Shown piece after piece: positions 1 through 48,860 of a stretch of DNA of 48,860 nt. A program made the translations under genes and the position numbers. Location of the stretch: NCBI GenBank assembly GCA_036676985.1, contig JAKFBU010000064.1, forward strand, positions 1-48,860. Reading direction: 5' to 3'. The notes below the pieces were generated by a model. The model had not been told where the DNA came from, did not search any database, and worked only from the letters and a program-made list of their open reading frames with translations. Origin of the DNA: Candidatus Sericytochromatia bacterium. GTDB taxonomy: Bacteria; Cyanobacteriota; Sericytochromatia; S15B-MN24; UBA4093. Numbering within the stretch: the stretch's first letter is position 1; the number at the start of each line of letters is the position of its first letter.

Positions 1-2
1 AG

Positions 3-85
3 TGCGGAAGAGAGGACTTGAACCTCCAAGGGGTTGCCCCCACATGCTCCTGAGGCATGCGCGTCTGCCATTTCGCCACTTCCGC
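3..85 (-). tRNA. tRNA-Leu(CAG), no encoded CCA
   Basis: Reverse complement folds as GCGGAAG acceptor stem, D-loop TGGCAGA, anticodon arm CATGC-CTCAGGA-GCATG, long variable arm, GGTTCAAGTCC T-arm. Confidence 0.96.
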
Positions 86-97
86 GCGAAGGATTTA

Positions 98-126
98 ACT
101 ATACCACAAGCTCGCCTCGCGGTAAA
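98..126 (-). promoter_or_regulatory. sigma70-type promoter of tRNA-Leu
   Basis: TTTACC-N17-TATAGT (with TG extension) just upstream of the tRNA. Confidence 0.6.
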
Positions 127-133
127 GCCTTTC

Positions 134-964
134 CTAAGTTTGGGGAGAGATATTTCCCTCGGAGGTCGATCCGGCGGCCGGATTCCGGCGATCGCGCACC
201 ATGACCCAGACCACCAGCGCGATCCCGATGATCACCATGGGGACGCTCAGGAGCTGGCCCATGGAGAGCTGCCCCAAGACGAAGCCGAGCTGCGCGTCCG
301 GATTGCGGAACAGCTCCACGATGAAGCGGCTGAGGCCGTAGCCCGTAAGGAAGGTGCCGAGCAGCACGCCGTTCGGCAGGCGCAGGCGGCTCATGCCGAA
401 CAGGATCCCGAACAGCACGACGCCCTCGAGCCCGAACTCGTAGAGCTGCGACGGGTGACGCGGCAGCTGGAGCGGATCCGTGGGGAAGACCATGGCCCAG
501 GGCACGTCGGTGGGGCGGCCCCACAGCTCGGCGTTGATGAAGTTGCCGAGGCGGCCGAGCCCGAGGCCCAGCGGGACGGCGACCATCACGATGTCCGCCA
601 GCTCGAGGAAGTTGAGCTTCATCTTGCGGCAGTAGAGCCAGCCCGCGAGGATGGTGCCGAGGAGGCCGCCGTGGAAGGACATGCCGCCGTTCCACACCGC
701 GAAGATCTCGAGCGGGTGCGCCAGGTACTCCTTGAAGTTGTAGAACAGGATGTAGCCGACGCGGCCGCCCAGGATGACGCCCATGATCAGGTACATGATG
801 AAGTCGGCCACGTCGCTGTCGCTCATGAGCTGGCGACGCCGGGTCTGACTGCGCACGATGAAGTAGGTCAGGATGAACCCCAGACCGTACATGATGCCGT
901 ACCAGTGGATCTTGAGGGGGCCCAGTTGCAGGGCGACCGGATTGAGCGGTGGATATTGCAGCAT
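134..964 (-). CDS. lgt: prolipoprotein diacylglyceryl transferase
   Basis: Motifs IHWYG, GGRVGY, GGMSFHGG, GRLGNFINAELWG, RHPSQLYE, RFIVELFR. Confidence 0.97.
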   Translation of the reverse strand: MLQYPPLNPVALQLGPLKIHWYGIMYGLGFILTYFIVRSQTRRRQLMSDSDVADFIMYLIMGVILGGRVGYILFYNFKEYLAHPLEIFAVWNGGMSFHGGLLGTILAGWLYCRKMKLNFLELADIVMVAVPLGLGLGRLGNFINAELWGRPTDVPWAMVFPTDPLQLPRHPSQLYEFGLEGVVLFGILFGMSRLRLPNGVLLGTFLTGYGLSRFIVELFRNPDAQLGFVLGQLSMGQLLSVPMVIIGIALVVWVMVRDRRNPAAGSTSEGNISPQT

Positions 965-1177
965 GGCTCCAGTCTAGCATGGCCGGATGCTCTGCACAGG
1001 GTGATCCGCCGGCCGTTCGGAGCGATTTTTCATCCAGACTTCATCCCGACCGAATCCGGCTTAACGGAGTCGCAACCAACCCTTCGCGTCCCCGGGCCAT
1101 CATAGGCGAGGGCCCGACCAACGGTCGAAGGCGGCGTCTCGAACCAGAGCGCCAAGACTGCGGGCCCGGGAGGCTGC

Positions 1178-1819
1178 ATGCGACGCTTGGCCGCGGTGAT
1201 CGCCGCCATCGGGCTCGCCCTGGGCCCTGGCCCCGCGGGGGCCGCCCCGAGCGGGAACCAGTACTTCATCAGCCAGATGCGCGATCCCGCCTGGAACCCC
1301 GAGGGGCCGGACTGGAGCGCCAACTGCGGCCCGGCCTGCCTCGCTATGGCCTTCAAGGCCTATGGCCTCGCGGACCCGGCCGACTCCGGCCAGGGCCTGA
1401 TCCGGAAGGTACGCCTCGCCATGACGGGCGCGGCCAACGACCTGGCCGCGACGAGCCTCGCGGGGATCCGGCGGACCGCCCAGCGCCAGGGGCTCGCGAC
1501 CGCGCTCGTCTTCGGACCCGGGGCCGTGACGGCGGCCGTCGCGGCCGGTCGGCTCGTCGTCCTCGCGGGCAACCCGCAGGCCTACAACACCCGGTTCGGG
1601 GTCAAGGACTACCAGACCTTCTCGGGGGCCCACTTCGTGCTCGTCACAGGAGTGGACGCCGACGGCTACTGGATCAACGATCCCCTCTCGCGGGTGGGGG
1701 CCCTGCACATCACGGCCGCGGAGCTGGCGACCTTCATGGGGTACCGGGGCTGGGACCTGGGCCTGAGCCTGGCCCCGCCGATCCCGAAGGAAGCACCCGC
1801 GGGCCGACCGGCAGGGTGA
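1178..1819 (+). CDS. secreted C39-like (papain-fold) peptidase
   Basis: Signal peptide (AGA-A), Q...NCGPACLAM catalytic Cys motif, GAHFVLVTG, INDP; GGAGG RBS. Confidence 0.8.
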   Translation: MRRLAAVIAAIGLALGPGPAGAAPSGNQYFISQMRDPAWNPEGPDWSANCGPACLAMAFKAYGLADPADSGQGLIRKVRLAMTGAANDLAATSLAGIRRTAQRQGLATALVFGPGAVTAAVAAGRLVVLAGNPQAYNTRFGVKDYQTFSGAHFVLVTGVDADGYWINDPLSRVGALHITAAELATFMGYRGWDLGLSLAPPIPKEAPAGRPAG

Positions 1820-4800
1820 AGCGGAACGTCGTTCCCTGCCCCACCTCCGAGTCGACGGACACCGTACCGCCATGGGCCTCCACCAGGCTCTTGACGATGG
1901 AGAGCCCGAGCCCGGTGCCCCCGGCCTGGCGCCCCGCCTCGGTCTGATAGAAGCGCTCGAACATGTGGGGCAGGGCGTCAGGGGGGATGCCGACCCCGCT
2001 GTCCGACACCTCCGTGCCGATCCCGGACGCCAGCGGAAACGCCCGGACGGTGATCCGGCCGCCAGGCGGAGTGAACTTGATGGCGTTGGAGAAGAGGTTG
2101 CTCAGAATCTGGACGAGCCGATCGGGATCCGCCTGGATCTCGGGCAGCTCGGGGGCGGCCTCGAGCCTGAACTCCAGGCCCTTCTTCTCGACGGCGGGCC
2201 GGAACATCTCCCGGACCTGCTCCAGCAGCGTCGGGTAAGCGACCGGCATCAGGTCGAGCTTGAACTTGCCCGCCTCCATCCGGGCGAAGTCCAGCAGCTC
2301 GTTGAGCAGGCGCGTCATGCGCGCGGCCGCCAGGAGGATTTGCTGGACGAAGCCCCGTTGATCCGCGGTGAGCCCCCCGCCGATCTCGTCCTCGAGGAAC
2401 TCCGCGTAGCCGACGATCCCCGTCAAGGGGATGCGGAGATCGTGAGACACGGCGTTGAGGAAGGTCCCCTTGATCTTGTCGAGGCTGCGCAGGTCCTCGA
2501 TGGCCCGTTCCAGCTTCTGGTTCGCGCTCCGCAAGTGGTTCCGCTCGCGGGCGAGATCCTCGGTGCGCTCCCCGACCCGCCGCTCCAGATCCGCCTGGAG
2601 ATGGTACAGCTCGGTGATGTCCCGCACGACGGAGACGACCTGGATCACCGCTCCGTCGGCGCCGAAGATGGGCACGCTGGACACGCAGATCACGCGGCGT
2701 CGCCCCTCCCGCCCCGTCACGCACGCCTGAAGTTCGGCCTTTTGGCCCCCGAAGGCCCGGAAGGCGGCGCTCTGCTCGCTCGGGATCGGCCGGCCCTCGA
2801 GATCCCGGAGGTCCAGCTCCCGGAGCACGTCCTTCAGGCCCATGCCAGGGAGGCTCTCCTTCTCGCCGAGCTGGACCAGCCGGGCGAACGCCTCGTTGAC
2901 CAGGATGAGACGGCCGTCCACCCCCACCACGCCCACCGCATCGGCCAGGTTGTCCAGCGTGACCGCGAGCTGCTTGCGGATCAAATCCTCCCGCTGCCGA
3001 TGCAGGGCGTTGGCGATCGCCAGGGCGAGCTCGCTGGCGATCGCCTGCATGAGGTCCTGGAAGTCGGCGGAGATGTGCCGCGGCGAGCCTCGGATGCCGC
3101 AGACGAGAACGCCGATCACGCTCTCGGGCAGGGAGATCGGGACGTAGACGAGGGTCTTGAGGTCCTCGCTCCCCATGAAGGGGTCCAGGGGGTCCGTCGT
3201 AAGCGGAGGAGCGAGGATGCTCGCCCGCCCCGAGCGGATCGTCGCCTCGAGCACCGAGCCCTCGGGGATCTCGACCGGCCGATCGCCCGTGGCCGTGAAC
3301 CCGTAGCCGCCGCCCAGGCGCCACCGGCCGTCCTCGACGAGCAGGGTCCCGACCACGTCGAACTGGAAGCTCTCGTGCAGGAGCTCCCCGATCCCGGAGA
3401 GCAGGCGCTCCGGATCCCGCTCCACTACCGTCTTCTCCGCCACGGCGTTGAGGACGGCCATCTCCTTGAGGCGGTCGAGCAGGTCCGCCCGGCTGAGGGC
3501 GAGCGCCTCCTCCATGGTCTGCAGGGCCTCCATGGCATCGGGCAGGGGCTGGTCCGAGATGGGGAAGTGCTGCTGGATCACGACGCTCGCGGCCACCGAG
3601 CCGAGCGGACCGCTCAGGGCGCGCTCGACGGCCTGACGGGCCATCATCTGCCGAGTTTCCAGGGGCAGATCGATCGCCTCCAGGTTCCGGCGGATCCCCG
3701 CGAGCTCCCCTCTGGCCTGCTCCGCCCCCAGGAACCGCCCCAAGACGGCCTCCAGCTCCGAAAAGGAGATCGCCTCGAGGAGGTGGTGGCGGAGCTTGAG
3801 GGGGCGCTCGTCGCCGGACAGGAGCGCCCGGGCGCGCTGCTCGCGCTCGGGCGAGAGCGGATGCCACAGCGAGTAGAGGAGGATGGCCCCCAGGTTCGCG
3901 GCCATGCACCAGAAGGCGGAGTGGGCGTAGGGGTCCAGCCCCGCCATGCCGAACAAGGAGGTGGGGCGGAGCCAGCCGATCCCCCAGGGCCCATGGGCGA
4001 CGATCGCCTGGAACGGGGGGATCTTGCCGGCGAAATTGGGCAAGAAGGCGGTGTAGAGGCAGAGCACGGCCGAGAGGGCCAGCCCCCATGTGACGGCCCG
4101 TCTCGACAGCCCGGGCCAGAGCAGCCCCAGGAAGAAGGCCGGAGCGAGCTGGGCCGCCGCGATGAAGGAGACCAGCCCGAACTGGGCGAGGAAGTCCACG
4201 TCGGTGAAGGCCCACGTCCCGTAGGCCAACAGGGAGATCGCCAGGATGATCCCCCACCTCAAGGGCAGCAGGTAGGGCCCCAGCCGGCTCACGTGGCTCA
4301 TGAGGACCGGCAGGAGCAGGTCGATCATCACGATGTTGGTGAGCGCCAGCACCATGACGACCGCCATCCCGCCGGCCGCGGCGATCACGCCCAGGTAGGC
4401 CAGGAGGGCGAGGGATATAGAGCCCGCCTGCCTGGGCAGCACCAGGATCGCGGCCTGTCCCTCCGGTCCCGCCAGCCCGATGAGCAGGCCGCCCAGGGCG
4501 ACGGGAATCACGAGGAGGTAGAAGACCAGGACGTAGAGCGGAAAGGCCCAGCGGGCCTCACAGACGTCCGCCGCGCGCGTATTCTCCACGACGCAGACGT
4601 GGAAGATGAAGGGCAACATGACGACCGCGCCCATGCTCAAGAGGAGGTACCCCATCCAGTTCGGGAAGGTGTTCTCCGGGGTGCTGCCGATCGTCAGGTG
4701 AGGCCAGATCGTCGGGTCCGCGAAGGGATGGGGGAAACGCCAGAGGGCGAGGGCGGCGACGGCCGCCAGGGCGATCAGCTTGAGGCCCGCGTGCAGGGCG

Positions 4801-5372
4801 AGGGTCACGACGAGCCCTTCGTGGCGCTGGGTCGGATCGGCCCGCCGGGCGCCGAAGAGGATGGTGAAGACGGCCAGGACCAGCGTCAGAGCCAGCACCT
4901 GCCTGAAGGGCTCACCGCCCGATCCGGTCGCGAGCACCCGGAACGACAGGGCGACCGCTCCCAGCTGCAGGGCGATGTAGGGGACGGAGCCCGTGATGAG
5001 GATGATGGCCGCCAGCGCGGGCAGGATCCGCGAGCCCCCGAAGCGAACGGCGAGGAACTCCGGGAGGGTCGTGACGCGGTGGGCCCGGGCGATCTGGACG
5101 GCCCTCAGGATCAGGGGCCAGCCGAACAGGAAGGTGAGGCAGGCCCCGATCTGGACGGCCAGGAACGGAAGCCCCTTCTCGATCAGCCCCCCTGCGACGC
5201 TCAGGTAGCTCCACCCCGTCATCCAGACCCCGCCGAGCGCCAGCAGGTAGACGAGCTGGCGGACCCTCCGCGTGGCAAATGCGCCCGGGAGGTGCTCCAC
5301 GCGGTAGGCAATCAGGAACATCAGGAGGAGGTAGGCCCCGGCGATCGCGAACAGCAGGCCGATCGGGAGCAT
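1734..5372 (-). CDS. SLC5 (Na+/solute symporter)-STAC-GAF-PAS histidine kinase, CbrA/CrbS family
   Basis: About 13 TM N-terminal region with PYIALQL, STAC-like segment (LGRFLG...ERALSGPLG), GAF, PAS, H-box SHDLRIPL, N/G boxes NAIKFTP, DSGVGI, GTGLGL. Confidence 0.9.
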   Translation of the reverse strand: MLPIGLLFAIAGAYLLLMFLIAYRVEHLPGAFATRRVRQLVYLLALGGVWMTGWSYLSVAGGLIEKGLPFLAVQIGACLTFLFGWPLILRAVQIARAHRVTTLPEFLAVRFGGSRILPALAAIILITGSVPYIALQLGAVALSFRVLATGSGGEPFRQVLALTLVLAVFTILFGARRADPTQRHEGLVVTLALHAGLKLIALAAVAALALWRFPHPFADPTIWPHLTIGSTPENTFPNWMGYLLLSMGAVVMLPFIFHVCVVENTRAADVCEARWAFPLYVLVFYLLVIPVALGGLLIGLAGPEGQAAILVLPRQAGSISLALLAYLGVIAAAGGMAVVMVLALTNIVMIDLLLPVLMSHVSRLGPYLLPLRWGIILAISLLAYGTWAFTDVDFLAQFGLVSFIAAAQLAPAFFLGLLWPGLSRRAVTWGLALSAVLCLYTAFLPNFAGKIPPFQAIVAHGPWGIGWLRPTSLFGMAGLDPYAHSAFWCMAANLGAILLYSLWHPLSPEREQRARALLSGDERPLKLRHHLLEAISFSELEAVLGRFLGAEQARGELAGIRRNLEAIDLPLETRQMMARQAVERALSGPLGSVAASVVIQQHFPISDQPLPDAMEALQTMEEALALSRADLLDRLKEMAVLNAVAEKTVVERDPERLLSGIGELLHESFQFDVVGTLLVEDGRWRLGGGYGFTATGDRPVEIPEGSVLEATIRSGRASILAPPLTTDPLDPFMGSEDLKTLVYVPISLPESVIGVLVCGIRGSPRHISADFQDLMQAIASELALAIANALHRQREDLIRKQLAVTLDNLADAVGVVGVDGRLILVNEAFARLVQLGEKESLPGMGLKDVLRELDLRDLEGRPIPSEQSAAFRAFGGQKAELQACVTGREGRRRVICVSSVPIFGADGAVIQVVSVVRDITELYHLQADLERRVGERTEDLARERNHLRSANQKLERAIEDLRSLDKIKGTFLNAVSHDLRIPLTGIVGYAEFLEDEIGGGLTADQRGFVQQILLAAARMTRLLNELLDFARMEAGKFKLDLMPVAYPTLLEQVREMFRPAVEKKGLEFRLEAAPELPEIQADPDRLVQILSNLFSNAIKFTPPGGRITVRAFPLASGIGTEVSDSGVGIPPDALPHMFERFYQTEAGRQAGGTGLGLSIVKSLVEAHGGTVSVDSEVGQGTTFRFTLPVGPRVLPSGSAGPGSGPGPSPGTP

Positions 5373-5375
5373 GGC

Positions 5376-5585
5376 CTACTCACATGGGGGCATGCGCGCG
5401 GACAGCGCAATGAGGAGGGCCAACGTCCCGAAGAGGTAGACCAGGATGAGGGGGATCCCCCCGATCAGCGTGCGATGGTTGAACAGGGAGAGCCAGGGAT
5501 CGCTGAACAGGAAGAGGGCCCCCCCCCCCAGCGCGATCCACCGCAAGGGGCGGCTCGGAGTCGGCACGTCGTGAGGCTCGCTCAT
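5376..5585 (-). CDS. small two-TM protein, CbrX-like partner of the SLC5 kinase
   Basis: AGGAAC RBS, 69 aa, PWLSLFN..IGGIPLILVYLFG pattern, stop 3 nt before the kinase ATG. Confidence 0.75.
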   Translation of the reverse strand: MSEPHDVPTPSRPLRWIALGGGALFLFSDPWLSLFNHRTLIGGIPLILVYLFGTLALLIALSARMPPCE

Positions 5586-5715
5586 GGGGCACCTGTTCCT
5601 TCGCCGGCATCCCCGGACACGCTCATGTCTATCAGGGATGACCGGACGGAACAACAACCCGGCGAGCCCGGGCCGGATCCGGGCGGCGCAGGCGCTCCCC
5701 GGCCAGCGTCGCGAG

Positions 5716-7893
5716 CTAGAGGCTCGACAGGTGCTGCTCGAAGCGCAGCGTCAGGCTGGCGTTGGCCGCAAGGTCCAGGTGCCAATGCGGCATGAGCGCG
5801 GAGCTCTGGTAGACCCGCTCGAAGCCGCCCTCGGACATGGAGATGGTCTCGACCGGGAAGCGCCACAGGGTCGCGGGCCGGTCCCACACCAGGCGGTAGT
5901 CCACGGCATTGAACGCGTCGCGGATGCCGACCTCGGTGACGTCGCGCAGCTCGCCCTTGGAGCCGAGGCGCGGGTCGTCGACCACCGTCCCCGGCACGTA
6001 GTAGTAGCGGTCGGGCGCGTTGCCCGCGAGGAAGTTGGCGTTGAACTCGACGCCGAACCACAGGGACACGGGCCGGTCCTTGCCGTTGGTCAGCGTGTAG
6101 TCCACGTGCGTGACGGCCCCACCCTCCCGCTTGACCTCGAAGCGCTTGGAGACGGTGATGGGCCAGAACTCGGAGCCGACCCAGACGTGCCCGTCGCGCG
6201 TCAATTTCAGGTGGACGTCGTCGGTGCCGCGCTCCAGGACCGCACGGTAGTCCTGGTTCACGAAGTCGCCCTGCTCGCCGTAGCTCATGTTGTAGAAGGA
6301 CTCGAGGTGGCTGTCCGGGTGCAGGAAGTGATCCAGGAAGCTGAGGCGCCGGTACCAGTCGTGGAACAGGAACTTCTCGAGGCCCTGCTCCTTGGTGAGG
6401 ACCACGTCGTAGATGGCGCGGATGCTGCCCTCGCGGCGGAAGGCCTCGAGGGTCGTGGCCCGGGCGATCTTGCTGTGGTAGGCCTCGTGGCGCCGGGCGA
6501 GCGTATCGAGCACGTTGAAGGCCGCGGGCTTGTAGTCCAGCTCGAAGAGGGCTCCTCCCTCCAGGTTGAAGTAGAGGTTCTGCTCCTTGTTGGAGATGAG
6601 GATCTCGGGCTTGCCGTCGCAGTCGAAGTCGTGCTCGCTGATCTCGAGGAAGTCCTCGCCCCGGTGAATGAGGCGATCGCAGATGGCCTCGGCCTTGATG
6701 AGCGCGCGGTAGTTGGCCGAGCGCAGGTGCGTCAGGTAGAGCCCGCCGAAGACGCCGTGCCAGTAGGGGTCGTTGGACTGCCCCTGCCAGAGGGCGGTCT
6801 GCGCCTCCTCCCAGTCGTCGGTCGCCTCGGACTCGAGGGACGCCGTCACGAGCTGCTCCACGTTGCTCGCCTCGGCGACCTTGTCGGCGACGAGGAGCAT
6901 CTTCTTGTGGAGGTTGTTGCTCTCGGGGTAGCGCACCAGGAAGTTGCGCCACATGCCGCCCCGCAGGAAGTGGGCGTAGCGATCGGGAACGTTGCCGAGG
7001 GCCTCGGCGTAGGCGGTCGCCTCGTCGGGGGGCAGCGCCCACTCCTGCATCTGGATGTAGGTCGCCGACGGCAGGTAGATGCGTCCGAAGGGCCGGCGCT
7101 CGCGCCTGTAGTCGTGCAGGGTGGTCGAGGAGATCCAATCGGAGTGCTCCTCGAGCAGCATGAAGAACCGGTCCAGCCAGCCCTGCTCGTAGATGGCCTT
7201 GTGGGTGTTGGGCCAGACGCCGAACTTCTCGCCGTCGTCGAAGCAGAGCGCCAGGCGGTTGCCGTCGGTGGAGGCGTTGGCGCGCAGGTAGTCGATGACC
7301 CGCTCGGGCGGGGCGAACGGAATGAGGCGCATCAGCTCGCTGTTGATGGGCACGACCTCGAGGGTCTTGCCCTGCTCCTCGGTCTGGTAGTAGCCCAACA
7401 GCTGCGGGCCACGCAGGCCGGCCGCCCGGAAGATGCTGTCGTCGAGGGGCGTCCAGCGCACCCCGGAGTCCGCGATGAACTTGACGAGATGGGGCTCCCA
7501 GACCCGCTCGGCGAGCCAGAGGCCCTCGGGAGTCTTGCCGAAGTGGTCGCGCAGCGTCCGGCTCAGGTGCCGGATCTGCATGACCTTGTCCTCGTCGGGG
7601 ATGACGGCCAGCACCGGCGCGTAGTGGCCGCCCGTGACGAGCTCGGCCTGACCCTTCTCGACCAGGATCTTGACCCGGGAGATGAAGTCGGGGTGGTGCT
7701 CCAGGAGCCACTCGAGCAAAAAGCCCGTGTAGTGCAGCATGACGCGAACGCCGGGATGGCGCTCGAGCGTCTCGATGAAGGGCAAGTAGCTCTGCTGGTA
7801 GGCTTCTTCGATGACCCAGTCCCAGTTGCCGAAGGGCTGGTGACAGTGAATGCCAAGGGCGAAGTTGATGGTTGGCTGATCAGACAGAAGCAT
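5716..7893 (-). CDS. GH57 alpha-amylase/4-alpha-glucanotransferase
   Basis: HCHQP, GLWLAERVWEP, DDGEKFGVWP, QSNDPYWHG motifs; C-terminal ETISMSEGGFE beta domain. Confidence 0.9.
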   Translation of the reverse strand: MLLSDQPTINFALGIHCHQPFGNWDWVIEEAYQQSYLPFIETLERHPGVRVMLHYTGFLLEWLLEHHPDFISRVKILVEKGQAELVTGGHYAPVLAVIPDEDKVMQIRHLSRTLRDHFGKTPEGLWLAERVWEPHLVKFIADSGVRWTPLDDSIFRAAGLRGPQLLGYYQTEEQGKTLEVVPINSELMRLIPFAPPERVIDYLRANASTDGNRLALCFDDGEKFGVWPNTHKAIYEQGWLDRFFMLLEEHSDWISSTTLHDYRRERRPFGRIYLPSATYIQMQEWALPPDEATAYAEALGNVPDRYAHFLRGGMWRNFLVRYPESNNLHKKMLLVADKVAEASNVEQLVTASLESEATDDWEEAQTALWQGQSNDPYWHGVFGGLYLTHLRSANYRALIKAEAICDRLIHRGEDFLEISEHDFDCDGKPEILISNKEQNLYFNLEGGALFELDYKPAAFNVLDTLARRHEAYHSKIARATTLEAFRREGSIRAIYDVVLTKEQGLEKFLFHDWYRRLSFLDHFLHPDSHLESFYNMSYGEQGDFVNQDYRAVLERGTDDVHLKLTRDGHVWVGSEFWPITVSKRFEVKREGGAVTHVDYTLTNGKDRPVSLWFGVEFNANFLAGNAPDRYYYVPGTVVDDPRLGSKGELRDVTEVGIRDAFNAVDYRLVWDRPATLWRFPVETISMSEGGFERVYQSSALMPHWHLDLAANASLTLRFEQHLSSL

Positions 7894-7973
7894 GGCACGT
7901 CATTTCTGCGTCCGGGCACGACGGAGGCCATGATACCATCCGTCGGGAGGGGTGCCAAAAGACGGGTGGCGAC

Positions 7974-8888
7974 CTAGCGCTCCGAGAGCACCTTGAGGAC
8001 CACGTTGCCCACCGCCTGGAGACTCTTGGGGGAGCACTCGGCGGGCACGTCGTGCACCGTGTGCCAGTGGTCGTACTCGAAGTCGATGAGATCGACGAAG
8101 GGCACCCCCGCCTCGATGAACGGCAGGTGATCGTCGTAGATCTGCGGGCCATCCTGGTTCACGAAGACGCTCCCGTACCCGAGGCGCCGGGCGGTGGCGA
8201 AGACCCGGTCCGTGAGGCTGCGGGCCTGCGTGCTGGAGAAGGACTCGCGCGGGATGCGCAGGTTGCGATCGCCCACCATGTCGAGCAGGATGCCCCACTT
8301 GGGCAGGGCCGAGCGGTGGCGCCGCACGTACTCGCGCGAGCCGTAGAACATGGTGTCCGGGGAGTCGCCCCAGTCCTCGCCGTCGAAGAGGACCAGCCGC
8401 ACCTCGCGGGGCGGGGGTGCGGCCTTGAGGGCGCGCGCCACCTCGAGGAGCACGGCCACGCCCGAGGCCCCGTCGTTGGCGCCCGGGGTGGGCGTGTTTT
8501 GGTGCTCGGCATGCGGGTCCTGGTCGGAGCGCGGCCGGCTGTCCCAGTGTGCCGCGAGCATGGCGGGATCCCCCTTGCCCGGGGCGAAGGTCGCGACCAC
8601 GTTGGTCAGCTTGAGGGTGCGATCGCCATCCTTGACGGTGAAGGCCTCGGCCGCGACGTTCGGGGTGTAGCGCTTGAACTCGGCGAGGAAGTAGTCGAGG
8701 GCCTTCTGATGGGCTTCGGTGCCGGGCACCCGGGCGCCGAACGCCACCTGGCGCTCCAGGTGCCGGAAGGCGGCCTCGCCCGAGACCTTGGGGTCCTGGG
8801 CGAGGGCCGACGTCGCGAGCATGAGGACGAGGAGGCCTCCCGTTCCGACCTGCGCCCAGCGGGGCGCCCGCAGCAGGCTCCTCATCAT
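7974..8888 (-). CDS. secreted M28 family peptidase / glutaminyl cyclase-like
   Basis: Signal peptide; AHWDSRP, GANDGASGVA, FDGEDWG, LDMVGD, DDHLPF, WHT. Confidence 0.88.
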   Translation of the reverse strand: MMRSLLRAPRWAQVGTGGLLVLMLATSALAQDPKVSGEAAFRHLERQVAFGARVPGTEAHQKALDYFLAEFKRYTPNVAAEAFTVKDGDRTLKLTNVVATFAPGKGDPAMLAAHWDSRPRSDQDPHAEHQNTPTPGANDGASGVAVLLEVARALKAAPPPREVRLVLFDGEDWGDSPDTMFYGSREYVRRHRSALPKWGILLDMVGDRNLRIPRESFSSTQARSLTDRVFATARRLGYGSVFVNQDGPQIYDDHLPFIEAGVPFVDLIDFEYDHWHTVHDVPAECSPKSLQAVGNVVLKVLSER

Positions 8889-8900
8889 GACCTCCGCGGC

Positions 8901-11486
8901 CTACGGCTGGATCAAGAGCGTCGTGATCTCGCCCGAGCCCACCTGCAGGGTGATGCGCTGGGCGCCCACCTCGCGCTGGGCCTCCTCGGCGAGGTTCGCG
9001 ATCGCGATCGCCCGGTGCGGCAGGGTCACGGCGAGCTCCGTCTCGATCTCGCGCTCGGTCGGGTTGTACACCCGCACCACCAGACCGTCCTGGCCGTCGG
9101 CGCGCTTGACGGCACTCACCACCAGCCGGTGGTCGCCCACCGTCAGCCAGTTGCCGAGCGTACGGCCACCGGCCAGAGGCGCCAGGTCCCCGCCGAAGCC
9201 GTGGCTCCAGAGGGGCGCCACGAAGCCGTGGGCCGCGGGCTGGGGCGTGCTCCAGTGCTCGCGGTAGGGCAAGAGCGCGTAGCGGAAGCGCTGCGGGCCC
9301 TGGCACTGGGCGTCGGGCGTCTCGAAGTGAGGGCCCGCCCCGCCGCCGCGGGTGCGCAGGTCGTCCCGGCTGAGCCAGCCGACGCAGCGCAGCAACGTGA
9401 CGACCAGGCCCCAGTTGCCGTCCTCGCTCTGGGACACCTCGGCCTCGGGCAGGCCCTGGTTCGCGACCATGAGGCCGTAGTCGCCCTCGACGGCGCTCCA
9501 GGTCTGCTGCGGGAAGGTGCGGTCCGTGTACTCCTCGAGCTTGCCGACGGGCAGCTCCGGCATGGGGTGCTCCAGGGGACGCTGGGCCACCCAGAACTGG
9601 TTCTCGCTCCAGGCGCGGACGTCCTCCTTGAGGCCGGTGCCGAAGCGCACCCGCAGGCGGTGGTCCCGCACGCGGTTGTCGAGCTCGGTGTCGACCTCGA
9701 CCGTGCGGCTGCCGGCGCGCAGCGTGAAGCGGCTCAGCACGATGACGCTGACCTTGCGCTTGCTGCGGGTTTTGCGATCGCCCGACAGCTGCTCCGGCAG
9801 CTCCAGGCGGTAGACCACGCGCAGCACGGCCTCGGCCTCGGTCGAGCGCTCGACCACCCAGTGCTCGAGCTGGCTCTTGACCACCGCGTCGTGCTCGGGC
9901 GGCGAGAAGTTGTACTCGTCACCGGCATCACCGCCGTCCTCGAAGCTATGGACGTCCGCGTACAGGGCGCCGGTGTCCAGGTCCTCGAGATACAGGGCAC
10001 CGTCCTTGACGAAGAGGCGCAGGTGCTCGTTGGAGATGCTGTTGGGGCCGGTGGCCGTGCCCTGCTCGAGGGTATCGGGCGCGCCGGGCTTGGCAAACAG
10101 GCGCTTGACGCCCATGGCGGGCACGTCCTCGACCAGGGCCGTGAACTGGAAGCGGCGCACCGGGCGCCAGCCGGGGAAGAGGTCGACCTCCGAGTAGAAG
10201 GCCTCGGTGTCCTCGACGCCCTCGAGCAGGCTCGGGACCTTGCGGCCGCGCTCGTCGACCAGGTGCACGTCCTCGGGAGCACCCTCGAGGGGCCACTCGA
10301 TCTCGACCTTGACCCAGTCCGTGCGATCCCAGCCGAGCGGGTTGTAGACGATGGCCCCGGGCTCCGAGCCCTCGGGGGCGAGCGCGTGCAGGGCACGCGT
10401 CACCAGGCTCTCGCCGAGCTCCTTGGCCTCCGAGAAGCGGCCGAGCATCTCGCGGTGCACCTCGTCCACCGAGCAGCCGCAGATGGAGTCGTGCGGCTGG
10501 TTGAGGAGGATCTTGCGCCAGCCCTCGCGGTTGTAGCCCTCGGGGAAGGCACCGCCCAGGGCGGCCACGAGGCCCGTCAGGGGCTCCACGTAGCGCTCCC
10601 AGAGGGTCTGGCAGTCGGCGTTGAGCTGCTTGAGGTACATGCGGGCCGAGAGCACGCCGGGCAAGAGGTAGGCCATGCCGCCGTAGGACAGTCGGCCGCC
10701 CGCGCGCAGCTCGCCCGTGTACTCGTGGCCGTTGGGAGGCGCACCGTTGAAGGAGTCGCTCACGCGGCCGAGGCGGATCTTGCCGTCGGGCCACTTTTCC
10801 TGGATGGCCTGAACGATCTCGGGCAGGTCCGAGTTGGGTGCCAGGTGGTCGCAGCCCGACAGGAGCAGGATGCGGTCGTGCTTGTGCTCGGCCAGGAACT
10901 TGTTGAAGGTGTCGAGGCGCGTCTCGAGCGGGAGCTTTTCCCACAGGAAGATGTTGCAGTAGCCGGTGGGCAAAAAGGTCGTCGCGATGCGCGCGCCCGA
11001 GGGGGCCCGCCACCAGAAGAGCTCGCCGTCGGGGTCGATGCCGCGCCAGATGATGGCCCGCTCCATGCCGAAGCCGAGCAGGATCTGGGGGATCTGCGCC
11101 ACGTGGCCGAACATGTCGGGCAGGTAGCCCACGTCGGCGGTGCCGCCGAACTCCTTGGTGAGGCGCCGGCCGTACTGGAGGTTGCGGATGAGGGACTCGC
11201 CGCTGACGAGGAACTCGTCGGGCAGGATGTACCAGGGCCCGATGGAGAGCTTGCCCGACTTGACCAGGGCCGTGAGGCGATCGCGCCGCTCGGGGCGGAT
11301 CGTCAGGTAGTCCTCGAGCATGACCGTCTGGCCGTCGAGCATGAAGTGCGGGATGGTGCCCGCCTCCAGGAGGTCGATGACCCGATCGACCGCGTCGACG
11401 AGGCGCAGGCGGAAGGCCTGGAAGGTCCGGTACCACTCACGATCCCAGTGCGTATGGGGAACGACGACGACTTCCTTGGTCACCAA
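8901..11486 (-). CDS. GH38 alpha-mannosidase (MngB-like)
   Basis: HTHWDREWY, LDGQT, GPWY, PDMFGH, HDSICGCS, DHRLRV; TTG start with AGGAG RBS. Confidence 0.92.
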   Translation of the reverse strand: MVTKEVVVVPHTHWDREWYRTFQAFRLRLVDAVDRVIDLLEAGTIPHFMLDGQTVMLEDYLTIRPERRDRLTALVKSGKLSIGPWYILPDEFLVSGESLIRNLQYGRRLTKEFGGTADVGYLPDMFGHVAQIPQILLGFGMERAIIWRGIDPDGELFWWRAPSGARIATTFLPTGYCNIFLWEKLPLETRLDTFNKFLAEHKHDRILLLSGCDHLAPNSDLPEIVQAIQEKWPDGKIRLGRVSDSFNGAPPNGHEYTGELRAGGRLSYGGMAYLLPGVLSARMYLKQLNADCQTLWERYVEPLTGLVAALGGAFPEGYNREGWRKILLNQPHDSICGCSVDEVHREMLGRFSEAKELGESLVTRALHALAPEGSEPGAIVYNPLGWDRTDWVKVEIEWPLEGAPEDVHLVDERGRKVPSLLEGVEDTEAFYSEVDLFPGWRPVRRFQFTALVEDVPAMGVKRLFAKPGAPDTLEQGTATGPNSISNEHLRLFVKDGALYLEDLDTGALYADVHSFEDGGDAGDEYNFSPPEHDAVVKSQLEHWVVERSTEAEAVLRVVYRLELPEQLSGDRKTRSKRKVSVIVLSRFTLRAGSRTVEVDTELDNRVRDHRLRVRFGTGLKEDVRAWSENQFWVAQRPLEHPMPELPVGKLEEYTDRTFPQQTWSAVEGDYGLMVANQGLPEAEVSQSEDGNWGLVVTLLRCVGWLSRDDLRTRGGGAGPHFETPDAQCQGPQRFRYALLPYREHWSTPQPAAHGFVAPLWSHGFGGDLAPLAGGRTLGNWLTVGDHRLVVSAVKRADGQDGLVVRVYNPTEREIETELAVTLPHRAIAIANLAEEAQREVGAQRITLQVGSGEITTLLIQP

Positions 11487-11706
11487 AGGGGCTCACTCCT
11501 CTATGTACGACAGGGCCGAACACAGGGTAACGGAGAATGCCCCAGTTGAAAAGGCGGCGGGCGCTTTGTGAAATCTTCGTTTTGTCCCTGTTAAACGGCC
11601 CGATCCGGGGGATAAAACGAGTAGTGGATCGAAGACCGTCCGGATGGATGTTCGGCCTCTGCTGGGTCTCGATCGCTTTTCCCAGCTCCAACCCAAGGAG
11701 TCGCGC

Positions 11707-12090
11707 ATGAGCCACCTTTCGGTTTCCTCCCATGCTCCGGTGCGTCCCTCCCTTTCGGCTCCGGCCCCGCGCGCGGATCAGCGCCCCGGGGCTCCGTCGG
11801 CGCGCATGCGCTCGGACGGGCTCTCGCTGTCGGCGAGCGCCTCGGTGCTGAGCTCCGGCGAGGCCTTGCAGGCCCTCGCGCTGTTGCGTCGCCTTGCCGA
11901 GCACGGCGGCGGCATTCTCAAGTGCGATCAGGGCGAGCAGCTGTCGCCGCAGGAGGCCGTCGAGCGCCTTGCCAACGGCCTCGAGGTCGTCGCCAAGGTC
12001 CCCGCATCGGGCACGGCCCGCTCCAGCAGTGCGCTCTTGTTCTCGCTCGAGGACGTGAAGCCGCTCAGCTCCAAGCTGGAATCGGCGTAA
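11707..12090 (+). CDS. hypothetical protein with S/P/A-rich N-terminus
   Basis: AAGGAG RBS before ATG 11707, GC-biased codons, no recognised family. Confidence 0.7.
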   Translation: MSHLSVSSHAPVRPSLSAPAPRADQRPGAPSARMRSDGLSLSASASVLSSGEALQALALLRRLAEHGGGILKCDQGEQLSPQEAVERLANGLEVVAKVPASGTARSSSALLFSLEDVKPLSSKLESA

Positions 12091-12168
12091 GAGCGCCTAA
12101 CGAAACTGTTCCTTCTAGCCGCCGATAGGCGGCCACAGGCGACACATGCCTGGTTTTGTTAGGTGCTC
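12091..12168. mobile_element. 78 bp MITE-like element, copy 1
   Basis: Terminal IRs GAGCGCCTAACGAAAC / GTTTTGTTAGGTGCTC, TAA on both flanks (12088-90, 12169-71), second copy at 28728. Confidence 0.75.
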
Positions 12169-12188
12169 TAAGCGGCGCCCCCGACACG

Positions 12189-12219
12189 CGAAAGCCCCGG
12201 CCACTGGCCGGGGCTTTCG
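12189..12219. terminator. bidirectional intrinsic terminator
   Basis: CGAAAGCCCCGGCCA-C-TGGCCGGGGCTTTCG between convergent genes. Confidence 0.8.
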
Positions 12220-12227
12220 TCTTGCCC

Positions 12228-14045
12228 TTACGCCTTGACCAGCACCTTCTCGTCAGCCCCCTGGTACAGGGCCTCGATCTGGCGGCGGAACTTCTCGGTG
12301 ATGACCCGCCGCTTGAGCTTGAGGGTCGGCGTGAGCTCCCCACTCTCCTGGCTGAAGGCCTGAGGCAGCAGCTCGAAGCGCTTGATCTGCTCGAAAGCCG
12401 CCAGGCTCTTGTTCTCCTGGGCGATCGCCTCGGCCACCGCCGCATGCACCGTCGGACTCGCCATCAGCTCGTCCGTGGTCGACCACTCGATGCCCGCCTC
12501 GCTGGCGATGCGTTCGGCCACCACCTGGTCCGGCACGATGAGGGCCGTGATGTAGTTGCGCTTCTCGCCCAACAACATGGCCTGCTCGATGATGGGATGC
12601 ATCTGCAGCCGGTTTTCCACGGGCTGCGGAGCCACCTTCTTGCCGTTGGACATGACGAGGATCTCCTTCTTGCGATCGATGATCGCCAGGTATCCCTCGT
12701 CGTCGAACTGCCCGATGTCGCCCGTGTGGAACCAGCCGTCCTGGTCCAGCACCTCGCGGGTGGCGGGCTCGTTGCCCCAGTAGCCCTTCATGATGTTGGG
12801 GCCGCGGGCGATGATCTCGCCGTCGTCGGCGAGCCGCACCTCGACTCCGTCCAGGGGGCGGCCGACCGTGCCGAACTTGGGGCGATCGGGCGGGTTGAAG
12901 GCCAGGACCGGCGAGGTCTCCGTCAGGCCGTAGCCCTCGATGACCGGGATGCCCGCGATCTGGAAGAAGCGGCCGATCTCGGCGGCCAAGGGCGCAGCGC
13001 CCGAGATGATGAAGCGCAGGCGGCCGCCCAGGGCCTCGCGGATCTGCTTGAAGACGAGCCTGTCGGCCGCCTGGTAGAGCACGTTGGTCGGGAAGACCAC
13101 GCGGCCTTCCTCGTTCATGACCTTGTGGAAGAACTCGCCGATCTCGAGAGCCGTGTAGAAGAGCTCGCGCTTGAGGGGCGCGTCGTGCTCGATCTTCTCG
13201 ATCGTGCGGTTGTAGACCTTCTCGAGGACGCGCGGGACCGATACCAGCAGCGTCGGGCGGACCTCGACCAGGTTCTGGGGCAGGGTCTCGATGCTCTCGG
13301 CGTAGGCGATGGTCGAGCCCGAGGACAGGAGGGCATAGTAGACGACCCGCTCGAAGACGTGCGAGAGAGGCAGGAACGACAGCTCGATGTCCGTGGGCTC
13401 GATGCCGATCACGCCCGCGGCCGTCAGGGAGTTGGAGCCGAAGTTGCGGTGGGTGAGCATGGCGCCCTTGGGCTCGCCGGTGGTCCCCGACGTGTAGACG
13501 ATGGAGGCCAGATCGTCCGGACGGATGGCCTCGCGACGGGCCTTGAGAGCGTCCTGCTGGCGATCGCGACCCGCCTCGCCGCGGCTCAGGGCCTCGGAGA
13601 ACCGGACGACGCGCTCGGGCAGCTGCTCCTCCAGCTCGTCCATCACGAGGATGAGCTGCAGGGAGGGGATGTCGGCCGCGACCGAGAGGAGCTTCTCGAG
13701 CTGGGCGCGGGTGGAGACCACCGCCGCCATGGCCTCGCAGTCGTTGAGGAGCTGCGCCACCTGGCCGCCGGTCAAGGTCGGGTAGACGGGCACGTCGATG
13801 GCCCCGATGGCGAGCGCGGCCTGGTCCGCGATCACCCACTCCGGACGGTTCTCGCTCAGGATGGCCACGCGCTCGCCGTGCCCGACACCGGCCTCCATCA
13901 GGAAGCCCGCCAGGTGCTCCACGCGGCGCGAGAACTCACGGTAGGTCAGGGAACGATAGCGTCCGCCCTCTTTATACATGAGGGCAGGCCGGTCTCCGAA
14001 TTGCGCGACAGTTTGCAGGAAGATCGCCGGAAGCGTCGTGGCCAT
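12228..14045 (-). CDS. fadD: long-chain fatty-acid-CoA ligase (AMP-dependent)
   Basis: YTSGTTGEPKG, FLPLSHVFER, EGYGLTET, GWFHTGDIG, DRKKE, LTPTLKLKR. Confidence 0.9.
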   Translation of the reverse strand: MATTLPAIFLQTVAQFGDRPALMYKEGGRYRSLTYREFSRRVEHLAGFLMEAGVGHGERVAILSENRPEWVIADQAALAIGAIDVPVYPTLTGGQVAQLLNDCEAMAAVVSTRAQLEKLLSVAADIPSLQLILVMDELEEQLPERVVRFSEALSRGEAGRDRQQDALKARREAIRPDDLASIVYTSGTTGEPKGAMLTHRNFGSNSLTAAGVIGIEPTDIELSFLPLSHVFERVVYYALLSSGSTIAYAESIETLPQNLVEVRPTLLVSVPRVLEKVYNRTIEKIEHDAPLKRELFYTALEIGEFFHKVMNEEGRVVFPTNVLYQAADRLVFKQIREALGGRLRFIISGAAPLAAEIGRFFQIAGIPVIEGYGLTETSPVLAFNPPDRPKFGTVGRPLDGVEVRLADDGEIIARGPNIMKGYWGNEPATREVLDQDGWFHTGDIGQFDDEGYLAIIDRKKEILVMSNGKKVAPQPVENRLQMHPIIEQAMLLGEKRNYITALIVPDQVVAERIASEAGIEWSTTDELMASPTVHAAVAEAIAQENKSLAAFEQIKRFELLPQAFSQESGELTPTLKLKRRVITEKFRRQIEALYQGADEKVLVKA

Positions 14046-14103
14046 GAGTGTTACTACCCCCTATATGATGCGTCGATTGATCCATCGTTGGACCGTCGCT
14101 CGA

Positions 14104-14126
14104 CATTGTAAAGGATGTTTACAATG
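14104..14126. promoter_or_regulatory. palindromic operator upstream of fadD
   Basis: CATTGTAAA-GGATG-TTTACAATG, perfect 9 bp AT-rich arms in a GC-rich background. Confidence 0.6.
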
Positions 14127-14148
14127 ATCGCAAACGGGCAGCACGCAA

Positions 14149-14178
14149 CGAGCCCCGGGGGTCCTCCCCCGGGGCTCG
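14149..14178 (-). terminator. GC hairpin after the P/Q/Y-rich gene
   Basis: CGAGCCCCGGGG...CCCCGGGGCTCG stem. Confidence 0.6.
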
Positions 14179-14194
14179 CGCGCGTTCCGTAAAC

Positions 14195-14992
14195 TTACTT
14201 GAAGAGGCCGCCGATGGCGTTCACCAGGCCCGCGACGCCCTGAATGCCCTGGTTGACCTGGGTGCTCCAGTCGCCGCCGCCGGTCGGGTTGAAGGGCGGG
14301 GTGCCCCCATAGGGCTGCTGGTAACCCGGCTGCGGATAGGCGGGCTGCTGGTAACCAGGCTGCGGGTAGGCGGGCTGCTGGTAGCCGGGATACTGCTGAT
14401 ACACGGGCGGCTGGCTAGGGGGCTGCTGGTTCGGCACGTAGACCGAGGTCGCCGTGGAGGGCGTGGCGGCCGGCTGCTCGGGCTTCTTCTTGTTGAAGAG
14501 GCCGACGATGCCCGTGATGAGGGGGATGGCCGTGTCGATGACCGGAGCCGTCTTCTGGACGAACTCGTCGTAGCCCTTGTCGTTGACCACGCCGCGGAAA
14601 GCGCCGAGCGTCTGCGAGATGGGACCCTGGTAGCCGGGCATCCCCGGGGCGTAACCGGGCTGCGGATAGCCGGGCTGCGGATAGCCCGCGGGGTAGGTGG
14701 GCTGGGGCTGAGCCGTCGGCTGGGGATAGGTCGGCTGCGGGTAGCCGGGCTGCTGGGGGTAGTTGGGGTTGTTCCAGGGCTGCGGCTGCGCGCCGACGGG
14801 CTGCTGAGTGCCCAGGGGCTGCGGGGTCGAACGGCCCGGAGACGGCGTGTAGGACGACGCGTAGGGGTTGTAGGCGGGCGGGTTACCAGCGGTGGGCTGA
14901 ACCGAGGCCGCCATGCCGGACTGTGCGGGCGCCGCCGGGGTGTTGCGGTACTGCGCGTAGAAGTTCTGGAAGTTGTCGATGGCGTTCGGCAT
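14195..14992 (-). CDS. Pro/Gln/Tyr-rich low-complexity hypothetical protein
   Basis: GGGAGG RBS before ATG 14992; YPQPG/YQQPA repeats; two short amphipathic helices ending GLF(N/K). Confidence 0.8.
   Translation of the reverse strand: MPNAIDNFQNFYAQYRNTPAAPAQSGMAASVQPTAGNPPAYNPYASSYTPSPGRSTPQPLGTQQPVGAQPQPWNNPNYPQQPGYPQPTYPQPTAQPQPTYPAGYPQPGYPQPGYAPGMPGYQGPISQTLGAFRGVVNDKGYDEFVQKTAPVIDTAIPLITGIVGLFNKKKPEQPAATPSTATSVYVPNQQPPSQPPVYQQYPGYQQPAYPQPGYQQPAYPQPGYQQPYGGTPPFNPTGGGDWSTQVNQGIQGVAGLVNAIGGLFK
14312..14389 (-). repeat. 30 bp coding tandem repeat (about 2.6 units; YQQPAYPQPG)
   Basis: gggctgctggtaacc(c/a)ggctgcgg(a/g)taggc repeated. Confidence 0.8.
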
Positions 14993-15024
14993 AGGGGACC
15001 TCCCTCGGGTGAGTGACACCCTGG

Positions 15025-15089
15025 TTATGGGAGATCTCGGCCGACATTCGGTAAAGGGATCCGGAAGCCGAGAGTAACTTTCGGTAAAG
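15025..15089 (-). promoter_or_regulatory. shared CTTTACCGA motif (two copies 33 bp apart) with downstream CCCATAA
   Basis: TCGGTAAAG at 15048-56 and 15081-89 on plus strand; same motif at 25855 and 29536. Confidence 0.6.
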
Positions 15090-15092
15090 GTT

Positions 15093-15914
15093 TTAGCCCT
15101 TGACCGCTCCGGCCGTCTGGCCCGCGATGAAGAAGCGCTGCAGGAAGAGGAAGACCAGGAGGATGGGGAGGATGGCGAGGACGGCGCCTGCCGCGATCAG
15201 GCGCCAGTTGGCCGAGAAGGTGCCCGCCAGGTACGCGATGCCCACCGGCAGCGTGTAGAGATCCGGGTTCTTGAGAACCAAGAGGGGCCACAGGAAGTCA
15301 CCCCACGCCGCCACGAAGTCGAAGATGGCAAGAGTCGCCAGGGACGGCGTGACCAGCGGGATGAGCACCCGCCAGAAGATCTGCCACGAGCTCGCGCCGT
15401 CCATGAGGGCCGCCTCCTCCAGCTCGCGCGGCACGGCCACAAAGGCGTTGCGCATGAGGAAGATCCCGAAGGCGTTGACGGCCGTCGGCAAGAGCAGGCC
15501 CGCGTACGAGTTGATGAGCCCGAGCTTGGTCACCAGCAGGAAGAGCGGGATCATGAGCACGGGCAGGGGCACCATGAGGGTGGCCAGGAGGGCCGCCTCG
15601 ATGCCCTTGGCGCCCGTGAACTTCATGCGGGCGAGGGGATAGGCCGCCAGACTCGCCAGGACGACGTTGAGGACCACCGAGACCAGGGACACGCCCACGC
15701 TGTTGAGGAAGTAGCGGCCCAGGGGAACAGCGTCCGAGACCTGCACGAAGTTGTCGAGGGTGGGTGAAGCCGGCCAGAGGGATGGGGGATAGGCGAAGAT
15801 GTTCTCGCCGGGGCCCTTGAGGGCCGTCACGAGCAGCCACGCGAAGGGCCCCACCGTCACCAGGGTGAGGGCGAGGAGGACGATCCCCCAAAGGGCCGTG
15901 CGGAGGGGCTTCAT
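15093..15914 (-). CDS. carbohydrate ABC transporter permease (MalG/UgpE-like)
   Basis: TLDNF, FLNS, EAA loop ELEEAALMDGAS, W.DFLWPL, FLQRFFI..G. Confidence 0.92.
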   Translation of the reverse strand: MKPLRTALWGIVLLALTLVTVGPFAWLLVTALKGPGENIFAYPPSLWPASPTLDNFVQVSDAVPLGRYFLNSVGVSLVSVVLNVVLASLAAYPLARMKFTGAKGIEAALLATLMVPLPVLMIPLFLLVTKLGLINSYAGLLLPTAVNAFGIFLMRNAFVAVPRELEEAALMDGASSWQIFWRVLIPLVTPSLATLAIFDFVAAWGDFLWPLLVLKNPDLYTLPVGIAYLAGTFSANWRLIAAGAVLAILPILLVFLFLQRFFIAGQTAGAVKG

Positions 15915-16072
15915 GCCCGAAGGGCCTCGTGCATGCCCCAATTCTAGCCTTCCTGCCCCGGATCGGCAAATCCCGGTGCCGACCGGGCCTCCCCTGGGTA
16001 TAACCGGATCGTCAGGCAAGCGAGTGTAGGGAGCAGGCCGAGCCCCCTGCACGAGGAAAGGAGCACGGCACC

Positions 16073-16264
16073 ATGGCCAAGCTGTCGGTCGAGGACATCG
16101 AAGAGCAGTACGGGATCACCTCCCGCGAGATTCGCAACGCGCTGGCCGAGGGTCAGTTGACGGGCGAACGCAACCACGGGACGTGGTTCGTGACGGAGAA
16201 GAGCCTCCAGGAAGCGATCGACCAGGGCATTCTCAAGCACCGCAAGAAGGCCGCCCAGTCCTAA
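16073..16264 (+). CDS. small excisionase/BldC-like (HTH_17-type) DNA-binding protein
   Basis: AAGGAG RBS; LSVEDI..YGIT..EIR.....GQL.G.R..GTWFV pattern; basic tail. Confidence 0.7.
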   Translation: MAKLSVEDIEEQYGITSREIRNALAEGQLTGERNHGTWFVTEKSLQEAIDQGILKHRKKAAQS

Positions 16265-16282
16265 CCTCCCTGCGACCCAACC

Positions 16283-16309
16283 CGCCTCGGCTCACGCCGG
16301 GGCGTTTTT
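16283..16309 (+). terminator. intrinsic terminator
   Basis: CGCCTCGGC-TCAC-GCCGGGGCG followed by TTTTT. Confidence 0.75.
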
Positions 16310-16418
16310 GCGTTCTAGGGACGCTTGAGCCCTGACAAGGGGACGCTTTCCAGTATAATGGGGGGCGGTCTCTGTTGCCCCCCGACGCTTTCGTACGTCC
16401 ACTCCACAGGAGCCCCCC

Positions 16419-18302
16419 TTGTCGCATCCCGCCGAGTCGCGCATCGTCCCGATCCTGGATCGGATCTTCGCGGTCCTCACCTGGTTGATCCTGGCCGTCA
16501 CCCCCCTGCTCATCAACGTCTACAACGTCGATGCCTACCGCACGGTTCAGGCGACCTTCGCCTCCATCCTGATCGCGCTCGCCGTCGGCCTGTGGGCCAT
16601 CGCCCGCTCCGTGAGCCGTACCTGGAAGGACGTCGGCCGGGTCCCGATGCTGTGGCTCTTGGGCGCCTTTCTGGTGTGGACGATCCTCACCGTGCCGCGT
16701 TCGCCCTCGCCCTACCTGGCGCTCGCGAGCTGGTGGAACCTCGTCATCTACTGCGGCTTCTTCGTGGCGCTGGCGGACACCACGGCCCGCGCGCCCAAGC
16801 AGCGCTGGCAGCTCCTGATCCCCATCCTGGTGGGCTTCGTCGCCAACTCGGTCATCGGGATCATGCAGTTCCAGCGCGTCTCCTTCATGGAGATCGCCAA
16901 GTTCCTCCCGCAGGCCCCCGGCCTCCTCAACTACTTCGCGGGCCTGGACGCCCCCGCCAAGCTGGGCTCGGCGGCGGGCATGCTGGGCAACCAGAACGTC
17001 CTCGGCAACTACCTGATCGGCGCCATCCCCGTGTGCTTCCTGGTCGGCGCGGCCATGCTGGCCGGTCGCCAGCGGTGGCGCATGGGCGCAGTGCTCGTGG
17101 CCTCGGGCGTGATCGGCAGCGCCAGCCTGCTTGCGACCCAGACGCGCGGCGCCTGGGTGGGCCTCGCGCTCGGCCTGGTCGTGGCCTTCGGCGTGGCGGT
17201 GGCCTACTACGGCCCCACCCTGCTCAAGATGGGCCCCAAGGCCTGGGCGGGCATCGCCCTCGGCGTGGCGCTGCTCGGCGGCGGGCTAGCCTGGCAGGGC
17301 GACGAGATCGGCCTGAACCGGGCGATCGCGAAGCTGCAGGGCGCCGGCACCGACAACACCAGCCAGCAGCGCATCAACGCGTGGCACGTGGCCAAGACCA
17401 TGGCCGACGATCAGGTGGTGATGGGCCAGGGCCTCGCCACCTACAAGATCCTCTACTTCAAGTACCTGGTGAAGACGTTCAACGGCGCTCCGATCCCCGA
17501 CTCGATGCACCACCGCTACGTGCAGGCCCACAACGACTTCATCCAGCTCGCGGGCGAGACGGGCTACGTGGGCTTCGGCCTGGGCCTGGCGGTCCTCTTC
17601 GGGTTCGCCGGCGGCATGATCCGCTGGATCTTCCGGCAGCGCGCGCTGCCCGCCGCCGATCGCATGCTCGTCCTGGGCGGCGTCTCGGGGCTGCTCGCCA
17701 TCTCGGGCAGCGCCATCTTCGGCTTCCCGTTCCACATCGCCTCCTCGTCGGTGCTGGCCACGGCCGTGGCGGGCCTCGCGGGCGGACTGTGGACCCAGTC
17801 GCGCCGGGCGGCCGCGGGCTCTGAGGCCGCACCGGCCCCCTACTCGGAGGCGCAGGTCGCCATCTACACCTACGCCATGCCCACGGCGATCGCCCTGGTC
17901 AGCTTCGCGGTCATGTGGAGCGTCTGGAGCCCCTACCAGGCCGACAAGCTCACCAAGCAGGGCCAGGAGCTCTACAAGCTCGGCCGCATCCCGGAAGCAC
18001 AGGTCGCCCTGGAGCGGGCCATCCAGCTCGACCCCGAGCGCGGCGAGGCGCGCCTGATGATGGGCCTCATCTACGCCGTGTTCAACCGCTTCCCCGATGC
18101 GGAAAAGGAGCTCCGCGAGGCCGAGCGCAGCTACGACGACGTGACGCTGCACTACTACCTGGGGCGCGTCTACGAGAGCATGAACCAGCCGGACAAGGCG
18201 CGGACCGAGTACGATCAGGCCCTGCACTACTTCCCGGCGGGCCTCGAGATCACCAAGGCCGTCAGCGAGCGGTTGAAGGTGCTCGACGCCGCCACCAAGT
18301 AG
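16419..18302 (+). CDS. O-antigen ligase/O-oligosaccharyltransferase-like membrane protein with C-terminal TPRs
   Basis: Multi-TM; GNQN, TQTRGAW, R...W, GQG, QAHNDFIQLAGETG; TPR-like helices; upstream CTGACA-N16-TATAAT. Confidence 0.82.
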   Translation: MSHPAESRIVPILDRIFAVLTWLILAVTPLLINVYNVDAYRTVQATFASILIALAVGLWAIARSVSRTWKDVGRVPMLWLLGAFLVWTILTVPRSPSPYLALASWWNLVIYCGFFVALADTTARAPKQRWQLLIPILVGFVANSVIGIMQFQRVSFMEIAKFLPQAPGLLNYFAGLDAPAKLGSAAGMLGNQNVLGNYLIGAIPVCFLVGAAMLAGRQRWRMGAVLVASGVIGSASLLATQTRGAWVGLALGLVVAFGVAVAYYGPTLLKMGPKAWAGIALGVALLGGGLAWQGDEIGLNRAIAKLQGAGTDNTSQQRINAWHVAKTMADDQVVMGQGLATYKILYFKYLVKTFNGAPIPDSMHHRYVQAHNDFIQLAGETGYVGFGLGLAVLFGFAGGMIRWIFRQRALPAADRMLVLGGVSGLLAISGSAIFGFPFHIASSSVLATAVAGLAGGLWTQSRRAAAGSEAAPAPYSEAQVAIYTYAMPTAIALVSFAVMWSVWSPYQADKLTKQGQELYKLGRIPEAQVALERAIQLDPERGEARLMMGLIYAVFNRFPDAEKELREAERSYDDVTLHYYLGRVYESMNQPDKARTEYDQALHYFPAGLEITKAVSERLKVLDAATK

Positions 18303-18316
18303 GTTGACGGCTAAGG

Positions 18317-18462
18317 AGCCCCCCCTCCCCCCCTCTAAGAGGGGGGGATTTTTCGCTTCGGGGAAGCTTCTCGCTGGAGCATCGCGTCCCTGATCCGTCG
18401 GAGTAAGCATGCTTTCCCCCACCCATGATCCCTCCCCCCTCTAGAGGCGGGGCTGGGGGGGT
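18317..18462. repeat. REPIN/MITE-like paired palindrome element
   Basis: Two inverted units CCCCCCTCTAAGAGGGGGG and CCCCCCTCTAGAGGCGGGG with G/C-run outer arms, between convergent genes. Confidence 0.6.
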
Positions 18463-18470
18463 TCTCCTTA

Positions 18471-18962
18471 TTAATCCCCGCCCCCCGAGTACGTCGGCTG
18501 CGGCAGCAAATACGAGTCCTCGCTCCCCCCGAAGTACGCGAAGCTGAGCCGCCCCTGTCCATGGGGGGCGAGCGTGATGCTGCGGGTCCTCGCCTGCATG
18601 CCGAACCGGTTGGCCGTCACCTCCAGCTTCACGCCGAGGGGGAGGCCCGAGACGCGGTAGGAGCCACTGGCGATGGTGCCCTGCCACGCGTTGCGGGTCC
18701 CCGGCTGGCGGATCGTGACCTGGGCGTCGTTGTCCGCCAGCGAGGCGTAGCCGAAGGGCAGCCCCGTATGCGGGTCGATTGAGGCGTTGTTGGCCTGGTA
18801 GACCTCGCCCGAGAGGACGCCTACGCTCGCCGTGGCCTTACCGCTGACGCCCGGCTCCCAAAAGGGCGGGCCCGCGCGGAAGGACGGGGTCGGCGCCGCG
18901 CCGGCACAGGCCCCGAGGCAGGGCATGAGGGCCAGCACCGTCAACAGCAGCCAGCGAGTCAT
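18471..18962 (-). CDS. lipoprotein with carboxypeptidase-regulatory-like beta domain
   Basis: GGAGG RBS; lipobox LGAC; G.Y.VSGLP.G..LEVTA...G pattern. Confidence 0.7.
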   Translation of the reverse strand: MTRWLLLTVLALMPCLGACAGAAPTPSFRAGPPFWEPGVSGKATASVGVLSGEVYQANNASIDPHTGLPFGYASLADNDAQVTIRQPGTRNAWQGTIASGSYRVSGLPLGVKLEVTANRFGMQARTRSITLAPHGQGRLSFAYFGGSEDSYLLPQPTYSGGGD

Positions 18963-19048
18963 AGAGCAACCTCCCCACGCCATCCTAAGGGGGCATGGGG
19001 AGGTTGCGGGAGGCCAAAGCCTCCAACGATCTTGGTCCCGGAAGGGAC

Positions 19049-20188
19049 CTACACGCGGCGCTTGGTGTCGAAGGCGTCGCGCAAGCCGTCACCCAGGAAG
19101 TTGAAGGCCATGATGGCGATGATGATGAAGAAGCCCGGCACCAGGAGCCACGGATACAGCGTCAGGCTCGGGATGTCCAGCGCCTGCTTGAGCATGTTGC
19201 CCCAGCTGGCCGCGGGCTCCTGCACGCCGACGCCCAGGGCCGAGAGGGCCGACTCGCTCAGGATGAACACCGGCACCGCCAAGGAGGCGCTGATGATGAC
19301 CCAGGTCGAGGTCTGCGGCAGGACGTGCTTGGTGATGATGTACCACGAGCCAGCCCCCGCGGCCCGGGCCGCCTCCACGTACTCGTTCGCCTTGATGGAG
19401 AGGACCATGCCGCGGATGACGCGCGCCAACGACGTCCAGCCGAGCAGGCTCAGGATGAGCGTGATGACCAGGTAGCGCTGGAAGCTCGTGATCTCCCAGT
19501 TCTGCGTGGCCGCGAACAGGGCCAGGAGCAGGTAGAAGCTGGGGAACGCCATCAGGGCCTCGACGATGCGCATGAGCACGTTCTCGATCCAGCCGCCGAA
19601 GTAGCCGGCCACACCGCCCACGGCGAGCCCGATGGGGATGTAGACGAGCATGGCCATGATGCCGACCGTGAGGCTCACCCGCGAGCCGTACAGGATGCGG
19701 CTGAACATGTCCCGGCCCAGCTGGTCGCTGCCCAAGAGGAAGATGTGGCCGCCATTGGCCGCCCCGAACAGGTGCAGCTTGGTGGGGATGAGCCACAGGA
19801 GCTTGTGCTCGTCACCCTCGGTGAAGAGGCGGATGGGGTAAGGCTTCGTGCGATCCTCGACGTAGCTCATGAGCTTGGTCTCGGGGTCGAAGTGGCGATC
19901 GGCGTTGTACACGAAGGGCCCGATGAACTTGCCCTCGTGCATGACGTGGACGGGCGTGGGGGGCGCCAGGGAGAGCGTCCGCATCTCGTGGGCGTCCGTG
20001 TAGGGCGCGATGAAGCTCGCCAGGAACATGGCGAGGTACATGACGATGAGGACCACGCCCGCGCCCATGGCGAGCTTGTGCTTGCGGAAGCGCCGCCAGA
20101 TGCGGGTCCGCGACGAGACCATCACCGCATCGAGGCCGTCGTCGGACGGGCGCGCGGCACCCGAAGGGGCTTGCGTTGCAGTCGACAT
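19049..20188 (-). CDS. oppC: peptide/nickel ABC permease (OppC/DppC)
   Basis: WRRFRKHKLA, LGSDQLGRD, GSRVSL, YVEAARAAGA, HVLP, FNFLGDGLRDAFD. Confidence 0.9.
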   Translation of the reverse strand: MSTATQAPSGAARPSDDGLDAVMVSSRTRIWRRFRKHKLAMGAGVVLIVMYLAMFLASFIAPYTDAHEMRTLSLAPPTPVHVMHEGKFIGPFVYNADRHFDPETKLMSYVEDRTKPYPIRLFTEGDEHKLLWLIPTKLHLFGAANGGHIFLLGSDQLGRDMFSRILYGSRVSLTVGIMAMLVYIPIGLAVGGVAGYFGGWIENVLMRIVEALMAFPSFYLLLALFAATQNWEITSFQRYLVITLILSLLGWTSLARVIRGMVLSIKANEYVEAARAAGAGSWYIITKHVLPQTSTWVIISASLAVPVFILSESALSALGVGVQEPAASWGNMLKQALDIPSLTLYPWLLVPGFFIIIAIMAFNFLGDGLRDAFDTKRRV

Positions 20189-20191
20189 GCG

Positions 20192-21160
20192 TTAGGCCTC
20201 CAACTTGATGCGGGGATCGACGGCCGCCAGCAGCAGGTCCGCCACCAGGTTGCCCACGAGCAGCATGGCCGCACCGATCATCAGGCCGGCCATGGTGAGG
20301 GTCATGTCCAGGCTGATCATGGCCTGCAGCATCAGCTGACCGAGGCCGGGCCAGCCGACCACGTTCTCGACGAGCGCGAAGCCGCTCAAGAGGGCCGCGA
20401 GGTCGTACCCCAGCAGGGTGACCATCGGGTTGATGGCGTTGCGGACCGCGTGCTTGTAGATGACCTTGTTCTCGGGCAGACCCTTGGCGCGGGCGGTGCG
20501 GATGTACTCCTCGCCGAGCACGTCCAGCATGTTGCCGCGCATGCGGCGCTGGAGGATCGCGATGGAGCCGATGCCCACGGCGATGGTCGGGATGACCAGG
20601 TGCCACAGGAGGTCCGCCACCTGGCCGTACCAGGGGTACGTGAAGGCCTGCGGGCTCATCATGCCGCCGATGGGCAGGATGCCCGTCTTGGACGCGAAGA
20701 ACAGCAGGATCAGGGCGAGGAAGAAGTCCGGGACGCCCAGGCTGACGAAGCTGAAGATGGAGAAGACCTTGTCGCCCAGGGAGTACTGGCGCACGGCCGA
20801 GTAGATGCCCAAGGGGATCGAGATGAGCCACGTGAAGAGCATGGCGGCCAGGCCCAGGACGAGCGTGTTGCCGAGGCGCGTGGCGATCACGTCCTTGACC
20901 GGGGCGTTGTACGTGAAGCTCACGCCCATGTCGCCCTGGGCGAAGTTGCCGGCCCACTTGAGGTACTGGATGTGGATCGGCTTGTCCAGACCGAGGCGCT
21001 CACGCTCCTTCTTGATGGTCTCCTGGCTGATGGCCGGGTTCATGGCCATCTTGGAGAGGAAGTCGCCGGGGGCGAGCTTGGTCACCCCGAAGGAGATCAC
21101 CGAGATGATGATCAGCAGGGGGATCATCTGGAGCAGTCGCTTGATGACGTAACGGAACAC
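20192..21160 (-). CDS. oppB: peptide/nickel ABC permease (OppB/DppB)
   Basis: YVIKRLL, PGD, GLDKP..QY..W, YIRTARAKGL, HAVRNA, DPRI. Confidence 0.92.
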   Translation of the reverse strand: MFRYVIKRLLQMIPLLIIISVISFGVTKLAPGDFLSKMAMNPAISQETIKKERERLGLDKPIHIQYLKWAGNFAQGDMGVSFTYNAPVKDVIATRLGNTLVLGLAAMLFTWLISIPLGIYSAVRQYSLGDKVFSIFSFVSLGVPDFFLALILLFFASKTGILPIGGMMSPQAFTYPWYGQVADLLWHLVIPTIAVGIGSIAILQRRMRGNMLDVLGEEYIRTARAKGLPENKVIYKHAVRNAINPMVTLLGYDLAALLSGFALVENVVGWPGLGQLMLQAMISLDMTLTMAGLMIGAAMLLVGNLVADLLLAAVDPRIKLEA

Positions 21161-21170
21161 TCGGGTCTCC

Positions 21171-23012
21171 TTACTCCATGTACATCTGCCAGAAGTTCAC
21201 GAACGGATGGTACATGAACGTGGCCGTGAGCGCGGTCGGAGCGGCGTTCTTGATGCTCGACCGGTACGTGTAGAAGGACGTGCTGTTGTAGATGTGCAGC
21301 ATCGGCAACTCGGAGGCGACGATCTTCTGCCACTCGGCGAACAGCGCCTTGCGCTTGTTCTCGTCCACCGTGGCGGTCGACTCGTTGAAGATCTGGTCGA
21401 TCCGGTCCTCCCAGGGGTAGTTGGGAGCCATGAAGCTGGACTGGCCGGGGCGGCGCATGTTGAACATGTGCGAGGTCCCGTCGCTCTTCCAGAGGTTGGC
21501 GCCCGTGATGGGCTCGACGCTACCCGTGAAGCCCATGATCAGGGCGTCGTAGTCGAGGCTGGTGCTGCTCTTCTCGACCAGGACGTTGAAGATGGCGGGC
21601 TTCACGTTGAGCGTGACGCCGACCTTCGCCAGGTCCGCCTTGAAGATGTTGCCGAAGGGAATGGAGTTGGGGCTCTCGGTGTAGACCAACAGGTCGAACT
21701 CGACGGGGTTGCCCCACGCGTCGATGCAGCGACCCTGCTTGTCCCAGGTGAAGCCGCCCGCCTTGAGCTCCGCGCGCGCCTTGTCCAGGTCGTAGGAGTA
21801 CTTGGGGACGTCGTCCGAGTAGTACGGGTTGCTCTCCGAGATGGGGCTGAAGGCCGGCTTGGCGAGGCTGAGCGCCAGGTTGGACACGACCGTGTCGCGG
21901 TCGAGCGCGTGGCTGAGCGCCCGGCGGAAGTGGACGTTGGTGAACCAACGCTGCTTCTTGAGCGGGACGTAGTACTCGCCCTTGGGGTTCTTGTCGCGGC
22001 TCAGGTTGAGGCACACGAAGAAGCTGCCGAAGTCGGTGCCGCCGTCGACCACCTTGAAACCGCCGTTCTTCTCGAGCGGCTTGAGGATCTGGTAGTCCTT
22101 GGCCCGGATGCGCTCGAGCATGAAGTCCGCCTCGTGGGCGAGCATCTTGAGCGTCTGGGTGGACATGTCCGGCGTGATGAGCAGGAGCAGCTGGTCGACG
22201 TAGGGCAAGGGGTTGCCCTTGGAGTCGACGCGCAGCGCGTAGTAGGGGTTGCGGTTCAAGAGGATGCGCTGACCGGGCACGTACTCGGCGACGGTGTAGG
22301 CGCCGGAGCCGATGAGCTGGGTCACGTCCGAGCCGACCGTGAAGGCCTGGTAGATCTTGGGGCGGCCGTCGGGCAGGGTGCCTTCGACCAGGGGCTGCCA
22401 CTGGTGCTTGGGCATGATGGCCACGCCGCCCGCGATGGTGCTGATGAAGGGGCCGAAGACGCGCGGCAGGTCGAAGCGGACGGTCCGCTCGTCGATCTTG
22501 ACGGCCTTGGGGAACTTGCCGTCGATCTTGATGGAGTCGACCATCTTGTTGTCGGCGAGCTTGGGGTTGGCGACGATGTCGTTGTAGGTGTAGACGACGT
22601 CATCGGCGGTCAGGGGCTTGCCGTCCGACCACTTGAGGCCCTCGCGGAGCTTGAAGGTGAAGCTCTTGTTGTCGGCAGACGCCGACCAGCTCTCTGCGAG
22701 GCCGGGCTCGGGGGCCGCGGTCTTGGGGTTGGCGTCGACGAGGTACTCGTACATGAACATCAGCGCGTAGCGCGAGTTGACGCCGTCGCTGAAGAAGTAG
22801 TTGAAGCCCGCGGGCTCCGAGGCGAAGACGCCCGTCATGATGCGCTGGGGGGTGCCGATCGCGCCTTCTTGGACCTTCGGATTGGGGATCCGGTAGGTGA
22901 CCTGGCTATAGGGGATGGGCTCCAGCTTGGCGGACTTGGTGAAACATCCGGTCAGGGCCAGTGCAGCGGCCACGCAGGCCGACAGGGCCAGGCGGCTGAG
23001 GGGATGCGCCAT
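21171..23012 (-). CDS. oppA: peptide ABC substrate-binding lipoprotein (family 5)
   Basis: Lipobox LTGC; PGLAESW, FKLREGLKWSDG.P.TADDV, FRRALSHALDR. Confidence 0.9.
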   Translation of the reverse strand: MAHPLSRLALSACVAAALALTGCFTKSAKLEPIPYSQVTYRIPNPKVQEGAIGTPQRIMTGVFASEPAGFNYFFSDGVNSRYALMFMYEYLVDANPKTAAPEPGLAESWSASADNKSFTFKLREGLKWSDGKPLTADDVVYTYNDIVANPKLADNKMVDSIKIDGKFPKAVKIDERTVRFDLPRVFGPFISTIAGGVAIMPKHQWQPLVEGTLPDGRPKIYQAFTVGSDVTQLIGSGAYTVAEYVPGQRILLNRNPYYALRVDSKGNPLPYVDQLLLLITPDMSTQTLKMLAHEADFMLERIRAKDYQILKPLEKNGGFKVVDGGTDFGSFFVCLNLSRDKNPKGEYYVPLKKQRWFTNVHFRRALSHALDRDTVVSNLALSLAKPAFSPISESNPYYSDDVPKYSYDLDKARAELKAGGFTWDKQGRCIDAWGNPVEFDLLVYTESPNSIPFGNIFKADLAKVGVTLNVKPAIFNVLVEKSSTSLDYDALIMGFTGSVEPITGANLWKSDGTSHMFNMRRPGQSSFMAPNYPWEDRIDQIFNESTATVDENKRKALFAEWQKIVASELPMLHIYNSTSFYTYRSSIKNAAPTALTATFMYHPFVNFWQMYME

Positions 23013-23022
23013 TCTTTTCTCC

Positions 23023-23268
23023 CTAAACGCCCGCGCCGGTGCGGGTCAAGACTGCGAGGACGAGCGCGACCAGGATCCAGCCCGCCGCGATGATCGTGGT
23101 GATCTTGTTGAGGCCGGCCTCCACGCCCTTCTGGCTGCCGAACATGTGGGCCTGTCCGCCGATGCCGGCGAGGCCCTCGCCCTTGGCCGAGTGCAAGAGG
23201 ACCGCGGCGATGAGGGCGATCGACAGGAAGACCTGGGTGATCGTCAGGAAGACTTGGATGAAGGCCAT
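23023..23268 (-). CDS. secG: preprotein translocase subunit SecG
   Basis: 81 aa, two TMs, VLLHSAKGEGLAGIGG..F...GVE..LNKIT. Confidence 0.9.
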   Translation of the reverse strand: MAFIQVFLTITQVFLSIALIAAVLLHSAKGEGLAGIGGQAHMFGSQKGVEAGLNKITTIIAAGWILVALVLAVLTRTGAGV

Positions 23269-23336
23269 GGAGGTTCCTCTACGACAGCGGCCGGCATACG
23301 CCGGCCGTAAGACACCAAAACGGACACGCAAACTCT

Positions 23337-23365
23337 TGTATAACACGCCAGCTAAGGCGCGTCAA
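23337..23365 (-). promoter_or_regulatory. sigma70 promoter of secG-opp
   Basis: TTGACG-N17-TATACA with TG extension. Confidence 0.65.
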
Positions 23366-23387
23366 ATCAGGGCCCGGGGCGATTCGA

Positions 23388-23414
23388 GGCCGATCCCGAC
23401 AGCCGGGATCGGCC
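23388..23414. terminator. hairpin after the small lipoprotein gene
   Basis: GGCCGATCCCG-N5-CGGGATCGGCC. Confidence 0.55.
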
Positions 23415-23421
23415 GCCTAGA

Positions 23422-23586
23422 TTACCCGATCGTTCCGCCGAGGCCGGTATCCGGCTTGGGCGTCGGCGACTTCTTGGTCACCGGGGTGGTGGCGCCGCCA
23501 ATGTCCTCCTCGGCGGGACAACCCGTCATGGCGATGGGGATCATCAAGAGCGACGCGATCAAAAAGAGCTTACCAATGCGATTCAT
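23422..23586 (-). CDS. 54 aa lipoprotein
   Basis: AAGGAGG RBS; MNRIGK n-region, hydrophobic core, lipobox MTGC; only the tail of a longer spurious ORF in the track. Confidence 0.75.
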   Translation of the reverse strand: MNRIGKLFLIASLLMIPIAMTGCPAEEDIGGATTPVTKKSPTPKPDTGLGGTIG

Positions 23587-23647
23587 GCCGTCCTCCTTCT
23601 TGCTGTCCTTATTCCCCAAACCGGGCAACCTACACGTCCGGACGCGC

Positions 23648-23671
23648 AAAAGGCCGCCCTTTCGGGCGGCC
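23648..23671 (-). terminator. intrinsic terminator after accA
   Basis: GGCCGCCC-GAAA-GGGCGGCC-TTTT. Confidence 0.85.
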
Positions 23672-23699
23672 CATTGGATAGACTGGAGCCCCTCAACCA

Positions 23700-23737
23700 A
23701 ACCGTTCGTCTTGAGCCAGGTCGAAAGGCGAACGGTT
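23700..23737. repeat. REP-like palindrome
   Basis: AACCGTTCGTCTTGAGCCAGGTCGAAAGGCGAACGGTT; resembles CCGTTCG..TGAGC..GTCGAA..CGAACGG repeats. Confidence 0.5.
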
Positions 23738-23765
23738 CCGCTAAGAAACAGGCCGTCCGGCGGCT

Positions 23766-24746
23766 TTAGAACACCTCGGTGAACTGCCCCATCTTCCGGT
23801 ACTTGGCGTACCGATCCTCGACCAGCTGGTAGGCCGGCACCCGCACGAGGTCGTGCAGGTGGTCCGAGACGGCCGCGGCCAGGTTCTTGGCGCTCAGGAC
23901 CGGATCCTTGTGGCAGCCGCCGACCGGCTCCTCGATGATCCCGTCGATGACGCCCAGCTCCAAGAGGTCGTCGGAGGTGAGCTTGAGGATCTCCGCGGCC
24001 CGCGGGGCCATGGAGGCGTCCTTCCAGAGGATCGCCGCGCAGCCCTCGGGCGAGATGACGCCGTAGTAGGCATGCCGGAACATGAGGACGCGATCGCCCA
24101 TGCCGATGCCGATGGCGCCGCCCGAGCTGCCCTCGCCGATGACCACCGAGACGATGGGCACCTCGAGGCCCGCCATCTGCGTGAGGCTCTCGGCGATCGC
24201 GATCGCCTGCCCCCGCTCCTCGGCGGCGATGCCGGGGTAGGCGCCCTGGGTGTCGATGAGCGTCACGATCGGCATGCCGAACTTGGCGGCGTGCCGCATG
24301 AGGCGCTGGGCCTTGCGGTAGCCCTCGGGATGGGCCATGCCGAAGTTGCGGAGGATGTTGTCCTTGGTGTCGCGGCCCTTCTGGTGGCCGATGAACATGA
24401 CGGTCTGGCCCTCGAAGCGGCCGACGCCGCCGACGATGGCGCGATCGTCGTAGCCCATGCGATCGCCGTGCAACTCGATGAACTCCTCGGAGATGGCCTG
24501 GATGTAGTCGAGCGAGGTCGGCCGCGCCGGGTGGCGGGCGATCGCGATCCGCTGGCTGGGCGTGAGGCTCTCGTAGATGGCGCGCCGGATGTTGTGGGCG
24601 CGCTCCTCGAGCCGGGCGACCTCCTCGGAGAGGTCCACGCCGCCCGCCTCGGCCAGCTGCCGGAATTCGGCGATCTTCTCCTCGAGCTCGAGGATGGGCA
24701 GCTCGAACTCGAGCGGCGGCGCCTTGCGCTTCTTGGTCTGGAGCAT
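23766..24746 (-). CDS. accA: acetyl-CoA carboxylase carboxyltransferase alpha
   Basis: LEFE.PI, ARHP.RP, ELHGDR, NFGM..PEGYRKA, AEERGQ, ISPEGCAAILWKD. Confidence 0.97.
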   Translation of the reverse strand: MLQTKKRKAPPLEFELPILELEEKIAEFRQLAEAGGVDLSEEVARLEERAHNIRRAIYESLTPSQRIAIARHPARPTSLDYIQAISEEFIELHGDRMGYDDRAIVGGVGRFEGQTVMFIGHQKGRDTKDNILRNFGMAHPEGYRKAQRLMRHAAKFGMPIVTLIDTQGAYPGIAAEERGQAIAIAESLTQMAGLEVPIVSVVIGEGSSGGAIGIGMGDRVLMFRHAYYGVISPEGCAAILWKDASMAPRAAEILKLTSDDLLELGVIDGIIEEPVGGCHKDPVLSAKNLAAAVSDHLHDLVRVPAYQLVEDRYAKYRKMGQFTEVF

Positions 24747-24755
24747 GGGTTCCCC

Positions 24756-25643
24756 TTACTGGACGCGGACCGGATCGACCTTGCGAACCGTGTGCATGGA
24801 GATGAGCTGGCCGAGGGTGTCCCGCAGGCGCGGGCGCGGCACGATCTGGTCGATCTGGCCGTGCTTGAACACCCACTCGGCGGTCTGGAAGTCAGCGGGC
24901 GCCTTCTGGCGGATGGTCGCCTCGATGACGCGCCGCCCCGCGAAGCCGATGATGGCGCCGGGCTCGGCGATGATGATGTCCGCCTGGTTGGCGAAGCTGG
25001 CGCTGACGCCGCCCGTGGTGGGGTTCGACAGGACGCTGATGTAGAGCAGGCCTTCCTTGGCGAACTTCGCCAGGGCCGCCGAGGTCTTGGCCATCTGCAT
25101 CAGGGAGAGGGTCCCCTCCTGCATGCGGGCGCCGCCGGAGGCGCAGACCACCACCAGGGGCAGCCGCTGCTCCATGCTGCCCTCGATGGCGCGGGTCAGC
25201 TTCTCGCCCATGACCGATCCCATGGATCCGCCCATGAAGGCGAAGTCCATGGCCGCGACCGTGACGCCGTGCCCGTGGATGGTGCCCTGACCCGTGATGA
25301 CGCTGTCCCCGTCCCCGGCCTTGGCGCGGCTCTCGATCAGGCGCTGGGCGTAGGGCTTGCTGTCGACGAAGCCGAGCGGATCGACCGAGCGCAGCTCCGT
25401 GTGGGTCTCGCGGAACGAGCCCGGATCCAGCAGCTGGGCGATGCGATCGCGGCCGCCGAGGCGAAAGTGGAACCCGCACTTGGGGCAGACGTTGAGGTTG
25501 GCGAAGAGCTCCTTGGTGAAGAGGGGCTCGGTACAGCTATCGCACTTGGTCCAGAGGCCGTCCGCCACCTCGCGCTTCTCGCGCTCGGTGTCGACGAGTT
25601 GGCCCTTCTGACGCGCGGCGAACCAGTCACGTAACGTTGTCAT
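24756..25643 (-). CDS. accD: acetyl-CoA carboxylase carboxyltransferase beta
   Basis: GLWTKC..C/CPKC zinc finger, FMGGSMG, SGGARMQEG, PTTGGV, GFAGRRVIE. Confidence 0.97.
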   Translation of the reverse strand: MTTLRDWFAARQKGQLVDTEREKREVADGLWTKCDSCTEPLFTKELFANLNVCPKCGFHFRLGGRDRIAQLLDPGSFRETHTELRSVDPLGFVDSKPYAQRLIESRAKAGDGDSVITGQGTIHGHGVTVAAMDFAFMGGSMGSVMGEKLTRAIEGSMEQRLPLVVVCASGGARMQEGTLSLMQMAKTSAALAKFAKEGLLYISVLSNPTTGGVSASFANQADIIIAEPGAIIGFAGRRVIEATIRQKAPADFQTAEWVFKHGQIDQIVPRPRLRDTLGQLISMHTVRKVDPVRVQ

Positions 25644-25718
25644 TTACTCTCCTTGCAGGCGTCGCGGGCCCCCGGCGGAAATCCAGGCCCGGAGCTGACG
25701 TCGCGACGCGAACGCTAC

Positions 25719-25747
25719 ATTATACGTGCCGCCGGAAGCCTTGTAAA
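25719..25747 (-). promoter_or_regulatory. sigma70 promoter of accDA
   Basis: TTTACA-N17-TATAAT. Confidence 0.7.
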
Positions 25748-25843
25748 ACCTGGAAAGATGCCGTCAAGACGCCCTTGCGAGGCGGGAACCGGGGCAGCGG
25801 GCGGGCGATCCGACCCCTGACCTTAAACCTCTTTGGGTGAAAT

Positions 25844-25887
25844 TTTTACGTCGCCTTTACCGATTGGACCGCCCCGGGAGGCGATAG
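25844..25887 (+). promoter_or_regulatory. shared CTTTACCGA motif with downstream GGCGATAG
   Basis: TTTAC-N6-TTTACCGA then N20-ATAG upstream of the amidase gene. Confidence 0.6.
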
Positions 25888-25923
25888 GTTCCTTACGGTC
25901 CAATCGGACGAAAGGAGCATGGT

Positions 25924-27369
25924 ATGGCAGTCCGTCTGGAAACTACCTACGCCTCGATGCGCTCGCCCGTCGCCGCCGGCGGCGGCGCCAAGCTGCAGAA
26001 GCCGGGCGTCATCTCCATGCCCTCGCCCAACCAGAACAGCCGGCCGGGCGGACCGAACGACATCAGCGCCGTGGTCCTGCACCACACGGCGGGCGGCGGC
26101 ACCGCCCAGGGCACGGGCCGCTACTTCCAGAACCCGTCCGCGCAGGTGAGCTCGCACTACACCGTCGGCAAGGACGGCGCCATCGTGCAGTCGGTCCCCG
26201 ACGGCAAGCGCGCCTGGCATGCGGGCGTGAGCAGCTTCAAGGGCCGCGACGACGTCAACGACTTCTCCATCGGCATCGAGATCGTCAACTGGGGCAACGG
26301 CAAGGATCCCTACACCGACGCCCAGTACAACGCGCTCATCAACCTGGTGGCCTGGATCTGCCAGACCTACAAGGTGCCTGTCGACCGCATCACCGGCCAC
26401 AAGGACGTCGCCCTGCCCCGGGGTCGCAAGACCGATCCTTCGCCCAACTTCGACTGGAACCGCGTCCGCAAGGGCGTCGAGGCCAAGCTCAAGGGCTCGA
26501 GCGCGCCCGCTCCGGCGCCCGCCCCGAGCAACCCGCCCAAGGGCGATCAGTGGCTCTACACGGTGAAGAACGGCGACTCGCTGAGCCGGATCGCCAAGCA
26601 GCACTTGGGCAACGAGAACCGCTGGCGCGAGATCTACGAGCTGAACCGGGACAAGATCAAGAACCCGAACCTCATCTACCCGGGCCAGGTGCTGCGCATG
26701 CCCCCGAAGGGCGGCGCCAGCAAGCCCGATCCCAAGCCCAACGTCCCGCCGGCTCCCAAGCCGCCGACCTCGCAGCCCCCCAAGCCGCCCGTCACCCCGA
26801 CTCCTCCGGTCACGCCGCCCCCCGTCGTTCCGACCCCGCCGGTCTCGCAGCCGACGGTGCCCCCCGCACCGCCCGCGCCTCCGGCCCCCTCGCTGCCGGT
26901 GGTGGGCGACGTGAACAGCGGCCTGCGCCTCGGCGGCGCGGTCATGATGAACTACCTCGAGTCGGGCGCCGGCTCGGGCGGCATCGCCCAGGGCATCCTC
27001 GCTCCCGGCGTCACCGGAGGCGCGCGCGGCTTCTTCTCGGGCATCGTGCAGTCGCTGCCGAGCCTCCTGAAGCGCAACGTCGTCACCGCCGCCATCGTCT
27101 CGGCCGTGACCAACGGCCTGGACCTCGTCAAGGGCCGGGTGACCGGCAAGCAGGCAGCAGCGGGTTTCGCAGCCGACACGGTGGCCTACACCGGCATCGG
27201 CGCCACCTCGACCGCCATCGGGGCGGCCGTGGGCAGCCTCCTGGGGCCCCTCGGCACCATCGGCGGCCTCTTGGTCGGCAGCGCGCTGGGCGTCGGCATG
27301 GGCTGGCTCTACGAGAAGTTCGGCCGCAGCCAGCTCGTCGGAGCGATCGGCAACTTCTTCGGCCGATAG
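25924..27369 (+). CDS. N-acetylmuramoyl-L-alanine amidase (Amidase_2) + LysM + Pro linker + glycine-zipper C-terminal domain
   Basis: VVLHHT, SSHY, AWHAG, SIGIE, GHKD..RK.DP; LysM YTVKNGDSLSRIA...N..I.NPNLIYPGQVL; AAGGAG RBS. Confidence 0.9.
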   Translation: MAVRLETTYASMRSPVAAGGGAKLQKPGVISMPSPNQNSRPGGPNDISAVVLHHTAGGGTAQGTGRYFQNPSAQVSSHYTVGKDGAIVQSVPDGKRAWHAGVSSFKGRDDVNDFSIGIEIVNWGNGKDPYTDAQYNALINLVAWICQTYKVPVDRITGHKDVALPRGRKTDPSPNFDWNRVRKGVEAKLKGSSAPAPAPAPSNPPKGDQWLYTVKNGDSLSRIAKQHLGNENRWREIYELNRDKIKNPNLIYPGQVLRMPPKGGASKPDPKPNVPPAPKPPTSQPPKPPVTPTPPVTPPPVVPTPPVSQPTVPPAPPAPPAPSLPVVGDVNSGLRLGGAVMMNYLESGAGSGGIAQGILAPGVTGGARGFFSGIVQSLPSLLKRNVVTAAIVSAVTNGLDLVKGRVTGKQAAAGFAADTVAYTGIGATSTAIGAAVGSLLGPLGTIGGLLVGSALGVGMGWLYEKFGRSQLVGAIGNFFGR

Positions 27370-27376
27370 GCCAACG

Positions 27377-27413
27377 CGCAACGCCCCCGGAACACGGTTC
27401 CGGGGGCGTTGCG
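27377..27413. terminator. hairpin between convergent genes
   Basis: CGCAACGCCCCCGGAAC-ACG-GTTCCGGGGGCGTTGCG. Confidence 0.75.
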
Positions 27414-27428
27414 ACGTTCAGCGGAAGC

Positions 27429-28499
27429 CTAGGAGAGGCGCGCCTCGGTCTGGGGGTCGAAGACGTGGATCTTCGCCGGGTCGACGTTGAAGCGGACGGT
27501 CTGACCCACCTTGGGGCTCTCGGCCTCGGAGACGCGGGCGATGATCGGGCCGCGCTCGCCGGGCAGGTAGACGTAGGTCTCGAAGCCCATGGGTTCTGTC
27601 ACCTCGACCGGGCCCGTGAGGCCCAGGTCGCCCTCGGCGATCGCCATGTGCTCGGGTCGGATGCCCACGACCACCGCGCCGTCGCGGAAGCTCGCCCTCT
27701 TGGGCAGCACGAACTTGAAGCCCTTGCCCTCCACCACGGCCTCGGAGCCCGCGACCTTCATGGTGCCGTCGAGGAGGTTCATCTGGGGCGAACCGATGAA
27801 GGTCGCCACGAAGAGGTTCGCCGGGTGGTTGTAGACCTCGTGCGGCGTGTCGCACTGCTGGAGGTCGCCCGCCTTCATGATGGCGATGCGATCGCCGAGC
27901 GTCATGGCCTCGGTCTGGTCGTGCGTGACGTAGACGAAGGTGGTCTGGAGCCGCTGGTGCAGCTTCTTGATCTCGGCGCGCATGGAGACGCGCAGCTTGG
28001 CGTCGAGGTTCGAGAGCGGCTCGTCCATCAGGAAGACCTTGGGCTCGCGGACGATGGCGCGGCCGATGGCGATGCGCTGGCGCTGGCCGCCCGAGAGGGC
28101 CTTGGGCTTGCGGTCCAGGAGGTGCTCGATCTCGAGCGACTTGGCGGCCTCCATGACCCGCTGGTGGATCTCGGCCTTGGGCATCTTGCGCAGCTTGAGC
28201 GCGAAGGCCATGTTCTCGTAGCAGGTCATGTGCGGGTAGAGCGCGTAGTTCTGGAAGACCATGGCGATGTCCCGGTTCTTCGGGTGGATGTCGTTGACGA
28301 CCATGTCGCCGATGGACAGGAAGCCGCCGGAGATCTCCTCGAGCCCCGCGATCATGCGCAGGGCCGTCGACTTGCCGCAGCCGGAAGGCCCGACCAGCAC
28401 GAGGAACTCCTTGTCCTCGATGCGCAGGTTGAGGTCCTTGATGACCGGGGCGCTGTCCCCGTACTGCTTCTTGATGTGGTCGAAGACGACGTTTGCCAT
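27429..28499 (-). CDS. sugar ABC transporter ATP-binding protein (UgpC/MsmX/MalK family)
   Basis: GPSGCGKS, VFQNYALYPH, LSGGQRQR, DEPLSNLD, VTHDQ, TOBE-like tail. Confidence 0.94.
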   Translation of the reverse strand: MANVVFDHIKKQYGDSAPVIKDLNLRIEDKEFLVLVGPSGCGKSTALRMIAGLEEISGGFLSIGDMVVNDIHPKNRDIAMVFQNYALYPHMTCYENMAFALKLRKMPKAEIHQRVMEAAKSLEIEHLLDRKPKALSGGQRQRIAIGRAIVREPKVFLMDEPLSNLDAKLRVSMRAEIKKLHQRLQTTFVYVTHDQTEAMTLGDRIAIMKAGDLQQCDTPHEVYNHPANLFVATFIGSPQMNLLDGTMKVAGSEAVVEGKGFKFVLPKRASFRDGAVVVGIRPEHMAIAEGDLGLTGPVEVTEPMGFETYVYLPGERGPIIARVSEAESPKVGQTVRFNVDPAKIHVFDPQTEARLS

Positions 28500-28673
28500 A
28501 GGGCGCTTAAAATCCTCCGTGAGCCAGGGGCGGATCCGGAATCGGCCCTGTCATTTTGGCACATCCCATGCCGAAGGGCCAGACGTCGGGCGCGACGGCA
28601 CGCTTTGCCCCGGCCGGTCACCCCTCCTTGATACCCGGACGAGACCTCCCGGAAACCCGGAAAACAGCACCAC

Positions 28674-28699
28674 AAAACCCCCTGGCATGCGCCAGGGGG
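28674..28699 (-). terminator. intrinsic terminator
   Basis: CCCCCTGGC-GCAT-GCCAGGGGG-TTTT on the minus strand. Confidence 0.75.
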
Positions 28700-28727
28700 C
28701 CTTGGTGTGGAGGGTTGGTTGGAGGAA

Positions 28728-28803
28728 TCGTACCTAACAAAACCAGGCATTGAATCCCGCGGCCGCCGGGGGGCGGCTTAAGGAACAGTTTTGTTAGGCA
28801 CTC
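28728..28803. mobile_element. 76 bp MITE-like element, copy 2 (inverted, one end degenerate)
   Basis: Reverse complement GAGTGCCTAACAAAACTGTTCCTT..GCCGCC..GGCGGCC..ATGCCTGGTTTTGTTAGGT matches 12091-12168. Confidence 0.7.
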
Positions 28804-28810
28804 ATGGCCG

Positions 28811-29458
28811 CTACTGGGCCGCGGGGTAAGCCGGAATCTGGGAGGGAGCCGTCGGGACCGGAGCCGTGGCGGGCGCGGTCGAGTTGCCCATCTGCTGAGC
28901 CGAAGCCGTCAGGCTCTGGATGCCCTGGGTGACGGTCGCCGAAAACTTGCTGCGGACGTGATCCTCGTAGAGCTTGCCGGCCAGGAGGCCGATGCCGATG
29001 CCGAGGGCCGTGCCGACGAACGGGATGGGGATGAGGCTGCCGAGGAAGCCGCCGATGGTGGTGGCGGTGGCGCCGATGGCGGTGTAGGCCGCGGTGTCCG
29101 CGACGAAGTTGCCGGCCGCCTGCATCGGCTTGACCTTGCCGGTGGCGAGCTCGTAGACGTTGCTGATGCCCGAGAGCAGGGCGGAGGTCAGGAAGTTGGC
29201 CTTGAGGGCCTTACCGATGGTCTGGAACACGCCGCCGAAGGCCCCGCTGAAGCGACCGGCCACGGCTCCGATGCCCTCGACGCCGGCGTTGGCGGTGAGG
29301 CGGCTGCCCTGGAAGACGTCCTTGGCCATCTTGATCTGCGAGACGCTGTTGACGACGGGTGCAGCCATCCGCATGCCTGCCATGTTGTCGCTGTTGGCAG
29401 TGGGGAAGAAGCTGCGGTTCGCCGCCTGCAGGTTCGCGTTCGAGCTCTGAATAGCCAT
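28811..29458 (-). CDS. hypothetical glycine-zipper membrane protein, paralogous to the amidase C-terminus
   Basis: AAGGAGG RBS before ATG 29458; QAA..F.ADT.AYT.IGAT...IG...GSL shared with 25924-27369. Confidence 0.85.
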   Translation of the reverse strand: MAIQSSNANLQAANRSFFPTANSDNMAGMRMAAPVVNSVSQIKMAKDVFQGSRLTANAGVEGIGAVAGRFSGAFGGVFQTIGKALKANFLTSALLSGISNVYELATGKVKPMQAAGNFVADTAAYTAIGATATTIGGFLGSLIPIPFVGTALGIGIGLLAGKLYEDHVRSKFSATVTQGIQSLTASAQQMGNSTAPATAPVPTAPSQIPAYPAAQ

Positions 29459-29512
29459 CGGGGGCCTCCTTAATAGGTTACCAACCACTTGGTGTTACCC
29501 TTCACACCCTTC

Positions 29513-29544
29513 TTATCGGGGGCCTGTCCGGCAATTCGGTAAAG
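29513..29544 (-). promoter_or_regulatory. shared CTTTACCGA motif with sigma28-like CCCGATAA
   Basis: CTTTACCGA-N15-CCCGATAA. Confidence 0.6.
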
Positions 29545-29691
29545 ATACGGCTAACGGATCCATAAATTGGACCTAAGCTTTTAAGAGACCGTCAAACCTC
29601 CTTTAAATTAACACTAACTTAACGCCACGGCCCTGGATCCGTCGACACGGCCTCCAGCGGCGTCCTGAGCGGATTTAAGCCCCTTCATTCC

Positions 29692-29720
29692 TTGACAGCC
29701 CCCGACCGATCGGCTAAACT
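29692..29720 (+). promoter_or_regulatory. sigma70 promoter of tRNA-Gln
   Basis: TTGACA-N17-TAAACT. Confidence 0.75.
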
Positions 29721-29739
29721 CACTACTCTTGAATGTCGA

Positions 29740-29811
29740 AGGGGCGTCGCCAAGTGGTAAGGCATCGGTCTTTGGATCCGACATTCGCAGGTTCGATCCC
29801 TGCCGCCCCTG
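29740..29811 (+). tRNA. tRNA-Gln(TTG), no encoded CCA
   Basis: AGGGGCG/CGCCCCT acceptor stem, GCCAAGTGGTAAGGC D-arm, CTTTGGA anticodon loop, GGTTCGATCCC. Confidence 0.95.
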
Positions 29812-29815
29812 CTTT

Positions 29816-29853
29816 GACCCCCTGAGCGCTTCAGCGCCCAGGGGGTCTTTCTT
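29816..29853 (+). terminator. terminator after tRNA-Gln
   Basis: GACCCCCTG..CAGGGGGTC stem followed by TTTCTT. Confidence 0.7.
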
Positions 29854-30010
29854 CCGCCGCCACCGCTTCCAAGCAAGTTCTCTCGACCGGCGTTGACCGG
29901 ACCCGGGACGTGCGTCGATAGTGAGGGACGCTGACCGCGAGACCGCGCCGGACGATTGGACCGCCCTCCCCGCGGAGAGGTCGTCCGCCGGGCCGCGGCG
30001 GGGAGGTGCC

Positions 30011-30094
30011 ATGCGCCCCATCGCCTCTTTCGGCCTCCTAGCCCCCGAGCGGGCCCTGTTCCCGGTCGCCCGCGTTCCGAGGGCGCTCGGGTGA
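30011..30094 (+). CDS. putative 27 aa leader peptide coupled to the kinase
   Basis: GGGAGG RBS, ATG 30011, TGA overlapping the kinase GTG (GTGA). Confidence 0.4.
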   Translation: MRPIASFGLLAPERALFPVARVPRALG

Positions 30095-31398
30095 GCGTCA
30101 GCCTTTATTACCTGACCCCCGAGACGGCCCTACCGGTCACGCGCGAGGGCGAGATGCTGCGGGTCGCCCTCGCGCTCAATGCCGGGAAGTCCGTCGGTCA
30201 GCTCGTGGACATCCTCTTCGAGACGATGGACGGCCTCGTGCCCTTCGATCGGCTCGGGGTGGCCATGCTGGAACCCGGCGACATCCTGCACCTACGCCAT
30301 GTGCGCTCGAAAGCGCCCGTCCTCTGGGGCCCGGGGGCCCGCGCTCCGCTCCAGGGCAGCAGCTTGGAGCCCATCGTCCGGGAGCAACAGATCCGCATCA
30401 TCAACGACCTCGCCGCCTACCTGCGGGAGCACCCGGACTCCAAGACCAGCCCCTACCTGGTCAAGGAGGGCATGAGGTCCAGCCTGACGTTTCCGCTGAT
30501 CGCCCAGCAACGGCCAGTCGGGGTCGTCTTCTTCTCCAGCACCCGGACCGATGCCTACGGCCCGCAGGACGTCAACTATCTCCGGACGCTCGCCAGCGGG
30601 CTCGGAACCGCCTTCGAGCGGGGGCAATACCGCGAAGAGCTGGAGCAGGCACATGCCCAGCTCAAGAGCCTGGACGACCTCAAGCGGAACTTCCTGGGCA
30701 ACCTCAGTCACGAGCTGCGCACCCCCTTGAGCATCGTCACGTGCTACGCCGATGCCCTGGAAGACGAGATATCGGGCGAGCTGACCCCCGTCCAGCATGA
30801 GTACCTCGGCCAGGTCCTCACGGCAGCAGGACGCCTGCGGTCCTTGCTCAACGACCTGTTCGACTTCACCGAGCTGGAATCGGGCGCCCTCCGCCTGAAC
30901 CTCACGGAGATCGACCTGGGGGCGATCGCCCGTGAGGTGGCCGACGAGACCCGTCCCTCGCTCGTGAACGCGGGCCTCCAGTTCAGCGTGGAGGTACCTG
31001 ACCAACCGATCGTCCTGCAAGGCGACCCGCCGCGTCTCGCTCGGGTCATCCGGGCCCTGCTCGACAATGCCTACAAGTTCACCGCTCCGCCGGGGCACGT
31101 GAGCCTGCGAGCAGGCGGCGACCCGCGCTCTGCCTGGCTGGAGATCCAGGATACGGGGATCGGCATCGTCCCCGAGCACCAGCAAAAAGTCTTCGACACG
31201 TTCTTCCAGGTCGATAGCGGAGCGACTCGCCGATACGGAGGCGCGGGCCTCGGCCTTCCCTTGGCCAGGCTGATCGTCGAGGCGCATGGCGGGCAGCTGT
31301 CGCTGACGAGCCGCCCGGGATCCGGGTCGACCTTTCGGGTCGTGTTGCCGCGCAGCGCTCCAGCGCCGGCGAAGGAGTCGGCTGGCGGTCGAGGCTGA
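30091..31398 (+). CDS. cytoplasmic GAF-domain histidine kinase (orphan)
   Basis: GAF (FDRLG..., EGMRSSLTFPL), SHELRTPL, NAYKFT, DTGIGI, GAGLGL; start uncertain. Confidence 0.88.
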   Translation: MSVSLYYLTPETALPVTREGEMLRVALALNAGKSVGQLVDILFETMDGLVPFDRLGVAMLEPGDILHLRHVRSKAPVLWGPGARAPLQGSSLEPIVREQQIRIINDLAAYLREHPDSKTSPYLVKEGMRSSLTFPLIAQQRPVGVVFFSSTRTDAYGPQDVNYLRTLASGLGTAFERGQYREELEQAHAQLKSLDDLKRNFLGNLSHELRTPLSIVTCYADALEDEISGELTPVQHEYLGQVLTAAGRLRSLLNDLFDFTELESGALRLNLTEIDLGAIAREVADETRPSLVNAGLQFSVEVPDQPIVLQGDPPRLARVIRALLDNAYKFTAPPGHVSLRAGGDPRSAWLEIQDTGIGIVPEHQQKVFDTFFQVDSGATRRYGGAGLGLPLARLIVEAHGGQLSLTSRPGSGSTFRVVLPRSAPAPAKESAGGRG

Positions 31399-31552
31399 GG
31401 GCACCTGGCGACTAGGGTCCGCACTCTCCCTTGGTTCATGCCGCGATGGTCGCAAGGTCGGCCTCCGGCTAAAAAGCAGGCTTCACCTCTGATTTGGCTG
31501 CCCCGGCCGCGTCCCGCGACAATTGACCGGGCTTCGAGGTCCTCCGGCGCCG

Positions 31553-32140
31553 CTATATGCCCGCCTGGGACGAGGCGCGCTCCAGCAGGCCGTCGAGGTG
31601 GGCGACTAGCCACTGAAAGCTCTCGTCCACGGACTGGGGCATGCCGAACTGGCCGCTCTGCTCCAGCGTGACGAAGCCGTGCAGGGCCGCCCGCAGCATC
31701 CGGACGGCATGGACCACCGCGTCGCCATGCAGCCCGTACGGGGCGAGGACCCGAGCGAAGTCCGCCATGATCGCGGATCCGACCGGGTGGAACTCCGGAT
31801 CGGCATGCAGGGGCGTCTCGCTCATGACCTGATACAACCCCGGGTGCTCCTGCACGAAGCGGCGATAGGTCGCGGCCAGGGCCGCGATGCTCGCGCCGGG
31901 ATCCGCAGGGGACGGTCGATCGGCCATCCCGGCTGCCAGTCGGCGCCAGCCCTCGATGGCCACCTGCCGGGCCAGATCCTCGTTGCTCGCCACGTGGTGG
32001 TAGAGCGAGGGCGGCCGGATGGCGAGCGCCCGGGCCACGCGATTGATGCCGAGTGCCCCGGGGCCCTCCTCCGCGATGCAGCGGATCGCGGCCTCGATCA
32101 CCTGGTCGCGGCTCAGGGGCGCTCCCGGCCTACGACCCAT
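31553..32140 (-). CDS. TetR family regulator, WHG-type C-domain
   Basis: LSRDQVIEAA...VARAL.IRPPSLYHHV; YRRF..HPGLY; LHGFV.LE. Confidence 0.9.
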   Translation of the reverse strand: MGRRPGAPLSRDQVIEAAIRCIAEEGPGALGINRVARALAIRPPSLYHHVASNEDLARQVAIEGWRRLAAGMADRPSPADPGASIAALAATYRRFVQEHPGLYQVMSETPLHADPEFHPVGSAIMADFARVLAPYGLHGDAVVHAVRMLRAALHGFVTLEQSGQFGMPQSVDESFQWLVAHLDGLLERASSQAGI

Positions 32141-33035
32141 GGGTCAGCTCCGGCAGGACCTTGCGGATGAGGGCCATGACGGCCTGCGGATCCTCCACGT
32201 GCGGATAGTGGCCGAGGCCGTCCAGCACCTCAACGTGCTTCTGGCCGCCGAGCATGCCCGCCAGCGTCGCGGCCTCCTGGCGCGGGTCGGGGAAGTCCGG
32301 GTCCGCGCCGCCCATCACGAGGAGCGTCGGCGCCTTGACGCTCGCGAGGCGATCGCCGACCTGCCGCTTGCTCGCCATGATCATCGCCTGGAGCGCCTCC
32401 ATCCGGCCCGGCTGCGCGAGCATGGCGCGCAGGCCCGCCTGATAGGCCTTGAGATCGGCCGGCGGGTGCTTCTTGTAGAGCGTCCCGTAGAACCAGCTCC
32501 ACACGCTCGGCCCCCAAGGGCGGGTGAACAGCGCACGGTAGAGCGCGGCGTTCATCGTCGCCTGGAAGGCGCCCGTCTTTCCCTCGCGCGCCGCGGGGCC
32601 GAGCATCACGAGCGCTGCGACGCGCTCGGGGGCCTCGGCGGCCGCCCAGGCGATCGATCCGGCGCTCATGGAGCAGCCGATGAGGGTGGCCTTCGCGACG
32701 CCGGCATGCGTCAGGACGGCGAGGGCGTCCGCGCCCGAGTCCTCCGGGCGGTAGCGATCGAAGCCCAGGCTCGACTCCCCGTGTCCGCGCAGATCCGCCA
32801 CCAGGACCCGGTACCCCGCCTGCTTGAGCAACGGGGCGAGGAAGCGAAACTCGCCCCGTATGTCCCCCATCCCGGGCATGCAGAGGACCACGGGCCCCTG
32901 GCCGCCCGTGTCCTCGTAGGCGATGCGCCCCTTGCCGGCCGGCGCGAAGGCGACCTCCTGCCCCATGCCGGGCGCTCCCATGGCGACCACTCCCAGCGCC
33001 CCAACCAGCGCTGCCATCCTCGTACGCCGCAGCAC
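32130..33035 (-). CDS. alpha/beta hydrolase, probably secreted
   Basis: GAGGAGG RBS and GTG start; DLRGHGES, GCSMS nucleophile elbow, GHYPHVE. Confidence 0.88.
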   Translation of the reverse strand: MLRRTRMAALVGALGVVAMGAPGMGQEVAFAPAGKGRIAYEDTGGQGPVVLCMPGMGDIRGEFRFLAPLLKQAGYRVLVADLRGHGESSLGFDRYRPEDSGADALAVLTHAGVAKATLIGCSMSAGSIAWAAAEAPERVAALVMLGPAAREGKTGAFQATMNAALYRALFTRPWGPSVWSWFYGTLYKKHPPADLKAYQAGLRAMLAQPGRMEALQAMIMASKRQVGDRLASVKAPTLLVMGGADPDFPDPRQEAATLAGMLGGQKHVEVLDGLGHYPHVEDPQAVMALIRKVLPELTHGS

Positions 33036-33057
33036 GTCGGACCTCCTCTGCCACAAT

Positions 33058-33103
33058 CTAATCCTGTTAGGATCAAGGTAATCTAACATGATTAGATTGT
33101 CAA
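33058..33103 (-). promoter_or_regulatory. promoter with two TetR operators
   Basis: TTGACA-N17-TACCTT; CTAA-N5-TTAG palindromes at 33058-70 and 33083-95. Confidence 0.8.
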
Positions 33104-33242
33104 CCACGCGATCGCGGCCCGGCAGCGGGCGCTTCGCCGCCGACGCCACCCCCTTGACCTCAAGGTGCAGGCCGCATGTTTGAATCATGCGCCCTCCGGA
33201 GAGAGAATGGCGACGCAGGGGTGCGATCACGAGGATGGGGCC

Positions 33243-34394
33243 ATGACTCCGGAGCCAGGCACTGGACAACAGGGGTTCCCCACCGCCGACCCGCGCAAGA
33301 TCGAGCAGATCTTCGCGGACACGGAGCACCTCGCACGGCTCGGCGCCTGGGAGTGGGAGTTCCCCTCCGGCAAGGTCTACTGGTCCGCCGGGATCTTCTA
33401 CGTCTTCGGCCTGACGCGCGAAACGTTCGACGGCACCTTCGCCACGCTCCTGGCGCTCGCGCATCCGGAGGATCGGGCCAAGGTCCTTCACTCCAAGGAG
33501 CAAGCCCTGCTCCACGGGACCCCCTTCGAGATCGAGTACCGGATCATCCGGCCCGACGGCGGCCTGCGCTATCTCATGTGCCGCGGCGGCGTGTTCCAAG
33601 ATGGATCGACCGAGTGCCGCCGGATCGTGGGCGTCTCGCAGGACATCACCGAGCGCAAGGCACTCGAGGAGCAGCTGCGGAGCCAGTTCGAGCAGCTCAA
33701 GGAGCTGGATCGACTCAAGTCCATCTTCGTCAGCACCGTCTCCCACGAGATCCGCACCCCGCTGACGAGCATCAAGGGGTATTCCGAGTTCCTGGAGGAA
33801 GGGCTGGGCGGTCCGCTCTCCCCGGAGCAGGATCAGTTCGTCCGGCACATCCAGGAAGGCACGTTGCGCCTGGAGCGGCTGGTCAACGACCTGGTCGACT
33901 TCGCCCGGCTCGATGCCGGGACCTTCAAGCTGAAGCCCGAGCGCGTCGAGATCGGGGCCAAGATCCGCCAGGTCTGCGGGAGCTTCCGGCCGCAGCTCGA
34001 CGAGTCCGGGCAGACGCTCAGGCTCGAGCTGCCCCCGGAGCCCCTCCTCGTGTGGGCCGATGCGCAGCGGATCGAACAGGTGGTCGCGAACCTCGTGGGC
34101 AACGCCATCAAGTTCACGCCGGAAGGGGGCGTCATCCAGGTCTCCCTCAGCGCCGACGACGGCGAGGCCCGCTGCGAGGTCCGGGACAGCGGCCAGGGCA
34201 TCGCCGAGGAGGACCTGCCCAAGCTCTTCCACCGCTTCGCCCAGCTCGAGAGCGGCGTCCGCAAGGGCGGCATGGGCCTGGGGCTGAGCATCAGCAAGGC
34301 GATCGTCGAGGCCCATGGCGGGACCATCGGGGTGCTGAGCCAGGAAGGCTCGGGCTCGACGTTCTGGTTCACCCTGCCCCTCGAGGGTCAGTAG
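33243..34394 (+). CDS. PAS (PAS_3) histidine kinase (orphan)
   Basis: LGAWEW..WS..HPEDR..EYRI.RPDG..QDITERK; SHEIRTPL; NAIKFT; GLGL; start uncertain. Confidence 0.9.
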   Translation: MTPEPGTGQQGFPTADPRKIEQIFADTEHLARLGAWEWEFPSGKVYWSAGIFYVFGLTRETFDGTFATLLALAHPEDRAKVLHSKEQALLHGTPFEIEYRIIRPDGGLRYLMCRGGVFQDGSTECRRIVGVSQDITERKALEEQLRSQFEQLKELDRLKSIFVSTVSHEIRTPLTSIKGYSEFLEEGLGGPLSPEQDQFVRHIQEGTLRLERLVNDLVDFARLDAGTFKLKPERVEIGAKIRQVCGSFRPQLDESGQTLRLELPPEPLLVWADAQRIEQVVANLVGNAIKFTPEGGVIQVSLSADDGEARCEVRDSGQGIAEEDLPKLFHRFAQLESGVRKGGMGLGLSISKAIVEAHGGTIGVLSQEGSGSTFWFTLPLEGQ

Positions 34395-34419
34395 GCGACG
34401 GATCGACTGGGGCCTCCCC

Positions 34420-36705
34420 CTATCGTTGCTCGGTCTCGCACACGGCGAAGGGCTCGCATGCCTTGCTCACCGACCAGCCCGTCTTGAGGCCCACGATGAA
34501 CCAGGTGAGCGCGAGCACGCCGACGGCGAAGATCGTGTCCCCGATGACGCGCAGCCAGCGCAGGACGTTCATGAGGCCGGTCTGCGTGAACTCCGCCGAG
34601 CGCGCGAACCAGTAGCCGTGCTCCACGCTCGCCCAGGTCTGCATGAGGCCCACCGGCAGCACGCTCAGGAGCACCATGAGCGCAAGCCCCACGTTGATGG
34701 CCCAGAACGCGAACTTGAGCGTCTTGGTGTGCCACTGGTGGCGGGTCGCCAGGCCCTTGAGGCAGAAGAGCGTGAGGCCGATGCCGAGCATGCCGTAGAC
34801 CCCGAAGAGGGCAGTGTGGCCATGCACGGGCGTGGTGTTGAGGCCCTGCATGTAGTAGAGCGAGATGGGCGGGTTGATGAAGAAGCCGAAGAGGCCCGCG
34901 CCCACCAGGTTCCAGAAGGCGACCGCCACGAAGAAGTAGATGGGGTACTTGTAGGCCGCCACCCAGGGACGCGCCCAGGCATGGGTGTAGTTCTCGTAGG
35001 CCTCGAAGCCGATGAGCACCAGGGGGACCACCTCGAGCGCGCTGAAGGTGGCGCCGAGCGCGAGCACCGGGGTGGTCGTGCCCGTGAAGTACAGGTGGTG
35101 GAAGGTCCCGATGATGCCGCCCGCCAGGAAGATGATGGTCGAGAACAAGACGGCGACGGTCGCCGTGTGGACCCGCAACAGGCCCATGCGGGTGAACAGG
35201 AAGGCGATGACCGTGGTGGCGAAGACCTCGAAGAACCCCTCCACCCAGAGGTGGACCACCCACCAGCGCCAGTACTCGGCGACGGCGAGGTTGGTCTGGC
35301 GGCCGTACATGAAGCCCGCCCCGTAAAAGAGGGCGATCGCCGCCGACGAGAGCAGGAACATGCCGAGCAGGCTCTTCTGCTCGGGCGAGGCCTTGAAGGC
35401 CGGGAGCATGGCGCGGACCATCAGGCCCAGCCAGACGAAGAGGCCCACCCACAGGAACGCCTGCCAGAACCGGCCCAGGTCCACGTACTCGTAGCCCTGG
35501 TGCCCGAACCAGAAATTCTCGACGAGCCCCAGGCGCTGCTGCACGCCCAGCCACTGGCCGGCCATGGAGCCCACGACGATGACGAGCAGACACACGAACA
35601 GGAAGTTCACGCCGGCCCGCTGGAACCGGGGCTCGTGGCCCGAGACCGCGGGCGCCATGAAGAGGCCGGTCGCGAGCCACGCCGTCGCGATCCAGAAGAT
35701 GCCGAGCTGGGTGTGCCAGGTCCGCGCCACCGAGTAGGGCAGCCACTGATCCAGGGGGATGCCGTAGAAGCCGGATCCCTCGACGCCGTAGTGCGCGGAA
35801 ACCACGCCCATGCTCATCTGCACGACGAGCAAGGCGGCCGCGACCCAGAAGTACTTGAGGGTCGCCCGCATGGAGGGCGTGGGGCTCAGGGCCAGCAAGG
35901 GATCCGTCTCAGGACGGGCGTGCCGCTCCTCGGGCGCTTGCCTGTTGGTCCAGGCGTAGTACCAGACCAGGCCGCCGATCCCGGCCAACAGGAGCACGAA
36001 GCTCACGACCGACCAGAGGACCATGGAGCCCGTGGCGACGTTGTCGATGAGGGCCTCGGGCGGCCAGTTGTTGGTGTAGGTGATGGCTTGGCCCGGACGG
36101 TTGGTCGCGCAGGCCCAGGCGGCCCAGAAGAAGAAGGCGTTGAGCTGGCGCAGGCGCGCCGGGTCCTTGATCGTGCCGGCGGGAATGGCATAGGCGTGCC
36201 GCAGCTGGGCCAGAGCCGGGTCGTTGCCGAACAGCGAGGTGTAGTGGCCGCTCACGGCCGCCACGGCCCGCGCCCGGTCGGGCGAGACCGTGAGGGTGCC
36301 GGTGCCGGGCTCGAAGGTGTTGGTCCTCAGCTCGCGCTTGAGGCGCACCTTGAGGGGGGCCTGCACGGCTTCGTCGAGCTGGACGTAGGGCTTGCCGTGG
36401 GCGGCCATGGCCCAGGTGTCCAGGAGCCAGACCGCCTCGCGGTGCAGCCAGTCCGCCGACCAGTCGGGAGCCACGTAGGCGCCGTGGCCCCAGATCGAGC
36501 CGACCTCCTGGCCGCCCATGGACTGCCAGACGTTCTGGCCGTCCTTGATCTCCTGGCCGGTGTACAGGACCCGCCCGTCGGTGGACACGACCCGTTCGGG
36601 GACCGGGGGGGCCACGCGGTAGATGTCCCAGCCGTAGTAGCCGAGGACGGCGAAGGACGCGACCAGGACGATCGCGAGCCACATCCAAAGCTTGCCGTAA
36701 CGCAT
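34420..36705 (-). CDS. norZ: quinol-dependent nitric oxide reductase (qNor)
   Basis: GSIWGHGAYVAPDWSADWLH, YTNNWP, QGYEY, WWVVHLWVEGFFE, GTFHHLY, HGHTA. Confidence 0.95.
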   Translation of the reverse strand: MRYGKLWMWLAIVLVASFAVLGYYGWDIYRVAPPVPERVVSTDGRVLYTGQEIKDGQNVWQSMGGQEVGSIWGHGAYVAPDWSADWLHREAVWLLDTWAMAAHGKPYVQLDEAVQAPLKVRLKRELRTNTFEPGTGTLTVSPDRARAVAAVSGHYTSLFGNDPALAQLRHAYAIPAGTIKDPARLRQLNAFFFWAAWACATNRPGQAITYTNNWPPEALIDNVATGSMVLWSVVSFVLLLAGIGGLVWYYAWTNRQAPEERHARPETDPLLALSPTPSMRATLKYFWVAAALLVVQMSMGVVSAHYGVEGSGFYGIPLDQWLPYSVARTWHTQLGIFWIATAWLATGLFMAPAVSGHEPRFQRAGVNFLFVCLLVIVVGSMAGQWLGVQQRLGLVENFWFGHQGYEYVDLGRFWQAFLWVGLFVWLGLMVRAMLPAFKASPEQKSLLGMFLLSSAAIALFYGAGFMYGRQTNLAVAEYWRWWVVHLWVEGFFEVFATTVIAFLFTRMGLLRVHTATVAVLFSTIIFLAGGIIGTFHHLYFTGTTTPVLALGATFSALEVVPLVLIGFEAYENYTHAWARPWVAAYKYPIYFFVAVAFWNLVGAGLFGFFINPPISLYYMQGLNTTPVHGHTALFGVYGMLGIGLTLFCLKGLATRHQWHTKTLKFAFWAINVGLALMVLLSVLPVGLMQTWASVEHGYWFARSAEFTQTGLMNVLRWLRVIGDTIFAVGVLALTWFIVGLKTGWSVSKACEPFAVCETEQR

Positions 36706-36859
36706 GGCCACCTCCATCGGACGTTCCGATCGAAGGCTAGGCTCCCGGGCTCCCGGTCACAAGCTCCGCCCGGTCGCTCCTCGGGTCGTGTGCCCCTCGA
36801 CGAGCGGTCGCTCTGGATCGGGAGAAGGTTTTCGTCGCCGGTGGGCGGGCGCCTCGAGG

Positions 36860-39463
36860 CTAGTCCCCGCGCTCCGGCGGCAGTGCCCGTTTGCTCACCT
36901 CGACGGCCACGAGCGTGACCAGGGCCGCGATTCCGACGCCCATCCAGTCCCCCGGGGCCAGCGGCGTCATGCCGAGCAGGTCGCGCAAGGACGGCCAGAA
37001 AAGGGCCAGTAGCTGCAAGAGGACGGCCATGCCCACGAAGACCAACAGCAGGCGGTTCCCACCGAAGCGCCATCCCCCGAAGGGCCGTGGCGATCGATCG
37101 CTGAACGTATGCAGCATGAGCGAGGTCGCGAGCGTCGCGAAGACGAGCGTGCGCCCGTGCTCCAAACCGCCGTGACGCATGCCCCAAGCGCCCAGCGCCA
37201 GGGTCGCCACCGCGAGGATGAGCCCGTGCCAGAGGATGGAGGCCAGGCGAGCGGGCGGCAGCAGAAGGGCCTTTCGGGGCAAGGGCGGCCGGCGCATGAC
37301 CGACGGGCTCGGCGGCTCCATGGCGAGGCCCAGGGCGGGAAAGGTGTGGGTCAGGAGGTTGAGGTACAGGATCTGAAGGGGCAGCAGGGGCGCGTCGTAG
37401 CCCGCGGCCGTCGTTAGGAGCACGGCCAGCATGGTGGCCATGGAGCAGGTGATGAGGAAGTCCACGGCCTTCTGGATATTCAGGAAGGCCGTCCGCCCCT
37501 CGGCGATGCCCCCGAGGAGCGTGGGGATTTCCTCGTCGACCAGCACCACGGCCGCGGCCTCCTTGGCCACGTCCGTACCGCGCCCCATGGCGACCCCGAC
37601 CATGGCCGCCCTCAGCGCGGGGGCGTCGTTGACGCCGTCTCCGGTCATGACGACCACCTCTTGCTGCTCTTGGAGGGCGCACACCAGCGCATGCTTTCCC
37701 TCGGGGGTCGCCCGGGCGTAAGCGGCCGTGCCCGGCACCGGAACCTCGGCCCCCACCACGACCCGGGGCTCGGCCCCTGCGGCCATATCCAACTCCCGGG
37801 CGATGGCGAGGGCCGTCGCCGGCTGGTCCCCAGTGATCATGATCGTGCGGATCCCCGCCTGGTGGGCCTCGGCCAGGGCCGCACGCACGCCCGGGCGCGG
37901 CGGATCGGCCATGCCCACGAGCCCGAGCCAGACCCAGCCCTCCCCCTCCGAGACGGCGACGCCGAAGACCCGGAGGGCCGTGCCGGCCATCTGCCGGTTG
38001 GCGTCGAGCCAGGCCGCGCGGCCAGACGGATCCAGCAGAACGTCCCCGTCGGCCGTCCGTACGGCCCCACAGCGATCCAGCACGCGCTCGGGGGCTCCCT
38101 TGGAGTAGGAGACCTCGGCGCCGTCCTGCCGGTAGGTGACGACCATCCATGGATGCTCGGCTCCGGGCGCCTCGGTGGCCAGGCGCGGCCAGGACGCCCG
38201 CTCGTCCGCGATGCCCGCCTTCGCGGCGGCCACCAGTAGCGCCCCATCGCTCGGATCCCCGTGAATGTGCCAGCCCGCATCGTGGGACTCGAGCTGGGCG
38301 TCGTTGCAGAGCAGGGCGGCCCTTAGCAGACCCCTCAAGAGGGCTTCGGCCTCATGCGAAGGCTCGCTCTCCCTTTCGAGGAAGCGCCCCTCCGGCACGT
38401 AGCCGATCCCCGTCACCGTTAGCCGGTGGCCCGGCACGCGTACCTCCCGGACGGTCATGGCGTTGGCAGTGAGCGTCCCGGTCTTATCCAGGCACAGGGC
38501 CGTGACGCTGCCCAGGGCCTCCAGGGCCCCGATGTGGCGCACGCGCAGACCGCGGCCGGCAAGGCGCCGGGAGGCCGCCGCCAGCGCCAGGGTGGCCACC
38601 GTCGGCAGGCCCTCGGGGATGGCCGCGATTGCGAGCACCACCGCCGTCTCGGCGAGCGGCCAGAAGGGCTGGCCCTGCCAGAGGCCCAGCGTCAGGATGA
38701 CGGCCGCCACCGCGGCCACCGTCCAGACCAGGTAGCGCCCCAGGGCCTCGAGCCGCTCGGTCAAGGGCACCGCCGGGCTCCTGGTCTCGCTCAGAAGGCG
38801 ACCGATGCGCCCCACTTCGGTTTGGGCGCCAGTGGCCGTCGTCAGGACAATGGCCGAGCCCATGACGGCAAGCGTGCCCGCGAAGACCTCGTTGTCGCGC
38901 TCCAGCAAGGAGGCGGGGCCTTCGCGGGGCTCGAGCCGCTTGGGGGCGGGCACGGACTCGCCGGTCAAGAGCGACTCGTCGACCGATAGGGTTCCCGAGT
39001 AGAGGCGGCCGTCCGCGGGGAGGCGATCGCCCGCCTCCACCACGAGCACGTCGCCCGGCACGAGCTCGGCGGCCGGCACGTCGAGCACGTTACCGTCCCG
39101 TCGCACCCGGGCCCGCGGGGCCGAGAGGGTCTGGAGGGCCGAGATCTCGCGCTCGGCCTGGTAGTCCATGAGGAGGCCCACCCCGGCGTTGAGCACGAGG
39201 GCGGCGAGGATCGCGAGGGCGTCGATCGGATCGCCCAGGAGGAAGGACAGGAGGGCCGCGATGGCGAGCAGGACCACGATGAAGTTCGTCACCTGGCGCA
39301 GGATCAGGGCCCCCAACGAGACGGCCGGAGCCCTGGGCAGGGCGTTGGGCCCGTGGCGCTCGAGCCGGTCGGCCGCCTCGGCACTCGACAGGCCCCGGGC
39401 CGGATCCACTCCGAGCTCCGAGGCCGTCTGTTCGGGGGTCAGTCGAAACCAGTCGGTCGCCAT
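36860..39463 (-). CDS. P-type cation-transporting ATPase, type IIA-like (Ca2+)
   Basis: GLS...A..RL..HGPN, LTGES, IPEGLP, DKTGTLT, KGAPE, DPPR, TGDGVNDAPAL. Confidence 0.9.
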   Translation of the reverse strand: MATDWFRLTPEQTASELGVDPARGLSSAEAADRLERHGPNALPRAPAVSLGALILRQVTNFIVVLLAIAALLSFLLGDPIDALAILAALVLNAGVGLLMDYQAEREISALQTLSAPRARVRRDGNVLDVPAAELVPGDVLVVEAGDRLPADGRLYSGTLSVDESLLTGESVPAPKRLEPREGPASLLERDNEVFAGTLAVMGSAIVLTTATGAQTEVGRIGRLLSETRSPAVPLTERLEALGRYLVWTVAAVAAVILTLGLWQGQPFWPLAETAVVLAIAAIPEGLPTVATLALAAASRRLAGRGLRVRHIGALEALGSVTALCLDKTGTLTANAMTVREVRVPGHRLTVTGIGYVPEGRFLERESEPSHEAEALLRGLLRAALLCNDAQLESHDAGWHIHGDPSDGALLVAAAKAGIADERASWPRLATEAPGAEHPWMVVTYRQDGAEVSYSKGAPERVLDRCGAVRTADGDVLLDPSGRAAWLDANRQMAGTALRVFGVAVSEGEGWVWLGLVGMADPPRPGVRAALAEAHQAGIRTIMITGDQPATALAIARELDMAAGAEPRVVVGAEVPVPGTAAYARATPEGKHALVCALQEQQEVVVMTGDGVNDAPALRAAMVGVAMGRGTDVAKEAAAVVLVDEEIPTLLGGIAEGRTAFLNIQKAVDFLITCSMATMLAVLLTTAAGYDAPLLPLQILYLNLLTHTFPALGLAMEPPSPSVMRRPPLPRKALLLPPARLASILWHGLILAVATLALGAWGMRHGGLEHGRTLVFATLATSLMLHTFSDRSPRPFGGWRFGGNRLLLVFVGMAVLLQLLALFWPSLRDLLGMTPLAPGDWMGVGIAALVTLVAVEVSKRALPPERGD

Positions 39464-39519
39464 GCCGGCATCATGCACCCGGGCCGGGGGACTGTCGAGC
39501 GGAGTCCCCACGGACCTCT

Positions 39520-39981
39520 CTAGGCTTCGGGACGGGCCAGGACCGCCAGGGCGCCGAGCATCGCCAGGCCGCTCACGCTAAGCGGTGCGAGCGGCGGGAG
39601 GCCCTCCTCCTCGTCATGCTTCTCGCCCGCTTCGCCCTTTTCCGAGTCGGCCCAGGCGAAGGTCTGGGACTGGAGCCAGGCGACCGCCCGCCCGGGGGCC
39701 GAGGCGTGCTCGTTGGCCTCCTCGTAGTGCGTGTAGGTGCCGACGAGGCCCGTGAGGGCCACGAGCCCCAGGGCTCCGGCGAGCACGGTCGCGGCCCGAC
39801 CCCGCACCCAGAGGCCGGCGAGGCAGAAGAGGGCGCCGAGGGCGGTCGCGCCCACGGCGATGAGCTGGAGCACCTCGGTGTGGTGCATCCAGAGGAGCTC
39901 GACGAGGGTCAGGACGAAGCCGCCGGCCACCAGGCCCAGGACGAGCTGGGGAAAGCGGGCTTGCACGAAGGTCGGGGGCAT
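39520..39981 (-). CDS. hypothetical membrane protein
   Basis: About 4 hydrophobic segments, C-terminal PPLAPL; TGATG coupling to the PepSY gene. Confidence 0.75.
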   Translation of the reverse strand: MPPTFVQARFPQLVLGLVAGGFVLTLVELLWMHHTEVLQLIAVGATALGALFCLAGLWVRGRAATVLAGALGLVALTGLVGTYTHYEEANEHASAPGRAVAWLQSQTFAWADSEKGEAGEKHDEEEGLPPLAPLSVSGLAMLGALAVLARPEA

Positions 39982-40253
39982 CACTTGGCTTCCTTTCGCT
40001 TGGACAGGACGACCTGGCCGGTCACGGCATCGACCGTGACCTTGCGATCGTCGTCGAACTCGATCACGTAGACGGGGCGGGAGTTGCGGACCTCGAGCTC
40101 GATCTCCTGGGCCGTCCCACTGTGGCCGCCCTGGGCGACCTTGATGGCCTGGGCGGGCGTGAGCTTGGCCTTGGCGGCGACGGACTCCAGGTCCTCGGCG
40201 CGGGCCGGATGGGCGCTCAGGGCGACGAGGGCAAGGGCGAGGGGCAAACGCAT
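39981..40253 (-). CDS. secreted PepSY-domain protein
   Basis: AAGGAG RBS, signal peptide, LT..QAI..A...G...EIELE....VY.IEF....V.VDAVTG.V. Confidence 0.85.
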   Translation of the reverse strand: MRLPLALALVALSAHPARAEDLESVAAKAKLTPAQAIKVAQGGHSGTAQEIELEVRNSRPVYVIEFDDDRKVTVDAVTGQVVLSKRKEAK

Positions 40254-40286
40254 GGGGAACTCCTTTCGAACGCGGGCCACGCTCTC

Positions 40287-40318
40287 AAGGTAGCCGGGGA
40301 TCGTGAAAAAATCGGGAA
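40287..40318 (-). promoter_or_regulatory. OmpR-type direct-repeat box and -10 of the PepSY operon
   Basis: TTCCCGAT-TTT-TTCACGAT (11 bp period) then TACCTT. Confidence 0.6.
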
Positions 40319-40323
40319 CGACC

Positions 40324-41544
40324 TCAGGCCGCGGGCAGGCGCAGCCCGAAGGAGGTCGCCTCGGCGGTCGAGGCCCCCAGGAACAGGTCGCCGCCGTGCG
40401 CGCGGGCGATGGCCCGGGCGAGGGCGAGGCCCAGCCCCGCGCCCTCCGGGTTCGCCGATCGTCCCGCCGGGAGGCGGGCAAAGCGCTCGAAGAGGCGATC
40501 GCGCTCCGGCGCCGGGATCGCGGGCCCGGCGTTCGTGACCTCCAAGAGCACCGCCCCGCCCGAGCGGCTCAGGGCGACGCGCACGGCCGTGTCGCGATCG
40601 CCGTAGCGCAGGGCGTTGTCGAGCAGGTTGCGGACGACCCGGGCGAGCTGCGCGGGGTCCCCCCGGACCCAGCCCGCCTCGTCGCCGACGGAGGCCTCGA
40701 TGGCCATGCCCCGCTCGCGGGCGAGCCCCCCGAAGGCCGCGACCTCCTCCTCGACGACCTCGGCCAGGGAGAAGCGCATGGCCGCCTCCCCGAGGCCCGC
40801 GTCCGCCCGGCCCAGGAGCAGCAAGTCCGAGACCAGGGCGCTCATGCCGCGCAGCGTCCGCACCATGCGCTCCAGGCGCTCGCGGACGCTCCCCGTGGCC
40901 TCGGGGGACTCCAGGGCGAGCTGGGCCTGGTTGAGGAGCACGGTGAGCGGAGTGCGCAGCTCGTGGGAGGCGTCCCGCGTCAGCTCCCGCTCCCGCAGGA
41001 GGGCCGCCTCGATGGGGGCCAGGGCCCGGGCGGTGAGCCAGCGGCCGCCGAGCCATGCGAGCAGGAGCGCTGCGGGAAGCATCAGGGCGAGCGCGATCCC
41101 CAGGCCCCGGAGGGCGTCATGGGTGCCCTCGGCCGAGTGGCCGATGCGCAGGTAGCCGCGGACCGTCCCGTCCCGGGTGAGGGGGGCCGTGAAGAGCCGC
41201 AAGGGGGGCGACCCGACGGTCACAGCCCCCGGGGTGACGACCGGCTCCGGATCGAGCTGGCGGCCCCGCGCATAGACCACATGCCCCCGGGCGGTCATGA
41301 GCGCCAGGTGGTCGTCATCGTCGAGGGCGAGCTCCGAGAGCTCGTGGGCCACGTCCGTCAGGTCCTCGTCGTCCCGGCCAAAGGCCTCCAGGGTCGGGGC
41401 CAACAGGTGGCGGTTGGTGTCGTCGAGGCCCTGGAGGAGGACGGCCCGGGTCGCGACGAAGGTGCCGAGCGCGAAGAGGCCCACGAGGAGGAAGAGGACC
41501 GACAGGTTCCAGAGCGTGAGCCGCCGCTTAGCTTGCTGGAACAT
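40324..41544 (-). CDS. two-component sensor histidine kinase
   Basis: Two TMs, DASHELRTPL, NLLDNALRY, GAGLGL. Confidence 0.92.
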   Translation of the reverse strand: MFQQAKRRLTLWNLSVLFLLVGLFALGTFVATRAVLLQGLDDTNRHLLAPTLEAFGRDDEDLTDVAHELSELALDDDDHLALMTARGHVVYARGRQLDPEPVVTPGAVTVGSPPLRLFTAPLTRDGTVRGYLRIGHSAEGTHDALRGLGIALALMLPAALLLAWLGGRWLTARALAPIEAALLRERELTRDASHELRTPLTVLLNQAQLALESPEATGSVRERLERMVRTLRGMSALVSDLLLLGRADAGLGEAAMRFSLAEVVEEEVAAFGGLARERGMAIEASVGDEAGWVRGDPAQLARVVRNLLDNALRYGDRDTAVRVALSRSGGAVLLEVTNAGPAIPAPERDRLFERFARLPAGRSANPEGAGLGLALARAIARAHGGDLFLGASTAEATSFGLRLPAA

Positions 41545-42211
41545 GGCTCGTCATCCGGTAGCCGATGCCGTGCACCGTCTCGATCAGGCGCGGCTCGCCC
41601 GTGTCCCCTATGGCCTTGCGCAGGCCCTTGACGTGCGCCCGGACGAGCTCCTGGCTGGGCTCGGCATCGGCGTCGTAGAGGCGCTCGAGGATGAGCTCAT
41701 GGGGCACGACGCTCCCCGCGTGGCGCATGAGCACCTCCAGGAGGGCCCGCTCCTTCTTCGAGAGCTTGAGGGGCACTCCGGCACGCGTGATCTCGTGGGT
41801 CGCGAGGTCGAAGCGCAGGTCCCCGACGGACAGCACCGCCTCCCGGCTCGGCGTCGCGCGCCGCAAGAGCGCCCGCACGCGCGCCCTGAACTCGGGTAGC
41901 TCGAAGGGCTTGACCAGGTAGTCGTCGGCCCCCGCGTCGAGGCCCGTCACCTTGTCCTCCAGGGTGTCGCGGGCCGTGAGCATGAGCACCGGGGTCGCGA
42001 GGCCGGAGCGCCGGGCCGCGCGGCACAGCTCCAGGCCCGACTGGCCGGGGAGCATGACGTCCAGGATGGCCAGATCGTACGGGTATGAGCGGATCAGGTC
42101 CTCGCCCGTCAGGCCGTCCTCGGCCACGTCGACGGCATGGCCGTCGGCCGTGAGGGCCTCCCGTAGGCCTGAGGCCAGATCGGCGTTGTCCTCCACCACC
42201 AAGATGCGCAT
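41528..42211 (-). CDS. OmpR-family response regulator
   Basis: MRILVVED, LDVMLP, LTARD, GADDYLVKPF, IETVHGIGY. Confidence 0.94.
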   Translation of the reverse strand: MRILVVEDNADLASGLREALTADGHAVDVAEDGLTGEDLIRSYPYDLAILDVMLPGQSGLELCRAARRSGLATPVLMLTARDTLEDKVTGLDAGADDYLVKPFELPEFRARVRALLRRATPSREAVLSVGDLRFDLATHEITRAGVPLKLSKKERALLEVLMRHAGSVVPHELILERLYDADAEPSQELVRAHVKGLRKAIGDTGEPRLIETVHGIGYRMTSHVPAS

Positions 42212-42252
42212 GGGGTCATCATACACCCGGGGGCGGGCGATCGCCCGTGCGG

Positions 42253-44685
42253 CTAGCGGAGGCGGAAGCGGCCCAGGCGCAGGGAGTTGGTGACGACGAA
42301 GACCGAGCTGAAGCCCATGGCCCCGGCCGCGATCATGGGGTTCAACAGGCCCATGGCCGCGAGCGGGATGCCCAGAACGTTGTAGATGAACGCCCAGAAC
42401 AGGTTCTGGCGGATGGTCCGCAAGGTCGCGCGCGACAGGGCGATCGCCGTCGCCACCCCGCGCACGTCCCCCGAGACCAGCGTCAGGTCCGAGGCCTCCA
42501 TGGCCACGTCCGTGCCCGTGCCGATGGCGATGCCCACGTCCGCCTGGGCGAGAGCCGGCGCGTCGTTGATGCCGTCGCCCACCATGCCGACGACCTTGCC
42601 CTCCGACTGGAGGCGCTTGACCTCCTGGACCTTGTCCGCGGGCAGGACCTGGGCGATGACCCGGTCGATGCCGACCGCGCGACCGATGGCCTCGGCCGTG
42701 CGGCGGTTGTCGCCCGTGATCATGACGACCTCGAGCCCCGCGGCCTTGAGTTGGGCGACGGCCTCGGCGGCGTGCGGCTTGAGCGCGTCGGCCACGGCGA
42801 GCAGCCCCGCGAGGCGGCCGTCGATGGCCGCGAGCATGGCCGTCTTGCCCTCGCCTTCCAGGCGCCCGAGCGCTTCCAGGGCGGCCTCCACCGCCACGTC
42901 CCGCTCCGCCATGAGGCGCTGGGTGCCGACCAGGACGTCGTGCCCCGCGACCCGGGCCTCGATGCCCGCCCCCGTCACGGCCTGGAAGTGATCCGCCGCC
43001 TGCAGGTCCAGGCCGCGCGCCCTGGCGCCCTGGACGATCGCCTCGGCCACCGGGTGCTCGGAGCCGCGCTCCGCGCTCGCCACCAGGCCCAAGAGGGTGG
43101 CCTCGTCGGTCCCGAAGGTCACGACGTCCGTCAGGGAGGGCTTGCCCTCGGTCAGCGTGCCCGTCTTGTCGAAGACGACGGTCGTCAGGCGCTGGGCCAG
43201 CTCCAGGGTGTCTCCGCCCTTGATGAGGACGCCGAGGCTCGCGCCCTTGCCGGTGCCGACCATGATGGCCGTCGGCGTGGCGAGGCCCATGGCGCACGGG
43301 CAGGCGATGACGAGCACCGCGACCATGCAGGTGAGGGCCGCCCCCCAGTCGCCGGGGGCGACCACGACGAACCACGCGGCAAAGGTCAGAAGGGCGATCG
43401 CCACTACCACCGGCACGAACACGGCCGAGACCTGGTCGGCGAGTCGCTGGATGGGCGCCTTGCTGCCCTGCGCCTCCTGCACCAGGCGGATGATCTGAGC
43501 AAGTGCCGTCTCGGCGCCCACCTGGGTGGCCGAAAAGTCGAAGCTGCCCGTCCGGTTCAGCGTGCCGCCGATGACCTTGTCGCCCGGCTGCTTCTCGACG
43601 GGCATGCTCTCGCCCGTGAGCATGGACTCATCGACGGTCGAGCGGCCGCTCTCGACCACCCCGTCCGTCGGGATCCGCTCGCCGGGGCGCACCAGGATAC
43701 GATCTCCCACCGCCAGGGCCTCGACCGGCACGTCCACCTCTTGCTCGCCCCTGAGGACGCGGGCCGTCTTTGGCTTCAGACCCATCAACTGCTTGATGGC
43801 CGACGAGGTCTGCCCCTTGGCGCGCCCCTCCAGGTAGCGGCCCAGCAGGATGAGGGTAATGATGACAGCCGCCGTCTCGTAGTAATAGTGGCCGTGGTAG
43901 TGGCCGCCCGCGAAGAAGGTCGCGTACGCGCTGTAGAAGTAGGCGGAAAGGGTCCCGATCGCCACCAGGACGTCCATGTTGGCCGAAGCGTGGCGCAGGA
44001 CGTTGAAGGCGCTCTTGAGGATGGGGCCGCCCGCCCAGAACAGGACGGGAGTGGTCAGGGCGAAGAGCAGGTACTGGTGCCCCCCGAACATGAGGGCGGG
44101 CACCATGCCGATCACGAAGACCGGCAGGGTGAGGACGGCCGCGATCGCGACCCGCCGGCGCAGGTCCGCGAGCTCGCTTTCCTTCTCGGCCGCGCGGTCC
44201 TCGACTGCGGGAGCCGCCGCCTGGGCGACGGGCGTGGCCTCGTAGCCCGCCTTCTCGACGGCGGCGAGCAGGTCCGCGACCCTGGCCTCCGTGGGTGAAA
44301 AGGCCACGGTGGCCGTCTCGGTCCCGAAGTTGACGGTGGCCTCCGCGACGCCCGGGACCTTGCGCAACGCCCGCTCGATGCGGGCTGCGCACGAGGCGCA
44401 GGTCATGCCCTTGAGGGCGAGCTGGGCCTTGGTGGGTCCGGCGACGGGCAACGTCGCCGAGTAGCCCGCCTTCTCGACGGCCCGGATCAGCTCCTCCGGC
44501 GTCACGTCCGCGGGCTCGTAGCGGACGAAGGCCGTCTCGGCCGCGAGGTTGACGGTGGCCTCCACGACGCCCGGCACCTTGCGCAGCGCCCGCTCGATGC
44601 GGGCCGCACAGGATGCGCACGTCATGCCGTGCAGGTTGAGGGTGGTCGAGGGCCCATCGCCGCGGACGGGGGTCGAGAGCGCCAT
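42253..44685 (-). CDS. copA: Cu(I)-exporting P1B-1 ATPase
   Basis: Two GMTCASC domains, [24 protein letters not shown] and MxxSS. Confidence 0.93.
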
Positions 44686-44732
44686 GATCGAGATCCTTCC
44701 GTTGTCGCCCTCCCCATGAGGGCTCGAGACCA

Positions 44733-44764
44733 ACCTTACACCTTCCAGCAAACTAGAAGGTCAA
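44733..44764 (-). promoter_or_regulatory. MerR-type promoter of copA
   Basis: TTGACC-N20-TAAGGT containing ACCTTCTAG-N4-CTGGAAGGT. Confidence 0.82.
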
Positions 44765-45021
44765 TCCCGGATCGGCACGGGGCGGACCCCGTAGTCGAGG
44801 GCCTCCACGGCGCGGGCGATCGCCGCGACGCTGACCGCTGCGGGGTCATAGCCCACGGTCGCGAGGTTCTGCGCGAGGTCGACGCTCGTCGCCACCACGC
44901 CCTCGAGCGCCGAGAGGGCGCGTTGCACCTGCCCGGCACAGCCATGGCAGGTCATGCCGTCGATGGCGAGCCGGACGGTGGCCGGAGCGGCAGCGGACGT
45001 CAGCAGGTTCAAGGGTTCCAT
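44761..45021 (-). CDS. copZ: copper chaperone (HMA domain)
   Basis: IDGMTCHGC; GAGGAGG RBS. Confidence 0.88.
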   Translation of the reverse strand: MEPLNLLTSAAAPATVRLAIDGMTCHGCAGQVQRALSALEGVVATSVDLAQNLATVGYDPAAVSVAAIARAVEALDYGVRPVPIRD

Positions 45022-45060
45022 CGGGTTTCCTCCTCATTTTGGGGACGGGGTGATGGTGCC

Positions 45061-45092
45061 AACCTAAACCTTCCTGTCCGGTGGCAAGTCAA
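45061..45092 (-). promoter_or_regulatory. MerR-type promoter of copZ
   Basis: TTGACT-N20-TAGGTT with ACTTGCC..GGAAGGT. Confidence 0.72.
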
Positions 45093-45107
45093 GCCCGTCG
45101 CCATGGG

Positions 45108-45138
45108 TTGACCTTCCAGTTGACTGGAAGCCCATGAT
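45108..45138 (+). promoter_or_regulatory. MerR-type operator/promoter of the regulator gene
   Basis: TTGACC-N19-CATGAT with CTTCCAGT-TG-ACTGGAAG. Confidence 0.75.
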
Positions 45139-45169
45139 GGGAGTAGGGTGCCCAGAAAGGAGTCGCGTC

Positions 45170-45634
45170 ATGGCACAAGGGCTATACATCGGGGATCTGG
45201 CCAAGCGGGTCGGCACCAACCCCAAGACCATCCGCTACTACGAGGGCCTCGGGCTACTGAGCAGTCCCGAGCGCACGGATTCCGGCTACCGGCTCTACGC
45301 CGAGTCGGACGTCGAGCGCCTTCGCTTCATCCTCAACGCCAAGTCGCTGGGCCTCACGCTCAACGAGATCAAGGACATCGTGGACCTGTGGGCCCAGGGC
45401 ACGGTGCCGTGCGGCCACGTGAGCCGCCTGCTCGAGGACAAGCTCGCCCTCCTGGACGCCAAGATCCGCGAGCTCACGGCCTTCCGCGACGAGCTGCGCC
45501 AGTACAAGGACAGCGTCGACGCCCTCGGCCCCCAGCCGGGCGTGGCCTGTGCCCACATCGCGGGCGTGGCCGCCGGTCACTGGCATCCCTCGATCACCGA
45601 GCCCGTGGTGGACCTCCTGCATCGCCGCCACTAG
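45170..45634 (+). CDS. heavy-metal-responsive MerR-family regulator
   Basis: IGDLAK...TIRYYE..GLL..PER..GYRLY, LG.TL.EI, PC..V; AAGGAG RBS. Confidence 0.92.
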   Translation: MAQGLYIGDLAKRVGTNPKTIRYYEGLGLLSSPERTDSGYRLYAESDVERLRFILNAKSLGLTLNEIKDIVDLWAQGTVPCGHVSRLLEDKLALLDAKIRELTAFRDELRQYKDSVDALGPQPGVACAHIAGVAAGHWHPSITEPVVDLLHRRH

Positions 45635-46466
45635 GATCCGCCTGGCAGCTCGGGCACACGAAGGTCGCCCGCCCCCCCACGTCGATCTGCTCGACGGCGC
45701 CCTCGCAGCCTCGGCACGGCTTGCCTCGGCGCCGGAACACCCGCAGCTCATCCTGGTACCGCCCCTTTTCTCCCCAGATGTCCCGGTAGAGGCCCCGGGC
45801 GGCGCTCGCGCCCCGGTACGCGATGCCCTCCTGGAGCACCGCTCGGATGGCCCGGTACAACGCCGCGAGCTCGGGCTCGGACAGGGTGTTCACCTTGCGC
45901 CGGGGATGGATCCGCGCCCGGAAGAGCGCCTCGTCCGCGTAGAGGTTGCCGATCCCGGCCACCACCTTCTGGTCGAGCAAGAGCGGCTTGATCATGCCGC
46001 GGCGCCCCTGGAGCTGCCCCTTGAAACATGCGTAAGTGAAGTCGGGCGCCAGGGGCTCCGGGCCGAGCGCGTCGAGCTTGAGGACCGTCACGAGCTCGGA
46101 CGGGCTCGCGAGGAAGGTGCGCGCGTACCCCACCACGTCCCGCAGCACCAGCTGGTGATCGTCGTCCAGCTGCACCACGAGCTTGGTGTCGGCGTCGAAG
46201 GCCACGCCCGCCGGGCGGAAGAAGAATTGCCCCTCCAGCATGAGGTGCACGACCCAGTAGGCGCCCGAGCTCAGGCGCATGAGGAGGTACTTGGCCCGGC
46301 GCTCGACGTCTGCGATCGCCTGGCCCGTCAGGCCCCGCACGAAGGCCCCCGGATCCGGATGCCGTACCACCAGGGGTTCCATGAGCGTCACGCCGGTGAT
46401 CCGCCGGCCGCAGACGGCCGCGGAGAGGTCGCGGCGAATCGTTTCGACCTCGGGCAATTCCGGCAT
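45594..46466 (-). CDS. mutM: Fpg/MutM-family DNA glycosylase (divergent)
   Basis: MPELPEVE, RRAKYL, LGPEPL, LLDQ..AGIGNLYADE, CxxC..R.T..CPSCQ zinc finger. Confidence 0.85.
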   Translation of the reverse strand: MPELPEVETIRRDLSAAVCGRRITGVTLMEPLVVRHPDPGAFVRGLTGQAIADVERRAKYLLMRLSSGAYWVVHLMLEGQFFFRPAGVAFDADTKLVVQLDDDHQLVLRDVVGYARTFLASPSELVTVLKLDALGPEPLAPDFTYACFKGQLQGRRGMIKPLLLDQKVVAGIGNLYADEALFRARIHPRRKVNTLSEPELAALYRAIRAVLQEGIAYRGASAARGLYRDIWGEKGRYQDELRVFRRRGKPCRGCEGAVEQIDVGGRATFVCPSCQADPSGGDAGGPPRAR

Positions 46467-46583
46467 CGGGTCGTATCCCCCTTCCTGAAGCCTGGTTACT
46501 TCTTGAACGGCGAGCCGCGTTCAGGATAGGGTGGGCTCAGGCGCGTGACAACGCTTTCCTCTGACCTTCGAGGGAGGTACGGC

Positions 46584-47147
46584 ATGACGAGAGATCTGCG
46601 GGACATTCCCCGGAGTTGGTGGGGCAAGTGCGCGGTAGCAGGGCTCATCGGCGGCCTGGTCATGATCGGCTTCCTCATGATCAGCTTCAGTGCCCAGGGA
46701 CGCGGCCTCTGGACGCCGCTCAACGCCATCGGGGCGACCCTGCCCATGTTCCGCCCGCCGTCGACCCTCGGCACCATCTCGACCGCCTTCGGCGGCGCCA
46801 CCGTCACGGGCTTCCTCATCCACATGACCATGTCGGTGCTCTGGGCCCTGGCCTACGGCGTGATCATGGCGGCCTTCGTGCCCCACCACATCCGATCGCT
46901 GAAGTGGCAAAGCCTCTACGCCCTCGGTTGGGGGTCCTTCCTGTGGGTCTTCTCGGGCCTCCGGCTCTTCACCCAGGCCCTGGCCCCCGTGATGGTGCTG
47001 GTCCTCTCGCCCACCTGGGAGTTCTACGTCGCGCACCTCCTCTACGCGTTGACGACGGCCTGGACGATCGCCGGCCTGACCCGCCGCCGCGACTTCACGG
47101 TTGTCTTCGCCCGCGAGGAGGCGCCCGTCCTGACGCAGCGCCGCTAG
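46584..47147 (+). CDS. hypothetical membrane protein (4 TM, intramembrane His)
   Basis: GGGAGG RBS; G..H...S..W...YG and HLLY patterns. Confidence 0.75.
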   Translation: MTRDLRDIPRSWWGKCAVAGLIGGLVMIGFLMISFSAQGRGLWTPLNAIGATLPMFRPPSTLGTISTAFGGATVTGFLIHMTMSVLWALAYGVIMAAFVPHHIRSLKWQSLYALGWGSFLWVFSGLRLFTQALAPVMVLVLSPTWEFYVAHLLYALTTAWTIAGLTRRRDFTVVFAREEAPVLTQRR

Positions 47148-47240
47148 CTCCCAACGCCTCGCCCGCGACTTCGGCCGTTCCGGCCGCTGCCCACCTCCTC
47201 TCCGCTGCGTAAGGTGGACGCAGCGGAGAGGAGGTGGCAC

Positions 47241-48563
47241 ATGGCATGGGGTCGCTCGTCCAGGGTGACAGGGGTCGTCGCGGCGATCGCCCTCCTGCCC
47301 GGCACCGCCTGGGCGCAGCATGAGGGGCACGGGGGGAGGCCTTCCGGGGTTGGCCTCTCGCACGGCGAGCAACGAGCGGATCCCACGGGCGTCCTCATGC
47401 GGCGCATGCGCCTGCAAGGCTCCGGCACCAGCCTCCAGCCCGCCTCGTCTCCCATGTGGGCCCGTCACGGGATGTCCGGCGACTGGGCGTGGAGCTGGCA
47501 CGGCAACGCGCTCGGCAGCTGGAACGGCGCCACCGGCCCCCGCGGTTACGGCGAGGCCTCTCTCACCAACTGGGTCATGGCCATGGGCTCGCGCATGTGG
47601 GGCCCGGGCATCCTTCAGCTCAAGGCCATGGCGAGCCTCGACTTCCTCACGACCCCGCCGGGCGGCACTCCGCAGCTCTTCCAGACCGGAGAGACCTACG
47701 GCGGCAGGCCCCTCATCGATCGCCAGCACCCGCACGAGCTCTTCATGGAGCTGGCGGCACGCTACGACCTGGCCGTGAGCGATCGCCTCTCCCTCTTCGC
47801 CTACGGCGGCCCCGTCGGCGAGCCCGCACTCGGCCCCAACACCTACATGCACCGGGTCTCGGCGGCCGACAGCGGCATCGCCCCGCTCGCCCACCACCTG
47901 CAGGACTCGACCCACATCGTCATGGGCGTGGTCACAGCGGGCGCTCAGTTCGATCGCTGGCAGCTCGAGGGCTCGATCTTCAGGGGGCGTGAGCCCGACG
48001 AGCGGCGCTGGGACATCGAGCTCGGCGCCCTCGATTCCTACTCGGCCCGGCTCAACTACGCGCCGTCGGCGGATTGGGTCCTACAGGTCTCGAGCGGCTA
48101 CCTCACGCAGCCCGAGACGCTCGTGGCGGGAGATGCCGTTCGCAGTACCGCCTCCCTCCACTACAACCGCCCCTGGGGATGGGGTAACTGGGCGACGTCG
48201 CTGGTCTGGGGGCAAAACCGGGAGTTCGCACACGCCCCTCCGCTCCTCAGCAACGGGTACCTGCTGGAGTCGGCCGTGGAGATCGATCGCGACCAGGTCT
48301 ACGGGCGCTTCGAGGCCGTCGACAAGATCGGCCTGTTCCAGAACCTGCCCGGCCAGGAGCAAGACGAGTCCCGGCACCGGATCCACGCCCTGACGATCGG
48401 TGCAGCGCGGGGGTTCGGCCTGGGCGGCCTCGATCTCGCGCTGGGCGGGGACCTGACGCTATATGCGCAGCCCGCGCCCCTGGTGCCCCAATACGGGGCG
48501 TCGCCCGTGGCCTACCGCGTCTACGTGCGCTTGCGCCCGCCGCGCAGCGCCATGCACCCATGA
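47241..48563 (+). CDS. secreted/outer-membrane beta-barrel-like protein with His/Met motifs
   Basis: Signal peptide (AWA-Q), HEGH, SGTS.QP, QHPHELFMEL, MHR.SA, HH.QDSTHI, alternating beta patterns. Confidence 0.75.
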   Translation: MAWGRSSRVTGVVAAIALLPGTAWAQHEGHGGRPSGVGLSHGEQRADPTGVLMRRMRLQGSGTSLQPASSPMWARHGMSGDWAWSWHGNALGSWNGATGPRGYGEASLTNWVMAMGSRMWGPGILQLKAMASLDFLTTPPGGTPQLFQTGETYGGRPLIDRQHPHELFMELAARYDLAVSDRLSLFAYGGPVGEPALGPNTYMHRVSAADSGIAPLAHHLQDSTHIVMGVVTAGAQFDRWQLEGSIFRGREPDERRWDIELGALDSYSARLNYAPSADWVLQVSSGYLTQPETLVAGDAVRSTASLHYNRPWGWGNWATSLVWGQNREFAHAPPLLSNGYLLESAVEIDRDQVYGRFEAVDKIGLFQNLPGQEQDESRHRIHALTIGAARGFGLGGLDLALGGDLTLYAQPAPLVPQYGASPVAYRVYVRLRPPRSAMHP

Positions 48564-48567
48564 CAAG

Positions 48568-48599
48568 CGCCGGGGGCGCCCAGGTGGGCGCCCCCGGCG
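48568..48599. terminator. hairpin between convergent genes
   Basis: CGCCGGGGGCGCCCA-GG-TGGGCGCCCCCGGCG. Confidence 0.7.
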
Positions 48600-48614
48600 A
48601 ATGGTTCTTCGTCT

Positions 48615-48860
48615 CTAGGCGCGGGCCGCGCCGTTCAGGTCGTTGACGGCCGCCAGGAAGGTGCCGTAGCCGTTGAGACCGCCGTTGACGGCCCGGCGCA
48701 CCGCCTCCCAGTTGGAGTTGCCCGCCATGTCGGGGATGCCGCGGTTCTTGAAGTACTGGACCAGGATCTTGGCCGAGACCTCGGGATCCAGGGCCAGGTT
48801 CGGGTTGTTCTCGAGGTCCACGCCCAGTTGCTTGCCGTACTCGCGGTAGTTCGCGCGACC
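48615..48860 (-). CDS. GH19 chitinase/lysozyme-like hydrolase, C-terminal part (5' end outside the window)
   Basis: GRANY..YG..LG.DL..NP.LA.DP..SA, RRAVNGG.NG. Confidence 0.8.
   Translation of the reverse strand, partial: GRANYREYGKQLGVDLENNPNLALDPEVSAKILVQYFKNRGIPDMAGNSNWEAVRRAVNGGLNGYGTFLAAVNDLNGAARA

Follow-up and report, generated by a model that had tools for sequence, protein, structure and literature searches.

A C-terminal glycine-zipper domain shared by an amidase-LysM protein and stand-alone proteins of Sericytochromatia, and its possible export by a second flagellum-derived machine

The 48,860-nt stretch of Sericytochromatia DNA analysed here (the window) encodes an amidase-LysM protein (gene A) and a small protein (gene B) that share an unnamed glycine-zipper module of about 120 aa, which is nearly always C-terminal and which as a rule stands alone and only exceptionally forms part of a fusion. 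We tentatively favour the reading that A and B are exported, membrane-inserting substrates of a second flagellum-derived machine and are aimed at other cells. Judged from gene content, that machine is a plausible export route for proteins of this type.

The lifestyle of Sericytochromatia, the sister class of the photosynthetic cyanobacteria, is poorly known, and judged by titles and abstract openings no paper on their secretion systems was found. For a class-wide second flagellum-derived machine, the analysis puts forward possible substrates, a promoter and a candidate sigma factor, and the machine thereby becomes testable in laboratory hosts without culture. If the favoured reading is true, it would add a separate case of a flagellum turned into a protein-delivery device, here aimed at bacteria, and a new module for membrane insertion, which is met again elsewhere behind WXG100 and RES domains.

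Genes A and B and their shared domain

The features of the locus are as follows.

15023..15055, minus strand: third site of the promoter-like motif in the window, upstream of the ORF 14195-14992
25856..25886, plus strand: promoter-like motif TTTACCG-N19-CGATA, 38 nt upstream of A
25924..27369, plus strand: gene A, 481 aa, signal-less, with amidase, LysM, Pro-rich linker and membrane tail
26056..26445, plus strand: Amidase_2 domain of A (aa 45-174, E 2.5e-39)
26557..26703, plus strand: peptidoglycan-binding LysM domain of A (aa 212-260, E 2e-12)
26704..26898, plus strand: Pro-rich linker of A, read from the sequence
27010..27366, plus strand: glycine-zipper domain, A copy (aa 363-481), with a GxxxG run in the last hydrophobic helix
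27378..27412, no strand: GC-rich inverted repeat between the convergent ends of A and malK, read from the sequence, without a T-run
27429..28499, minus strand: MalK-type ABC ATPase (domains ABC_tran, OB_MalK and TOBE)
28811..29458, minus strand: gene B, stand-alone domain member, 215 aa, with a low-complexity N-terminus
28910..29263, minus strand: glycine-zipper domain, B copy (aa 66-183)
29514..29543, minus strand: promoter-like motif TTTACCG-N18-CGATA, upstream of B, the top-scoring site of the genome

The first-pass annotation of this DNA had A and B converging around the ABC ATPase, which is correct for A, but B is co-directional with malK, so that A alone converges on the pair. The inverted repeat between them is likely a terminator, although a terminator scanner did not flag it. 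A is flanked by accD and malK, and B by malK and tRNA-Gln; no immunity gene was recognised when these flanking genes were read. The order A/malK/B is kept in two families, with malK as the conserved neighbour, and B orthologues and other domain copies are also present where no fusion was found.

The homology proposed for the two C-termini is borne out, as aa 363-471 of A and aa 66-172 of B share 49 identities in 113 positions (43%, E 5e-21). By a crude hydropathy test and inspection of the N-termini, neither protein has a hydrophobic N-terminal stretch, a twin-arginine motif or a Cys in its first 60 aa, in agreement with the annotated lack of a signal or lipobox. The module behaves as modular and membrane-type, as had been suggested: in 171 of 176 homologues its end lies at most 80 aa from the C-terminus, only 2/167 have a signal-like N-terminus compared with 33% of the 3780 proteins of this genome, and it is found either by itself or following amidase-LysM, CHAP/DUF1287-LysM or LysM. 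Distant homologues carry it behind WXG100 or RES domains. Each domain contains one strongly hydrophobic 19-aa segment (Kyte-Doolittle 1.7-2.2), and polar invariant residues D, Y and N are kept across the whole length. The N-termini are rich in S/T/P/Q/N/A, 51 of 69 relatives lying above the 90th percentile of signal-less background proteins by a composition score that was devised after the sequences had been seen and for relatives that are mutually homologous.

With nine copies of the domain in this genome, the A/B pair does not stand out. Members of this multi-copy family often lie in tandem as pairs or triplets, and the domain was found in all 47 genomes taken as Sericytochromatia (1-17 matches each), compared with single weak matches in 20 of the 254 other genomes of the phylum sample. 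Five cyanobacterial or other singletons that were read are long proteins of different architecture. A domain tree (80 rows, 122 columns) places the B orthologues in one supported group of nine, and the enzyme-fused copies in three supported groups and one stray row on an unresolved backbone. The diversity of the cargo is narrower than was implied earlier, since a Pfam cargo domain was found in 16 of 78 scanned members, all peptidoglycan-related and all in families f1 and f4.

A search of the 80 members against curated families gave no match above cut-off. Gly-zipper_Omp (14/80), DUF1269 (24/80) and MamC (9/80) gave partial weak matches, and the bit scores stayed under cut-off wherever they were listed for named glycine-zipper families. 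The structure models are of low to moderate quality (pTM 0.28 and 0.43), the better one (pLDDT 74) predicting three long helices, and four fold searches with them yielded no significant match and no colicin among the matches listed. Complex I subunits, which we take to be Tim17-family, made up most of the highest Foldseek rows, all of them non-significant, and Tim22 was matched by sequence at E 3.6, a lead only. A tblastn search with the domain against plasmids and phages returned nothing real, and the PHROG matches (tape-measure, tail lysin, unknown; best E 1e-10) were ascribed to shared glycine-zipper composition and rejected as homology.

The head of A matches Amidase_2 (PF01510) at 135 bits (cut-off 26). 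The motifs LHHT, GIEIVN, TGH[KR]D and RKxxP, presumably zinc and catalytic residues by analogy with AmpD-type enzymes, are kept in 11/11 fused amidases examined, except for LHHT in two that are N-terminally truncated ORFs. The earlier premise that the substrate is extracytoplasmic is insecure because the top NCBIfam match is the cytoplasmic recycling amidase AmpD (NF008758), at 129.8 bits and under the cut-off of 143; A also differs from this equivalog in being multi-domain. LysM binds polymeric peptidoglycan, and in two genomes a CHAP domain stands in place of the amidase.

A shared promoter motif and its regulon

That A and B share a promoter motif was confirmed, with support from wrong-spacer and reversed-pattern controls. 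Genome-wide, TTTACC-Nx-CGATA occurs at 11 sites with x=19-20 and at two with x=24, and at none with x=12-18, 21-23 or 25. In the motif scan with the correct spacer 23/106 were positive, and 23 genes scored above 14 compared with 0-5 for four wrong spacers; only the wrong-spacer controls count for these scores, because the sites of the top genes were themselves part of the training set of the weight matrix. The members are mostly signal-less LysM proteins, amidases, a glucosaminidase, phospholipases and proteases, among them a second amidase, a LysM-glucosaminidase, LysM-GH19 and LysM-C39 proteins, two PLDs, an EEP hydrolase, and C11 and S8 proteases, and 22 of the 26 top motif genes encode no signal-like N-terminus. 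The regulon also holds at least three lipoproteins, an Flp pilin and Pro/Gln/Tyr-rich repeat proteins; the Flp pilin gene, which belongs to the Tad cluster of this genome, has a weak site (13.8). The ORF 14195-14992 of the window is a further signal-less, Pro/Gln/Tyr-rich member without the shared domain. A p-value for LysM enrichment is circular in that its profile was built from the six regulon proteins themselves, but LysM in 6 of 30 is still a high share compared with the 28 Pfam LysM matches genome-wide. Among the nine domain genes of this genome, four have a strong motif, one has a weak motif (11.5) and the other four stay under a score of 4. In the 20 genomes outside the order the exact motif is no more frequent than by chance, and a diverged motif, picked by eye, was seen there in 7 of 41 upstream regions (shuffle maximum 2). 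The motif D-x-V-x-L-S, which we take to be FlgM-like, is enriched in the regulon (7/21 vs. 170/2511) and not in the domain proteins (2/9).

The canonical FliA (sigma-28) promoter is TAAA-N15-GCCGATAA, and the flagellin gene of this genome carries a promoter of this type. It is absent before A and B, which have only the -10 part in common with it, their CGATA resembling the FliA box before flagellin, and which carry TTTACCG further upstream. The second FliA-like sigma factor of this genome differs from FliA in what we assume to be regions 2.4, 3.0 and 4.2, and five SigB/SigF-like sigma factors are also encoded that could equally read the motif.

A second flagellum-derived export set and the competing readings

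In the class there is a second export set of flagellar origin, to which a separate FliA-like sigma factor belongs. It comprises export gate, ATPase, rod, L/P rings, a short hook and FliK, whereas junction, cap, filament and torque domain are not among its own parts. Its FlhA scores higher against flagellar FlhA (758 bits) than against SctV (631 bits). The sigma factor and the ATPase were each found in 44 of 47 class genomes, and the three genomes without the sigma factor can be accounted for by a contig that stops at or close to flgI (G006, G018) and by 73% completeness (G044). The second set occurs together with an intact motility flagellum in 41/47 genomes. In family f7, flagellin/FlgL (0/6), FlgK, FliG_C and FlgM (0/3) and FliD (0/2) were not found, and the ATPase and sigma factor of the second set (6/6), a full FlhA (5/6) and the domain (6/6) are kept, with FlgH/FlgI adjoining the second sigma factor in the two genomes read. 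Since both are class-wide, the co-occurrence of domain and second set rests on shared descent and this one informative loss. The domain genes are not in an operon with second-set genes, and no chaperone gene was recognised by eye beside the nine own copies or in the G030 neighbourhoods. A domain gene 6.8 kb from flhA in G030 was considered as linkage and rejected, as unrelated genes lie between.

We hypothesize that a dedicated promoter drives the expression of several domain members along with that of signal-less peptidoglycan hydrolases, phospholipases and proteases. The leading candidate for its sigma factor is the FliA paralogue whose gene lies within the second flagellar set. The proteins would leave the cell unfolded through the second hook-basal-body, directed by their low-complexity N-termini, and their C-terminal glycine-zipper helices would insert into the target cell membrane, where several paralogues would form a translocon-like or depolarising assembly. 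In A, this tail would also tether the amidase-LysM head at the target's wall, and the purpose could be predation or competition. B, annotated at first as the partner subunit of A, would be one of many stand-alone members and not its dedicated partner. The original idea of a delivery domain thus retains its modular, membrane-type character and gains a plausible export route, but with a narrower range of cargo. A bolder extension, which we regard as unlikely in its entirety, is that the whole class are contact-dependent predators or antagonists, in which the torque-less and filament-less hook-basal-body would be an injectisome derived independently of known T3SSs, the domain family a multi-paralogue translocon in which some subunits have their own wall-cutting head, and the private sigma-28 paralogue the switch for the lytic payload.

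The main rival, unlikely on balance but to be taken seriously, is self-directed envelope remodelling or differentiation, with the tail as an anchor or scaffold in the producer's membranes and a regulon read by a SigB/F-like factor that remodels the wall ahead of a resting or dispersal stage. Sporulation is a precedent for wall remodelling by signal-less LysM proteins and amidases, and the five SigB/SigF-like sigma factors, the lipoproteins and repeat proteins of the regulon, the solely peptidoglycan-related cargo of the class and the lack of a flanking immunity gene at A and B are all in keeping with it, as is the observation that toxins give no better matches than MamC and generic glycine-zipper families. 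Against it speak the FliA-like -10 box, the co-regulated phospholipases, proteases and EEP hydrolase, and the second machine itself, whose L/P rings imply a crossing of wall and outer membrane and which has no known late substrates of its own.

This vacancy could also be filled if the family were a distal structural part of the machine, polymerising at the tip of the hook or over the cell surface, either in place of flagellin or as a CdzC-like aggregate, with LysM and amidase heads as adhesins or tips and with no pore. The missing junction, cap and filament genes, the tandem copies, the three long helices predicted by the model and the reported ability of glycine-zipper proteins to aggregate on producer surfaces (PMC5380434) would fit, but the hydrophobic 19-aa segment suits a bilayer more than a soluble filament and the family has no flagellin-like sequence or fold match, and we regard this reading as improbable. 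We give very little credence to an ordinary tail anchor, with A as an AmpD-like cytoplasmic recycling amidase at the inner membrane and B and its paralogues as small housekeeping membrane proteins. A signal-less protein with a C-terminal hydrophobic segment keeps its head cytoplasmic by default, which would place the head of A in the cytoplasm in line with its top NCBIfam match. This is countered by the sub-threshold AmpD score, the LysM domain with its polymeric ligand, the CHAP substitution in two genomes, the invariant polar residues, the up to 17-fold expansion of the family and the common lytic regulon.

Comparison with known systems

The T3SS translocators SctE/SctB (YopB/YopD, IpaB/IpaC) have a signal-less disordered N-terminus and hydrophobic C-terminal helices. 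The domain family resembles them in both respects, in having several paralogues and in being encoded in a genome with a type III-type export gate. It differs in that no adjacent chaperone was recognised and the domain genes are not clustered with the machine, which has rod, hook and L/P rings instead of needle and secretin. No SseC/YopD/IpaC-type translocator family was listed for the 80 domain members or for 17 full-length proteins and long fragments.

There are weak leads toward pore-forming C-termini, all of them below significance or cut-off, namely the colicin A hairpin, the colicin clusters and the C-terminal region of BTH_I2691. The domain is like the pore-forming colicin hairpin and BTH_I2691/VasX/Tke5 in that an amphipathic C-terminal helix comes after a helical region that is hydrophobic and rich in Gly/Ala (PMC13133200). 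Unlike colicins and VasX-type toxins, the family lacks receptor-binding, translocation and MIX domains, no immunity gene lies beside A or B, and a ten-helix colicin fold is not apparent from the models. Colicin A was matched below significance (E 0.084), the colicin profile-profile score was 22.6 against shuffled maxima of 16.2 and 21.9 (hhalign probability 7%, 27 columns), and PF01024 is absent from the 19 families matched by any of the 80 members at E<=0.05. Positions 705-838 of NF041559 (BTH_I2691) were matched by two of 17 proteins (E 0.002 and 0.0003), with a best score of 19.3 bits for the C-terminal region only, under the family cut-off of 150. MamC, a non-toxic membrane protein, matches 9/80 members as weakly.

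Glycine-zipper antibacterials include CdzC/CdzD, in which two proteins are needed together with type I secretion and an immunity protein (PMC5380434), and Tde1, with an N-terminal glycine zipper and delivery by a T6SS (PMC10240207). In both, GxxxG runs serve membrane permeabilisation or cargo delivery, a likeness to the domain that need not reflect homology.

Parallels are also found among machines. The Kil (Tad) system of Myxococcus and its needle-less T3SS*, which is type III-derived, are reported to be needed for prey lysis with local peptidoglycan degradation (PMC12075869, PMC12428579), and this genome likewise encodes both a type III-derived machine and a Tad cluster. The T3SS* is described in these sources as having no secretin, needle or translocon, whereas the machine here keeps rod, hook, outer-membrane rings and its own FliA-like sigma factor. 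In Lysobacter enzymogenes, a flagellin-less flagellar T3SS without a filament reportedly exports hydrolases toxic to other microbes, and the export apparatus of Sericytochromatia is similar in this respect (PMC7688988). As portrayed there, the Lysobacter apparatus is the remnant of a single flagellum, whereas Sericytochromatia carry a separate, class-wide second set.

The glycine-zipper tail of genes A and B

The two proteins end in a common tail of about 120 aa (hereafter the domain), and their genes are arranged as follows:

25924-27369, + strand: gene A, whose Amidase_2 and LysM domains are followed by a Pro-rich linker and then by an unnamed tail
between A and B: malK, a MalK-type ATPase gene
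28811-29458, - strand: gene B, the tail after a low-complexity N-terminus

The first-pass annotation held the two C-termini to be homologous and both proteins to lack a Sec/Tat signal or lipobox, and both statements are borne out: the tails align with 43% identity over 113 aa (E 5e-21), and a crude test detected no Sec, Tat or lipoprotein signal in A or B. In 10 relatives from families f1 and f4 of the class the amidase gene faces malK, with a stand-alone copy beyond it; the arrangement is therefore old, from which a physical partnership of A and B does not follow. The amidase motifs are intact in fused relatives of A. Directly upstream of B lies a tRNA-Gln (29740-29812, + strand), and the genes from 29956 on, named by eye as kinases, nitric-oxide-reductase-like and heavy-metal ATPases, may be an insertion at that tRNA. 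An ORF cut by the contig end (48615-48860, - strand) looks by eye like a GH19 lysozyme/chitinase C-terminus.

A single-sequence search placed the domain in 36 of 61 genomes (26/26 others of the order, 8/20 elsewhere in the class, 1/14 in the phylum). A profile built from 80 sequences recovered it in 47/47 genomes of the class, taken as Sericytochromatia from the Atlas label, with 1-17 matches per genome. Elsewhere in the phylum, 20 of the 254 remaining genomes had one weak match each (E 4e-14 to 5e-9), and at E<=1e-10 the domain was detected in 258 of 1.84 billion representatives. The genome studied here, G000, has nine copies in proteins of 179 to 870 aa. The domain ends at most 80 aa from the C-terminus in 171/176 proteins, and a hydrophobic N-terminus occurs in 2/167 domain proteins versus 33% of G000 proteins. 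Its hydrophobic segments, one or two in number, contain GxxxG runs, some polar residues are conserved, and AlphaFold models it with moderate confidence as three long helices. Fold searches with these models gave no significant match, and Pfam and NCBIfam gave weak partial matches at most. The family is real and undescribed.

The earlier view of a modular domain with lytic cargo applies to part of the family: among 78 of 106 members scanned, 16 carry peptidoglycan-type fusions (10 amidase-LysM, 2 CHAP/DUF1287-LysM, 4 LysM alone), all in f1 and f4, and it does not extend to the 62 with no recognised cargo. The same architectures recur in 6 of 51 longer database hits, which also include WXG100 in 2 (one under cut-off), RES in 1 and a tape-measure protein matched in part. 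At two loci adjoining malK (L016, G016:C53; L018, G022:C193), CHAP/DUF1287 replaces the amidase before LysM and tail, a cargo swap. In seven proteins from other lineages (P0078, P0116, P0130, P0134, P0138, P0135, P0158), a related hydrophobic tail follows an N-terminal part that is enzyme-like or of RES or WXG100 type, possibly a polymorphic-toxin translocation module.

A promoter motif and its regulon

The motif TTTACC-N19/20-CGATA occurs 11 times in G000 and almost never with other spacers. Across the order, the exact motif matches 118 times, in 26/27 genomes, as compared with 7 matches when the spacer is wrong and 9 when the pattern is reversed; the remaining 20 genomes contain the exact motif at chance level. 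With a weight matrix, 23 genes score >14 versus 0-5 in four spacer controls. The regulon is real, and the flagellin gene promoter, unlike the motif, is of canonical sigma-28 type. Eighteen genes, 16 of them among the top 26, were scanned for content, revealing wall enzymes (a second amidase, LysM-glucosaminidase, LysM-GH19, LysM-C39), two phospholipase D proteins, an EEP hydrolase, C11 and S8 proteases and several unknowns. A signal-like N-terminus is absent in 22 of the top 26, two of which look like mis-started lipoproteins; the top 26 further include an Flp pilin and three proteins that are clearly lipoproteins. Of the nine domain genes, four carry a strong motif site and one more a weak site; the 870-aa domain protein is encoded two genes downstream of, and on the same strand as, a LysM gene that ranks among the top scores.

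Three further loci were observed. A signal-less, Pro/Gln/Tyr-rich 265-aa protein (14195-14992, - strand), with no Pfam or NCBIfam match, has a strong site (15023-15055, score 26). Behind a top motif site lies a candidate secreted-protein operon (G000:C43:83011-88757, - strand) of four signal-less co-directional genes:

LysM protein
287-aa unknown
870-aa repeat protein with C-terminal domain
197-aa unknown

A Tad/Flp pilus cluster, named by eye (G000:C41:95970-106726, - strand), includes the Flp pilin gene with its weak site (13.8).

A second flagellum-derived export set

Besides its ordinary flagellar system, G000 has second copies of FlhA, FlhB, FliP/Q/R, FliI/H, FliF, FliE, FliM/N, FlgB/C/F/G, FlgD, FlgE and FliK. 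Within this set also lie FlgA/H/I, identified by eye from their sequence and gene order, and a FliA-like sigma. FlgK, FliD and FlgM are single-copy, and matches to FliG_C are confined to the motility operon and one further cassette. Of the 47 class genomes, 44 have the second sigma and 44 the second ATPase. A single 395-aa ORF (G000:C30:67517-68704, - strand) encodes FliO and FliP of this set as a fusion. Many class genomes encode separate proteins that match FlhA/SctV in its cytoplasmic part alone (in G000 at C19:67949-68848, - strand). Genomes of family f3 have several each, and some of these proteins lie beside LysM matches (for example G011:C6 near 51100-52400); they are possible accessory export-gate parts.

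Family f7 is informative about the role of the machine. None of its six genomes (G030, G036, G040, G042, G043, G046; one 93% complete in 3 contigs, one 98% complete) matches flagellin/FlgL, and a search of 2-3 of them for FlgK, FliG_C, FlgM and FliD was negative, yet all six keep the second ATPase, second sigma and domain; the second machine therefore has a function other than swimming. In its hook-basal-body and export components the second set is likewise kept by this family, and by gene content it appears to be a natural filament-less machine. The machine has no known late substrates, for which the domain family and lytic regulon are obvious candidates.

The export model and known systems

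We hypothesize, with slightly less than even confidence, that the domain proteins are exported, membrane-inserting substrates of the second machine aimed at other cells. The second FliA-like sigma, which has altered promoter-recognition regions, would read the motif promoters, and domain proteins and lytic regulon products would leave through the second machine as the plausible payload of a class-wide exporter so far undescribed, the former inserting in the membrane of a foreign target. The N-termini are S/T/P/Q/N/A-rich, 51/69 relatives exceeding the 90th percentile by a score that was drawn up once the sequences had been seen. In Campylobacter, flagellar export signals at the N-terminus are documented (PMC2764114). 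Against the model count the lack of operon linkage between domain genes and second machine, the lack of a chaperone gene recognised by eye near domain genes (nine own copies, G030), the five alternative SigB/SigF-like sigma factors besides the two FliA-like ones, and the seemingly AmpD-like head of A. No immunity genes flank A or B, which fits one-step export past the producer's wall and, equally, a self-directed function.

Membership in the colicin, BTH_I2691, SctE/SctB and AmpD families was rejected by the tests run. The colicin A match (E 0.084), the colicin profile score (22.6 against shuffled maxima of 16.2 and 21.9), the Atlas colicin clusters (0.88 and 0.83) and the match to the BTH_I2691 C-terminal region (2/17 proteins) were all below significance; such pore-former hints may be explained by composition, because matches of about equal quality are obtained with MamC and tape-measure proteins. 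The literature surveyed on the class, with most subscription journals outside the search, contains nothing apparent on domain or machine. By analogy, the domain proteins would work most like type III translocators, with the lytic arm of Myxococcus predation (PMC12075869, PMC12428579) as the alternative closest likeness. The flagellin-less export system of Lysobacter (PMC7688988) and glycine-zipper delivery (PMC10240207, PMC5380434) provide precedents.
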